Shown here: piece after piece, positions 1-64,000 of the stretch | Layout: the number at the start of each line of letters is the position of its first letter | Position numbering within the stretch: the first letter of the stretch is position 1 | Origin: Podarcis gaigeae | Lineage: Eukaryota | NCBI GenBank assembly: GCA_964106915.2 | Contig: OZ066923.1 | Direction: 5' to 3' (one strand) | DNA length: 64,000 nt | Translations under genes and position numbers: made by a program | Notes under the pieces: model-generated | The model's input: the letters and a program-made list of their open reading frames with translations, nothing else | Database searches by the model: none | Told to the model about the DNA's origin: nothing

Positions 1-868
1 GAGTCTCAATTAGCCCCAGCGGCCTCCAGATGTTCCCTAATCAAAGCCCCGGGCCACTCTGCTATTTTGTTTCCAGGGGTTATTAGCAGCCATTTGAATT
101 TTGGAAGCAGTGCAGGTTCTGGAGCTGCTATGCCATCTCAAGCAGATGTCTTATGCACTCAACGCACTGAGCCGTGAAGGGAATCAGGCCTTTCTCTGCA
201 ATGCCCTGTCACCTGTTTGTCTGTTACGCCCCTTTCCTAGCCCCCTCCTGGGAGCCAGATACAACACAGCAACACAGATGGCTCTGTCTGTGGCCCAATG
301 AGCCAAAAACCAATTATTAGATTGTCGTGCTGGTGGTGATGATTAACCCTATTACCAGAACAGGAAAAACTGCATAGCTCGCTGCTTTGAGATAGTGGTG
401 GTGGGTGGATTCCGGTATCAGTTTTAAGATAACAGCTCTGTTCTTCAATGAATGCCACCTCGTCAAGTCTGTGGTTTCTCCCACCTAACCCCTTAAATGG
501 TCCTTGTGTTTTCTCTGCCACTTCTGACAGCTCCTGGCATCCTAGGGCTGACCTCCACATCCCCTAGTTAATACTCTGCATGGACATGTAGCACATCGCC
601 CTCGGGTAACATGGCCATTAGGACAGGGGGCACCACAGACACGGAGATGCCAGCATAAACAAACTTCATGAGCCAAACCACAAGGAGTGTCTGCTGCTTC
701 TCCAGCCATGGGACTCCAACTGCTTTCCATGCAAATAGCTGTGCCCAGGTCACAGTTCAAAAGGGAAGTGTAGGATCAACACCTTAGCTTAAACTTAGAA
801 GTGCATTTAACCTCTCATGAACCTGCTGAATCCTTTAACCTGCAATATGCCTTATGTACTAATCTGAT

Positions 869-1235
869 GGGAAACGGGTGGCGCTGTGGGTTAAACCTGA
901 GCCTAGGGCTTGCCGATCAGAAGGTCGGCGGTTCGAATCCCCATGATGGGGTGAGCTCCTGTTGCTCAGTCCCAGCTCCTGCCAACCTAGCAGTTCGAAA
1001 GCACGTCAAAGTACAAGTAGATAAATAGGTACCACTCCGGTGGGAAGGTAAACTGCGTTTCCATGTGCTGCTCTGGTTCGCCAGAAGCGGCTTAGTCATG
1101 CTGGCCACATGACCTGGAAGCTGTCTGTGGACAAACGTCGGCTCCCTTGGCCAATAAAGCGAGATGAGCACCGCAACCCCAGTCGGCCACGACTGTACCT
1201 AATGGTCAGGGGTCCCTTTACCCTTTACCTTTACC
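869..1235 (+). mobile_element. Sauria SINE (Squam1)
   Basis: GGGTGGCGCTGTGGGTTAAACC head, GGTTCGAATCC B-box, typical body and (ACCTTT)n tail. Confidence 0.93.
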
Positions 1236-2331
1236 AAGTTGATAAATGCACTAAAACCTTTGGCAGGACTGGAGGTGTGAGTTTGAGTTCTTCATATGAC
1301 CAGGAAGGCTGGGACAGCTGAGAATAATCCCTGGCCAAGCTCTTGGGAGAGCCACACTAGGATAAATGGACCCGTGGTCCAATTCAGCACGAGGCAGCTT
1401 TAAATGGCAGGAGGATGGGCTATGAATCAGAAGTGGGGAGAACAAGACTTGGCATCTCCAGTTAAAGGGTTCTGGGTAACTGGGATGGGAAACGCTAAAG
1501 ACATGCAGGGCTAGATAAATAACTAGCACCATGCAGTTTCTTATACACATTCTCTCCCTCTCTCACAATGAGTTAGGAGAACATCTATGCTCTTCCAATC
1601 ACATAAAGGGTATAACGACTTCTATTTGTACCTAGCATGAGTTGGTAGATCAAGTAGTGTATTTTCTGTGATTTTTTTATGTTCTCCTCTTCCTGTAATC
1701 AGGGATTGGACACTGAAATGAGAGCTGACCTAATTGTGTCACTGCAAACGCAATAAATGAAGAGTTCACTTGTAACTTCACTTGTAGGTAAACAACTTAA
1801 AGCAGGGGGACAGGTAAGTTTTGTATTAGTGGGACTGGGGGTATTAACTATGTATGTGCAAATAGGCTAGTTATTGTCTCACCTTCATCCTTGTAGCTGT
1901 ACCCCTGCTTTAAGTCATTTACCTACTGTCTCTCTTGTGCATTATTTACTACAAAGGTATGCCTTAATTATGCATTACATGGATGGAGCATTGCTCCTCC
2001 TACCGCCACCATTAAACCCATCCATCACCAACAGGTCCCAGGGCACGCTACAGCAATTTAAAATTCAGTATTAAAAGCAGTCAAAACAAATTACAATACA
2101 GCGGTAGTCTGTATTTTACAATTTTAGGACGTCCTAATGGTTTTATTGCACACTGCCATGAAATCTTTTTGAATGAGTTGGCAGTGTAGAAATACACTTA
2201 TAGGTAAAATAAATCTAAACTTATTCCCTTATTTGCCTTTTCCTCCTAAAGAAGAAAACCTCCAAATGCTTCAGTACGTCCTTGAAGGGAAGGACCTGAA
2301 GGGTGCTACCTGGCCCTCAAGCAAGCCTTAC

Positions 2332-2468
2332 CTGTAGGCCACAGTGCAGGTGTCCTTGTATTCCTGGAGTTTGACACACACCATGTTGAGGAACTGGTCA
2401 GAGTAGGCGCTCAGGTCGTGCATCAAATTCATGAGGTCCTGGACGGTCTTTTCCACAATCACTGTGCT
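2332..2468 (-). CDS. EXOC4: EXOC4/Sec8 next coding exon, 137 nt (likely orthologous to human exon 12)
   Basis: Translates [45 protein letters not shown](R). Acceptor ttcggcag| ends at 2469 and donor AG|gtaagg starts at 2331. Joins the 220-nt exon in frame (..RPLLQ|STVIV..). Confidence 0.96.
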
Positions 2469-2473
2469 CTGCC

Positions 2474-2475
2474 GA

Positions 2476-2531
<56 letters not shown>

Positions 2532-2532
2532 A
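2474..2532 (+). repeat. (GAAA)14 microsatellite forming the EXOC4 acceptor polypyrimidine tract
   Basis: Read directly. It ends 2 nt before the acceptor CAG. Confidence 0.97.
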
Positions 2533-2759
2533 GGTTTTTTTAAAGGCTTGTCATGGTGGGCCCCTGCCAAGAAAAACATTTTTCAAGCCTTTCTAAGTTT
2601 ATTTGGCACAAGCAAGCAAACCAAGAACACCATAGTTAGTCTTAATTAAATGCAAAAATTCAATACAATGGCGTAAGATTCTTGTTTTCAACTTTGGGTG
2701 CTTAGCACTTCTTCATGCAGAATATAGCTGAATTAACCAATTCACTCTCACAAGATGTA

Positions 2760-3034
2760 CCGTAGATTCCGGCGTATAAGACGACTTTTTAACCGCGGAA
2801 AAGAGGTTTAAAAAGTCGGGGGTCGTCTTATACGCCGGGTATGGGCAGCGGCGGGCTCCACTCCGTGCCGGGAGACAGTCGCCCGGTGTGGAGCCCGCCC
2901 ACTGCGGCTTTCTCCCGGCGCAGAGCTGCCCAGCATATTAGGTGACTGGGCTTATAAGACGAACCCCCAAATTGCAGCTGCCAATTTGGGGGTCATCTAA
3001 TACATCCAGTCGCCTTATACACCGGAATCTACGG
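2760..3034. mobile_element. Tc1/mariner(pogo)-type MITE
   Basis: TIR CCGTAGATTCCGGCGTATAAG...CTTATACACCGGAATCTACGG preceded by TA. Confidence 0.85.
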
Positions 3035-4606
3035 TGGTGATGGCCACCAATCCTCTCCTTCAGAGCAAATTTATGGAGGGTAAGGATATGGCTACTAATT
3101 ATCATGGCTGTGTACAACTTCTACTGTTGGATGCAGTATGTTTCTGAATACCAGTTTCTGTGACTCACAAGTAGGGCAGGCACTCTTGGGCTAAGGTCCT
3201 GCTTGCAGGTTTCCCATAGGCATCTGGTTGGTCACTGCGAGAAAAGGTTTCTCTTTCTTTCCTAAACTAACCCATTTCCCAAAACGCACCACCCTTTCTT
3301 TGTTGGCAAAGTGCTCCAGCCCCCAATCATTTTGCTTTACTCTATATCTTTTCCAGGTAAGCAATTTTTTTTTTAGTTGGTTTCTATGAGAACCTCCACA
3401 TCCCTTTCTCAATTTGTGTTGGCCCTGAAGAGCCAGTGGCTCAAGCCAAGATCCCCACAAGTCATCTCAATGCAGCTGGTTTGCTGTTACAGCATTTTGT
3501 ACGCTGTCTGGGTATCTGCACACTTCTCTTTCGTGTAAGCCCTACTGATGGGTGCAGGAAAGAAAGTGAAAGGTAAAACTAGCTTCCAGAGGAGCAGTTG
3601 TGTTAGCTTCTTGCAGCAAAAACAAGAGTCTTGTGGCACCTTAAAAATTACTAACCAATTTAACACGCTGCAAAATAATATTTCGCTTCACAGAATAGCA
3701 GGATTATTTTCTGAGCCGTGCACTTAAAAGCAAGAGGCTGAAGCATCTCCCAAGCCCTGCTTTGGTTTACATATTGAATTAAAGTCCTCCATGTTGCTGA
3801 TTCCATTGACTGCGACAGGTGAGGCATTCTCTCCCCGCCTCCCTTGCAAGAGAGTTGGACACTTTTTGCATTTGAAGTTGCAAAACCTCATCAGAGTCAA
3901 AGCTGGAGCCTCTCCGCTACCCTCCCCCAAGCCTGGCTTCCTTCTCAGCATCGATTTTAAGATTAAAGTACTGCAAGAAGGACCCAGATCCATAATCCTG
4001 TTCCTGCAGATTTACCGTTGAGTGACAGGAATTGATTCTGCTCTCCAAGCTGCTAAAAAGAATAAGGAAGCCTCCCCCTTGCTTAGCGCTGCAACCCGGC
4101 CCTTTGCATGTGCGGCACGTTATTCCGAGGGAAGTTTGACAGTCGTCAAAGGCACTTTGCAGAGAGTGTCCTTGGCTGGGAATATAGGGTGGTGAAAAAC
4201 ACTTCAGCTTTGCACATCTACTGATATTCCACAGCTGCCCTGTACAACTCATGACTTTCTGAGCTGAAGGTATCCCCTCGGTCATTGCCTCAGTCCAACT
4301 GGAGCTTGAGGAAGCTCCTGCTTTTCAGAGGCTGCCTGGGGCTGAAGGAGGTAAGGCTGGTCAAGCACCTGGCCAGCCAGAGCACTAAAAATATATATGA
4401 TGGAACTGAGCCTTGGACTGAATTACAATCTGTGCATGGCAGCCCCCGGGCCAGAAGCACTAACAGATCAAACTCCTGGGTTTCAACAGGTCCTTTTGGG
4501 CATTGACTCACAGACCTTCTACTGTCCTTCAAAATGTTCCATCTTCTCTTTATCCAACTTTATGTTTGTGTGTCATGTTCAATTGTCCCTGGAGGAATAT
4601 CTAGTA

Positions 4607-4831
4607 CAGTGTTACCTTGAGTTACATACGCTTCAGGTTACAGACTCCGCTAACCTAGAAATAGTACCTCGGGTTAAGAACTCTGCTTCAGGATGAGAAC
4701 AGAAATCAGGCTCCGGTGGAGCGGCAGCAGCAGGAGGCCCCATTAGCTAAAGTGGTGCTTCAGGTTAAGAACAGTTTCAGGTTGAGAATGGACCTCCAGA
4801 AACAATTAAGTTCTTAACCAAGGTACCACTG
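4607..4831 (+). mobile_element. Tigger/pogo-like MITE (uninterrupted copy)
   Basis: TA|CAGTGTTACCTTG...AAGGTACCACTG. Confidence 0.85.
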
Positions 4832-5439
4832 AATTGTAACAATTGCCCCAATGAAAGTCACCAGATGCTACAATAAGAGCGAGAGATGATGCGTCCGAAA
4901 ACAAAAGTCTTGGGTTGCATGTGCTCTGGGCAAAAAAGAAATTAGGTTTATGCACCCGAGTACCTGCCGTTGGTTTTTTGGACTCACAGTGAAGGTAAAA
5001 CTAACCAAATTTCAAGCTTCCTTGATTTCAGAAGCCCTTCAGTTGGCAACTGTCATGGATTTGAGCACACCACTGGTCAGATCTCTACTGCAGATAAAAC
5101 TGACATTTTGAGTGTGACTACCCATCAGTGGCTGAGCATCTACTTTGTAAGACCAGGGTTCAACCCTGGAAGTATCTGTTTAGAAGGATCCGAAAGCAGG
5201 TTATGGGAAAGACCATCCTCTGCATGAACCCATGCTTGGAGAGCTGCTGCCAACCAAAGAAGGCATTCTAGCCTAAAAAGAGGTTGTTGCTGCCATCAAT
5301 ACTTTTTGTATCTTTTAGATCTTATTAAGATTTAATGTGGAAACTGTTAATTTGGTTGTGTACCTTCTGATGTGTTTTATTTATTGCTTATGACTATTTT
5401 TATTATACGTATTTTTTTCATGTTTTAAGCTGCCTTGAG

Positions 5440-5785
5440 GGACGCGGGTGGTGCTGTGGGTTAAACCACAGAGCCTAGGACTTGCCGATCAGAAGGTCGG
5501 CGGTTCGAATCCCCGCGACGGGGTGAGCTCCCGTTGCTCGGTCCCTGCTCCTGCCAACCTAGCAGTTCAAAAGCACATCAAAGTGCAAGTAGATAAATAG
5601 GTACCGCTCCAGCGGGAAGGTAAACGGCATTTCCGTACGCTGCTCTGGTTTGCCAGAAGCAGCTTAGTCATGATGGCCACATGACCTGGAAGCTGTACAC
5701 TGGCTCCCTCAGCCAATAAAGCGAGATGAGCGCCACAACCCCAGTGTAAGTCACGACTGGACCTAATGGTCGGGGTCCCTTTACC
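5440..5785 (+). mobile_element. Sauria SINE
   Basis: Full length, with TSD TTTAAGCTGCCTTGAG. Confidence 0.94.
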
Positions 5786-5836
5786 TTTAAGCTGCCTTGA
5801 GCATGGTTTTCACTATGGAAAGGCAGCATGCGAATA

Positions 5837-6162
5837 CGGTGGTGCCCCGCAAGACGAACGCCTCGCAAGACGGAAAACCCGCTAGACGAAAGGGTTTTCC
5901 GTTTTGGAGGCGCTTCGCAAAACAAATTTCCCTATGGGCTTGCTTCGCAAGACGAAAATGTCTTGCGAGTTCCTGCGGTTTCCCCCCCTTCCCCCCCTTT
6001 TTCTAAGCCGCTTATCAGCTAATCCGCTAAGCTGATAAGCCGCTAAAAGCCGCTAAACCGCTAATAGCGCTAAGCTGTCAATGGGCTTGCTTCGCAAGAC
6101 GAAAAAACCGCTATACGAAGAGCCTCACAGAACGGATTAATTTCGTCTTGCGAGCACCACTG
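5837..6162. mobile_element. Tigger/pogo-like MITE
   Basis: TA|CGGTGGTGCCCCGCAAGACGAA...TTCGTCTTGCGAGCACCACTG|TA. Confidence 0.88.
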
Positions 6163-7606
6163 TACAATGGTGTACGCATGCATGCATCTATGTATGCTGT
6201 GGTCAAATCCTGCTTGCTGGTTTCCCGCAGGCATCTGGTTGGCTACTGTGAGAACAGGATGTTGGACTACACTGGCTATTGACCTGATCCAGCAGGATCT
6301 TACCTTATGTGCTCCTTAATGAGGAAGAGCACACCTCATAGGGAGGGCATTCCACCAATGGAGAACCCCCACCAAGAAGGCCCTGTCAATGAGTCTGTGC
6401 CAACCAGGCAGCACCCAGCTGTGGTACCACCAACAAGGGCCTCCTCTGCCAACTGTAGGGCCCGAGATGGTTGCTACCAAGGGTGGTGCTCTTTTAAGTA
6501 TTTGAGTTCCAAATTGCTAGGGACTTCACAGGAGGAAGGTATGGGTTTTTGTGGTTTTAAAATTAGGAGGACCACGCACAGGAAAAATAAAAATAAAGAA
6601 TGTTGCAATATTGAAAATATTTTTGTCTGGAGCGCATGTATCATGTTTTGAAATGATTTCCTGAATAACATTTGCCCAAACAAGAGAAACAGGGATTGAC
6701 TGGCCCGTGGAAGATAGGAAACTTCTGATATTTGATCCTGTGTGCAGACTTCTGGTGTCCATCACACAACAAATCTGTGTAGGCCAGATGAAAGTATTTC
6801 AGCCTCGCTGATATTGTACTTTACCATGATGGTGGATCTTAAAATTCAAGCAAACTAGAGATGAAAATTTCGCAGAACCCAGCACCCTGTATACGTTTAT
6901 GTGTAATTTTCCTGCTGGGACATTTGGCGGGGTGTGTTTGTGTCAGTGTCCTGTGTATATCTGGGGTTTTTAATTACTTTTCCTTGGCTAGCCTCCTGCA
7001 AGTGTTCAAGCGCATAAATTCACAGCATAAGGCTTTGGGAAGCATGATTCATTCCCTCGATGTGGCACTGATGGGGTCTATACAGCAGGGGGCTCCAGTG
7101 ACCCGTGATGGGGCACTATTCATTAGGGAAGGGAGCTGCAAATATATAAATCAACATGTCAGAAGAAGGAGCCCTGGCCCGACCCAGCGGGAATGTGCGA
7201 TACATACAGATTTGTTCCACTCCACGCCATTTCACCTGTCGTCAGCAGCGTGTACCGCGCAGTAATCAATTAGGCTGACAAGATTCTCTACAAATCGGCT
7301 TAGCTCCAGCTCCTCCTGTGCCTTTAGGGTGTAGCACAGAGAAATGAGGCTGCAGCTAAAGGGAGAGAGAGGGATGCTCCCCTATAAGAAAGAAGCAGTT
7401 TTAAAACTTAGCACAGAGTGTTGCTCTATCAACGCCTCTTAACAGTAAGAGCCAAATGGAGACTCCATGGTCAGAGACCCTATACCTTTGAATGTTAGGG
7501 AGCAAAGACCAGGAGAGGACTGTTTCTGTTTGTTACTATGCTATGTATTTTTGTGTTTTCATATTGAAAACTGCCCTGTGATCCTCGGGTAAAGGGTGGT
7601 ATAGAA

Positions 7607-7607
<1 letters not shown>

Positions 7608-7642
<35 letters not shown>

Positions 7643-7664
7643 ATTATTATTATTATTATTTATT
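7608..7664 (+). repeat. (TTG)n(TTA)n microsatellite
   Basis: Read directly. Confidence 0.95.
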
Positions 7665-7751
7665 CTCGAGGGGCCTCTGGCTTGATCTAGCAAGGCTCTT
7701 ATGTTTTATAAGAGCTATTCAGGGGAACTGTTATGCTGGGGAGAGGGAAGG

Positions 7752-8168
7752 TGTAATGGTTATATGGGGTTGCTCGTGCGTAAGTTGCCACCACTCCTGG
7801 CTAGGTAGCCTGGTTAAACGTTTCCTGGCTGGACAGCCCTTCACTTCGTGGCTGTTCAGTCACTAGCAGAATCCGTCAGTGGGCGTTTCTTGAATTTCTT
7901 CCAGCAAAGAAATTCTTTGACGCCAAGTCTACGCCTACTTCTGCGCAGGGTGGGTGTGGGTAGCAGAGGCCCTGTGCTCTCCCCGCTCGTCTCCGGCGAA
8001 GAGTCCTGGAGCCCTCTCTCCGATTCCCCCATCCGCCCCCCTTTATCCCTGGCGTTACGCTGATTTCCTTCCCCAGCTGCTGAGTCCCCTCTCTCTCTGC
8101 TTGGCCCTTCTCCGGCACCGCTTGGGAGCCCTGCCTCCAACCCTGGCTCCAATGTCAGTTCCCTGACA
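7752..8168 (-). mobile_element. Solo-LTR-like element (probably Gypsy), 417 bp, copy 1, carrying an ORF
   Basis: Minus strand reads TGTCAGGGAA...CCATTACA. Perfect 5-bp TSD GAAGG (7747-7751 / 8169-8173). Same family as 22731-23165. Confidence 0.88.
7856..8167 (-). CDS. LTR-embedded open frame, 103 aa, no initiating ATG (VRELTLEPG...RRRLGVKEFLCWKKFKKRPLTDSASD*)
   Basis: Open from base 2 of the element. Differs from copy 2 by an in-frame 18-nt deletion. Confidence 0.55.
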   Translation of the reverse strand, partial: VRELTLEPGLEAGLPSGAGEGPSRERGDSAAGEGNQRNARDKGGRMGESERGLQDSSPETSGESTGPLLPTPTLRRSRRRLGVKEFLCWKKFKKRPLTDSASD

Positions 8169-8694
8169 GAAGGCTTTGGGAAACAGACCCAGGTTGCAAA
8201 CTCAACATCACTTAAAGGTTAGTTGAGCCACCCTGATATATATTCACAGAGACGGTGGTTGAAAAGTGGCAGAAAGGTGGATTTTTTCTGTCCTTTCAGT
8301 GCACACTTAGGAGGACAAGCAAAAGGGGATTCAAATCCTCATTAGTGTCATCACAAACATTCCTTGCATAACGTAATTCACACTATTCCCTCAACGTAGG
8401 CAACACAAAATTCAACTGCGCAAACTCTAAGGAAACTAAGATTTTGGTTACACTACCAGGACTGGGGAGACCTAAATTCAAATCCAATATCCACTATAGC
8501 ATTTACTATTGACCTTAAATGTCTCTGTTACTTTGCTTCTTCCTACCTCCTTTCTCCATCTGTGCCACCTCTTTGCTCATCTGCCACTGATCTCCATTTT
8601 AAGCCTAACATTTCCACAGCTGCCCTGTTTGTGGGCATTTTCCTGAGCTGCTACTGACCACTGGAACACCCTGACACACAGTAGCACAGAAAAT

Positions 8695-9003
8695 GGCCTT
8701 ATACTGAGTCAGGCCGTTGATCCATCTAGTTCGGTATTGTCTATACTGCCTGGCAGCAGCTCTTCAGCGTCTGAGACCGGGGTCTCCCAGTCCTGCCTAG
8801 AGATGCCAAGGTTCGAACCTAGAACAGGCATGGCCCTCCAGATGTTTTGGGACTACAACTCCCATCATCCCTGATCACTGGTCCTGTTAGCTAGGGATGA
8901 TGGGAGTTGTAGTCCTAAAACATCTGGAGGGCCAAGTTTGGCCATGCCTGACCTAGAGCCTTTTGCATACAAAGCACAGGTTCTACCACGGAGCAACAGC
9001 CCT
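8695..9003 (-). mobile_element. tRNA(Ala-like)-derived SINE (Squam3-like), interrupted by a hAT MITE
   Basis: Minus-strand head GCTCCGTGGTAGAAC..TTTGTATGC..GGTTCGAACC. Body matches the 41075 copy. Confidence 0.75.
8825..8950 (+). mobile_element. Palindromic hAT MITE
   Basis: CAGGCATGGCC...GGCCATGCCTG termini, 8-bp TSD ACCTAGA(A/G) and an internal inverted repeat. Confidence 0.9.
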
Positions 9004-9749
9004 TCTTTGACACCTGCTTTACATTTTTCCACATTTCCCAGGAGAGAGACAGGACTCATCTTCTTACTCAGGCCTTCCTGTAAGATTTGCTTCCTGCATG
9101 CCTTCCATTTTCTACCTTTTCGTCCTTATATGTTGTATCTCTCTTTAGATTATAAGTGTGTGACTGGGCCTGCCAGTCCATAATCTTTCTTATGCACCCA
9201 TTCTGCTTTTTGGTATCATATAGATTCATCAATATCTATTAGATTTATCTATCCATAACTACCTCTCGTTATCTCTTGGCTAGAGATATTGGGCCCAGAA
9301 AAGGACTTCCAGAGCTTGCAATCCTTGCTTTGAAGCTGAGAAAAACATCAGACGCTTCTGCAACTTCAATTAAAACAAGAGCTTGAAGTCTGAAGGACAG
9401 CTCTGAGGAAAACTGCAGCCATTTTGAAAGGCTGCCCCAAAGCCAAAGACCCTTCTCTATGGGGGCCCCTTGAACTAGAGAAGGGAGAAAACTGGCTTTG
9501 GTCAGCACATCAGGTCCCTATTGCCCCATCCCTTCTGGGCCAAATTTGGCAGGTGGGCTTCACATGATACGGTGCTTTGAAGTCCCCTAAATCAATGGAT
9601 TAATTCAAAGTGCACACAAAGTTCTTTGCAAGCCCCTTTGAAGGATTTGCAAAGAGCCCTGCCCTCAGCTTTGAAATCCTGCTGAGCAGTAAGACTTCAG
9701 GAGCAGTATGCTTGGGGCTTCTGAACCGCCACCAATCAGCGGAAGAATT

Positions 9750-10770
9750 TATTTTAAAAATCCAGGGAAAGAATATGAACAGAAACAGGAAGGGAAGAAC
9801 AACTGAACCTCTTAAGAGCATTGTAACAACAAATTCAACTGAGCAAAGTAGAAAAATATACTAAGAATATCAAACAAAAATGGCTTTAATATGGGAATAA
9901 ACCTTCAAAACTTAACAGTTTATCAATGGCATTGATAAACGCCATTATCAACATACTTAAAAGAGTACAAGTGCCATGCCTAACACCATCAATTAAGTAT
10001 AAGAACTAAACAGTTGAAACCTCACAAGATATAAGTGAACATGGCAAGTTTACCAAGTACCAGGAAACACCCGTCAAGAAAACAGATACTAGAATATTTT
10101 CCACAATCACTGTGCCCAAAGTCACTAATGGAGATATAACAATGTTGGGAGTCCTAATAATGGAAAAGGAAATTAATGAGATAATAGCTGACTTCATAAC
10201 AAAGCATCAGGACCAGATGGGCTGAGTTTTTAAAAATCGTTTTCGGGGGAAAAGCACTTACATTACGGGAAAATGATAAATAAGACTTTGCAAATGGGAA
10301 ATTTGCCAACATCATAGTCAGAAGTGATTGCAAAAGTACTTCCAAAAGCAGGAAAAGATTTGATGATTCCACAATCAGATGGACCGATTTCCCTCCTTAA
10401 TCAAGATGTAAAAATATGGAGCCCTCTATTGGCAAACAGGTTAAGCAATATTATTTCAATATGCATATACCAGGACCAAACAATGTTTATAAGGAATAGA
10501 AAATTACAGTCTAGTGCCAAGAAGGCAGTGGATTGAACAGAACTATGTAATAATCAAACAACTACCAGCCTTTATTTTCCTGGATGTGGAAAAAGCCTTT
10601 GATAAGAATGAACTGGAAATTTGTATCAAGGATGCCACAATAAAGAAAAGGAACAGGAACTTTTAAAACATGGGTGGACTTGCTTTACTCTAAACCAATG
10701 CCCTGTGTACCACCCATCTACATGTATAATAATAGAAAGAGGAACAGGGCAAGATTGTCATTTCATAGAA
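9750..10770 (+). mobile_element. Degenerate L1/Tx1-like LINE ORF2 (RT) remnant
   Basis: Fragments across frames: PKAGKD..PISLLNQDVKI..LLANRL..DQT.FI, IFLDVEKAFD and ERGTGQ. A-rich sense strand. Confidence 0.8.
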
Positions 10771-11331
10771 TTTGTCATCGTTATTGTTTACACTTTATTT
10801 GAATACATACAGAATTGGCAGCACATGCACAATTCACTCTGATCACAGAATCCAGGCGCGAAGGCCTGCTTGCTGGTGCAGAATGGGATGGCTTCTGGTA
10901 CAGAGCACACTTAATTTCTCTTCCAATCTTCCTCACACTTGTCATTCACTCAAAGGTCATTTCATTATAGGCAGAGACAAGCAGCCTTCCCCAGCCCTCT
11001 CTTTGAGCCTAAGGCCATACTACTTTGTGATACTCACAGAGATTGACAGGATTTCAACACTGGTGTGAACACTGCTAGGAAAGGTAGCACCAGAGGCAAA
11101 ATTGCCTTCACAACATCTGCATCAGTCTATCTGGCTAACATGCCCAGCCTGAGTTCAGCCACCTGGGTTCAAGGAACCCAATACTTTGGGTTCCCCCACC
11201 CCCAGCACCTGGCACACAAACATACTTGGGTGCCAATTGCAGTGCTGGGATTATTTTCCTGATGTGACATTTAGTGAACCTCTATAATTTGTGTGTGGTA
11301 GTGCAAAAGCTCATTTGCAGGAAAAACACTA

Positions 11332-11683
11332 AGAGACGTGGGTGGCGCTGTGGGTTAAACCACAGAGCCTAGGACTTGCAGATCAGAAGGTCAGCAGTTC
11401 GAATCCCCGCGACGGGGTGAGCTCCCATTGTTCGATCCCTGCTCCTGCCTACCTAGCAGTTCCAAAGCTAGGTAGTGCAAGTAGATAAATAGGTACCGCT
11501 CTGGCGGGAAGGTAAACAGCGTTTCCGTGCGCTGCTCTGGTTCGCCAGAAGCGGCTTAGTCATGCTGGCCACATAACCCGGAAGCTGCACACAGGCTCCC
11601 TCGGCCAATAAACCGAGATGAGCGCCGCAAGCCCAGAGTCGTCTGTGACTGGACCTAATGGTCAGGGGTCCCTTTACCTTTAC
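11332..11683 (+). mobile_element. Sauria SINE with 50-bp TSD
   Basis: Full length. Flanks 11282-11331 and 11684-11733 are identical. Confidence 0.94.
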
Positions 11684-12404
11684 CTATAATTTGTGTGTGG
11701 TAGTGCAAAAGCTCATTTGCAGGAAAAACACTACAAAAAAATGTTTGCAGTGGCCATAAGTGTGGTCTGCAGGCCACTGAGATCAAGGTACGAACAACAC
11801 ATACCAGAATCCTGGGAATTAGGTGATCCTGGAGGGTCACTGCCAGCTACAATGCTGCAAGACTGGATGCACACAGGCAGTCTATTTTTTTATTTGCTTA
11901 TTTAACAAAATTTATATACCTCTTGGTTGTAATAAAACCTCTAAGGCGTTTAAAAGAAAGACAAGGATATCAATAAAAAAGGTAAAAATGATCAACACAC
12001 TTTATAAATAGTTAAAATTAACAGTAAAATAGATTAAACCATGTCAGCATCTACATGGTTGGATACGTCTGCCTCAACAAGCAAGAGCAGAAAACAGTAG
12101 AGAGGTGTCTGCCTCATCTCCCTCCCTCCCTCCCTCCCCCCCCTCTCTCTCTATATATAATATCAGTATTCCCCCCCCCCCCCCCAGCAAACTGTTACTG
12201 CTCTCTGAACTTCCAGGTTGTAGACTGGCTGCAAATATTGTACTATTTTTTTTAAAAAAAAGGAAGATTACTGAGGGAGAAACATGATACAGGTTTATGT
12301 GAAAAGAATAAATATTAAACCTAGGACTGTAATGGACAGGCAGTAGGCTGAAGAGCAGAAAAATTGCTTCACACAGTATGACTCAGTTTGTGGAACTCAC
12401 TTAG

Positions 12405-12543
12405 ATTCATAAAATTGTAGAGTTGGAAGGGATTATGAGGGTCATCTAGTCCAACCCCCTACAATGAAGAAATCTTTCACCCAACATGGGGCTGGAACTC
12501 ATGATCCTGAAATTAAAAGTTTCGTGTTCCACTGACTGAGCCT
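12405..12543 (-). mobile_element. tRNA-Lys-derived SINE with CR1 3' tail
   Basis: Head resembles tRNA-Lys(CTT) (GCTCAGTCAGTGGAACACGAAACTTTTAATTTCAGG..CCCCATGTTGGGTG), followed by the CR1 tail GGGGGTTGGACTAGATGACC. Confidence 0.8.
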
Positions 12544-13675
12544 ACTCCATGGCTTCTTACTTTCTTTTAAAAAAGTATTAGACCAGCTTCACCAAGCTGC
12601 TGCCATCCAGATGTTTTGATCTACAACTCCCATTGGCCCCAGCCAGCACAGTTGACTTAAATTTTGGAGGTGTCCCTTGGCAAATGGGGTGGTGCGGAAC
12701 TGTGGAGGCCAAACTCACTATGGAAGTTGAGGTAGGATTTTCGCTCAGAACTGACCTCTCCAAAGCCGGTAGCCACAAAAGTTCAAAATGATCAAAGGCA
12801 CTGAATGCCAGGGATGAAGCAAAGGAGGATCATCACCATGCTTCCAAGTTTCCCAGGGCATCTGACTTGCCATTTGTTTATTTAAAATATTTACCTCTTA
12901 CAGTTCCAACTCTGAGGCACATAACGAGAGTCCAGAAACAAAAGCCCATAAAATCTTTCAGGAACAGAATGTGTATCTATGTAGATGGACCTTGGTAGAC
13001 CCAATGGGCCAACTCCTATGCTCCTCAGAGTATGTCAAAATACCCTGAGTTTTGGTACTGGTCTGAGCCAATGGTGCCTATGGAACCATGTAGCTATTCT
13101 AAGAAGGCCCCTAGGCAGACTGGCCTTTTCCCTTCCTGATTTATGTCTGCTGCCATTGCAGATGGCTTCCTGCCGATCTTGCTCTACAGAACTCCCAGGC
13201 AGTTGTGGATTTCACAGAGTAAGCATTTCAATTCTGTCTTGCTCTCATACATTATTTCCCCCTTGCTAACGACAGTCAAGTTACTGTCCTGTGAAAAAAT
13301 CCATTTAGCTCTAGCGAGGCTGGCTGCAAAGCGGGAAATGAAGGGCACCGGGGAAGCCTAAGCTGGCACCAGGCGAGCGCGGGCACAGCCATCCGCAAAG
13401 CACTCATCCATTACCCAATCAGTGGCATTTCCAAACCCAGCGGGGTTCAGCTAGGGTCCTGCTGGGAAACAGAAATTAACTTGGAATGGAGGTAATTCAT
13501 CTTCAGAAGCTAGTCATCTTTCTAAAGTGCTCCTTGGCAATAAAGGGGAGAGATCCAACAGCAACTTTGGCACCACGAAAGAAATGCTTAGTGTGAAGTC
13601 TGGTGGTGCTCAAGAACAGAGTGGCAATCCATCTTCATTTTGCCCATCTTCATTTTGTCTACTTAAAACATAACA

Positions 13676-14142
13676 TGACTGGTCAGACTGGTGGCTGGGA
13701 GTGGCTGCCAAGACAATATAACACCGGTCCTGAAAGATCTTCATTGGCTCCCAGTATGTTTCCGAGTACAATTCAAAGTGTTGGTGCTGACCTTTAAAGC
13801 CCTAAATGGCCTCGGTCCAGTATATCTGAAGGAGCGTCTCCACTCCCATTGTCCAGCCCAGACACTGAGGTCCAGCACCGAGGGCCTTCTTGTGGTTCCC
13901 TCCCTGCAAGAAGTAAGGTTACAGGGAACCAGGCAGAGGGCCTTCTCGGTAGTGGCGCCTGCCCTGTGGAACGCCCTCCCAGCAGATGTCAAGGCAATAA
14001 GCAACTATTTTGCTTTTAAAAGACAACTGAAGATGGCCCTGTTTAGGGAAGCTTTTAATGTTTGATGTTGTATTGTTTTTAATATTTGGTTGGAAGCCGC
14101 CCAGAGTGGCTGAGGAAACCCAGCCAGATGGGCGGGGTATAA

Positions 14143-14195
<53 letters not shown>

Positions 14196-14196
14196 C
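13676..14196 (+). mobile_element. L2 LINE 3' fragment with (ATT)n tail
   Basis: ITPVLKDLHWLPV..FKVLVLTFKALNGLGPVYL..RAFSVVAPALWNALP, the L2 ORF2 end. Confidence 0.93.
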
Positions 14197-14199
14197 ATG

Positions 14200-14520
14200 C
14201 GCCGCGGGTGGCACTGTGGGTTAAACCACAGAGCCTAGGGCTTGCCGATCAGAAGGTCGGTGGTTCAAATCCCCGCGACAGGGTGAGCTCCCGTTGCTCG
14301 GTCCCTGCTCCTGCCAACCTAGCAGTTCAAAAGCACGTCAAAGTGCAAGTAGATAAACAAGTACCACTCCGGTGGGAAGGTAAACTCCGTTTTTGTGCGC
14401 TGCTCTGGTTCACCAGAAGCGGCTTGGTCATGCTGGCCAATAAAGTGAGATGAGCGCCGCGACCCCAGAGTCGTCCACGACTGGACCTAACGGTCAGGGG
14501 TCCCTTTACCTTTACCTTTT
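14200..14520 (+). mobile_element. Sauria SINE with internal deletion, adjoining an L2 (ATT)n tail
   Basis: Body lacks the segment between two GGCCA motifs. ACCTTT tail present. Confidence 0.92.
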
Positions 14521-16994
14521 AGTGACATCTATAGCAGCATTGTTAGGCCATGTTAAAGGTAGATTATCTTCCTTAGCCCCACCTAAAATCCGACTTGCAT
14601 CACCACTGCACTGTAAGCCAAATGCAATGCAGGTTAAGTAGCTACAAAGGAATCTCCATGTAGCTGGAAGCCTTCAGGTGGCTTCCGGTGGAGCCATTGG
14701 TGGAGAAGCCCCTTGCAACCTCTTGCAATGCCACTGGCGTCTTCATTCACACAAGGAACAAAAAGTCACAGAGGAAGTGTAGCATATTTCTTAGTCCTCT
14801 TCTACTGTTGGAAGCTGCCAGGTGTTTCTGAAGAGTGAGTGAGCCAATGGGCAGACATGTGCCCAAGGGGGAGTGTGTGGGGCATGGAGACCAGGCTGGA
14901 AGTCAAAACCCAGGCAGCTTTAGCAGCTGTCAGAATCAACAGCAAATATAGTCACAGAGCATCTTCTGACCACATGAAGGTCTCAAAGATTCCAAATTAC
15001 ATATTTGAAGGAACCTCCTACGTCTGTTCAAGGCCTTTAACGTCTGCATCTCAGTCCATCTGGCTGACCTTTTCTGGACTTTTTTCATGATCAGTTATTA
15101 AGGTCAAATTATTATTTATACTGGACAGATATTCTGTCAACACTGAAATGTCACCAGAGTCGGACAGCTGGCAATGAAGTATACTAACTACATATTTACT
15201 GTCAAGGGATCTGGAGGCTTCATGGCGTTTTCTACATTACAGAGCATATTGTATAGCCTTCAGTGCAAAAATGCAGGATTTGAGAATCTTAGTTTCAATT
15301 TTTTTACAACAACAGTTAAAGTGAGTGGTATGTCCCCATGAATAAATGGGGGGAAATAAAACCAAAGTGGCATTTTTTTGCTAGAGGTTAAGGGCTTGTC
15401 TGCACTATAGGTTTGCCATAAGTTGGGGCAAAGTTTTAAGTTGGCCTGCATTGCCTATATTACTAATCAAGGCAGGTGCAACACCTGCTGCTTATACGGT
15501 AAGAGGGGAAATGATAGAAGTGCATTAAATTATACTAGACCTAAGGGACATTCAATGAAGCTAAATATTGGGAGATTCAGGACAGACAAACAGAAAATAC
15601 CTCACATATTACATAGTTAAACTATGGAATTTGCTTCCACAATTTGTAGTGGAGGGTTAGAAATGGCAAAAGCCGCCACCCCCTCTATTTTCCCACATAT
15701 CCCTTGAAAAGTAAGTGTGCATCTTAGTCTTAGACCTCCCAATAAAACTGGCCACCCAACAGATTGATCCGTTATGCCTATAGACTGCCATGGTGGCAGT
15801 GGTGGGGTCTCAGGTGAGTAACAGCATGCTTGGAACGGATCCATTAAAGCCTCTTTACAAATCCAGAGCTCATATCCCACTCATCAAAGCATCTCAAAGA
15901 TTCCACCAAATTTTGAATCTTCAAGAGTGCAGCCATGTGTTCATGTATGTGTGCAATCTTTTAATCTCAAATAGTGTTATTTATTTTCTGTCACAGAAAA
16001 TAAGAGGCAGGTTTTTTTAATCGGCAGACTTCACATTCCTTAGATGCTATTTAGCACCAACATGTTAAAAATGAACACTGGGACCATAGTGCTTGTGCAA
16101 TTTCAGCTTTGTTTTTTCTTGGCAAAATCCTCCCTCTCACTTGTGCCCGGGTGTGTGTGTGTGTGTGTGTGTGCTTCAAAATATAACTTATCTAGCTTTG
16201 TTTGAAAAGTGATGAATCTTTCTTTTGTCTCTGCAAGAATTTGCTGTCGGATTTCACATTACTTGAAAAACAAAGTCCACAAAACAACCAGGTATAATTA
16301 TGTGCCTTATGAGCTAGGAGGAACTTGGAAACCTGAAGCTACATAGTAGTAGATACTTTGCAACTTGTAGACTCGCAGAAGTCCTTCTACTGGCCTTCTA
16401 CTTCACACTGAAAAGTACTTGGAAAACCGGGGGGGGGGGGGGGGGGATGTAAAGCGTGAACAATGTAAACTTGTGCTTGCAAACATTTTTCATGCAAACC
16501 CCCTCATTAGGGAGCCATAGCAGGGTGCCTGAAAACTGTGGCTTTAATGGGAAACCCAGGGTTCCCACTGTTCAGTGTATGGAAAGGCCCTTATGCATGT
16601 TTGAAACCTGACCACAGCATCAAGTGATGGCTTCTTTGTGCAAATGAGCTATTAGATGAATCACTGCCATGAGAACTATGATATCACCTGATGCCAACTC
16701 AAACACAAGTTTTCAGCTGAGAGTAAGACATTTCACATATTCAGCTGACAGTCATCAAGTGATGAGTAATCGACTGGATGTGTGACGCAACCAATGTTTA
16801 CTCTGGGGTTGGTGCCGCTCTCCAGCCTCTTCCTTGATTTCATGCACAATTTCTTATTTATCTCAGGCAATTTTCCAAACGAGCGTATCTCTCTGCATTT
16901 ATATATGCTGTTTTATGTTATGAGCATTTTATGTGACTGGCAAGAGTTCTGGTTTTTGAACAATGCAGAGATATACAATCAAGCATCAAAGGAA

Positions 16995-17224
16995 GGAAGA
17001 AGAGTTTGGATTTGATATCCTGCTTTATCACTACCCAAAGGAGTCTCAAAGCGGCTAACATTCTCCTTTCCCTTTCTCCCCCACAACAAACACACTGTGA
17101 GGTGAGTGGGGCTGAGAGACTTCAGAGAAGTGTGACTGGCCCAAGGTCACCCAGCAGCTGCATGTGGAGGAACGGGGAAGCAAACCCGGTCCACCAGATT
17201 ACGAGACTACTACTCTTAACCACT
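16995..17224 (-). mobile_element. tRNA-derived CORE/MIR-like SINE with (CTT)n tail
   Basis: Minus-strand TAGTGGTTAAGAG A-box and GGGTGACCTTGGGCCAGTCAC core motif. Confidence 0.75.
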
Positions 17225-20200
17225 AACAAATGAAAAAAGACTGAGGGTGGTGTTGTGGAAGAGGACTTCTGATTTGTGGGTACCCTCCTCTAACTGGTTC
17301 CCAGTCTACCATGGAAGACATCTGTTCTGTATTTCCTATCACCCTCTAAGAACTTCAGATGAGATCCAAATTCACAACTACCAACAACAAAGCACAGCAC
17401 TGATTAATTATTGCCTTCACTAACCAGCAGGATACTCCTACAACTGGATGCACCACTGGTCATTAGAACCGATGGCAGGACGTTGTGGCTATAGGGTTCA
17501 GATCAAGAAATTGAGGGCAGAAATATCAATACCTGCTGGTGAAAGGTTAAACCTCAGGGTTTTGAAATCCAGAGCTGATGGATACAGATTACTAATAATT
17601 CCCTTTGGCACCCAATACCAAACACTGGTCGAAGCAGGATAATGACTTAGGTGGGCATCCATTCCAATGTGGTTAAGGCAGCTCATTCATTCTCAGAATT
17701 TCAGCCTTGGTCTGAACCAAGAAACACCTTTAATCAAATCTAAGCAGTTCCCAGCAAAACGGCTCCTGGATGTGGACAAGGGGATGAGAGCAGCTACACA
17801 GATATGGTCGAAGGGGTAAAAATGAAGATTTATGAGCACAATATTTGCCTTGTGAAGGCAAGCTTGTCCATGCCGTTGGGCTAATTAAAATAATCCATCA
17901 CACAGTGTGTGTCTGAGGCCAGGTCAGCTGAAAAGCTGGGTATAAACCAAATGTCAAGATGTGCCGATGGAAAAGCATATTTGTATGTGAATATCTGTGT
18001 GTGAGCTTGCACATGCACATCTGTGTGTGTCAGTACCAGATTGTGAGAATGTTTTGTTGGTTTTACTGCTCTATCTACAGTAAGTGTTTGATAAATAACA
18101 CTCCAAAACAGTTGCAATGATGCAACAACAACAGCTGCAATGCTGTGTGCAGAAGGCCTTCTTTCTACTTAAAGGATCATAGAAACATAGAATTGAAGAG
18201 TTGGAAGAGGCCCTGAAAGTCATCTAGCCCAACCCCCTGCAATCCAGGAATCTCTGGAACCTGACCTAGACCCGGTTCTCCATCTGCTTCCCCCTGCAGC
18301 CTCTAGCTCTGGGACCAGGTCACTGGACAAGGGAAATGCCATATTTTGTTCTATCCAAGTTGCACTGGGTAATATGTCCAGAACACTGGAAAACACTTGT
18401 GTGAAACTGCACATGCATCCCCAAGGTGTGCTTGCCCTGGGTCCAAAATTAAGGCTGTAAGCAGGAGAACAAACACTGTAGAAAGTAACAGTGACCAAGT
18501 CCAGCCTCTTCCTGAAAGTAGCTTCCAGTTATCCTGGCTCCAAATCATTTAGGGTTTTATAGAACAGAACAAGCATCTTCAGTTGTGCTCAGACTGAAAG
18601 GCAGGGTAATTGCTATTGTCCATTTGGTCCATAAAGTGCACACCAGTCACAGTCTGGCTGCCGCATTTTGCACTAGCTGAGGTTTCTGGACACTCTTCAA
18701 AGGCAGCCCCACACAGAGCACACTGCAATAACCTAAAGGAAGAGATGATTCAGGCATGAATCACTGGGGCCAGATCATCCCCCTTCTCCTCCACAAAGGG
18801 TTATAGCTGGAGTACCAGCCAATGCAGCCACTTGACCCTCCAGGAGTAATGCTGGATCCAAATACCCTTCAGGTTGTGAGTGAACCTAGTGTTTCTTTTT
18901 CATCCAGAACAGGCTTGCCTACTGCCCTTCTGTCTTGTCTGGATTGAGTCTCAATATTTAAGCCCACACACAATCCATCAGTATGTCCTGGCAGTCTAGA
19001 TTCAGTCCAAGTCACAACTAAAAAGAAACATGCCTTTCCTTTCTTGCACAGTTTCATGAGGAAAGTATTTTCCCCTCCTTGGGCTAGCTCTTATTCTGTA
19101 GAGAGCCAGCAGAAAGGTTTAGAAAGATTTTGCAGGACTCATTAACACACCTGTACTATGTTCTGCATGCTCCCTATTGAATGTACTTGTAAATTATCTA
19201 TCTTGGTTTAACAACAAGGTGCCAAAGAAAGTACACAACTTTTTTTAACAAAAAAAACCTACCTAAGTTGACCAAATAATTGTTGATGGAATACAAAGAA
19301 CGAAACTGTATTTGTAAATTAGCAACAACCAGTGAACATGGTTTGTTTTAAATGTGCTATTTTTACACTGATTATTTGCTGTGGGTATTCAAACTGGGAT
19401 AAATGGGGGGAAATGAAGGCATAAACACCCAAAATAAATTTGCTTTTCTCCGTTTGCCCTTAATTGTGGGTTAACCTCAAACTATGCCTGTGATTGCATC
19501 CAGGTTACCCCTAGTCTTAAACAACCTCTTGGTGTCTCAGTTTAGCCACTAATAATTTACGCTCACACATATATATATAGGGGTGCAAATATATAAAAAA
19601 GCACTTCAGATGAGACTGAAAATCACTACATTGCGCAAAGTATTATCTATTGATCAGAATTTTCACTCGTGTCTCAAAGGTCACGTTCACCCTTGAGAAG
19701 CATGGAATGCACAATTGATCGGCTACGACTGCAGCCTAATAGTTTCTGATTATGGCTGCAAATGGACCTGAAAGAAAACTCATTTGTTTATGGCACTAAA
19801 CAACAAAACTCGCTTGGCAGCTCTCCGTGGCCATTTGAACATCTCTCGTCACCAACATCCATCTGATTAATGTACAGTAATTTGACAAGATGAGAACAGT
19901 ATGCCATCGCGGCTGGTAATGACATTTTCTTGGGAGAGCCACAAGTGATCTCCCCCAGAAGCGAGAGAGAAGGCCAATCCCAGGAATGGCCTCATTATCA
20001 TAAGCAACTCATTATGGCAGAAGCAGCTGTGCAGGCAGCCTTCAGAATGAGTTTTACTGGGCTATCCGCTATCATGATGCCTCTGTCAAAAATGCTTACA
20101 TTCTACCATGTATGATGAATCTGGAAGGAAGGCTTCTCAAGGGCATATCGGAACCGCAACTTATTCTAAACAAGCATGGGAACATCGAGCACTGAAGCTT

Positions 20201-20252
20201 CACCAGTGCCTTCGTGGGGAGGCCCCTTTCTGAAATGATGCAGCTTTCTTAC

Positions 20253-20472
20253 CTGCAACAGAGGCCTCTGCACGCCCAGCATCTTCATGGTGTCTGCGCT
20301 GGCCAGTATCTTCAGTGGCTCAGTTATCTTGGTGACTCCTTCGATTTCCTTGTTGATTTCTCCCAGGACTTGGCTAAGAAAGATGTTCTTGATGTACATG
20401 GTGAGGAATTCCCGGAGTGGGCACTGCTTAGTTGGGCTGAGTCCTAAAGCGTGCTCAATCTCTTGAATAAAT
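20253..20472 (-). CDS. EXOC4: EXOC4/Sec8 internal coding exon, 220 nt (likely orthologous to human exon 11; numbering from memory)
   Basis: Translates (R)[73 protein letters not shown], recognisably vertebrate Sec8. Acceptor tgtttcag| ends at 20473 and donor CAG|gtaaga starts at 20252. Starts in phase 2, ends in phase 0. Confidence 0.96.
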
Positions 20473-20902
20473 CTGAAACACATTAAAGAAGGGGAAACTC
20501 ACTGTTACTATGTTTGCCGAGTCAAATGGAACTAGATTTCAGCTAACGGTTTCCAGACGTTTTATGGAACAAGAGGTGAATCCTTGCCTTATCTTTCAGA
20601 AACACGCTCCTACTAGAATTGATAGAAGTCTGTTTATCTTAAAAAGCTTATCATTTGTACAGCTCCCATTAAAACAGGGCTGGGGAACCACCAGCCCAGG
20701 GGCCAGATGCATTTGCCAGGTTGTGGCTGCTGTCGCATGATGACAGTTTTTAGGAGCCATGGGTGAGAGCTGAGTGCAGGGTAGGGACCAAAAGTGGACA
20801 AAGTACTCCAGAAGGACCATGACATGACCCCCACCAGAGGTACTACCGCTCCTCTAACACCCCATACAATTTTATGTGTAGTTCGAGCCTAAAATGGCAT
20901 CA

Positions 20903-21281
20903 GGGATGTGGGTGGCGCTGCAATCTAAACCCCTGAACCTCTTAGGCTTGCCAATTAGAAGGTCGGCGGTTCGAATCCCCGCAACAGGGTGAACTCCCGT
21001 TGCTCTGTCCCAGCTCCTGCCAACCTAGCAGTTCGAAAGCACGCCAGTGCAAGTAGATAAATAGGTACCGCTGCAGCGGGAAGGTAAATGGCGTTTCTGT
21101 GCACTCTGGCTTCTGTCACGGTGTTCCATTGCGCCAGAAGCGGTTTAGTCATGCTGGCCACATGATCTGGAAAGCTGTCTGTGGACAAATATCAGCTCCC
21201 TCGGCCTGAAAGCGAGATGAATGCTGCAACCCCATAGTTGCCTTTCACTGGTCTTAACTGTCCAGGGGTCCTTTACCTTTA
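20903..21281 (+). mobile_element. Sauria SINE, longer and more diverged subfamily
   Basis: Extra internal segment CTTCTGTCACGGTGTTCCATTG. TSD CCTAAAATGGCATCA. Confidence 0.92.
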
Positions 21282-22730
21282 CCTAAAATGGCATCATCGG
21301 ACAGAGAGGGTTTATGGGATTACTCCTTGGATACACTGGCTTGGGGCAAGCGGTGGTGTAATAGTTGTATTATTGGGGTACCCAGAGGACAGCCAGTGTA
21401 TCAGAACAGCCCATCACTGCCTGGAAGGAAGAAGATGACAAAGCTAAAGTCCCTTTCAATTACTTGGCAGCCGCAATTTGTGGCTGACATCCTGCATATG
21501 GCTGAGTGGGTCCAACGTGACATCCAGGTCTATGCGGGAAATTTTTCTTAAACCATTTCATCAAGAAAAGAACCATCCAGATGTAAATTTCCAAGGGAAT
21601 CAAACTCTGCTCTCAGCGGTCCCAAATGAAACTATCTGGCACCGGCAGAGGGAAACGGAGGAAAAACCCATAAAGGTAAAAAGCCCTGTGGGGTGTATTT
21701 TCTCAGTGTGAGAGAGCAAGTCATATGGCAAGTCAAGGATGGAAAATTCCCTTAACGCATGGTAATTACACTTATTTAACATAACAACTGCAGTGCTTAT
21801 TCTTGTAAAATGCTAAGGAGATTTCTGCAAATCAAAATGCAAAGCAAGGAACATTTCTGGGTTGCTAGACCATGGCCCCAGTTGATGAGGGGAGCTGGGA
21901 GGGGGGAAAGGGTCCAAAAACTTAATGAAGCTGAATGTGGGAAGGGGGGAATCTCTTGCCTGTTCTCATACTGCTATGAAATGCCTGAAGAGAAGAACAG
22001 GGTCTGGGAGGAAGCCCTAAAAATGCAGGAGGAAAAGCTGAAATCTCCATCTCATATCCAATTCAGAGGCAAGCGCTTGCCGAGTGATATACAAATTTAA
22101 CTTGTTTTATCTTTCTAGGAAAGCATTCAAGGTGATTTGTGACTACAATTAAGCAGTCCCGCTAGACAGAAAAGCACTTTAGGTAAAATCAGGTGTCTCT
22201 CTTCTCCTGCTTCCCCCCCACCCCCCATGGCAAGTCATTGTATTTTTATTGTTATTCATGTAACAACTTGTTTCCGAAAACTTAATTTTAACTCCCAACT
22301 TTATTGCCTCAGCTAGCCTGTAATACGGATTTGTTTAGGAAACGGATGACTTTTGCATCTTTTGCAAATTATGTCAGTCTTTTGCTTTTTCTGTTGCAAC
22401 ACTTCTTAGACAAGAAATGTTTAAAAACGCAGCTTTGCTAAATTATTGTAAAAGAATATTGCAATAATAAAGAAAATATGATAGCCATCTTCAAATATCT
22501 CAAGGACTGTCACATGGAAGAGGAAACAATCTTGTTTTCTCCTGATCTGGAGGGCAGGACTCAAACCAATGGATTCAAGTTACAAGGAAGGAGATTCTGA
22601 CTCCACATCAGGAAGAACTTTCTGACAGTAAGAGCTGTTCCACAGTGGAATGGTCCCCCTTGGGAGGTGGTGGGCTCTCCTTCCTTGGAGGTTTTTAAGT
22701 AGAGGTTGGATGATAATTTGTCATGGATGC

Positions 22731-23165
22731 TGTCAGGGAACTGCCATCAGAGCTAGAGGCAGAGGGAAGGCTCCAGAGGGATGCCGGAGAGGGTCCCAGT
22801 AGGGAGAGAGGCAGCCCATCTGCTGGGGAAGGAAATCAGCGTAACACCAGTGGAGAAGGGGGGCAGATGGGGGAATCGGAGAGGAGGCTCCAGGACTCTT
22901 CACCGGAGACCAGCGGGGAGAGCACGGGTACTCCGCTGCTCACACCCTCCCTGCGCAGAAGACTTCCTTGCAGGGAGAGTAGGAGGAGACTTGGCGTCAA
23001 AGAACTTCTTTGCTGGAAGAAGTTCAAGAAACGCCCACTGACGGATTCTGCCAGCGACTGAGACAGCCACGAAGTGAAAGGCTGTCCAGACAGAAAGGGT
23101 TCAACCAGGTAACCTAGCCAGGAGTGGCGGCAACTTACGCACGAGCAACCCCTAGAACCATTACA
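22731..23165 (+). mobile_element. Solo-LTR-like element, 435 bp, copy 2, inserted in a CR1 3' end
   Basis: TGTCAGGGAA...CCATTACA with TSD GATGC (22726-22730 / 23166-23170). The CR1 sequence resumes directly after it. Confidence 0.9.
22732..23061 (+). CDS. LTR-embedded open frame, 109 aa (VRELPSELE...RRRLGVKELLCWKKFKKRPLTDSASD*)
   Basis: Open from base 2 of the element. The ORF-track ATG at 22723 is supplied by the flanking CR1. Shows many synonymous differences against copy 3. Confidence 0.6.
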   Translation, partial: VRELPSELEAEGRLQRDAGEGPSRERGSPSAGEGNQRNTSGEGGQMGESERRLQDSSPETSGESTGTPLLTPSLRRRLPCRESRRRLGVKELLCWKKFKKRPLTDSASD

Positions 23166-23474
23166 GATGCTTTAGCTGATATTCCAGCATTGCAGGGGGT
23201 TGGACTAGATGACGCTTGGGGCCCTTCCAACTCTACAATTTTATGATTCTATGATCTATTAATTCCTCTTCTATCCCAGCACCAGTAGTTTGATGTAGCT
23301 GCCAACCTGATCATACAACTTGGTTTTATGTGTCCAGTGATGTTCAAAGTTTGTTCCAGCAAGCCTTGTAGTCCTTTGGGATAGTTATCAGAAATTCTGC
23401 AATGACCTCAGACAAGCTTATGTGAAAAATGACCTGTTCTCCATCACCAATGCAGGCTACTCTGGGCTGTAAGC

Positions 23475-23875
23475 TAGGGTTACCAGATGTCCCCGGTTCC
23501 CAAGGACAGTCCCCAGATTTGCAAATCTGTCCCTGGATGAATTCCGTCCCCAGAATGTCCCCAGATTTGCAAATCTGTCCCTGGGAAACGTGGCAGTGGC
23601 AGCCTCAGCAGCCTAGAGCCAGCCTGGTAGCGCAGTTGGCTCTGGTTGGCTTCAGGAGCTGCTTGCTGCCATGGTGCCCGCCACTTTTCCTTGCTGGAAG
23701 TCCCCATATGATGTGTTGCGCACAAGAGACATCACATGGGGACTTCTGGGAGGCAAACTGGTGGGCGCCACGGCAGCGAGCAGCTCATGAAGCCAGCCAG
23801 AGCCAACTGCGCTACCAGGCTGGCTCTGGGCTGCTGACTGCCACCGCCAAAGGGGAACCGGGGACGTCCGGCAGT
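23475..23875. mobile_element. Non-autonomous hAT-like element with internal direct and inverted repeats
   Basis: TAGGGTTACCAGATGTCCCCGGTTCCC left end versus GGGAACCGGGGACGTCCGGCA right end. GTCCCCAGATTTGCAAATCTGTCCCTGG is duplicated. Confidence 0.7.
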
Positions 23876-24338
23876 AAAGATCTCCTGCCCCCTTTGTTTT
23901 GACTGATCGGGGGAGGCTCGGGAGTTGTGGGTGGGCGGCTGTTGCCCAGTTTTTAAAAAAACTGTTCGCCTTTATGTTTCACAGGGTGCGAAAGAAGGGC
24001 TTTGCACCTTTATACAATATGCATGTGTGCTTGGGCCCAGGGTCTTTTGCCTCACCATCCCCACTACTGACTCCCTGTTGTTACTCACCTTCAAAAAAAA
24101 AAAAAAAAAAAAAAGGGTCCCTGGATTCATTGAAAAATCTGATAACCATACTGTAAGCCGACCTAGTTTACTGTGTCCGCCTGAGACCACGCCGTTCCTC
24201 CTTCCTGGTCATGACTGCTTTTGTTTCAAGAATTCGCGTTTTATTCTGCTTTTATCTAGTACACTGTTTCAGTGGCTTTGTGTTATGAGACTGCTTTTAG
24301 CAAGGGGCAGAATTTGACACCATTCTGAAGCAGGGACA

Positions 24339-24790
24339 CCTGCTGACACCTGGGGCGGACCAAAGTTCTTGAGCTTTCCTGAGGAAATCAAAGTCGTCAA
24401 GCTTATTTTAGGGCAGCCACCAATTTGTGCTGACATAAATATTTTCAGAAGCCATCCTCTGGATGGTTGAATGAGCCTAGGAGATCTTCCTACTGAAAGC
24501 TAACACTTCTACGGAAAGAACCAAAGGGCAGCTCATACGATCCATTACCCTGGAATAAAAACCCTTGAACATAACTTCAGCTTTTGAACTACTTACAAAC
24601 CCAAGAAACATCCTTTGCCTATATGGTCCTGTGAATAGTAATATAACTATTATGTATGGCAGATAGCATTTAACATTCCCTAGCGTAGCAACCCCTGCCA
24701 GCACCTGGGGCGGACCAAAGTTCTTGAGCTCTCCTGAGGAAATCAAAGTCATAAAGCTTTTTTTAGGGCAGCTGACCATAAGCCAACATA
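24339..24790 (+). repeat. Dispersed ~80-bp direct repeat pair (24339-24417 and 24694-24772)
   Basis: CACCTGGGGCGGACCAAAGTTCTTGAGCT(T/C)TCCTGAGGAAATCAAAGTC...TTTTAGGGCAGC occurs twice, 355 bp apart. Confidence 0.9.
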
Positions 24791-25775
24791 AAACACTGCT
24801 GCCCTACAGACCCTCGCCCAGTGTGGGTCGTTCCCTCCTGGCTGCCTTCGCTTCTGCCCATACCCTTCGACGGTGTGTGGGATGGAACACTCTGCAGTTC
24901 CTTGGTTGTGCAGATAGAAGTAAAAGTATTAACTTCAGGATAATACTCCTTTCATGATCATGATTAAGTGGATTTACAAACCCAGAATATCAAGGAGTTC
25001 TGCTTTTTATGGAAACACGATAGTCCTTGGCATGTCTTTAAAATATTCTGTCAACTCATGGCCCTTGAATGGCTGCAGCTGAGTCCAACATTGATCTAAG
25101 CATTTTATAATGGCTACGTCCAATCCAAGAAGTGCCAAAGTGCTAATGGTCCCCTTTGTGTAGAATGAAAACACCATATTGCTCTTTTTCTCTTCCAAAA
25201 ATACAGCAGCCATTTCAAGTGGACAAAGCTGCATTTGGCAAAACTAAGTTGATGAAAGCTTCTTTCTCATCCCATTCCTACACCATCTCCTACAGCCTCC
25301 CTCCCTTTCTTGGCAGAAAAGATCTCTTACTGAAGCTCTGAAAGTGTCAGAGGATGCTGACGATTAAACATGCAGGCAGCTTAATGCATATAATGAACAT
25401 AAAGCATCCACCTTACTGGATGCGCCAGAGATCATTTGCTACTGAAGACACAGTCATTGAGGAGGTACTAAAAGGAGAAATGCACAGCATTTGAAGAGGG
25501 AAACTAGACACTAGGGAATTGGGCTACAGTATTATCACTTATTACAGAACAGATATTGCTTTTAAGAACAAGCTGGTGACAAATACTTCGGTGTATGGAA
25601 AGATAAACCATTCTGTCTGCTCCCAAATCTCCCCCTCCCCTTTAGCAGCTCTCATTCTATTCAGCCTCCAGCTTTTCCTACCACGAAGTCATAACGCTGA
25701 AAGGAAACCAACAATTCTCTGAATTCAACACTTTGCTTGAAAGTTGACCATGTATGCTTGCAACCCAATTTGGGC

Positions 25776-26399
25776 TGTTGTGGATGAGCTGGCATCCATG
25801 TGGACCACTCTCTTGGCTCCCTCCCTCAGATGCAGTACTAGAACTTTCAGCTCAACTCTTCCCACAAATTCCACCGCATGGTTTATTCATATATAGATTC
25901 TGGTTACACAGTTCAGAAGTTCAAAGTAGAGCTCTAAGCTACAGGCCTTGGCACAAACCAAGACGTTGTCTCAACACCTGACACACCCCTTTGAAGCATG
26001 GGATGGGCACAGACATTTCTCCTCCCATGGTTCTCCTCCCAAGTGATGGGGCTGAACAAGCAAGAGGGCACTTCATGAATAGGCTGGGTTTACGTAAGCC
26101 ACCACAGCCAATGGGATGTCCTTGGAGACAGGGTCTGAGTCTGCCCAGCCGACTCACTGAGTGACCCAAGCTCACACCCCTCCGCAGTTGCTGGAGCAAC
26201 CTCACTCCCAGGAGGTGGGATGGGGCTGGCTTACTCGGCTTTCCCTCCTCTGCTGGGACATCCACCACCAACAGGACAAGGAAGTTGTCTAGTGGAATTA
26301 CTCAGATGCTCCCTGCCAACAGTCTCAGTACTCCCATCCCATTCCTCCTCCTCCTGCTCTGATCAATCCTGCCAAGAAATCCCCATGGGGCTCACAACA
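25776..26399 (-). mobile_element. Possible older, degenerate solo LTR
   Basis: TGTTGTG...CACAACA terminal inverted repeat, minus-strand AATAAA at 25882-25887 and a purine-rich 5' part (EQEEEEWDGSTET in the T|GTT frame). No TSD recognisable. Confidence 0.45.
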
Positions 26400-26614
26400 T
26401 TCATACAACGTATGAAATCAGACCAGACCAGACCAGAGGTGACTACTACTCCACCATCCAGCCATGATGGGTATAACCAACTTCTTATCCAAGATGCATG
26501 GGGTACAGCACACAAGACGTATCCCCACAGCTACCCTGTGAGGTAGATAGGACAGGAGAGATCAGCTTATCTAAGGCAGCTAAGAGATGTTCATGGCTAA
26601 GCAGGGATTCAGAT

Positions 26615-26760
26615 ACAAGTATTGTCTATATGGGCTGATAGTAATCTCCAGGGTTTCAGACAGAAGTCTCTCCTTGCCCTACCTGGAGATATCAGAGTTT
26701 GAACCCGGGGCCTTCCACATGCAAAGCGGGTGCTCTACCGACTGAGGTACACCCCTTTCC
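26615..26760 (-). mobile_element. tRNA(Ala-like)-derived SINE, partial
   Basis: Minus strand CTCAGTCGGTAGAGCACCCGCTTTGCATG..GGTTCAA. Confidence 0.7.
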
Positions 26761-29700
26761 AGGTCTCCCTGGTCCACATGACCTACATCCAATAATTTGC
26801 CCCATTGAGTGTCCAAGACAAACCTGCTGGCAATTTTTAATGGGTCCTATGATGTTAGATGGTGAACAGAGCATAAAAGCAACTCAGAATGCTTGCAATC
26901 TATGTTAGACTGGGGACAGAGGAGTCAGGGATTGATAAAGGGTATAATGCTATATTTTATAATATATATTATAGATACGCTGCCACCTCCTTTTATAATA
27001 TGCTTGCTCACACAGGTGTGAAAAAGATTTCTTTGAAACAGAGGATTGAGCCAAGTGCTCAGACAAATCTAACACTTAAAAGTTTACAACTTGAACTTTT
27101 GACTACTTCTCTTCAAACTAGCTTCAAACTGAAACCACTTTGATTTTTCAAGGGCATTTTCTTCCTTGAAGATGATTTTCCTTATGTGAGAAGGATGCAT
27201 ATTATTTTGAGTACATCTGTTTTATTGAATTGCTGTTGCACTCTGTATTCATTTGTGCTTTCTTTTTGTAACTGTTGTTTTCTGATTTTATCCAGTGGTT
27301 GGTTGGTTGGTCGGTTGGTCGGTTGGCTGTTAATTAAACATATATTTCACATTTTGTTAGCAGTACTTTTCTCAAGTGCCTGGGATAAGGAGTAGAGCTG
27401 CGGTCAGGGAGCTGAGGTCAGGAAGTGGCAAGGTAAGGCTTGGCTGTTTTGAGAAAGGCCCAGGAAACAGCAGAAGGAATCCAAAGACTGTGGTGTCCAA
27501 TGCAAGCTGCCAATATTCAGAGGCTCAGTGATGAGCCCAAGCTGCGTATCTAAGAGTTGCTTTAAAGAAACTCTGTAGACTATACCCAACATAGTAGTAT
27601 AATGTGTCAAGGCAACTGCTGCAGTAGAATTCATCCATCTTTCTAGACAAATCTCTAACTACAGCCTTTCCCTTTGACCAGGGGAGTGCTGAGCTATCAT
27701 ATTATTAGCAACAATAAACAACTGTAATGCATAGAACAAAAGTGGAGCCTGGGGAGCAACATGAGATGGCAATTCTAGCTAAACTGAGTAGCAACTAAAC
27801 TCAAGTGCTTTGGAGCACTGAGGTTTTCAAAGATACAAACTGTCATCATCACGCAACTTCTAAGACCGCAAGCACACTACAAGAAAAAACACAATGCCAC
27901 ACAGAGCACAGATGTTAATGGGACTGAAATACAATGGATCTTTCTTGGGCTGCCGCGCCCAATATCAAGTAAATATTTGATTGAATACACACAGACACAG
28001 ATTTAACATGAAGAGGGTTTAAAATAGGGTTAAATAAATTCACAAAAGGTGAATAGTCAAGCATCTGGCCAAGCCAGGCTGATAGAAAGAGAGAGGGCCT
28101 CACTCCTTCTAAGAGCTGCAATGGTGCAAGTGATCACTGAGGAGCCATTTCGGTCTGAACCTCTCAATCTTAGAAGTAACTTCCGTAATCCTAAAGGAAA
28201 AAGTGAATGGCTGTACTCACGGAAAGGGATCTGGTCCACCATAATACTTTCTCCATAGCCTATATAAGTGTTTGAACCATTGCCTTCCATACCCAAGTCC
28301 TCGCATCACACTGATCTATTGAAGATGTCAGCCTTATTAGCTTCCTCTTACCTGTAGCTTAATGCTACCAAAATTGTCCCCCACAGCATTGCCAGCAGAT
28401 GGCCCAGTTCCCCTCCCCATGCGCTCAATTCGTTTCAGTTAGCCTTAATGAGAGTCAAGCACATGCACTGAAGCGTGAAAGGACTTCATAAAAAGAAGGA
28501 ATTGGCTCGTGGTGAAGCTAGTTTTCGGTCCACTTCTCCTACCATAGGAAATACTCATTAAGAGGCTGCGGCCCAGGTGCCAGAGCAAATGGCTTCTATT
28601 TTAGCAGCATTCCTCCTAAGACTCTTTGAAAGTAGCGTTGGAGGTAGCTTCATTACAGAAGTAATGGAGCCTGCACAGAGAAATCAGTGCCTTGCGACTT
28701 TAGCAAGATCCAACCTAGATATCCCACCCTCCCTTTGCTACAGACTCAATTCCTGTCCCCAATAATAAATAATAATAATAATAATAATGAAATTGCCCTC
28801 TGCACCATCACTGCACCCCTCGGGTGACTGGTATGATTCAAGATGGCAGTACCAAGGATCAAATGGAGGCCTCAAGACCAGTGGTGGAGAAACTAAGAAA
28901 ATGAGACCATAGGCTTTTTAATCCTTCAGAGATCTTCCTTTGCCCTAGTTATATTCTTGTCAGTAAATGCCATTAAGAGGAAACTTAGCGCATACAAACA
29001 AACTGATGATTTTTCTGTAGGTAACTGGCAAATATGGAGAAAAGTGGCAAAGTTGCTGTGCAACAGGAACCTGTTCCACAGGCTAGAAGCAGCACAATTG
29101 TTTGCCTGTGGGCAGACACAACCAACACCCTTGAGTTTACTCAATCCCCAAAACATTCCCACCCTCGCACTTGTGTGTTACACAACTTCACTGAATTAGT
29201 GTTGTATGGAAGCTGGGGGTTGTTTTTTTTGGCAACCATGTGATCATATCCCTAATGCCTATTAAAAACTAATGATTGGTGAATTGTAGATACTTTTTTC
29301 TATGTCTACCAAAACATAGCTGAGTAATTTCAACATGAACAACCAAATAAGAAATGCATGTATCAAAGGGAGGATTAAAAGAAAAAGAAGTAAGAGATGA
29401 CCTAAAAGATAATAAAGAATGTCACCCACCACAGACATACTTCAGGGAGATGAGTGATGGATTGTAAGTCATGTCCACTGACTTTGGAAAGAGAAGTTCC
29501 AATGTACTGTGAAGTTAATGCTCATCATATGAAAGGCTGCAGCCAAAAACATGGCTCTCTCTTTCCCTTGAAATTGCTTTGCTCTGTTTCCTAGTTTGTT
29601 TATTGTTCTAGTAATGGGCTACATTTTAACATGTCAGATATTGCATCCTCTTTATAAATGGGAGCCATCATTATGCAGCGGACGTTCAATGGGAATGGAC

Positions 29701-32700
29701 CATAACAACATGTTGGGCATCTAGGGATGGCTGGAATGGTCTATTTCTAGGATAAGTCAGTTTCACCTGTGTTTATTTTTAAATCTGTTCTGTCCTGTTT
29801 CCTCATTAATCTGCAGTTGTTTTCTTAAAACTAAACTGTACAAAAAAACCCCCCATATGTAAAGATGTACTTAAAACAAAACATTTAATTATTTCCATTT
29901 ATAAATGTATTTTAGTCTCAAATATGGATTTTTGTTTTCTACCTTTTGATAATGCTTTTTGAGTCAAAACTATAAAATAATTATTTTCTGATCAATGTAT
30001 TAGTTTGGGAGATGTGAATTAGAGTCATTTCCTGAAAAATGTGGTCGAAACAAAATTCTCTATGCGTGCATTTAGAAGAAATGGAAATTGCACCAACTCA
30101 AAAGGGCTGGGGAACTTTGAATTGCCAACCATCTCCATGGTGGACCACACATGCCTACAGTGCCAGACATGATCAGATCAACTCAATTACTGCTCCCAGC
30201 TCCCCTGCCTGCTGCTCCCCCTTCCCACTTCATGCCCCCCTTTTCTAATCAGATAACAAACAGTCTAATAACTGGCTGTGTGTCTGTCAATCCAATTATT
30301 TCCTATTTGGGATGTGCTGACACTCCATTAAATAAAGCCGACAGATGGCAAGATCTTTCATTATCGTTCAACTGACTGATTAGCCGCTTATGCGCAGCAC
30401 AGGAGCGCAGAAATCAATGCAATCAGGTGTTCGTCGACTGAAAGCTCCAGAGGGGCAAATGCCAGAGGGCAGGGGCGAAAGCTGCATCCAGCATACCAAC
30501 ACAGCTAAAACTGAGCTCCAACACCTTCTGTAGTCCCTTCTCAACTCACGCTCACACATCTGGAGCTGAGGAATGCAGGGTCGCTGCTTGCTTTTTGTAA
30601 CCAACGGCTTATTAATATGAATAGAAAGTAGTGGATCAAATGCCAGAGAGGTAGAATACCACTGTGATGCCTGTTGCATCACACATAAACACTCCCAACC
30701 CACATCCCAGCAATGGCACCATCATGCACCTTTTTTCCACATCACCCAAGTACCAGACACACACTGACTTGGACGTAGATGCTCTCAAGCAAGCTGCCTC
30801 TCTTTTGAGAGGTACAAATACCCCTGGGCGCAGGAAGGATTTCTTAAGGGATCGACAACTCTGCTTATTTGATCTGCAAAACAGGAAGCGCACCATCCAA
30901 TTTACAACATTATTCACAGAAGCTAATCCTTTGACCAGTCTGACTGTCTTGGTTTACTTCTAATATGCAGAACAAGCAGAGGATTCCGTGTGTGATGATG
31001 ACGCAATGCTGCTACTGTTTTGTCTATTAACTTGGTTTCTACTGGATCAGAGTCTGGCTACTCTCTTTAGAGAAATATAGGAGTCCAGGACTAATTCTGT
31101 TCCATAGCTGGTTACAGTCAGAATTGAGCACAACAGCTTTGCCTGTGGCCAGGACTGCACTCTCCACATCTCAGAGCTCCAGTGAAATAAAAAGCTGTAA
31201 CTGGAAAGAGCCCTGTGTTACATCTCTGAGCACAGACGAAAGGAGAGAAGGGCGCAGGTGAATCCACAAAAATGGAGTACTATATTAGAGACCACTTCTT
31301 TATAGTAGGGGGGAAAGTGAAGAGAATTAACCATCTCCTTCCATGAGGGTAAAATGTTTGTGAGACAAAAAATTATTATTATTATTTTGGAAAAAAATGT
31401 TTGTGGGACTGCACTTAAAAGTTGGAAAGCACAGTGTTTTATATTTCGGTTATCAAAAATCTATACATTTTTCTTGCATTGGAAACCATCAATGAAATTC
31501 TAACATTTTCAGAAGATCTGGTACCAAAGCAAGAAAAATGGTATTCTAGGAGCTAAAGAAGCAGATTAAGGTTATATTACTGTGTTAGATTCAACTTTGA
31601 TATGCACCACAAAACTGGAAGCAATGCTAGTCTTTGACATTTTCACATTTGAAACAGAATGATACTCTCTCTTTTCTAACACTGGAGTCCTATTTGTTAA
31701 TACTGCAGGCAGGAAAATGGTAAGTACTTCGGAATCCGATGCTGCTAGGCGCAGCTGCTCAATGCTGCTACACGACAAGATCAGTCTTAATCAAGATATA
31801 ATCCAATTGCAACTCCACCCTGGAGAAATACGTCCAAATGGTTGTATTCGTCAAAGAGCTACTCAGAGGAGACCCACTGAAATTAATGAACCTGTCAGGT
31901 CTATCAGTTTCTAAGTAGGAGTAGCACTGGATACAACCCAAAACATCAGCAGCATGACCATCCTTTTTATTTTAGATCTTTATTAATTATGTATTTTGTA
32001 TTCTCATTTTGTTTTTTCTATTGTGACCCACTCTGGCAACTTTGAATGAAGGGTGTCATGCAAATGTAATAAACAACAATAATAATGTGGGAACTGCATC
32101 TGATGTTTAGGCACATGAAACAGCTGGATGGCGGCAGACATGTGCTCACCTAATCCAAAATCCATCTTTCACTTTAAAGCTAAGCTATGCTTGAGCCAAG
32201 TACTATTTGAACCTTGATCAGACTCATTATTGTGTTGGCAGAACAACGCAGCTCAATGGCACTGAGCAATATTGAGCTTTAAGGAGGGAGGGGGAACCCA
32301 TCTAAAGCAAACAGCTGCGCCCCACACTACAGTTTCAGCTGAGCAGGCCTCTCATCCAGCAAAGTCTGGAGGTTGAGCATCACCATCAAATTTTATTGCT
32401 TGTCCTAGGAGGCAGCACATGCTAAACCAATAAAGTTGTTGATGATGATGACCAGAGGGGCTCTCCTCGTATGTTTATTCAAAAGCAGGCTGAATTTAAG
32501 ACTGAACTCTTGCCAAATCTAGAAAAGCAGCAGCAGTGGAGCAGTAATCATAGAATTTGCATTTTTTTCAACCTAGGTGCAAGTTGCTTAAAGGAAAGTA
32601 ACAGTGGTCCATCATACTAAAAGGAAACCATGGAAGAAATTATAAGGAAGCAAAAAATAAGTTCTGAATGTGCACAAAGCTGTAACAAGCACTAAAAAAA

Positions 32701-33253
32701 GAATGGTGGAACCACATGGGCCTTTGATCTGATCCATCACAGTTTTTCGCTATGTTCTTACAATACAGAAAATGTGCATTTTCACATGTTGTTGGACACT
32801 AACTCCCATCAGTCTTAGCCAGCACAGGTCATTGTCAAGAATGGTGTGAGTTGTGCTTCATTTGCAGGGCCACAAGTTCCCTTTGCTTCATGCAGCATCT
32901 TCTTTAGAGCACAGCTTGGTAAGCAATGTCTTGGCCCAATCAAATCCCATACTCAGTGGGTCTCCTGCGGTAACTGGGGAATGCTGCCACTCATTTTTGC
33001 CACTAATGATCCAGGAACTGCAACAGAAGAGCCTCTGACCTAACCTTATGCTCATGTGGTTTCATTTATGAATGAGACAAAATTGGAATTTTCTTAAGTA
33101 AGGCCAGTCCTAATGTAAAGTGATTCTGGTGGCTGACGAGGCGGCATAACTCAGAAAAAAGAAACATTCTGCTGCAACAGAAGGAATCAAGGGCATGTCT
33201 TTCATGGTACCACTTTCCTTGTTCCAAAAGAGTAAAGACTGATGCATGGCCTT

Positions 33254-33609
33254 GGGTAAAGGTAAAGGGACCCCTGACCATTAGGTCCAGTCATGGCCAA
33301 CTCTGGGGTTGCGGTGCTCATCTCGCTTTATTGGCCGAGGGAGCCGGCGTACAGCTTCCGGGTCATGTGGCCAGCATGACTAAGCCGCTTCTGGCGAACC
33401 AGAGCAGCGCACGGAAACGCTGTTTACCTTCCCGCTGGAGTGGTACCTATTTATCTACTTGCACTTTGACATGCTTTCAAACTTCTAGGTTGGCAGGAGC
33501 AGGGACCGAGCAACGAGAGCTCACTCCATCACGGGGATTCGAACCACCGACCTTCTGATCAGCAAGCCCTAGGCTCTGTGGTTTAACCCACAGCGCCACC
33601 CGCATCCCG
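33254..33609 (-). mobile_element. Sauria SINE
   Basis: Reverse complement of the 5440 type. TSD GATG(C/A)ATGGCCTT. Confidence 0.93.
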
Positions 33610-34039
33610 ATGAATGGCCTTACTTACCTTGTAAAGAGTAAAAGTACTACAGAATGCACAAGAAATGCCGTTACTGAGGCTAATCTACATCAGATGGAAG
33701 CTACAGCAAAGGCTCTTCAGAAGCTCCCAGGTGTGGGGTAGCAGGAGATCATTCCTTGTTTCTCAGTTTGATCCTTTTACGTGGTTTTGTATGTTTTGTG
33801 GTATCTTATGCATTGCAATTTGCTGTTATTTCTATTCTTACAGATTGGTAATTCTTTATTGGGGTTGACAAGTGTAAACTTTAATAATTATTTGCTGGTG
33901 TTTAATTTTACTGTTTACTATTACATTCCAATGGATTGCTGAATGTTGCTTTGTTTGATACAAATTGTTTATTTCAAAGTTATTGTGACTTTTTATATTG
34001 GATCAGATTGTTACTATTAATGTTTCATGTTTTAACATG

Positions 34040-34140
34040 TGTTGGAAGCCGCCCAGAGTGGCAGGGACAACCCAGCCAGATGGACGGAGTAAAAATAAGA
34101 AAATTATTATTATTATTATTAGTAGTAGTAGTAGTAGTAG
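34040..34140 (+). mobile_element. L2 3' tail fragment
   Basis: GGAAGCCGCCCAGAGTGG...CCCAGCCAGATGG followed by (ATT)n(AGT)n. Confidence 0.8.
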
Positions 34141-35190
34141 AAATAGTAGGTTGGCAAGTAACTCAATGGAACTTGTCTAAGACAATGACAAGGGATGGAT
34201 CAGAGATGTCAAACTAACGAAGCCTTGAACTCGCAACACTTCAGACATGTAAACCGAGAATGCCAACCACACAACCACTCTGACTCACATATCCAGAGCA
34301 CACAATCAACCTTCAAAAAAATATAGTACGTTAATTTACTGCAGTCATTTAGATATCTAGCTTTATTAACATTTTTTCCACATTTAACTCCCTTTCGGGG
34401 GCACCCTAACCTGCTGCCCCTGCATCATAACATACTCAACCCTTAAATCTCTTAGTAATGAATAATCATCAACTGAGGTTTACCCTACTCTGTGGCTTTC
34501 CGGTGGCAGCATAGTGACCTGTGCTTCTTTTTAATACCAAGTAACAGTTTTTTTGCCTTTAATGGTACGTTTTAGCCTCCTAACTTTTAGTACCAACACA
34601 TTTAAAGCTCAGCAATGTTGTTTTAATTACAGGCTCAAAAGGAAGAAAGCACAAAGTATGGCTGGAACCAGCCGGCGCTCACAGCTCTCCAGATGGAGAA
34701 AACAAACTATGCCATATTGCTTGGGCATGCCTCGGAGTGGGGGGAAGTCTGTAAATGAAAAGACAAACCAGGAGCGAAAGTTGTTGTCTTTCCCTAGGGC
34801 GGGGGAGGGCAATGCTCTATTCTAAAAATCTTTTGCTTAAATAGGAGTTGAAACTTGGCTATCATTCTACCTGTTGTTTAGTAGCATGCACTGTCAGGAT
34901 CACACTGAATTGTGGAATGTGGCCTCCAGTTATTTCAGGTCTTTGAAGAAAATCTAAAAGTCTCCATTTCATTTCAACAGCAAAAGAGCATCTCCCCCAC
35001 TTCCAAAGTTCCAGTTTCTTTCCCCTCTTCGGCATGTTTAATCCTGGTATTTCTACAGTCACGGTTTACCTGCAAACCACTGTCACATATTGGAGGAATC
35101 CCTGTGCCCATCTAAAGGGTCAGAGCCTTTGAGGAGGAGAAAAGGGCTTGCATTTTCACAGGACCTATATGTAAGCTGCATGTTATAGCT

Positions 35191-35323
35191 CAGGCAAAGG
35201 CAAACTCCAGCCCTCCAGATGTTTGGGACAATTCCCATCATCCCTGACCATTGGTCCTGTTAGCTAGGGATGATGGGAATTGTAGTCCCAAACCTCTGGG
35301 GGGCCGGCGTTTGCCTATGCCTG
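35191..35323 (+). mobile_element. Palindromic hAT MITE (same family)
   Basis: CAGGCA...TGCCTG termini with TSD TTATAG(C/G)T. Confidence 0.88.
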
Positions 35324-35707
35324 TTATAGGTGCTTTATTGCCTAAGGGGTTACCCTACATCTTATATACAACAACTCAGCTCTGCAAAAAAAGACAGCAC
35401 CTTTTCAAAGTCATTTTGAGAGACATACACCCAAAAGGCAGCTTCTGGAAGTGCTGCAATGGAAGGAGGAAGAAGAATGGCAGCGTGCGGGGGGGGGGGG
35501 GGTAAAATAAGCTTTTTCTTCCATTTTTTAATTCCATGCTCAGCTTTGAGCCAACTGACTCGCACCACAGGATGAAAAAACACCCATCTTTTGATCCTGC
35601 GCTCTGGCACAGAGAATGGAATATCCAGGATTGAGATCAGAAGTAGGGGAGGCTTCTCTCCATCTGGGATGCCCCGTTTAAAATGGGACAGTTTGCAACA
35701 TTAGATA

Positions 35708-36716
35708 CAGTGGTACCTCAGGTTACATACTGTCAGAGTTGCCTCCAGGTCCCAGCTCACAGAGGACCAACGCTAGTCAGTAATAACGTATAAAAGTCTT
35801 TATTGAAGATTAGTTTCCATTTCCAAACCGCAGCGTGCAACTCTACGTCTTAGAGCTTAGATCGGCAAAGCTCCATCTGAGTCTCCGCCTCTTAGACACC
35901 AGTTTAAGACTCTAGCCTTACTCCACCTCTTCCGTTGTTCTTTCCTCCTCTGGGTCCTTCTGCCCCCTGGGGTTTCCTCCTTTCTGGACTCTTCTGATGC
36001 TGACCCCCCTGAGTCTTGCCCCTCCTTCCGGCGGGCTTTAGGACCTGGCTCCCTATCCGGGCTACCTGCTGTGCCGCTCGCCTGTACATTTGAACTTGGC
36101 GCGCGCGCCCAGCCGGTAACTTTCCTCTTGACCGTTTCCCCGCTCTCCGATGAAGGCGTGGCCAGTCCTGACTCATCTCCTCTCGCTGGTGGTGAGAACA
36201 CTGGTCCCGATGCCTGGGAATCCTCCCCCCCCCACTGCGCTCTGGTGGGGAAGCTGGTCCTGATTTCCAACTGCTGCTCTGGGAGTCCCCGCTGGCCCCT
36301 TCCTTCTGGGGTTTCCCCCTTGGCACCCCCCTTGCCCTGGCCATCGGCGCTCCCTTCTGTGAATCTTCCGATTCGCTGGAGAGGCGCATGGAATCCCTCT
36401 GATCACTGTCACCGCCTACGCTCCCTTCGGATTCCTCCCCCTCACTCTCCATTTCCTCCCTCTCCTGTGCCTCTGCTCCTGAGCCCCTGACACATACGCT
36501 TCAGGTTACATACACTTCAGGTTACACACTCCGCTAACCCAGAAATAGTGCTTCAGGTTACAAACTTTGCTTCAGGATGAGAACAGAAATCGTGCTGTGG
36601 CGGCGTGGCTGCAGTGGGAGGCCCCATTAGCTAAAGTGGTGCTTCAGGTTAAGAACAGTTTCAGGTTAAGTACGGACCTCCGGAACGAATTAAGTACTTA
36701 ACCTGAGGTACCACTG
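35708..36716 (+). mobile_element. Tigger/pogo-like MITE hosting LTR copy 4
   Basis: TA|CAGTGGTACCTCAGGTTA...TAACCTGAGGTACCACTG|TA, same family as 4607. Confidence 0.9.
35731..36492 (-). mobile_element. Solo-LTR-like element, 762 bp, copy 4 (different family), nested in a MITE
   Basis: TGTCAG...CTGACA termini with TSD CATAC (35726-35730 / 36493-36497). AATAAA near the 3' end on the minus strand. A ~210-aa frame runs from base 2 with one frameshift at a 9-C run (36225-36233). Confidence 0.88.
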
Positions 36717-37827
36717 TACAATGTTTTGTAACATTAGATAGAGGAAGTGTTAAGAGTCTAATTGCTTCTGCAAGCTTAACTGTTCTCTCTCCAACGTTTT
36801 TCAAGCTCAATACCATCAGGCTACAGCTGCACACATTTAGTTTGGTCCAAAGTCTGCTAGCAGAAAGGGGACATTTGCACAAGGGTAAGGAAGGGTCAGT
36901 AGTTTTCTACAGAGATGCAGTGGTTCGAAAGAGCTTCAGCCCAGATCTTAGAAGATCTGCAGTTCTAGTCTGCCTGTGGCCAATTACAATTGACAATTAG
37001 GTTTATGAGATGTTCAGTGCATTGTGGAATACACTGCTATCTGTAGCCATAGAATAGTGTGGCTGGAAGGGATTTTAGCATATTATCCAGGTCGTGTCTC
37101 CTGTCCTAAAAGAGAATATACATCTTATTGCTCCTAAATTGCTTGTCTAGTCATCAAAAGCATCAAGGTGGATGATCTCACAACGTCCTTTAGGCAGTTT
37201 GGCTCAGTCCTAAGAATGTGCAATTTGAATGACTTCCTAGTAACTTAAAATTACTGAATCTTGTCCTGTATTCAGTGGAGAGGATTATATATTATATAAT
37301 ACAGAAAGAACTATGAACCTTTGGGGGAAAGTATAGTAGCGGAATACTGCGTTGCCCCTTCCCTGGAAGGTTGCTTGAAGAAATATTGACTGCCTTCATA
37401 GCAACAGCAGGTATGTTGGTAAAACTGTTCGTCAACCATTTTGAAATGTGTTGTGTGGAAGGAAGGCATAGGAGAGATTGCTCCTGCTTAAAAAAAGAAA
37501 AGAAAAAAACAGATTTTCTGTGCATGCAAAAATAATTATTACCCAACTTCCCCTGTCCTGCCTTGCATTGATATACTGAGTTTTCATATGTGTAGCAAAC
37601 ATCCCCGCCCCCAGGAAACATAGATATGTGGTCTCCTCCCACCCTTTTGCAGGCTGATGTGACAGAGTCCCAGAACAGTTTTTTGCCAGTTTACATGATG
37701 TTAGTGAGAACCTGGCCTTGTTCTCAGTGTGCCAAAGAAATGAAAAGCAAGTCCTGCAGCAGTTCCTTTGCCCTTATCATGATCATGTATTGTAAGCTGA
37801 TTTTCTCATAAGCCATGGGTATTCTAA

Positions 37828-38256
37828 AATCATAGAATCATAGAGTTGGAAGAGACCACAAGGGCCATTGAGTCCAACCCCCTGCCAAGCAGGAAACACC
37901 ATCAGAGCACTCCTGACATATGGTTGTCAAGCCTCTGCTTAAAGACCTCCAAAGAAGGAGACTCCACCACACTCCTTGGCAGCAAATTCCACTGTCGAAC
38001 AGCTCTTACTGTCAGGAAGTTCTTCCTAATGTTTAGGTGGAATCTTCTTTCTTGAAGTTTGGAACCATTGCTCCGTGTCCGCTTCTCTGGAGCAGCAGAA
38101 AACAACCTTTCTCCCTCCTCTATGTGACATCCTTTTATATATTTGAACATGGCTATCATATCACCCCTTAACCTCCTTTTCTCCAGGCTAAACATGCCCA
38201 GCTCTCTTAGCCGTTCCTCATAAGGCATCGTTTCCAGCCCTTTGGCCATTTTGGTT
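37828..38256 (-). mobile_element. CR1 LINE 3' fragment (same young family)
   Basis: Near-identical to the 3' part of the 40231 copy. TSD TATTCTAA. Confidence 0.95.
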
Positions 38257-38321
38257 TATTCTAATAAAATGACTTAATCAAAACTTTTTTAAGGTTGGAC
38301 CTCAGAGGCAAGGCTTTTTTA

Positions 38322-38682
38322 GGTAAAGGTAAAGGTACCCCTGCCCATACGGGCCAGTCTTGACAGACTCTGGGGTTGTGCACCCATCTCACTCAAGAGG
38401 CCAGGGACCAGCGCTGTCCGGAGACACTTCCGGGTCACGTGGCCAGCGTGACATCGCAGCTCTGGCGAGCCAGAGCCGCACACGGAAACGCCGTTTACCT
38501 TCCCGCTGGTAAGCGGTCCCTATTTATCTACTTGCACCCGGAGGTGCTTTCGAACTGCTAGGTTGGCAGGCGCTGGGACCGAGCAGCGGGATCGCACCCC
38601 GCCGCAGGGATTCGAACCGCCGACCTTTCCATCGGCAAGTCCTAGGCGCTGAGGCTTTAACCCACAGCGCCACCTGCGTCCC
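38322..38682 (-). mobile_element. Sauria SINE, young CpG-rich subfamily
   Basis: Near-identical to the 46240 and 53787 copies, with a GCAGGGGTACCTTTACC tail. Confidence 0.93.
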
Positions 38683-39808
38683 ATCCAGACAAGAGGTTAA
38701 CATCCAGACAAGAGGTTAAAAAAAAAAACAAGTAGGAACTACATTGACTATATAATTTTTAAATGGCTCATTTTCAGAGACTGTGAAATTCTAACCACTG
38801 TATTTCAACTTTTTACTATTTGCTACAATGGAAGAAATGCTAAGTGGATAGAAATTTCACAGTGTCTGTAAAGGCAACACGCACAAACGCACACGCACAC
38901 ACATCCTGTAGCCCATCAGGAAACATGAAAACAATAATTTTATAATGCAACTTTGGAATGGAAATTTAAACTCCCAAGGTAATTTTCCATTGACTATGCC
39001 CGGTGATGCGTGAATTACACTCGCAGGGATGGGTAAATAGGATTGGGCCTGATTGCTTCATCACCCCTCCATTATTTCAAATCTTCTGAAGGGGGGAGGG
39101 AACTTCACAGAGATGAATGTAGATTCCTTGTTTGAAAGCACAGTGGGGGGACACAACCCCATCAGTCCTACTGAGGAACACGGTCCCTGCCGTGAAATCA
39201 TAATTAATACCGTAACAATCTACTTATAAGCCTCAAAAGCGGCCCAGATGGGGATAAATTAGGAGCCGAATATTGTTAGCATTTTATTTAAATTAAACAG
39301 AAGTGTCTCTGACAGAACGCAAATCGTGTTACAGACTAAAAAAGGGATCAGATGAAGCAATTAAGGTGTAAGCAGTCGTTTGTTAGGTTTGTGTGTGCGA
39401 CTGTAAGGCCCGCAAAGTGCAGGATACAGAAGAACACACAGAAAATGGGAATGGTATACCAGCAGATGTTGAAACCGTCCGGGAGAAGTGGTGATCAGTA
39501 GGAAAGAAGTAGAGGATCAGTGCCGCAGTTTGAGAGGCTCTGTATAGTTGCTGGGATTCCTATTGAGGAAGAGGGCAAAGATCCATGGTGAAGCAAAAGC
39601 CTTATACAGTGGTACCTCGGGTTAAGAACTTAATTCGTTCTGGAGGCCTGTTCTTAACCTGAAACTGTTCTTAACCTGAGGTACCACTTTAGCTAATGGG
39701 GCCTCCCGCTGCCGCTGCACCACCACCATGAGATTTCTGTTCTCACCCTGAAGCATAGTTCTTAACACAAGGTACTATTTCTGGGTTAGTGGAGTCTGTA
39801 ACCTGAAG

Positions 39809-41027
39809 TGTTATGCCTATTGATGTGGTTGCTTGAGAGCAGTAGGCAAGGTCCCTCACTGGTCTTTTCAAAGGCTTTATTATTGGTGCAAACATTTACA
39901 ATGCAGAACGCCTCTATTCCATGTCTTGCTCACTCACTAGCAGAATCTGAGAGTGGGCGGTCCTTAAACTTTCCCCAGCAGAGTAGTCTCTTGACCCCCA
40001 GCCGACGCCTCCCCTTTCTGCGTGAAAGCCTACTGCGCAGGGAAGGCTTGGGTAAAGGGGGACCTCCCTCCTCCCCGCTTTGCTCAGGCACGGTGTCCTG
40101 GCTCTTTCTTGCATCCTCCGAGCCCTGCAGGTCTTCCCCACTAGAGGCATGGCTTCCTTCCTCCACTGAGGAAGTGCTGCTTCCCACGATTTTTGGAGGC
40201 TCTCTGTAATCCAGCTGCCCTTCCACCTCTCATAGAATCATAGAATCATAGAGTTGGAAGAGACCCCAAGGGCCATCGAGTCCAACCCCCTGCCAAGCTG
40301 GAAACCCCATCAGAGCACTCCTGACATATGGTTGTCAAGCCTCTGCTTAAAGACCTCCAAAGAAGGAGACTCCACCACACTCCTTGGCAGCAAATTCCAC
40401 TGTCGAACAGCTCTTACTGTCAGGAAGTTCTTCCTAATGTTTAGGTGGAATCTTCTTTCTTGTAGTTTGGATCCATTGCTCCGTGTCCGCTTCTCTGGAG
40501 CAGCAGAAAACAACCTTTCTCCCTCCTCTATGCGACATCCTTTTATATATTTGAACATGGCTATCATATCACCCCTTAACCTCCTCTTCTCCAGGCTAAA
40601 CATGCCCAGCTCCCTTAGCCGTTCCTCATAAGGCATCGTTTCCAGGCCTTTGACCATTTTGGTTGCCCTCCTCTGGACACGTTCCAGTTTGTCAGTGTCC
40701 TTCTTGAACTGTGGTGCCCAGAACTGGACACAGTACTCCAGGTGAGGTCTGCCCAGAGCAGAATACAGAGGCACTATTACTTCCCTTGATCTAGATGCTA
40801 TACTCCTATTGATGCAGTCCAGAATTGCATTGGCTTTTTTAGCTGCCGCGTCACACTGTTGGCTCATATCAAGTTTGTGGTCAACCAAGACTCCTAGATC
40901 CTTTTCACATGTACTGCTCTCAAGCCAGGTGTCACCCATCTTGTATTTGTGCCTCTCATTTCTTTTGCCCAAGTGCAATACTTTACATTTCTCCTCTCGC
41001 ATCTGAGCTGATGGCAGTTCCCTGACA
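39809..41027 (-). mobile_element. Solo-LTR-like element, ~452 bp, copy 3 (diverged subfamily), split by a CR1 and nested in a MITE
   Basis: Minus strand reads TGTCAGGGAACTGCCATCAG...AATAAA...GCATAACA. TSD TGAAG (39804-39808 / 41028-41032). Removing the CR1 and one TSD copy restores a 109-aa frame ending at the stop at 39930. Confidence 0.88.
40231..40992 (-). mobile_element. CR1 LINE 3' fragment (young), inserted in LTR copy 3
   Basis: ORF2 C-terminus (KCKVLHLG...[13 protein letters not shown]...RRLRGDMI), (ATTCTATG)n tail and TSD CCTCT. Confidence 0.96.
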
Positions 41028-41074
41028 TGAAGCGTCTGTAACAGCATGGTACTCCTTGACTACACAGTGAGGAA

Positions 41075-41257
41075 TGGCCATGGCTCAGTGACAGAGCATC
41101 TGCACTGCATGCAGGAGACACTAGGTTCAATCCTCAGCATCTCCCAGTAGGGCTGGGAACATCCTCTGTCCTAAAACCCTAAAGAACTGCTGCCAAAAAC
41201 GGAGCTAGATGGACCAATGGTCCAGTACAGTATAAGGTAGCTTCCTATGTTCCTATG
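41075..41257 (+). mobile_element. tRNA(Ala-like)-derived SINE (Squam3-like)
   Basis: GGCTCAGTGACAGAGCATCTGC..GGTTCAATCC..GCATCTCC head and CTTCCTATGTTCCTATG tail. Confidence 0.8.
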
Positions 41258-42544
41258 ACCTTGCTTGAGATGACTAATGGTCTGGTTTCTGAGAGAGAAT
41301 CTCCAGGGCGCATATGCAAACAAGCGTAATGGTTTAGGAACTGGATGCAAGGTTCTTCTCTTGCCTATTCTATGAATTTAGGCATGGAGGGGCAATTTGT
41401 GGCATGTTCCCCAGAGGTAGGGAGGTTGCTGCTGGTGGTTTAATGCTTAGATAGCCCCGCGGACTCAGTAGATCAGAGGGTAAATCAACCCAAGGGATAG
41501 GGAGGAATTTTATGCACTATAGTGGGTGAAAGGGTGGCACAATCCAAAACTGTGGACTAGATTTTGGGCACACTTGCAGAAAGATTGACCAGGACTGAAC
41601 AAGGGGAACAATATTAGTAATAGCTAAGGAGCAACAACTTGAGGATCCAGCAAAATATATTTTGATGGGCTCGATGTGCTAACTCACAGGTACATAATGT
41701 TTCCAGAATTTTAGGGCTGTAAATGGTGCCCAGTGCTGTATTGCTATAATCATGTTGGTCACAGGAGACTGGCATATGCTGTGCTATTGAACAGCTTCCT
41801 AAAAATTTCTGAGTGCCATATGGAGGGGCTTCACTGTGCCAGCCTCTTAATGCCTATTGTCTTTATGAGTCTGCCAGAAGAACAAGGGAGAGGGTGAGCC
41901 TTGAGAACTCTGGCTGACATTTCCACTAAAGGCTTTTCTTAACCTTGGTTGGACCCAATCGAGGTGTCAATGCTGCATCCAACTGTTTTCGAATCAAGAC
42001 AGTTCTTTGCTTCCATGACTGATATGGGTGCTATACAGTATTTTACTCCTTTAAAAGCTAGATTATATATTATGGTTGCCACAGGGAAATTTTCTTTAAA
42101 TTGCTTTGTGCAATGGCTATTACCACATTAGCTATTTGCATGAAGGAACTTGTCACATAGACTTCTGTCCACAACATTGCAAAGGAGCAAAAAAGAAAAG
42201 ATGTGCAATGTCTGAATCAGTTGCTGCATATGAGCAGTTTTTTGTGGAATAATGCTTGCTGCATGGAACAATATAAAGTTGCCTCCATATCAGGCATGCA
42301 TAGCAGGCATGCACCTTTGGGATGTTTCTGCATGCAGCTTTGCTGCTGCAGACTCAAGTGGCCTTGGTGGCTAGGGGTGTCTTTCATAGGCTTCAGCCGG
42401 TAAAACCTCTGTATCTGTTCGTGGACCAGGACAGCTTGACCACAGTGGTTTAGGAATTGGGAACTTCAAGACTGGTCTACTGCAATGCACTCTACATGGG
42501 GCTTCCCTTGTGCTTGTTTCCAGAAAATGCAAAATACCGCAACA

Positions 42545-42845
42545 AAATACCGTGTTAACATATTACACCTGTGCTCAAAGAACTGCACTGGCTGCCAGCT
42601 TGTTACCATAGTAAGTTCAAGGTGTTACAAATGGTACATAAAGCCCTTTACAGACTGGGACCAGTTGAAGGGATCACCTTACTCCATATGTTCTGATCTG
42701 ATCACTTCCATCTGTGCAATCTGCACTTCCATTCTGTGTTAGTAAGGAGTTACTCCTTTAAGGTGGCAGCACCTGTACTTTGGAACTCCCTCTCTGCCTT
42801 TTTTGATGCCTGCTGAAAACTGTTCTGTTTTTGCAGACCTATCTA
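42545..42845 (+). mobile_element. Old L2 fragment
   Basis: HITPVLKELHWLP..KFKVL-like remnant. Confidence 0.7.
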
Positions 42846-45099
42846 GACCCATGATTCGGTTGCATCTGTTGCATTTGTTGGTTGCACCAACAAATTTCCA
42901 AGGCTAGTCATAAGTTAAATGTGGCCTGCCAGGGGAGAGAGGAAAAGAAAGAATATGTATTGGGAACACCTTAAGCCTATCAGAATAGGATGATCACTCT
43001 TCCTCTAAAGCATAGGGAAAATAGCAAAAATGGTTGGGAATTGGGATACATACGAGCATGACTGATGGCAAAATTGCTTCAGAATTTGAATGGTTTTAAG
43101 CCAAAATCCCAATGGTAATGACTTCTTTGCCCCATGACTGTGCAGGAATTCAACTGGAAGAGATTTCTTTGGACTCAATGGTTCTGAATTTTAAAACTCC
43201 ATGACAGGTAACAAACCTGGGAAGAAGGTGTGGTGGGGACAGCACAATACCCTGCCTTGCTGCAAGGTACTCTTATCCCCAAGAGCACACAAGCAGCTTG
43301 AAAAAGACTTATTAAAGGGGCCCCCACTGGCTGGCATGCAAAAGGGAGTCTAGATTAATTGTCAAACTAACACTTCATATATTCATTGTTAATTTTACCA
43401 ACTGATTTCTTTTCGGGGGAAAGCCATTGGCAGGGCGGAGGAGAGGAAGAAGGGTGATTCTCCTGTCCTTCAAGTTTCCAGACATGTATTAGAAATGACA
43501 GCCTATGATTGCAGTAGACAACATCTAATTAACTGTCATTATAAAACACATGTCAAAGCCTGAGGCCTATGCTGGATCTGCTGTCTAATTTAGCTCCAGA
43601 ATATTAAAAAGGACCCTTTTCGTTTTGCCAAGCTGGTGAATGAATCTTGTTGTCTTATTAAACAACTTGTTCCTTTTGCACCCCTCCTCCTGCACCCCCT
43701 CCTCAAACTCTCTCCCTGCTGCTTGCATGAAGGGGGGGGGGACAGGCGGGTGATGGATATTTAAAACCACATCCATGCCTGCTCCTGACTTGGAGGAGGA
43801 TGAGAGCGCAGATATGACATGAAAGGGGAAGCTGTCTGCAAAACTATTAGATGACTAATGAAACAATTATACCCAAACAGCCACCGCAACCGCTTACGGG
43901 GCTTATTTTCGCAGTACTGCACAGCACGGTTAGACCTTACTTCTCCTCTGTTATTAATTAGGAGAAAGGGGACGCTAATCAATCTCTGTCTCTGTTCAAG
44001 TGGCTGGTAGGACTGGGAACTGTTTCACATTTCAGTTACCAATCCATTTCACCCTCTTCCCTTGCTGGATGAGGTCACCCAGAATGCTGACCAAACCCGT
44101 TGCCACCCTGGGAGGTAGCGGTGAGAGGAGGAATCGCAAGTTCCAGAACAGTCGCTCAATTAACCAGCATGCCTTGGGGCTCACTTCCACTGGAACTGGA
44201 AATGAAGTAACTACTAAATGGGACAACCGGTCTCCTGTTTTGCCTCCTGAAGCAGCTCCATTGGAATATACTGTGATGGTGAAACAGGGGTGGAGAAGTA
44301 AGATTTACTGTGGTTTTGCAGCCCACAACTGATCAGACACAGAGCTTTAAAGCGCTGAGCTGTGCCTGGGAAGTGTGGCACAAAAGGTAGTCAGGATAAG
44401 CCCTAACTTTCTGCTGGTTCTAGATGGAAGGTTCTGTAGAAGGGAGCCCTGCATCTCCCAAACTGAGGGGAGGTCTAGAAAAGGACAAGGCTCTCAAGCT
44501 GTTGGTTTCCCTTCCTTCCTTCCTTCCTTCCTTCCTTCCCTCCCTCCCTCAATGCTCTTCTTCTTCCTAAGGCCATATCTGCTTTCCCCTTTCACTACTC
44601 CCATTTCAATCTGGAGATTTTCTTCCTTTGCCAGGCAAGTTTAATTGTGCAGCAACAGTTTCTGCTCTTCCAACACAGACCGTAGCGTTCCAACCACCAT
44701 CTCCAAGCCCCAATTTGCAGTACTCAACACCATTTCACTGGTGTCTCCTCAAACTCGGAGACTGTTCCTGCCTATGCCACACTCACCCTGCTTATGTGCC
44801 AATCCCATGCCAAAGGGCCAACAACATATTCCCATTATTCCCTGCAACAGTTTCTACAAAACTTTCCCTGGCTTTTCCTTTGAAGAACTTAAGGTTACCA
44901 AATTTTCCTTCCCCAATCTCATCCACACGTTGGGTAGAAGGGCAGGCTGAGAGGGTTCAACAAACCAATGGTCCCCCATAATTTTTTTGGTTAAGCAGGG
45001 ATTTGACCTTCAGCCTCCTTAGTCTAAGTCTTACCCCAGCAGCACCACACTGGTTCTCCTTATACAGCTGGGTGCTGTACAAAACAGAGGTGTAACTTA

Positions 45100-45431
45100 G
45101 GGCTTATTCATACTTACCTTTCTTCTGCTCTTTCCAGGCATAGTTTGTGCTTTATAGCTCCATGTCTGAGCACCCGCCCTTTTTTTTTTTTTTTTTTGCT
45201 CCAGAGCTTTCCCTGTAAAAACTTGCTCTTTAAAGCTCAATCGGAGCAAATGTCACTCCACTGAAAGTCCCAATTGATGTTTGCTCCAATTGAGCTCCAA
45301 AGAGCAGGTTTTTGCAGTGAAAGCTTTAGGGCAAAAAAGAAGAAAAAAGAAAGAAATGTTTGGGCATGGAGCTTTCAAGCACAGACCTGGGCCTGGAAAT
45401 AGCAGGGAAAGGGGTATGTGTGGATCACCCC
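45100..45431. mobile_element. PIF/Harbinger-type palindromic MITE
   Basis: GGG...CCC ends, TTA TSD (45097-45099 / 45432-45434). The whole element is an imperfect inverted repeat. Confidence 0.75.
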
Positions 45432-46239
45432 TTAGTCCCTATCCAAAGGCTTGCAACCTACAACCAACAGACAAGACGGGAGTGGTGGGAGAGTACTGGG
45501 AATGACATAGATGGTGGGTGGAGAAATAGAGGAGTCAGGAGTTGTACACTGCTTAGAGGCTGTAGTACAGTCAAGTGTTGCGTACATTTTGTTAAACACA
45601 AAATAAAAAAAATAGGAGAGTCAAAAAGAGGGACAGCAGCTGTGGCAGAGAGACTGAGAGGGGTAGATGCACAGAAGCAAAGAAAAGCTGACAAAGGAGG
45701 ATGGGATAATACAAACACAGCAAAGCAAGTATGAGAAAATGTCTTCTCTAAATCACATGGAAAGGGAGGCATGGCAAGGTGGAAGATCAGCATGAAGGAG
45801 CTGAGATAAGAGATGACCAGAATGTCAATAAGGCTCTTAGTATATGTGCAGAAAGGAAAGAATATAACATGGAAGAGGAAAAAGCATCAGAATTTTGTTA
45901 CCACAAACAACCAACTAGGCATATACCGCTTCTAACAATGTTAAAAGAATGGAATTAACACCATCAACAAATCACATGTTTTGAAATATAACAGTCAAAA
46001 TATTTATACTTCTTCATATGATTTTAAAATCTGCATTACAATATGTGGTTCCCAAGGTGGAGAAGAATAATACGATCCACATAGCCATAAAATAACCATA
46101 AAATTGACAGCAAAAGGAATAAAATGACAATTTCAAACCACAGCGACAATAAGCAATTGCAACTCTAACTGGGATTGGACAGTTGTGATCCATGTCTGGG
46201 TAACCTCCTCTTTAGACTACAGTACTCTAAGGTGACGCA

Positions 46240-46604
46240 GGGACGCAGGTGGCACTGTGGGTTAAAGCCTCAGCGCCTAGGACTTGCCGATCGAAAGGTC
46301 GGCGGTTCGAATCCCTGCGGCGGGGTGCGCTCCCGCTGCTCGGTCCCAGCGCCTGCCAACCTAGCAGTTCGAAAGCACCTCCGGGTGCAAGTAGATAAAT
46401 AGGGACCGCTTACCAGCGGGAAGGTAAACGGCGTTTCCGTGTGCGGCTCTGGCTCGCCAGATGCAGCTTTGTCACGCTGGCCACGTGACCCGGAAGTGTC
46501 TCTGGACAGCGCTGGCCCCTGGCCTCTTGAGTGAGATGGGCGCACAACCCCAGAGTCTGTCAAGACTGTCCCGTACGGGCAGGGGTACCTTTACCTTTAC
46601 CTTT
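46240..46604 (+). mobile_element. Sauria SINE, young CpG-rich subfamily
   Basis: Full length, with TSD TACTCTAAGGTGA. Confidence 0.93.
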
Positions 46605-46744
46605 ACTCTAAGGTGAATGGAAAAGCCGTTTTGTTGAGACTCCACAGCATAATAAAAAATAACTTTGTGCAAGTGTAGATGCTGCTGCTATACTTTTATA
46701 TTTGAATGTATTATTCAGATTATATATTTCCGTATGTTTTATAT

Positions 46745-46822
46745 CTGCTGTAAGACACCCAGAGTGGCTGGGGAAACCCAGCCAGATGGGTGGGGTATAA
46801 ATAAATCATCATCATCATCATC
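46745..46822 (+). mobile_element. L2 3' tail fragment
   Basis: Same tail motif followed by (ATC)n. Confidence 0.78.
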
Positions 46823-47464
46823 AAAGGAAAGGCTGTAACGGGGCAACAGGCAGCTTGAGCAACAAGAGGGATCCAATAATTTCTGTTAGTTCAAACTCTG
46901 TGTTTGAAACCCTAGATAGTTTAGAGTGAATTTTGCTTACATTAAAGAACAGCAGCACATTATTGGACAAAAATGATATAACCACTCTTTAAGTGCACAA
47001 ACTCAGTAAATTAACTCGGAAGCATGCCGCTTTTCTGAGAAGAAGTAAACTGCTGATTGTAGTAAGCAAATAATAATTAACACTAGTACATACAGCACTA
47101 ATTAACAAGGAATTTAATTAAACTACTGCGCCAACATAACAAGATGCACGACAAAGTAATTGTGGTTTGTCATGTTGGCATATTCTTATGCTACTTCAAA
47201 GTTTGCTTTGTTCTATGGGTCTTGCAATGTGAACTCTGAGGAAGCGTTTAAGAAATTGAAAGCAGGCTTAACATGGCACATCCAAAACACACAAAGACAC
47301 AGACTCTAAAGGAGAAAAAGAAGGAGGAACATATTAATGTAAGAACAGCCTGGTGGATCAGGACAATGGCCCATCCTGTTCTCACAGGGGACTTCCAGGT
47401 GCCTGGGGAAAGCACACAAGTGCTCTCTCCCTCCTGTGTTTTCCAGCAATTACCGTATGTTTCC

Positions 47465-47851
47465 ATGTATATACTGACCTTTAAAGCCCTAAACAGCCTC
47501 GGTCCAGTATACCTGAAGGAGCTTCTCCACCCCCATCATTCTGCCCGGACACTGAGGTCCAGCGCCGAGGGCCTTCTGGTGGTTCCCTCACTGCGAGAAA
47601 TGAGGTTGCAGGGAACCAGGCAGAGGGCCTTCTCGGTAGTGGCGCCTGCCCTGTGGAACGCCCTCCCATCAGATGTCAAAGGGAAAAACAACTACCAGAC
47701 TTTTAGTAGACATCTGAAGGCTGCCCTGTTTAGGGAAGTTTTTAATGTTTGACAGACTATTGTATTTTAATATTTTGTTGGAAGCCCCCCAGAGTGACTG
47801 GGGAAACCCAGCCAGATGGGTGGGGTATAAATAAAAAATGATGATGATGAT
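47465..47851 (+). mobile_element. L2 LINE 3' fragment
   Basis: Same family as 13676, with an (ATG)n tail. Confidence 0.92.
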
Positions 47852-47897
47852 GCCTGGGGAGGACCCATACTTGAGCAGTGAAGCACATGCCTGGAAC

Positions 47898-47898
<1 letters not shown>

Positions 47899-47941
<43 letters not shown>
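47899..47941 (+). repeat. (TTA)n microsatellite
   Basis: Read directly. Confidence 0.95.
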
Positions 47942-47983
47942 GACTAGGTTTCTCTTTACTGAAAAATTATGTATAAAATAGGG

Positions 47984-48170
47984 CAGGGGTGCCCAAACTT
48001 TTTCCAAAGAGGGCCAGATTTGATGAAGTGAACATGTGTGAGGGCCGACCAAAGTTGTTAGTTGTTAGGCATTTTTTAGGACTGAAGTTGTTGAGCCTTT
48101 TTTAGGATTTAACCCCAAAGTTGCTGAGCTCTTTTTTTAGGATTGAAGTTGCTGAGCTTTTTCTAGGATT
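47984..48170 (+). mobile_element. hAT left-end fragment with short tandem repeats
   Basis: CAGGGGTGCCCAAACTTTTT start followed by about 4 copies of AAGTTGYTGAGC..TTTTTAGGATT. Confidence 0.6.
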
Positions 48171-48539
48171 CTACCCCAGGACATAAACTGCTACGGGGGA
48201 TGGATTAAATCGACCGGCGAGCCAGATTAGGCCCCCAAAACAGACTCTGGACATGCCTGAAATAGGGGGTCGTCTTATACATGGGAAGTGCCGGGGGGGG
48301 GGGGGCTGGGATTGGTTGATGCCACAAACCAGAGATGGTTTGCAGCATGTTATTGGTGTCTGCTGCAAGGGGTGGTGTTGATTGGGTGTTGCTGCAGGCT
48401 GCTTCTGCACGCTTAGGGACAGACATTAGGAAGCTCAACAACTCTGGGCAATCTCCCCCTATTTTCTTAATTTTTAGTCCTCCCAAATAGGGCGTCTTAT
48501 ACACGGAAAAGTACGGTAGTATCCAGAAGCATTACTGCC

Positions 48540-49030
48540 TCCAACTGTACTAGCCATCATGGCTAGTAGCCATCAATAGGCAAATTTGTTTAATTGCTCT
48601 TCTAAAACCATCCAATCACTGCCTCCTGGGGCAATAAGTACTTTCTTTTATTTGTCGTATATCGTCCAACGTTCAGTTTCACTGGATGGCTACAAGTTCT
48701 AGTGTTAGGAGAGAGGAAGAAAATCCTTTCTCTATTCACGTTCTCTTTGCCGTTCATAGTTCTATAACTTTTTAAACATGTCATCTCCTACGCCCCTTTT
48801 CTCCAAGCTCAAAATCCCCACCTGTTGCAACCGTTCCTCATAAGAGAGTCTCTCCATCCCCTTTTGGCGGCCCTTTTCTGACCCTTTCCCAACTTCACAA
48901 CATCGTTTTTGAGGTGAGGCAACCAGAAATGTACACAGTACTCCAAAAGTGGCCGCACCATGGATTTTTTTTTTATGATGGCAGTACAATATTGGCAGTT
49001 TTATATTCAATTCCTTTCCTAATGATCCCT
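48540..49030 (-). mobile_element. Degenerate CR1 LINE fragment
   Basis: Frameshifted ORF2 remnants (LGIIRKGIEYKTANIVLP; GMERLSYEERLQ). Confidence 0.85.
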
Positions 49031-50525
49031 AGAAAGAGGGAGGGAAGAGACACAAGTTCCTTTATGGAAGGTGTCTTCAGAATACCTTTAAGTTTCTCAG
49101 GCATGAACAGCAGGTACTTAAGCATGTCATAAATAAACATATTGTACTGTTTCATCTGCGTTCCAGATTAGAGAGAGGGGAAGGGAGAAAGGAAGTTGTC
49201 AAGAAATTTAACAAATCAAAATATAAAAAGACAGGCTGTTCTGGGTGTCAGCATTACCACACTGTCTCTTTCATATTGTCTCTTCTCAAAAATAGCAGAG
49301 AAGGGAAGAGGTGCCCTAATCTTCAGTCAAACTGGGAGGTGAATGAAATGTGTAAAAAGTGCACTTAAAAAAAGAAAAAAGGCACTGTGTTTGGAAAGAG
49401 GAGGCAGTGACCAGTAAGGAATTGTTAAAAACGAGAAAAGGAGTAGACATCCCTATTATTTGTTTTTGTTTCATTTTTTTTTTGATGTAACTGCGCTACT
49501 CCAACAAACTATTTTTGTCTTTCCTTGACTAAAACGATGACTCCCCCACAGATGAAATTCTGAAAAATCTGTTGGCTATATTTCATAGTTTTTAAATTAG
49601 TGGTACAAGCAAGAAAATGGAGCCCTCAAGACTTGTGTCAAAGATGTTTTAAGGTCAACTTCTTAATTAGTAGCACTTAATTAGACAACAGATTGATTTG
49701 AGCATCGCCAGAAAACAGACACTTTGCTCAGCCAGTTAAGTGTTGAACGTTCAGAGTGTAGGTGCTGGAATTGACTCTCCCTCCCCACCCCCAAGAAATG
49801 TTGAAGCAAAGAGACTGAATTCCCTCTTTAAACACAAATAATGAGTTGCTTTTGAATATTTCTGTTACTAGCATTTCCTTGTTAAGGACGGGCATACATA
49901 CTTTGCGTTTGCCTTCTGAAGAAAAATCAGAATATGAAACAGTAAAACCTTAAAAGAAATAGTTCACACAAACGGTTTTGAAAATGCAGGAGGAAATTCT
50001 AAAGTAAAGGGGCCGCCAACAAAATGCTTCTCCTACAAACCTAATTTGGCGTGTGGATGCTAAACTTAAGAGGGTGCTCCTACTGGAATTTGGAGGCAAC
50101 AATGGGTCATAAAAACTGAGGCAGACTCTAAGGAATGTTGGGTCCCAGATGCTTAGGAATTTATAGGTCAATCAGCACCTTGGAATTGTGCCCAGGAGAC
50201 AATGTGGAACCAGTCCAGCTGCGAGAACCTTGAGCTATGTTTTCCCGGCAATCCATCCCCAGCTCAGCATCATCCGCCAGCTGAAACATCATTAAGAGTA
50301 GCACCCTTTACAATAGCTCACCCTGGCTTTAAAGAAAAACCTGAATTTGCAAATAACCTGGGGAAACAGGTGTGTGCCCCTTGCTTCCCTTCCTCAGGGA
50401 GGTGACCAAGAGTTCCTAGGAATGAGAGAGCTCCCCCAGGTTTGTGGACTGGCTAACAACGAGAGTGAGGCAGGGTCTGGTTGGCAGAAGGAGACACAAC
50501 ACTTGGGGAAGATTAGAAGGCTGTT

Positions 50526-51288
50526 TGTTGTTGTTGTTTAGTCATTTAGTCGTGTCCGACTCTTCGTGACCCCATGGACCAGAGCATGCCAGGCACTTCT
50601 GTCCTCCACTGCCTCCCACAGTTTGGTCAAACTCATGCTGGTAGCTTCGAGAACATCATCCAACCATCTCGTCCTCTGTCGTCCCCTTCTCCTTGTGCCC
50701 TCCATCTTTCCCAACATCAGGGTCTTTTCCAGGGAGTCTTCTCTTCTCATGAGGTGGCCAAAGTTTTGGAGCCTCAGCTTCAGGATCTGTCCTTCCAGTG
50801 AGCACTCAGGGCTGATTTCCTTCAGAATGGAGAGGTTTGATCTTCTTGCAGTCCATGGGACTCTCAAGAGTCTCCTCCAGCACCATAATTCAAAAGCATC
50901 AATTCTTCGGCTTTCAGCCTTCTTTATGGTCCAGCTCTCACTTCCATACATCGCTACTGGGAAAACCATAGCTTTTACTATACGGACCTTTGTTGGCAAG
51001 GTGATGTCTCTACTTTTTAAGATGCTGTCTAGGTTTGTCATTGCTTTTCTCCCAAGAAGCAGGCGTCTTTTATTTTCGTGGCTGGTGTCACCAACTGCAG
51101 TGATCATGGAGCCCAAGAAAGTAAAATCTCTCACTGCCTCCATTTTCCCCCCTTCTATTTGCCAGGAGGTGATGGGACCAGTGGCCATGAGCTTTGTTTT
51201 TTTGATGTTGAGCTTCAGACCATATTTTACGCTCTCCTCTTTCACCCTCAATAGAAGGTTCTTTAATTCCTCCTCACTTTCTGCCATC
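50526..51288 (-). mobile_element. BovB (RTE) LINE, 5'-truncated
   Basis: Intact 249-aa RT C-terminus (MAESEEELKNLL...HGVTKSRTRLND), (CAA)n tail and TSD AGAAGGCTGTT (50515-50525 / 51289-51299). Confidence 0.96.
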
Positions 51289-52079
51289 AGAAGGCTGTTG
51301 GGGTGTGTGTGAAGAGATGCAACATGGGTTGCATGTGGGGCTGCTCAAGTGGGAGACCTGAGTGCTCTGTGTGATGCAGCCGTGTGAGGATTTTATCATG
51401 CAGCTCCTGGGCCACCTCCACAGGAGAGAAAATGCTGTCTGTGGAGCTAGTCTCTCCCGCGCTTTCTCACTGCAATAAGCATTCTAGGGGCTAATTAAAT
51501 CAATTCATCTGTGCGGTGCTTGGACATCTCTTGAAATGCTCGCTGGGGCTTCTCTTCTAACTCACTCACTGGCTGTCCCCGTGAGTTTTGGAGGTAAACA
51601 AGTGCCTCTACAGTAGCAGCAAAATGCTAATTTTACTCGGGGAATGCTCAGCAGCCAGCAAAGGCCGAAGCCCCAAAGATGCATTGTTCATGCTGAGCTC
51701 TCTGCTCATTTTCAGCCTCAGGCTGTGTACCAGCACTGCACAATGAGCTCCCTATGATTATTTGCATTGTTTATTATTTCGAGTGTGATATTGCCTGAGG
51801 GGCTTTTAGGTGTACAGAGCTTTAATTTTTCTCATCATTTCTTGGCACCAGGTAGGAAAATTGGCTCTTGCATCCTCGCCGCATTTGCAAAGCATTCCAC
51901 AAGCCGTAGCTATAAATAAACCTCTTTTTAATGTGCCTTCAATGGCAAACTGCCTTTTCTGGCGGCATCTTTGGCACCTCTCTGCAAAGCCATACAGCAC
52001 CATTATGGCACATCAACAATGCCCGAATAGGAAGTGCTAGTGTAACTATTTTTATATGAACCATTTACAGTTAGTTATA

Positions 52080-52343
52080 TCAGGGATGTGCAAAGGTTGC
52101 AGGTGGAATTTTGGCGTCAGAGGTGGAGGGGCCATCATCCCTCACTTTTTTCTTAGAGATTATTAACTTTATAGGTGGGACCTTCCGGCCGGAAGACAAG
52201 GCCCTTTTCTTAATTCTGTTGGCTGCCTTCACGGCATTGCTAGGCGTGCCCTTCGCTGCGGCTCTTGGAGTGCTCTCTGCTACAGCAGCAAGTGTGTGCA
52301 AGGGGGAGCCTTCCAATTGTTCAGCTGCCATGGCTAGAGACAT
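52080..52343 (-). CDS. Candidate nested microprotein ORF (87 aa; 83 aa from the Kozak ATG at 52331)
   Basis: Non-repetitive and protein-like, with GCCATGG Kozak context. Contains LHTLAAVA and KVPPIKLIISKKK motifs. No homolog recognised. Confidence 0.35.
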   Translation of the reverse strand: MSLAMAAEQLEGSPLHTLAAVAESTPRAAAKGTPSNAVKAANRIKKRALSSGRKVPPIKLIISKKKVRDDGPSTSDAKIPPATFAHP

Positions 52344-52437
52344 AATGCACCTAGAAGCGATGTCCACCACTACTGGAACCCACAAAATACCTGAGTAAAA
52401 TGGCAGGTTTTTGTTTTTTTTTAAAAAAATTATTACA

Positions 52438-52439
<2 letters not shown>

Positions 52440-52486
<47 letters not shown>
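52440..52486 (+). repeat. (ATT)n microsatellite
   Basis: Read directly. Confidence 0.95.
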
Positions 52487-52487
<1 letters not shown>

Positions 52488-53030
52488 ATATTTTGCAATC
52501 AAAACATTTGGGCTAAGGACAGAACCAGCCAACCTAAGTGCACACAAACACTAAAACTGCAAAAGAGGAATAACAGTTAGCACACATCCTTAATCATGGG
52601 CTCCTGCTATAAAGAACAGGGTGTGAACATGACTGCCATGCGGCCTGACATAACCCCCCTCCCCCAACCAGAAAAACTGAAAGCCATGCTTCTAAGATTT
52701 TTCAGTGGGTGGCTGACACGCGGCCTACCACCGGGGCGCCCTCCGCCCTCTCGGGCCTGGAAGGAAAAACAGCAAAAGAGGCTTGAGCCAAGGAGTCAGC
52801 CTCTTTTCTTTTGGCCTTGGGCCCACCCCTGGCTGGCCATCCTCCCTGGCCGAGGGCAGGTCAAAGGCCGGCTCAAGCAGGTGGGTAGCACCCGCCCAGG
52901 TGAGCCCCACTCAGTGCCACAAACCCAGCCCACCTGTGGGGAAGGGAGGGTGGATATTATCAGCAGATATCCTACCCTGGTCTGAAAGAGCAGGTTTCTG
53001 TGACAAATTTATCTGTCTGTCTGAAGTGTG

Positions 53031-53168
53031 GCTTCCAGTGGCATAGGGTGTCTGGCTGTTAACCAGCAGGTTGATGGTTTGAGCCCACCCAGGGATGGCT
53101 GTGGGCAGGACACCTGAATTGCAGGGGTTGGACGAGGCGACCCTCAGCCATCCCAATTCTTTGAATCC
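53031..53168 (+). mobile_element. tRNA-Asn-derived SINE with CR1 3' tail
   Basis: GGCTGTTAACC..AGGTTGATGGTTTGAGCCCACCCAGGGATG matches tRNA-Asn(GTT), followed by TTGCAGGGGTTGGAC..GACCCTC. Confidence 0.72.
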
Positions 53169-53786
53169 AAGTTCTAATTCCACAACTCTTCCTCTAAAGT
53201 GGCAAATTGCTTCTTGTAAGTAGCCCTCAATTCTGCTTTTCTTTGAGGGTTGAGGACGCGCATGCATGTTTTTAGTCATAGTCACACTACATTACGGGTT
53301 TGTAGTTTTAAGATTGAATAAACACCTGGATGGTTTTGCGCATGCACGTCTTGTGGAATGTCATGAGATAAGGTGCAAAGATTTCAAGAGATGGATACAA
53401 TTTTTTTAAAAAAAACTTCTCCTGATTAAAGATACTGAAAGTATTTAGTGATCACTGAAGCAGAACTGGAGAAAAATATTATGATGACTAGTAATGCTCA
53501 AAGGAATAAGAAATCTATTTACCGACATAACAGCTACATCTGATTGGTGTAATGTCTTCCCCTGTCATTGCCTGCCCCGCTTTGAGTCTAAAAGGTAAAA
53601 ATGAGTTTCTTTCCTATGAATGTGGTCACCCAACACTGGACAACCTGGACAACACTTGTGACTTGTGCCCCACATTTGAAAGCTTCTTTAGGATTGTCTA
53701 TTGCAGATTATTTTGACAGCAATAACATTGTTTCCTTTAAAACTACCTGAGTCTCCTTCATTCATTTATCTTAACTTTAAATTAAA

Positions 53787-54150
53787 AGGTAAAGGTAAAG
53801 GTACCCCTGCCCGTACGGGCCAGTCTTGACAGACTCTGGGGTTGTGCGCCCATCTCACTTAAGAGGCCAGGGGCCAGCGCTGTCCGGAGACACTTCCGGG
53901 TCATGTGGCCAGCGTGACAAAGCTGCTCTGGCGAGCCAGCGCAGCACACACGGAAACGCCGTTTACCTTCCCGCTGGTAAGCGGTCCCTATTTATCTACT
54001 TGCACCCGGAGGTGCTTTCGAACTGCTAGGTGGGCAGGCGCTGGGACCGAGCAGCGGGAGCGCACCCCGCCGCAGGGATTCGAACCGCCGACCTTTCGAT
54101 CGGCAAGTCCTAGGCGCTGAGGCTTTAACCCACAGCGCCACCTGCGTCCC
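53787..54150 (-). mobile_element. Sauria SINE, young CpG-rich subfamily
   Basis: Full length, with TSD TAACTTTAAA(A)TTA. Confidence 0.93.
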
Positions 54151-55703
54151 TAACTTTAAATTACTTTCCTGCAACTCATTCTTATGGCCAAAATCTGAAT
54201 ATGAGAAATGCTTATATTTTTTTGCTCTGCCCTTTTCCAACAGATGAAGAGCACAGGGCAGTCTTCACAGAAAGTTCACTTTAAGACTTACTGTATCATT
54301 GCAAGGACCAATTCATTTAGAAATGTTAAAAAGCTGTGCAGGTAATGTGGGAACCCAACAACAAGCAAACAGGCAATGCTACTCAGCCCTCAACCAGGCC
54401 TTTGGCTGTTAAACAAACTATGGCCTTTAAAATGTGTTGTGTGTGTTTGTTGTTGTTATGTTATGCATTTTTTGTTTTTATGCTGTAAACCATCAAATAA
54501 AGTGTGGTATATAAGTTTAATAAATAATGATGATGGTAATTCACACTACAATATCAGTTCCGGCCGCTAAAAACTCAGATCACCTCCAAACATGATAAAA
54601 TCAAAAACTGTCTTGAGAAAATTGTCCTAGCAACCAGCAAATCAGACCCGGAACATGGTTTCAACCTACAACCTTTGGAGGAAGGATAACTTTCCATCCA
54701 CATTTGAAGTAACTAGAGTCAAAGAGCTTTTGACCAAGATCCCACCCCCCAAACATTCACTGATGGGGAAGAACGCCTCATCTTGAGATTCAGGAGAAAT
54801 AAATAAGGCTAGGTGCTGAGGCTTTTGCAATCCTACAGGTGAGCCAAGAATCCCCAAATTATGTTTTTATCAACTGCAGAATTTGTGGTTTTCATGTTCA
54901 CCAAGGGACGTCAACTCAAATCCCTTGCTAGGCTGGCTTCGCCCTTCTCAAACTTCAGAAGTGAAAATCACTTTGTAAATTCCTCTTTTGCCTAGAAATC
55001 TGATGAGCGGATTTTTAAACCTGGTGTCACAAGAGAATTTCTCCTGCTCTGTGCCTCTGCCAACATTGGGCATCGCTTACAAAATCCTCCCGGTACCTGT
55101 CAAACTTCTGAACCACAGAAGCAGCAAGCAGAGTGAGGGGCTGAATGAAAATGGGAAGCCTCAAGCCTAAACCCATTCACTGCTGTTCCTCTCATTTCTC
55201 CTCCTCCTCTTCCAAAAAGAGGGGGGAAAGGCAACTGGAGAAAACCTCTGAGCTGCTTAACCACAGCTCTAAAATACTGTTGTGTTCAATGACTGACTTT
55301 CAGTATCAAAATCTTTTCCCGGCCCTAATCTAATTCTAGAGTTGGGATTTTGCTATCTTTCTATGAAAGACACTCATCCCAGAAGAGTAGCCTCATCTGC
55401 ACTAAGCCAGGATGTTAGTGCTTGCTTATCCTCTCTCTTGCACAAGGCAAAAACCACTTAATACACAATTTAGCACAAATACGCTTTAAGAAAAACCACC
55501 AGAAGGATGCAAGGAATGTGATCCTTTCTTCTTTTTAAAAACATGAATATACTATACAACTGCATTAAGCTGAAAGAGCCGCTTTAGGTTCTGTTTGGTT
55601 TTTTTGAAGATGCTAACAATACCATCAGCACAGTGAAATAATACTTTAAATAAAGCTAGAGATATTGGCGGTAATCCCCCAGTCATACACCAACATACAT
55701 AAT

Positions 55704-55994
55704 CAATGCCGGATTTACGTATAAGCTAAACAAGCTATAGCTTAGGGCCCCTCCCCCCCTCAATTTCACTATTAATATACTTCTGAATTATATTTCAGTT
55801 CAACTTTGATAAAATGCATATTTTGTTATGTGCAAATGGCTTTAGATACCTATTAGATCCATAAACAAAATATATAGCATATATTCAACACAAGAAACAG
55901 CGACAATATGTTGTTGATAAAGGACAACTGGACATATAAAGGGTCCCATTATCTTCAGTAGCTTAGGGCCTCATCAAACCTAAATCCAGCCCTG
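55704..55994. mobile_element. Non-autonomous hAT element
   Basis: GCCGGATTTA...TAAATCCAGCCCTG TIRs with 8-bp TSD TACAT(A/C)AT. Confidence 0.78.
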
Positions 55995-56064
55995 TACATC
56001 ATAACTGAGAAGAATTTGCAGCAAAAAAATAGGGATTCATGCTCTGCAGAGCTCTCAGTTTGTA

Positions 56065-56398
56065 GGGTTAAACCACAGAGCCTAGGGCTTGCTGATCAGA
56101 AGGTTGGCAGTTCAAACCCCGCGATGGGGTGAGCTCCCGTTTCTCGGTCCCTGCTCCTGCCAACCTAGCAATTCGAAAGCACGTCAAAGTGCAAATAGAT
56201 AAATAGGTACCGCTCCGCTGGGAAGGTAAACAGCATTTCCATGAGCAGCTCTGGTTCACCAGTAGCGGCTTAGTCATGCTGGCCACATGACCCGGAAGCT
56301 GTATGCCAGCTCCCTTGGCCAGTAAAGCGAGATGAGCACCACAACCCCAGAGTCGGCCACAACTGGACCTAATGGTCAGGGGTCCCTTTACCTTTACC
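56065..56398 (+). mobile_element. Sauria SINE, slightly 5'-truncated
   Basis: Starts GGGTTAAACCACAGAG and ends in an ACCTTT tail. Confidence 0.92.
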
Positions 56399-57859
56399 CT
56401 GTTATTTAGCCTGCCAGCGAAAGTCACTAGGCTGGCAAGGTGCTAGGCTCTCTCAGTGGTGGCCCCAGATCTTTGGATCTCCCTCCCAAACTCATCACCT
56501 TATTCAAGTCTGTGTTTGCATGAATTATGCTGCACTTGGAAAACAAATATTAAGCTGCTTTGGGCATATGTGAGAATTTCATAATTTTATGTTCCTGTGT
56601 TTTAAAGTCTTATAAGTCGCCTTGTGGTGGTAGTGTGTGCTGAAGGGCAGGTTTCAAATAAACAGATAAATAACTTGTAAGCCACTCTGGGTTCCTTGGA
56701 GTAAGGGTGGGATAAAAATGTAATAATAATAGTCTCCCAATCCAACCTAGCACTTTCGAGAAATCTGGAGAGGAAAAGCTGTAACCTATTATTGGCCTCT
56801 TGTTTTATTTTGGTGCTTCCTCCCCCTCCCTGCACCATCATGCCCCAGATATTTAGCTAATTGGAACTGCATATTTCCAGCATAAGTCTTTGGCTGTAAT
56901 TTGGTGCAGCTGTTTTAGGGCTCTAAGTAGGAATCTGAAATGATTTAATTATAATGCGCATGCATCAGGAACGGCAAGGCAATTACAAATAACAACCATA
57001 GAAATGCTAATAGACAGAGCTTTGTTAGGGAGGAGGAAGACAAGAGACTGTTTCAATGCGAGCAATTACAAGGGCCCGCTGTATGCTGGAAAATGAACTG
57101 GCCTTCAAAACATTTTGACGCTTTCATTTGTACATAAAATAAAAGGTCTCCGAAGGGGGCTGCCTGACAAATCGGGGTATTGGTGGTAAAGGAGGCGGGA
57201 TATCCCTCATGCGAGAAACATGCAAAAGAACATTTGCACATGAAAGTCAGCATGGCTGCACTGCCTGCCACACTGATGTTCAACATGCGCTTTAGTCCTC
57301 AGTGTGGATCAGGCCTGCTGTGTTTCAAGCTGCAGTTCAGGCAACTCGGCGTCTACTATTAAATATAGATTTAATGCTTATTCTAAGGGTCTGACTGTGG
57401 CTGCTCTGTTGTTACCACTTTAGACATTAGAGCACCCAAGTTACTACGATGTTGCAAACCTGAATCTCTCCCCTCAAAACAGAGGATATGAAGCACTCTC
57501 AAGAATGCTGAAATGTGGAATGCCTTGAAAGGCATCCTGAAAACGAATCATCTTTCCAACAAAACAGAGTACATGAAGTACATTCCCACCTTCATACCAT
57601 CGCAAAAGCTGAAATTTCTTACATACATATTCCAAAATGGACCAAGTGGAAAGTATGAGACCATGACATTAATAACAAAAAAACCCACCTCCTTCATTCT
57701 AAATGGGAGACATGAGGTATACCCTCACAAGGGTTAATAGATTTCTAGGCCAACCAGAAAGCTGAATTTGAAGGTTTATTTATACCATTTATTTGCTTAT
57801 TATCTATGTAGACCATGGCATTGCAAAGTGGGGGAAGAGGTATGTTTTAGAAGCTAATA

Positions 57860-58108
57860 CAGTGGACACTCGGGTTGCGAATGTGATCCGTGTGGGATGC
57901 ACGTTCGCAACCTGCAGCGTTCGCAACCCACGTCTGTGCACGTGCAGGTTGCGATTCGGCGCTTCTGCGCATATGCAAAGCGCGATTTAGCACTTCTGCA
58001 CATGCGTGACTGCCAAAACCCAAAAGTAACCCATTCCGGTACTTCCGGGTTTCAGCAGTCCGCAACCCAAAAAAACACAACCTGAAATGGTTGTAACTTG
58101 AGGTATAC
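57860..58108. mobile_element. Tigger/pogo-like MITE (related family)
   Basis: TA|CAGTGGACACTCGGGTTGCG...TGTAACTTGAGGTA. Confidence 0.7.
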
Positions 58109-58590
58109 ACTCTTTCTCACACTCACACACTATTATTAAAACCTTTATGGGTGGGGAAACATTCATTTATTGAATAAATGGAGACCTGAATTTTTCAAAA
58201 CCATGCTTTCTGCCCCCTTCCTTGTATCACGGAACTTTCTTTGTCAAGCTGCAGGGTGGCTTGTGGAAGTCCTGCTTTTTTCAGTTCCGTAGCTAGTGTT
58301 TACATTAATGTGGCCATTAACAAATCAATTAAGCATCTCCCCCTAACATTTTGTCATCAGAATCAAGAGGCGGCAGGCTGTGCTCTGCCATGCAGAATCT
58401 TAGCGCTCACATGACCAGAGGAATCCGCCTGACTTTACTGGCCCACAGAGCCCAGGCTGCTTTCTCTCTGACTGGTAACAACTCTCATGGGTTTCAGGCA
58501 AAGAGATGCTTTTCCTAGCACTGCTAGCAGAGATTCGAGATGCTGGGGATGAATCCTGGGACCCTTGGCATGCTGAGCATGTATTTGAAC

Positions 58591-58594
<4 letters not shown>

Positions 58595-58634
<40 letters not shown>

Positions 58635-58643
58635 CCCCCCCCC
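58595..58643 (+). repeat. (CT)n plus C-run
   Basis: Read directly. Confidence 0.95.
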
Positions 58644-59877
58644 ACTAGAGCTGCAACGAGTTCAGGTTGGACTTGGTATTCCAATTTAAAACTTGGGAGC
58701 GAGAATGTATTATTAATAAAACGAAATAATAAAGCCTTGACCGTCTCTCCACAGATGTCTACATTCTGGCAGCCTCGAGTCCCTTTTGCACAACACACTT
58801 CTCACTCCCACTTTTAAATTAATTCTGACACTTCCCACACAGAAGCAGAAGTGCTCGGAAGTGGGAGGGGCGAGTGGGGTGTGTGTGTGTGGAATGGCAG
58901 AATATAATAAATAGAGATATTACAAATCTCTTTCCCCTTTAAATCAGTTCCAGTTAAGAGCTATCTACCCTTAGAGCAACATGTTCCATTTCATGGCCCC
59001 AAACAGAGTCAGAAAGAGATCGGCGGCTGTCGCTCAGGGAGGGATAATAAAGAGGATAGGCAGCTTGGTCGCTCCCCACCCCCACCCCCACCCCGTCCTC
59101 CCCAACGACTTTGAAATATTGGAGAGAAAATGAAAAGGACCCGGCGCGCTTCTTTTGAATTAGCTCCACTATCAGTCCCTCGGCTAGCAGCTTTGTGTTG
59201 CTCTTGCGATGCAACCTGCCTGGGAAATGAGATTTGGGAATACAAGACCCTTTCTGTGAACCCTGGAGTGACAGGTCAATTTCGACAGAGAAGTGGAAAA
59301 AACGTGTACGGTAATGAAACATGGCTTTTCTCTGTGTGAACACACACACATATTATATGTTCCAAGACAGACAGCCTTCAAGCGGGGTTGGCACATAAGC
59401 AGGGGGAAGATAAAACGTTATCCTGTTAGTGGATGGAGTCAGCTACTGGCAGATAAGACACGGGGACTGCATGAATCCAGCTCATCTGGCGGCCATCTTT
59501 TGTTCAGCCCACTCAAAAACAAGAAGCCCTCTCCTTAAACACAAGGTTAAATGATTCCCCCCCCCCCCATCACACTGGAAACCTTTATCCTTATTTCCAC
59601 GTAGTTAGGGATGGGCGCTGATTGGACAAGGGGAAAATTGGTTGTGGGCAAGAGAGATGGAGAAGAGGAGTGAATGGCTGTTTCCAGGGGGGTCTGTGAT
59701 GCAACTGCCCCCCAGCAGTGCCTATTACCCTTCCCAACGTACCAGGCCAAAAATAAGTTGGGTGGGGTGTCACCAAGCGCCCGCATCTCACACACTTTTT
59801 CAAGCTGCTCAGCCGGAAATCCGTCACTCTCATACTGTAGTGTAGGTGGAGATGCAGCTGAATGCTCTGATGACTTA

Positions 59878-61007
59878 CCGCACTTTTCGCACCATAGGGC
59901 GCACTTTTCCCGTCTTAAAAACTAAGGGGGAAAGTCTGTGCGTCCTATGGAGCGAATGCAGGGGGGAGGCAGGCAGCAAAAGCCCCCAAGAGCCCCACAC
60001 AAGCTTCGCGCGGCTCTTGCGGGCTTTTCCCCAAGAGGGAGAAGGGACTGACACCGCCAGTCAGTCCCTTCTCCCTCCTCTAGAAAAGCCTTGCACAACC
60101 TCTCCAGCCGGGGGGAGGCTTCGCAAGGCTAAAGAGGAAGCCAGGGCAGCGGGCGCGATCCATCCTGTTCACTGCCCTGGCTTCCTCTTTAGCCTTGCGC
60201 GCCTCTCTGCGATCCACCAGAGGTAGATCTAAACCCTTGCCTCACCTGGGAGCTTCTCTGGGCAGGAATTCCCTCAGCTTAAGTGGGGTGGGGGAAGTGT
60301 GGCAGGTAGGGGGGTACCTACCTAGACACTGAAGCCACATGTCTCTCAGATGAAAATTGGGAGTGGGTATGGTGTGAAGTGGCTGTGGATCTCCTGCTGC
60401 AGAACTGTAGGACTGTATAGAGTTGGGAGGGCCACCCAAGGGTCATCTAGCCCAGCCCCCTCACAATGTAGGAATCACAGCTAAAGAAGGCCAGGCAGAT
60501 GGTCCCCCAACCGCTGCTTAAAAGCCTCCAGTGGTGGAGACCCCAAACACCTTCCGAGGTCATAGAATTGCAGGGTTGGAAGGGAACCCCAGGAGTCATC
60601 TAGTCCAGGCCTGGTGGACAGCGGGCACAATCCATCCCGTTGCGCAAGACTAAAGATGCTGCGCAAGGCTAAAGAGGAAGCTAGGGCAGCGAGTGGGATG
60701 GATTACGCTCACTGCCTTGTCTTCTTCTTTAGCCGCACTGGAGAGGTTTAGCTCCTGGCTGGAGAGGTTGCGCAGCTATGGATCCCGCGCGCTGTCTTGG
60801 CTTCTTTGCTCTTTGGGGCTGGTGAGGGAACCCGGGCTTCCCCCGCAGCCCTGAGAAGCTCTGGGAGAAGCAGACAGGCTGCGTGCAGCCTGTTCGTTGC
60901 TCTTTGGGGCTGGGGGGGGGGGAGATAATATTTTTTTCCTTGATTTCCCCCTCTAAAAACTAGGTGCGTCCTGTGGTCCGGTGCGTCCAATAGAGCAAAA
61001 AATACGG
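59878..61007. mobile_element. Tc1/mariner-type non-autonomous element containing internal hairpins and CR1 tail fragments
   Basis: TA|CCGCACTTTTCGCACCATAGGGCGCAC...GTGCGTCCAATAGAGCAAAAAATACGG|TA. CR1 tails at about 60410-60610. Confidence 0.75.
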
Positions 61008-62435
61008 TAAATCATCATCATCTCATCCCCAGACAGAAAGGCTGAAGTTAGGGAGAAGGCTTAGCTGCTCGTCCTCAACATGCTTACGGAAGAAGGGTAA
61101 TTTCATCATAATAGGTTCTTCCTGCTTCCCTGAAGTGGCACAGCGCAGACACAGGTGTGCCGCAAAAGGGAGAAGTTGCAGAGACAGCTGGAGAAGGAGG
61201 ATGGAAGGAACATGTGCAAGGAGAGTTGATACAGACTGGAAAAGAGTTTGAGATCTAAAGTCCTTTTTGGGGATACACAGTCACCTTGTTGACGAGGGCT
61301 GCCCTTCCTGTGCAGTTCCTGGCTCAAGGAAAGGATAACTGAGCAAGGCACGTTGATAGGGTGACGCTCCCACAACACTCATTCTTCATTGCTGGGAGAA
61401 CCTGTCACTCACCGTCTCAGACAGGTCCCCCGCAAAGAGATAATGGCATCTTCTTTCAGAGTCATCTAGTGGCAGCTGAAGAGAGACATGAGGCAGAGCA
61501 AGATGAGGCAAGAGAGCCTGGCAATGGGATTACAGTCAACTTGCAGGAAAGTTTCACGGCCTTGGAATGAAAAGGTTAAAGGGAGGATGACAGACGATAA
61601 GGCATCTGTCAAGAGGTTGAGCTGCCACGACAACAGATTTTGCTAAGCATGAATTTGCATGCCCATTTTTTGCAAAGAAACTAAGTTCCAGTTTTCAGTC
61701 ACATGGGACACATTTTTAAGAATATTGCCTTAGGCACATAGAAAAGATAGGGCCTTGTTTGTTCTGGCACCTCCCCAATAAAATCCCCTCCACGGAGAGG
61801 CCCAGCAAGTCTGTGCTGTGGGACATTGAGTGAAAAAAGTCCCTTGTTCCACCAGGCTCTGAGAACTGGGAGGCCGCAAAGATGACACCCTACTGCTGAC
61901 TTTATTGCAGTACTTGGCTTTTATTCGGCTGCTTTGCTATGTTTTAAAGGTTGTTTTTATTGTTGTAGTTATTTAGGGAGGCTTTAACGTGCTGAAAGGT
62001 GAAATAACAATGAATGAATGAATGAATGAAGCAGGCAAGCAATCTCCCTCCCTCACAAGAATATTTCATGTGATTCACTTGTAAGAAATGAACAGTCACA
62101 GCACCTTTAAAATTCTGCTGTTGCAATGGAGTTACCAAGTCTTGAAAGGGTGGTCCTTACCAGTTAACTCATGCACATGATCAAGACAGCAACAGCCCTC
62201 TCATGTAGAAAGAAAGTCACTTCACTGAACCCCATTTTTTCTAATTCTTGGGGTGACAGCAGACCAGTCACGCTGCTGAAATCCAATTCTGCGCTCATTC
62301 CAGAACAGATTGTTTTTTATCCACAATTCAAACATGCATATGCAGCATAAGAAGGATTTAAACAACTGGGAGGCCATACTCTGCAGATACCGGAGTTGCC
62401 CACTGAGGCATAATTGCTGCTCCAAGGCTCTAGAC

Positions 62436-62518
62436 CAGGAGTGGGGAACCTACTGGCCCTCCAGATGTTGTTGGACTACAATGCCCATCACCCTCAGTCC
62501 ACAGGTTCCCCATCTCTG
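62436..62518 (+). mobile_element. hAT MITE, internally deleted
   Basis: CAG...CTG termini with perfect 8-bp TSD CTCTAGAC. Confidence 0.85.
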
Positions 62519-62719
62519 CTCTAGACCATCACACAGGCACCTTCCATATGTGTCATGAACTGGCACATATTTAAAAGTCTGGATTCTGCTCCACTAGGGG
62601 CTCAGAAAATGAGTTCTAAGATGCATTATCTATAACACAGTGTCCTAGGTTTCCTATCAAACTGGTGGGCTGACAATCTTGCACATAATCTGAGACAATC
62701 TTCTCAGCAGGAAAACTAA

Positions 62720-62831
62720 ATAATGTTTGATGTTTTAGTGTGGTTTTATAATTTGTTGGAAGCTGCCCAGAGCACCCAGTCAGATGGGTGGCATATAAAT
62801 AATATATTATTATTGTTGTTGTTGTTGTTAC

Positions 62832-62881
<50 letters not shown>
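62720..62881 (+). mobile_element. L2 3' tail with (TTG)n(TTA)n microsatellite
   Basis: TTGGAAGCTGCCCAGAG...CAGATGGG tail motif. Confidence 0.75.
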
Positions 62882-62882
<1 letters not shown>

Positions 62883-64000
62883 CCCTTTAAGGTATCTAGT
62901 GCCAAAAAAGAAGGCAAAGTAGAGAAGGAGGAGGCCAGAAGCAGAGGCTCAAAGGGTCTCAGTTCACTTCCAACCCTTGTCAGAGGAAGTTGCTTCCTCA
63001 GAAGCTCTCCACAGATTTGTGGCAACTGACCAGCCTTGCTTTGAGGGTTCCTCCATGGAACCTGAACAGGTCACCAACCTTCAGAAACATGGTGCTCCCT
63101 TGGCAGGTAAATGGAATTGGATCATTGGGGCTAAGACATCTGAAAACCTTTAAGGTCAAAGAAGAGGCCAAACAGGTAACAAAGAACAGCTGCAAACCAG
63201 TGCAGCCTAAATCAAGCCTATTGTTTCCTTGCCATCCTGTGCAGCCCCCATTTAATGTGCCAAAAACAAAAAGACACTGATTTTACTTCCTGCTTTTCTT
63301 TGTGGAAACATTGACATGTCCTCAGTCAAACATTATCCACTCCTTCAATCAGGCCCCATTTTTCTCAAGGCTCAGGCGGGGCGGTGGAGGGAGGAGGCAG
63401 GAAGTTAAAAGTAATTATTGAAAACTCATAAGCCACAGCTTTAGCCTAATTACCCCAACTCTCTTTTTTAATTTTTGTATTGATTGCCTCCAGCGAACGT
63501 ACAATTATTGACTGAACTCGTGCAGCCTGCCAGTATGGCGATAAGAACAGCAGCCAATGAGAAACAAAATGAAATTAAATGACCCATAAAACTGGGCTAC
63601 CCCTCTGCAAAGTTAAAATAAACTGCATAAAACATCACCATGGGACTGAGTTTTCACAGATGGTGTGTCATGCCCTCCATCTGGCTGCATGCAGTGCTGC
63701 TTTTAGAAGACCTCCTATTGCCACAGCAGCCTCACCACTAGGGGGCAGACTTTCATGGGTGTGCTAAAAAATAGAGCCTAGAATGTTTAAATTCCCCTCT
63801 CGCATATGAAATCCCAACACCTCTCCACACATAAGAAAAATGCATGTGAGGGACAGATCTAGAACCACTTCCCAGGCACGCTTGTTCTTTATGTGCAGCG
63901 ATAATCTCCCCCTCATCAAATTACAGAGTGCAAACACAGCAGGGCTGCCCTCAGGTATTCTGCAAAGCACTATGCACATCAATGGTGCACTATAAATGCC

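Follow-up and report, generated by a model that had tools for sequence, protein, structure and literature searches.

Two LTR insertions at neighbouring positions in copies of one MITE in Podarcis gaigeae: probably ordinary nesting, with a chromovirus integrase tail encoded in the LTR

We analysed a 64,000-nucleotide stretch of the Podarcis gaigeae genome (GCA_964106915.2, contig OZ066923.1; hereafter the window), which holds four copies of a MITE-type element (A to D), two of them carrying an LTR. The unit is about 225 bp long, short and non-coding, with terminal inverted repeats, a TA duplication and a high copy number. Copy A (4607..4831, + strand) is the uninterrupted reference, 87% identical to copy B and 89% to copy C. 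Copy B (35708-36716, + strand), with TA on both sides, is split into a left piece (35706..35730) that comprises the TA duplication, the terminal inverted repeat and a first CATAC (35726-35730), and a right piece (36493..36718) with the second CATAC, the body, the right terminal inverted repeat and TA. Two 16-bp units open this right piece (36493-36508 and 36509-36524), one of them extra; unit number differs among genomic copies of the MITE in our contig tables. The sequence rules out that the extra unit is a longer target duplication, and multi-unit MITEs without an LTR exist. Copy C, on the - strand, consists of a right piece (39605..39808), which holds TA, the terminal inverted repeat, the body and a single copy of a 5-bp duplication (39804-39808), and a left piece (41028..41058) with the other duplication copy, the start of the 16-bp unit and a degraded terminal repeat; 14 of the 15 bases adjoining the LTR equal copy A, and the terminal repeat further out agrees poorly. 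Copy D (57861..~58110, - strand, far end approximate) is uninterrupted and intact, and represents a sister family in which GGTTGC replaces the GGTTA repeats. Length (225 bp), terminal repeats, the TA flanks of copy B and high contig depth are those of a Tc1/mariner-superfamily MITE, and from the ends CAGTG..CACTG and the TA duplication we take it to be pogo/Tigger-like. An Rfam search of 35300-41500 gave no matches, and the opening part of PMC10058329 does not mention this MITE.

Four solo LTRs lie in the window, all with TG..CA ends, 5-bp target duplications and no internal genes; tblastn with the integrase proteins P0003, P0009 and P0010 found no LTR-element internal region in the 64 kb. The LTR that splits copy B, L4 (35731-36492, - strand, 762 bp, TG..CA), belongs to a high-copy family, has AATAAA 74 bases before its 3' end and is flanked by an exact CATAC duplication (35726-35730 and 36493-36497). 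Copy C is split by L3 (39809-41027, - strand, TG..CA), a chromovirus-family LTR of about 450 bp related to L1 and L2, between exact 5-bp copies of TGAAG on the + strand (CTTCA in the sense of the MITE). L3 in turn contains a later CR1-type LINE 3' fragment (40232..40992, - strand) with a 6-bp duplication, CCTCTC, which forms the third layer of the nest. The anatomy, the duplications and the order of the layers are directly visible at the locus. L1 (7752..8168, - strand, duplication GAAGG) and L2 (22731..23165, + strand, duplication GATGC, within a CR1-type 3' end) lie outside MITEs and have tail frames of 103 (P0001) and 109 codons. Between copies B and C are an unrelated CR1-type LINE 3' fragment (37825..38256, - strand) and an unrelated SINE (38324..38682, - strand), the latter presumably a Sauria SINE; CR1-type is likewise our presumed name for this LINE fragment and for that inside L3. 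Another two stretches with TG..CA ends between 5-bp flanks (45251-46109 and 56719-57677) bore no resemblance to the LTR and integrase queries; 45251-46109 showed no LTR features on inspection, and both were excluded from LTR counts.

The termini and exact 5-bp duplications of L4 in copy B and L3 in copy C confirm the proposal of an earlier note on this DNA that two LTRs inserted into two copies of one MITE. Its spacing of about 6 bp holds when counted from the left end of the MITE (positions 19 and 25), but from the right end the distance is 22 bp, because copy B has the extra 16-bp unit. L4 and L3 both lie on the - strand while copies B and C face opposite ways, so the two LTRs have opposite orientations relative to the MITE, as had been described. 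The independence of the two events is also supported: L4 shows no DNA likeness to L1-L3, with local scores of 20-24 that were equalled by 47, 47 and 154 of 200 shuffles.

The identity of the elements was sought in the proteins. P0003 comprises the C-terminal half of an integrase, an SH3_Tf2-1 domain (E 6.7e-20), a chromodomain (Chromo, E 3.4e-11) and a tail encoded in the LTR; its last 102 residues match frames in L1-L3 (E 1e-28; tblastn E 2e-33, 1e-26 and 3e-20). These matches identify L1-L3 as chromoviruses (Ty3/Gypsy elements with a chromodomain), a class assigned from integrase parts, and show that in these three of the four LTRs the LTR-coded tail forms the end of the integrase. The tail is under purifying selection. 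L3 retains 99 open codons of the tail downstream of the LINE insertion (39933..40229, - strand), including a conserved basic motif. Searches for homologues with the tail alone gave no matches among 534 and 705 candidates, and the best score for the P0003 tail in the ESM Atlas was 0.76. L4 has an open frame of its own, P0002 (35907..36491, - strand), which starts from LTR base 2 and spans 195 codons rich in Ser, Glu, Gly and Arg, a length reached in 3 of 2000 shuffles; it is likely the tail formed where the pol frame of the element reads on into the LTR. P0002 had no match in Pfam and no usable one in the ESM Atlas, its tblastn likeness to P0003 is weak and low-complexity (E 0.006, 27% identity), and its likeness to the L1 tail is not significant. 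The L4 family is probably chromovirus-type. The LTR-encoded tail that the earlier note had tentatively connected with site choice does exist, but its link to the MITE is unsupported: the best-kept tails, those of L1 and L2, lie outside MITEs, and the tail of L4 shows no significant likeness to the others.

Vertebrate Sushi-group chromoviruses share with these elements an integrase with SH3_Tf2-1 (GPY/F) and chromodomain, and 5-bp duplications; the closest proteins that bear a name are integrases of Podarcis muralis. Sushi-type LTRs end in 5' TGTYANR and 3' CNTNACA (PMC3601003, partial text); here TGTYANR is present in all four LTRs, CNTNACA in three (L4 is off by one base) and AATAAA near the 3' end in two. 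The lizard integrase differs in its long post-chromodomain tail, which includes acidic FxGF stretches and roughly 100 LTR-coded residues, whereas the sole fish relative that we found (P0011) has a short tail without FxGF. Plant CRM chromoviruses also extend the pol frame into the 3' LTR, ending in a conserved motif, the CR motif, a putative targeting domain (PMC3605345, partial text). In CRM, however, this motif replaces the classical chromodomain and the elements are centromeric; the lizard element has a classical chromodomain upstream of the LTR, and its LTR-coded motif is additional.

Acidic FxGF stretches number six, spread over all four reptile-type integrases examined, and sit in the internal region of the element, which the window has lost. 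In P0003 a helix is predicted at 277-285 ahead of the first FxGF motif and none ahead of the second, in a low-confidence region. Lentiviral integrase tethers through LEDGF/HRP2, host proteins that bind TND-interacting motifs (TIMs). These motifs, which bind LEDGF/p75 and HRP2, consist of a helix, an acidic Ser/Thr-rich linker of 8-16 residues and FxGF, arranged serially (PMC9987994, partial text). The reptile-type integrases carry the acidic linker and FxGF of a putative TIM, although the TIMs described there belong to host proteins. This resemblance to LEDGF-binding motifs points to putative tethering at the level of chromatin; taken by itself, a LEDGF/HRP2 tether through FxGF is a fair guess that we would still not bet on, and more likely than the MITE hot spot considered below. 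Among titles and abstracts, with few subscription journals covered, we found no paper stating that vertebrate chromoviruses reach chromatin by copying FxGF.

How improbable is the shared landing spot? Under a uniform model, at least two of four LTRs fall in this MITE with P = 7e-4 (1.3e-3 if sister copy D is included), and both fall in it within 6 bp of each other with P = 4e-5 per window. For any of the window's four commonest repeats, the same model gives 1.2e-3 within 6 bp and 4.1e-3 within 22 bp. The earlier claim that the coincidence is unlikely by chance thus stands for one window taken blind, but is not decisive here, since the coincidence was noticed because the window was chosen for it. 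The target is also abundant. In four related sequencing runs, whose joint and depth tables cover the L4 family only, the L4 LTR was outnumbered by the MITE in summed contig depth by a factor of 39 to 93 (4 of 4 runs). One L4-family contig has a depth of 17083 against 10.3 for unique flank; division of depths suggests about 1100-1700 copies of the family (contig depth is not equal to copy number), so that 12-19 would lie in this MITE by chance and 0.6-0.9 in each 11-bp stretch. Most likely, then, the near-shared spot is mostly coincidence in an abundant target, not aimed insertion.

The alternative that we take most seriously, while thinking it rather unlikely, is a modest hot spot that draws some 1-10% of the insertions of both families to the left-end 16-bp units of the MITE, 20-200 times their random share. 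Steering would come from a protein on repeated CTTCAGGTTA sites, or from bent or nucleosome-edge structure, sensed by the integrase tail. The rarity of the coincidence under the uniform model speaks for it, and neighbouring insertions of two unrelated LTRs, oppositely oriented, would fit a pattern of tethered integration. There are precedents for elements aimed at elements, Tx1L in Tx1D and Tourist in Tourist (PMC6719617 and PMC1950540, partial texts), and plant LTR elements nest non-randomly (PMC6911290, partial text). The GGTTAC-type motif is repeated across the whole MITE, however, with six copies in the right part of copy B, and in copy A 44% of the sequence is no more than 6 bp away from a motif copy, so closeness to the motif says little. 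The four LTR target sites share no common motif and no palindrome above background, and the L3 tail resembles the L4 tail no more than chance would allow (386 of 1000 shuffles score as high).

Other flanks of these LTR families argue in the same direction. None of six is MITE, a result that still allows up to 39%; the six are those of L1, L2, the gene models P0004 and P0005 (possibly spliced) and contig records 1 and 10. Left out of this tally were P0006 (non-MITE), P0007 (no upstream part) and P0003, P0009 and P0010 (internal junctions). With a motif found MITE-wide and none of six flanks in the MITE, targeting to subterminal GGTTAC repeats, as the earlier note had inferred, is not supported as the dominant mode. 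A metagenome scan for the start of the L2/L3 LTR gave two matches; both were unlike the window beyond the search pattern and were taken as chance.

We also looked for joints between LTR ends and the MITE in contigs from the four runs, using the best 15 of 247 joints and the best 32 of 203,268 pieces. Copies with the same site and orientation cannot appear as joints in this table, whose ranking rule we inferred, and the cut-off for visibility was read as a summed depth of 157. No LTR-MITE joint was among the best 15 of 247; 11 of these were MITE copies without an LTR. The absence of loose ends at LTR termini (best 24 of 1703 rows) was not counted as evidence. In simulations with run X6 excluded, a joint would be visible with P 0.95-1.0 if a hot spot of 11-22 bp held 20% of the copies. 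This bears on strong, Tx1-like targeting, in which these LTR families would have at least one fifth of their copies in the MITE motif: two of the four window LTRs do lie in the MITE, but the missing joint, the six flanks and the non-MITE flank of P0004, a copy of the L3 subfamily, make such targeting very improbable. Nor do these copies show the distribution of a target-specific retrotransposon, most of whose copies would share a single site in a single kind of repeat. For the modest hot spot the table is weaker, with a power of 0.00-0.77 at 5-10% of insertions without X6 and 0.02-0.27 at 10% with the most cautious copy numbers; with X6 included (counted incompletely), power at 5% rises to 0.77-0.99, and still no joint was among those 15.

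The earlier note had offered as its own alternative that LTR-carrying MITEs were themselves amplified, leaving identical junctions in many copies. Copy B keeps both terminal repeats and TA around its LTR, and so would be movable by the transposase as a 1-kb unit, and same-junction copies are invisible as joints in the contig table. Against it, record 18, an L4-family contig (172 bases, depth 2199), starts at about the LTR terminus without run-on into the MITE, and records 1 and 10 continue into different flanks. Record 17 is the orthologous left flank from a different organism; its match extends to 35730 and is followed by three unlike letters, a weak hint that the LTR may be absent from the locus of copy B there. 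The left terminal repeat of copy C is degraded, and two distinct composites would still require two insertions at the same spot. Composite amplification is disfavoured, and we consider it improbable.

The history that we favour begins with a short non-autonomous DNA transposon that would have multiplied in this lacertid lineage until its copies were very numerous. Two different LTR retrotransposons would later have entered MITE copies already in place, each with a 5-bp duplication, and recombination between the LTRs of each element would have cut it down to a solo LTR; the LINE insertion into L3 came afterwards. The pol frame of the L3 chromovirus continues into its 3' LTR, and site choice would most likely be set at the level of chromatin by the integrase tail, with chromodomain, acidic FxGF motifs and LTR-coded basic motif as its proposed parts, not by the DNA repeats of the MITE. 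As a whole, from MITE spread through two independent insertions in place and chromatin-level site choice to positional coincidence, we judge this account somewhat likelier right than wrong. That the three-part tail (chromodomain, tandem TIM-like FxGF, LTR-coded basic motif), in at least two lizard chromovirus families, mildly favours left-end sites of pogo-type MITEs as a safe haven is a doubtful extension.

The MITE finding as it stands is probably ordinary nesting. In Xenopus, Tx1L likewise sits as a retroelement within a short DNA transposon, Tx1D (PMC1950540 and PMC6719617, partial texts), but Tx1L belongs to the non-LTR class, has an endonuclease that is sequence-specific and uses a single fixed site; the lizard case involves LTR elements, two sites and two orientations, and most observed copies lie elsewhere. 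If a hot spot were true, it would be a vertebrate LTR counterpart of Tx1L in Tx1D in which both the DNA site and the protein tail are defined. The integrase tail itself raises the question of whether vertebrate chromoviruses may reach chromatin through the host proteins used by lentiviruses, by copying the host's own FxGF motif.

The window, a stretch of lizard DNA, holds four solo LTRs, L1 (7752–8168), L2 (22731–23165), L3 (39809–41027, − strand) and L4 (35731–36492, − strand), all four with TG..CA ends and exact 5-bp target duplications; a broader LTR scan of the window returned the same four plus two further candidates, which were dropped. Identity is 87% between L1 and L2 and ~70% between L2 and L3, and L4 shows no DNA likeness to the other three. 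The insertion point of L4 in MITE B (35708–36716, + strand) is CATAC, and that of L3 in MITE C (− strand) is CTTCA. As both LTRs lie on the − strand and the MITEs face opposite ways, their orientation relative to the MITE is opposite. The earlier note's account of two LTRs in copies of one MITE, with these duplications, stands. The spacing of about 6 bp that it gave holds when counted from the left end, where the duplicated bases begin at 19 and 25 on intact copy A, but not from the right, where the sites are 22 bp apart because MITE B has an extra 16-bp unit. The number of these units at the MITE left end differs between genomic copies (one, two or more; window 36493–36524 and related-run contigs). 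MITE C has a degraded left terminal repeat, and a CR1-type fragment later inserted into L3, leaving a duplication of 6 bp. MITE D (57861–58110, − strand), of a sister family, is intact and uninterrupted, with the layout of the main MITE and GGTTGC repeats where the latter has GGTTA.

We take the window's repeats to include Sauria SINE, CR1, Bov-B and pogo/Tigger elements. Two CR1-type 3′ fragments (37825–38256 and 40233–40664), 2.4 kb apart, are 97% alike, far more than either resembles the six other such fragments of the window, which points to gene conversion at the locus or to a subfamily that is young. An 82-base direct repeat (24336–24417 and 24691–24772; 90% alike, 355 bases apart) and a LINE reverse-transcriptase end with 268 open codons (50538–51344, − strand), presumably Bov-B-like, are also present.

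Under a uniform chance model, with three MITE copies making up 1.1% of the window, the probability that at least two of four LTRs fall in a MITE is 7e-4, and that both fall within 6 bp is 4e-5. Reasoning that any common repeat showing this pattern would have drawn notice, we added up the chances for the SINE, the MITE and two LINE types, which gave 1.2e-3 for a spacing within 6 bp and 4.1e-3 for one within 22 bp. Such a coincidence is rare for a single window, and a scan of many windows could turn one up; it deserves a test and settles nothing. The most likely account, and probably the correct one, is that two elements integrated independently into an abundant resident MITE and then recombined to solo LTRs, their near-identical landing position being a coincidence.

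Of the earlier note's interpretation, which holds in part, the targeting to the subterminal repeats finds no support as a dominant mechanism. CTTCAGGTTA-like units span the entire MITE, six of them in the right part of MITE B, and for 44% of copy A such a unit is at most 6 bp away. The four LTR target sites share no common motif that we could find and no unusual palindromy, 12–86% of background sites scoring equally high. L1 and L2 lie outside MITEs. P0004 (of the L3 subfamily) and P0005, Podarcis muralis UniRef gene models of Sec7 and Gla proteins, carry the LTR-coded tail in frame; the peptides that precede the LTR frame in them resembled MITE translations no better than shuffles did (204/300 and 56/300). 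Two related-run contig pieces, records 1 and 10 among 32 of 203,268 listed, pass from the LTR end into sequence without a place on the stretch. MITE flanks thus number 0/6 (upper bound 39%); protein P0006, also with a non-MITE flank, was excluded because its species is not known. The tail in P0004 and P0005 reflects either solo LTRs captured as exons or an error of annotation; the named proteins closest to the window's are from Podarcis muralis.

Twenty-four runs share part of the stretch, and we compared contigs of four, which came from two studies and represent four coded organisms, with 35520–36980 at 80% likeness, a scope of MITE B and L4 only. Summed contig depth of the MITE was 39, 50, 93 and 58 times that of the LTR. 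One L4-family contig had a depth of 17083 against 10.3 for unique flank, or ~1100–1700 copies by division, although contig depth is not copy number; at that abundance chance would place 12–19 copies in the MITE and 0.6–0.9 in a given 11 bp. Among the best 15 of 247 joints, 11 were LTR-free MITEs, three were deletions within LTR copies and one lay inside the MITE; none connected the end of an LTR with a different position or strand of the MITE. The lowest summed depth among these 15, 157, was treated as the inferred cut-off. Power to detect a strand-change joint was 0.95–1.0 for an 11–22-bp hot spot holding 20% of copies, 0.01–0.77 at 10% and <0.01 at 5%, excluding X6, a run with incomplete counts; with X6 it was 0.77–0.99 at 5%, and under the most cautious copy numbers 0.02–0.27 at 10% and ~1 at 30%. 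Strong targeting, which has a Tx1-like precedent in the available text of PMC1950540 and PMC6719617, is accordingly disfavoured as very improbable. A modest hot spot shared by both LTR families would fit the coincidence, but its strength would fall below the detection limit of these data, and we regard it as possible though unlikely. Amplification of MITEs already carrying LTRs is disfavoured and rather improbable; same-site, same-orientation LTR copies are undetectable as joints. Readings beyond these four have only a slight chance. Among the pieces listed, record 18 (depth 2199) starts approximately at the LTR terminus, and record 17, the orthologous left flank of another organism, has three mismatched letters past 35730, a weak hint of a possible LTR-free site. 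As far as their listings show, and for PMC6911290 and PMC10058329 the available portions, the papers listed on LTR elements in MITEs and on lizard Gypsy insertion sites do not treat this MITE; supplementary repeat libraries may already name these families.

L1 and L2 have frames of 103 and 109 codons, open from base 2; the L3 frame is broken by the LINE insertion, with 99 codons open downstream. The coded tails (7859–8167, 22732–23058 and 39933–40229) share a C-terminal basic motif with Trp and are under purifying selection (pN/pS 0.43 for the L1/L2 tail, Fisher p 0.003; 0.25 for L2/L3 within the motif, Fisher p 2e-7). Searching 1.84 billion proteins with a profile gave five matches, the top one, P0003 (E 1e-28), being an integrase C-terminal half with SH3_Tf2-1, a chromodomain and this tail at its end; L1–L3 therefore derive from a chromovirus whose pol frame runs into the 3′ LTR, as in CRM and certain other chromoviruses of plants (available text of PMC3605345). 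L4 is open from base 2 for 195 codons, equalled in 3/2000 shuffles; its frame matches a chromovirus weakly (E 0.006) and has no significant likeness to the L1 tail. Sushi LTR-end motifs, as given in the accessible part of PMC3601003, fit the 5′ end of all four window LTRs and the 3′ end of three.

By the test applied, the LTRs here are not a target-specific element, and the locus behaves as an ordinary nest of chromovirus-type elements would. All four reptile-type integrases (P0003, P0008, P0009 and P0010) carry one or two acidic FxGF stretches, six in all, between chromodomain and LTR, each comprising a putative Trp/Phe helix, an acidic Ser/Thr linker and FxGF (P0003 residues 277–298 and 323–344; these proteins lie outside the window); the fish protein P0011 has none. 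In a low-confidence model of P0003 (mean pLDDT 45), a helix (277–285) precedes the first motif and none the second, the remaining tail being disordered. The stretches resemble TND-interacting motifs as described in the available text of PMC9987994; in their FxGF form these motifs bind LEDGF and HRP2, which read H3K36me2/3 and act as tethers in lentiviral integration. Binding here is putative. By title and abstract start, we found no literature on FxGF in a retrotransposon integrase or on LEDGF with a chromovirus. An FxGF tether alone would not account for the 6-bp coincidence; if the binding is real, these elements would be biased to kinds of chromatin over kilobases.

Follow-up and report, generated by a model that had tools for sequence, protein, structure and literature searches.

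Retroviral open reading frames coded in U3, such as HIV nef and MMTV sag, are separate genes on spliced RNAs. The frame described here, from LTR retrotransposons of the lizard Podarcis gaigeae, also overlaps the U3 of a 3' LTR but is instead continuous with pol. A design of this kind is known from plants: according to the accessible text of PMC3059260 and PMC3605345, pol of CRM group A is extended into the 3' LTR, and a CR motif there directs centromere targeting. As far as that text goes, the lizard elements share with CRM group A a polyprotein that reaches into the 3' LTR and a conserved, LTR-coded motif at the integrase C-terminus, whereas they differ in priming (tRNA-Met in CRM, self-priming in the lizard) and in keeping an upstream chromodomain (intact in family B, apparently degenerate in family A) where CRM elements have no true one. 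Because the lizard elements self-prime and family B has a chromodomain, they are not members of CRM group A; they work like CRM elements without belonging to them, and I infer that the likeness is convergent. The LTR-coded tail is a real, selected feature and a vertebrate variant of the design known from plant CRM elements.

Self-priming is given as a mark of the Tf1/Sushi group in the accessible part of PMC6317226, and the LTR ends of the lizard element fit the Sushi termini in Table 3 of PMC3601003, as far as that paper is accessible. With this group the lizard elements share gag followed by PR-RT-RH-IN-SH3-chromodomain (the last apparently degenerate in family A), a self-priming site in place of a tRNA site, and a 5-bp TSD. 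In two outgroup chromovirus proteins 63-74 residues separate the start of the chromodomain from the C-terminus, whereas lizard pol ends inside the 3' LTR. The accessible text of PMC3601003 and PMC11011659 contains no description of a pol that ends in the LTR, and neither does the literature searched, among which subscription papers were few, so that a prior mention is quite possible.

The window LTR and its family

The window is a stretch of 64,000 nucleotides (contig OZ066923.1), and all coordinates without a locus name refer to it. The LTR under study and its parts are as follows.

35731..36492, minus strand: solo LTR, Gypsy family A, subfamily A1 (from terminal repeats and TSD, genomic copies, and flanks of whole elements)
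35726..35730, plus strand: left TSD, CATAC
36493..36497, plus strand: right TSD, CATAC
36225..36491, minus strand: pol-tail piece 1, acidic and Ser/Gly-rich (tblastn of a natural relative, residues 1-89)
35857..36222, minus strand: pol-tail piece 2, to the stop codon (translation and tblastn)
36225..36233, minus strand: run of 9 G, site of this copy's frame break
35899..35973, minus strand: 25-residue basic+W motif (TPGG...VLNW), in register with family B (coordinates computed from the motif offset and the self-primer site)
35868..35878, minus strand: 11 nt complementary to a site 3' of the 5' LTR in whole elements; inferred self-primer and transcription start, U3/R border
35799..35804, minus strand: AATAAA polyadenylation signal
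35708..36716, no strand assigned: MITE-like repeat, TA-flanked with inverted ends, host of the LTR insertion

The 762-bp LTR has TGTCAG..CTGACA ends that form a 6-bp inverted repeat, and the A1 LTR sequence also borders whole gag-pol elements. One minus-strand frame starts VRGSGAEAQEREEMESE... at base 2; a second terminates ...VLNWCLRGGDSDGALPI, with its stop codon at 35857-35859. The first-pass annotation of this DNA had placed the element, its ends, its TSD, both translated pieces, the G run and the AATAAA correctly, and had proposed one frameshift at the 9-G run. Because both frames are open over 36402-35904, the window sequence alone does not place the break within that interval; tblastn with a natural relative switches frame at 36225/36222, which places the break at the G run, as proposed. 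The window copy is a broken relic. A plus-strand open frame of 209 codons (35861-36490) was rejected; it has at most 179 codons in most unbroken copies. A second LTR (L027), its frame likewise broken, sits at the same spot in another copy of the MITE-like repeat, in the opposite orientation.

The window LTR belongs to a large, young Ty3/gypsy family of the Tf1/sushi type. A search of the lizard's own genome gave 2439 first-look candidate LTR copies, of which 40 were scored (the window copy and 39 others); scored A1 copies are 98-100% identical, the window LTR being 98-99% identical to the other 39, and LTR copies are spread over many contigs. Subfamilies A2 and A3 have LTR DNA 83% and 90% identical to that of A1. 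The coding frame of about 210 aa read from the window, and its continuity in other family members, are both upheld in these copies: 25 of 30 fetched close copies have a single frame of 210-211 codons without a stop, which begins at LTR base 2 and ends in LNW (the window copy being one of the five in which it is broken), and the frame is likewise unbroken in 20/20 A2 copies and in 18/20 A3 copies, all of these samples being best BLAST matches, not random draws. In the 46 of 70 LTR loci (L001-L030, L102-L141) with an intact 5-bp TSD, the base three positions out from the TSD is A or T in 46/46 on the left and in 45/46 on the right. Several elements of subfamily A2 (L162-L167) have LTR pairs that are 100% identical, and A2 insertion is therefore very recent. 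Full-length and nested elements abound on contig C32, where the stretch at about 24.6-27.4 Mb contains many near-identical A and B elements that seem to have been duplicated along with the DNA around them.

Locus L031 is a whole element with two LTRs, gag, and a pol with protease, RT, RNase H, integrase and SH3 domains; as in Ty3/gypsy elements generally, two TG..CA LTRs and a TSD enclose gag and PR-RT-RH-IN. In its gag/pol overlap, GGGAAAC (L031:5274-5280) is a likely -1 frameshift site, which I take to resemble the site in PEG10.

All three family A elements compared have a site 3' of the 5' LTR that is complementary over 11-12 nt to a site within the LTR, and the two partners differ together between A1 and A2/A3, a compensatory change. 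The corresponding match was found in 2 of 4 two-LTR elements of family B, the LTR end being misplaced in the other two. In Tf1 the primer consists of the first bases of the RNA. If the same holds here, transcription would start 10-22 nt before the stop codon of the tail; the RNA would start at the self-priming site, the genomic RNA would then have U3 at its 3' end alone, where U3 would be translated as the end of Gag-Pol. Since the tail fills the inferred U3, a solo LTR could probably not express the tail from its own promoter and is likely to be a silent relic.

The LTR frame as the end of pol

The LTR frame is the C-terminal end of pol, not a separate gene. Five of the six youngest whole A2 copies (scored as elements whose TSDs are intact and whose two LTRs are 100% identical) contain a 1566-codon ORF that extends from the protease across the polypurine tract and ends in the 3' LTR; in the A1 copy L097 a pol of 1528 codons does so too. 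The complete fusion is also found in UniRef proteins of Podarcis muralis for both families (P0011; P0016, P0017), and P0007 from P. lilfordi spans the pol/LTR junction. In a scan of 41 family B loci, 8 of the 16 distinct chromodomain stretches listed continue to the LCW motif, the rest having failed the pattern or stopping early. The order of parts is integrase, SH3, chromodomain, FxGF-like motif, acidic linker and LTR-coded tail; pol extends about 190-370 residues beyond the chromodomain and ends within the 3' LTR, the polyprotein reaching into it as in CRM group A. I regard a function of the tail within pol as very probable. What this means for annotation is that the tens to thousands of apparent solo-LTR ORFs in such genomes are relics of pol tails, not genes.

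Many copies lack this continuity. Across the subfamilies of family A, 6 of 19 two-LTR stretches have a pol continuous to the tail (A1 1/12, A3 0/1, A2 5/6). Among 28 A1 copies chosen by an integrase query, 13 have a pol/LTR junction that is not in frame, which counts against the tail being strictly needed; of the 15 in-frame copies, 9 are near-duplicates on C32 with another break upstream. P0014 (Podarcis muralis) ends in a shifted frame like the out-of-frame A1 copies. The sites of breakage are several G runs that lie no more than about 35 nt from the LTR. Of the 34 non-triplet indels, 31 are in contact with runs of at least 4, which make up 18% of positions (each of the indel and junction-typing samples omits 2 partial loci out of 30). 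The commonest shifted class is unclustered on a tree whose sample is biased towards that class (8 changes over 11 rows; 157 of 500 shuffles equally low). Recurrent slippage or assembly error fits these breaks better than a tail-less lineage does.

The LTR-coded tail is under purifying selection. Between A1 and A2, dN/dS (Nei-Gojobori, natural copies) is 0.08 in RT-RH, 0.10 in integrase, 0.14 in the chromodomain-like region, 0.25 in the acidic linker and 0.31 (0.19-0.45) in the tail, against 1.41 and 0.91 in the other sense frames, while dS is similar in tail and core (0.41 vs 0.49). Across six subfamily pairs (three A, three B; the pairs share sequences) the tail stays at 0.24-0.31, with upper bounds of at most 0.58, and the other sense frames range over 0.73-2.84. 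The last 45 codons of family B have a dN/dS of 0.08-0.17, with dN 0.13-0.27 and dS near or above 1, values above 1 being noisy; such a dS beside a low dN indicates that the protein, not the DNA, is conserved there. Antisense LTR frames, whose ratios also told against the 209-codon plus-strand frame, gave dN/dS 1.06, 1.56 and 0.39; the frame with 0.39 has its third positions in common with the sense frame. In this young vertebrate family the same DNA serves as a promoter region and codes for a protein sequence under selection.

Two readings would deny that the tail matters as part of pol. Under one, read-through into the LTR is passive, and a G/A-rich, T-poor composition together with promoter constraints keeps the frame open; the first-pass annotation had itself worried that purine-rich composition alone might suffice. 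Among 20000 dinucleotide shuffles some sense frame is fully open in 545 (2.7%), and the tail's own frame in 179. Openness of the frame is for that reason weak evidence, and the claim for the tail rests on the selection test. The Trp codon of the basic+W motif, moreover, falls within the core promoter region, at -23. Against this stand the low ratios of the tail beside those of the alternative sense frames, the changes between A1 and A2, which pile up at the third codon position (20/28/53), and the last 45 codons of family B, with a dS near or above 1 and a low dN; passive read-through is already largely refuted by these and is highly improbable. The other reading makes the frame an accessory gene like nef or sag, expressed through an ATG just before the LTR or by splicing, with fusion to pol optional. 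It draws on an in-frame ATG within the polypurine tract of family A and on LTR frames being open far more often than the junction, but family B proteins have Val, not Met, at the place of the ATG, the youngest copies are fused to pol, and the junction breaks, spread over several G runs and unclustered on the tree, are what slippage predicts. An accessory gene is therefore improbable, and I proceed with the tail as the end of pol.

Families A and B compared

The window contains two further LTRs and a fragment that belong with a second family, B.

7752..8168, minus strand: family B LTR
22731..23165, plus strand: family B LTR
39933..40175, minus strand: family-B-like LTR, older fragment

The first-pass annotation had called the two families sequence-unrelated. 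That is right for the LTR DNA, where likeness is negligible (best match 22 nt, E 0.003), but wrong for the families themselves: RT-integrase is 61% identical between A and B and 42-46% identical to outgroup proteins, and a tree of that region joins A and B at 100/100 (14 rows with sparse, long-branched outgroups, B1_L211 dropped, and no named V-clade element among the rows). The variable linker length that it had suggested is real, with 100-109 codons in family B vs 207-210 in family A. It had also seen the order of Pro, Arg cluster and hydrophobic-W mirrored between the families. Both tails do end in an ungapped 25-residue pattern, in register, of TP, an Arg cluster, two hydrophobic residues and Trp, but the match is statistically weak by hhalign, which aligned only the basic+W block of the A and B tails (27 columns, P 0.0068, probability 5.6%). 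A shuffle test gave p of at most 0.017 in 9/9 pairs for the last 50 residues, a span picked after the motif was seen, and p<0.05 in only 4/9 pairs for whole tails. Positional evidence, independent of these tests, also supports the match: the Trp codon of the motif lies 23 nt before the self-primer in 4/4 subfamilies. Within the motif region of family B, the window has inverted GAA/TTC repeats (7860-7920 and 23010-23050), presumably heat-shock-element-like.

Upstream of the LTR, the FxGF-like motif lies at a single fixed offset from the start of the chromodomain in 11/11 A/B proteins, its first position being L or M in three of them, and at that offset in 0/2 outgroup proteins; P0023, in which no chromodomain was located, was left out of this comparison.

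A profile search of 1.84 billion representatives returned 388 matches at E<=0.001, the best 150 of which were examined. Among the matches listed, only P0024, P0025 and P0030 cover the whole profile, and most others match the chromodomain alone; the search thus contributed two members and a possible third lineage. This candidate, P0030, has a chromodomain, an acidic FLGF and a basic LLCW end, with a putative LTR border, and was not found in the P. gaigeae genome with the query used. The LTR-coded tail, which the first-pass annotation had taken for a clade-wide feature, is established in two lineages only, and every named carrier is a Podarcis.

Possible function of the tail

The Pfam Chromo model passes its cut-off in 2/2 family B proteins and gives no hit in 2/2 proteins of family A, whose chromodomain-like region nevertheless aligns ungapped to the family B chromodomain; the family A chromodomain therefore looks degenerate. 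AlphaFold2 predicts for family B a folded chromodomain, a helix preceding the acidic FxGF segment, and a tail mostly at pLDDT <50 with a short helix on the basic+W motif. The LTR-coded tail matched no Pfam family, ESM Atlas returned nothing on it, and a sequence search of the PDB gave a single match no better than chance (E 0.44), so that the chromodomain alone was recognised. No peptide of a TND-interacting motif (TIM) came up when the PDB was searched with one copy, whose FxGF-like motif has a substitution.

Two described systems bear on what such an arm could do. The accessible text of PMC7459421 describes in Ty1 integrase a small targeting domain tied to an NLS linker, and that of PMC9987994 describes TIMs that bind LEDGF/HRP2 as a helix, an acidic linker and FxGF. 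Judged by that account, the lizard proteins have a candidate TIM pattern of short helix, acidic Ser/Thr-containing linker and FxGF, family B having two such motifs; they differ in that the FxGF-like motif is upstream of the LTR, not inside it, and in that the linker of family A is less acidic.

Taken together, the window copy is best read as the frameshifted solo LTR of a Tf1/sushi-type Gypsy element whose selected pol tail is probably an arm of integrase for chromatin targeting and nuclear import; for the job of the tail by itself, targeting or import seems slightly the better bet. The tail would remain on integrase as a disordered extension whose terminal basic+W motif, acting alongside the FxGF-like motif upstream of it, would bind nucleosomes or importin. 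The basic+W motif may resemble the nucleosome-binding motif of CENP-C, a likeness on which a literature search found no paper. If targeting is the function, the tail would correspond, in a vertebrate, to the CR motif of plants, and the elements would provide a candidate short-motif mimic of LEDGF partners. The tail could, however, be a real part of pol with another task: its Arg cluster might act in RNA binding, packaging or particle assembly, or the protease might release the tail as a small accessory protein. Arg-rich disordered segments are of a kind that commonly binds nucleic acid, and purifying selection is silent on which function is selected. This reading is unlikely in view of the position of the tail, at the integrase C-terminus behind the chromodomain, which is where the accessible CRM papers place targeting domains, and of the FxGF-like motif upstream at its fixed offset.

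Within the targeting reading, a more specific scheme is a multi-part tether, in which three parts would act together: the chromodomain, a mimic of the host FxGF motif that would recruit LEDGF/HRP2 (or some other protein with a TFIIS N-terminal domain), and the basic+W motif, which is encoded in the LTR promoter region and would bind nucleosomes. In family A the new motifs would have replaced the decayed chromodomain. I put this forward tentatively, as a possibility with the balance against it; if true, it would be a vertebrate convergence on both the plant CRM design and a lentiviral host factor.

Two Podarcis gene models, a phospholipid ATPase (P0021) and a vomeronasal receptor (P0022), contain pieces of family B pol and are probably annotation chimeras. 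Elsewhere in the window there are long open frames at 40310-41059 and 50538-51344, which I take to be the 3' ends of LINE RT genes (CR1-like, RTE/BovB-like).
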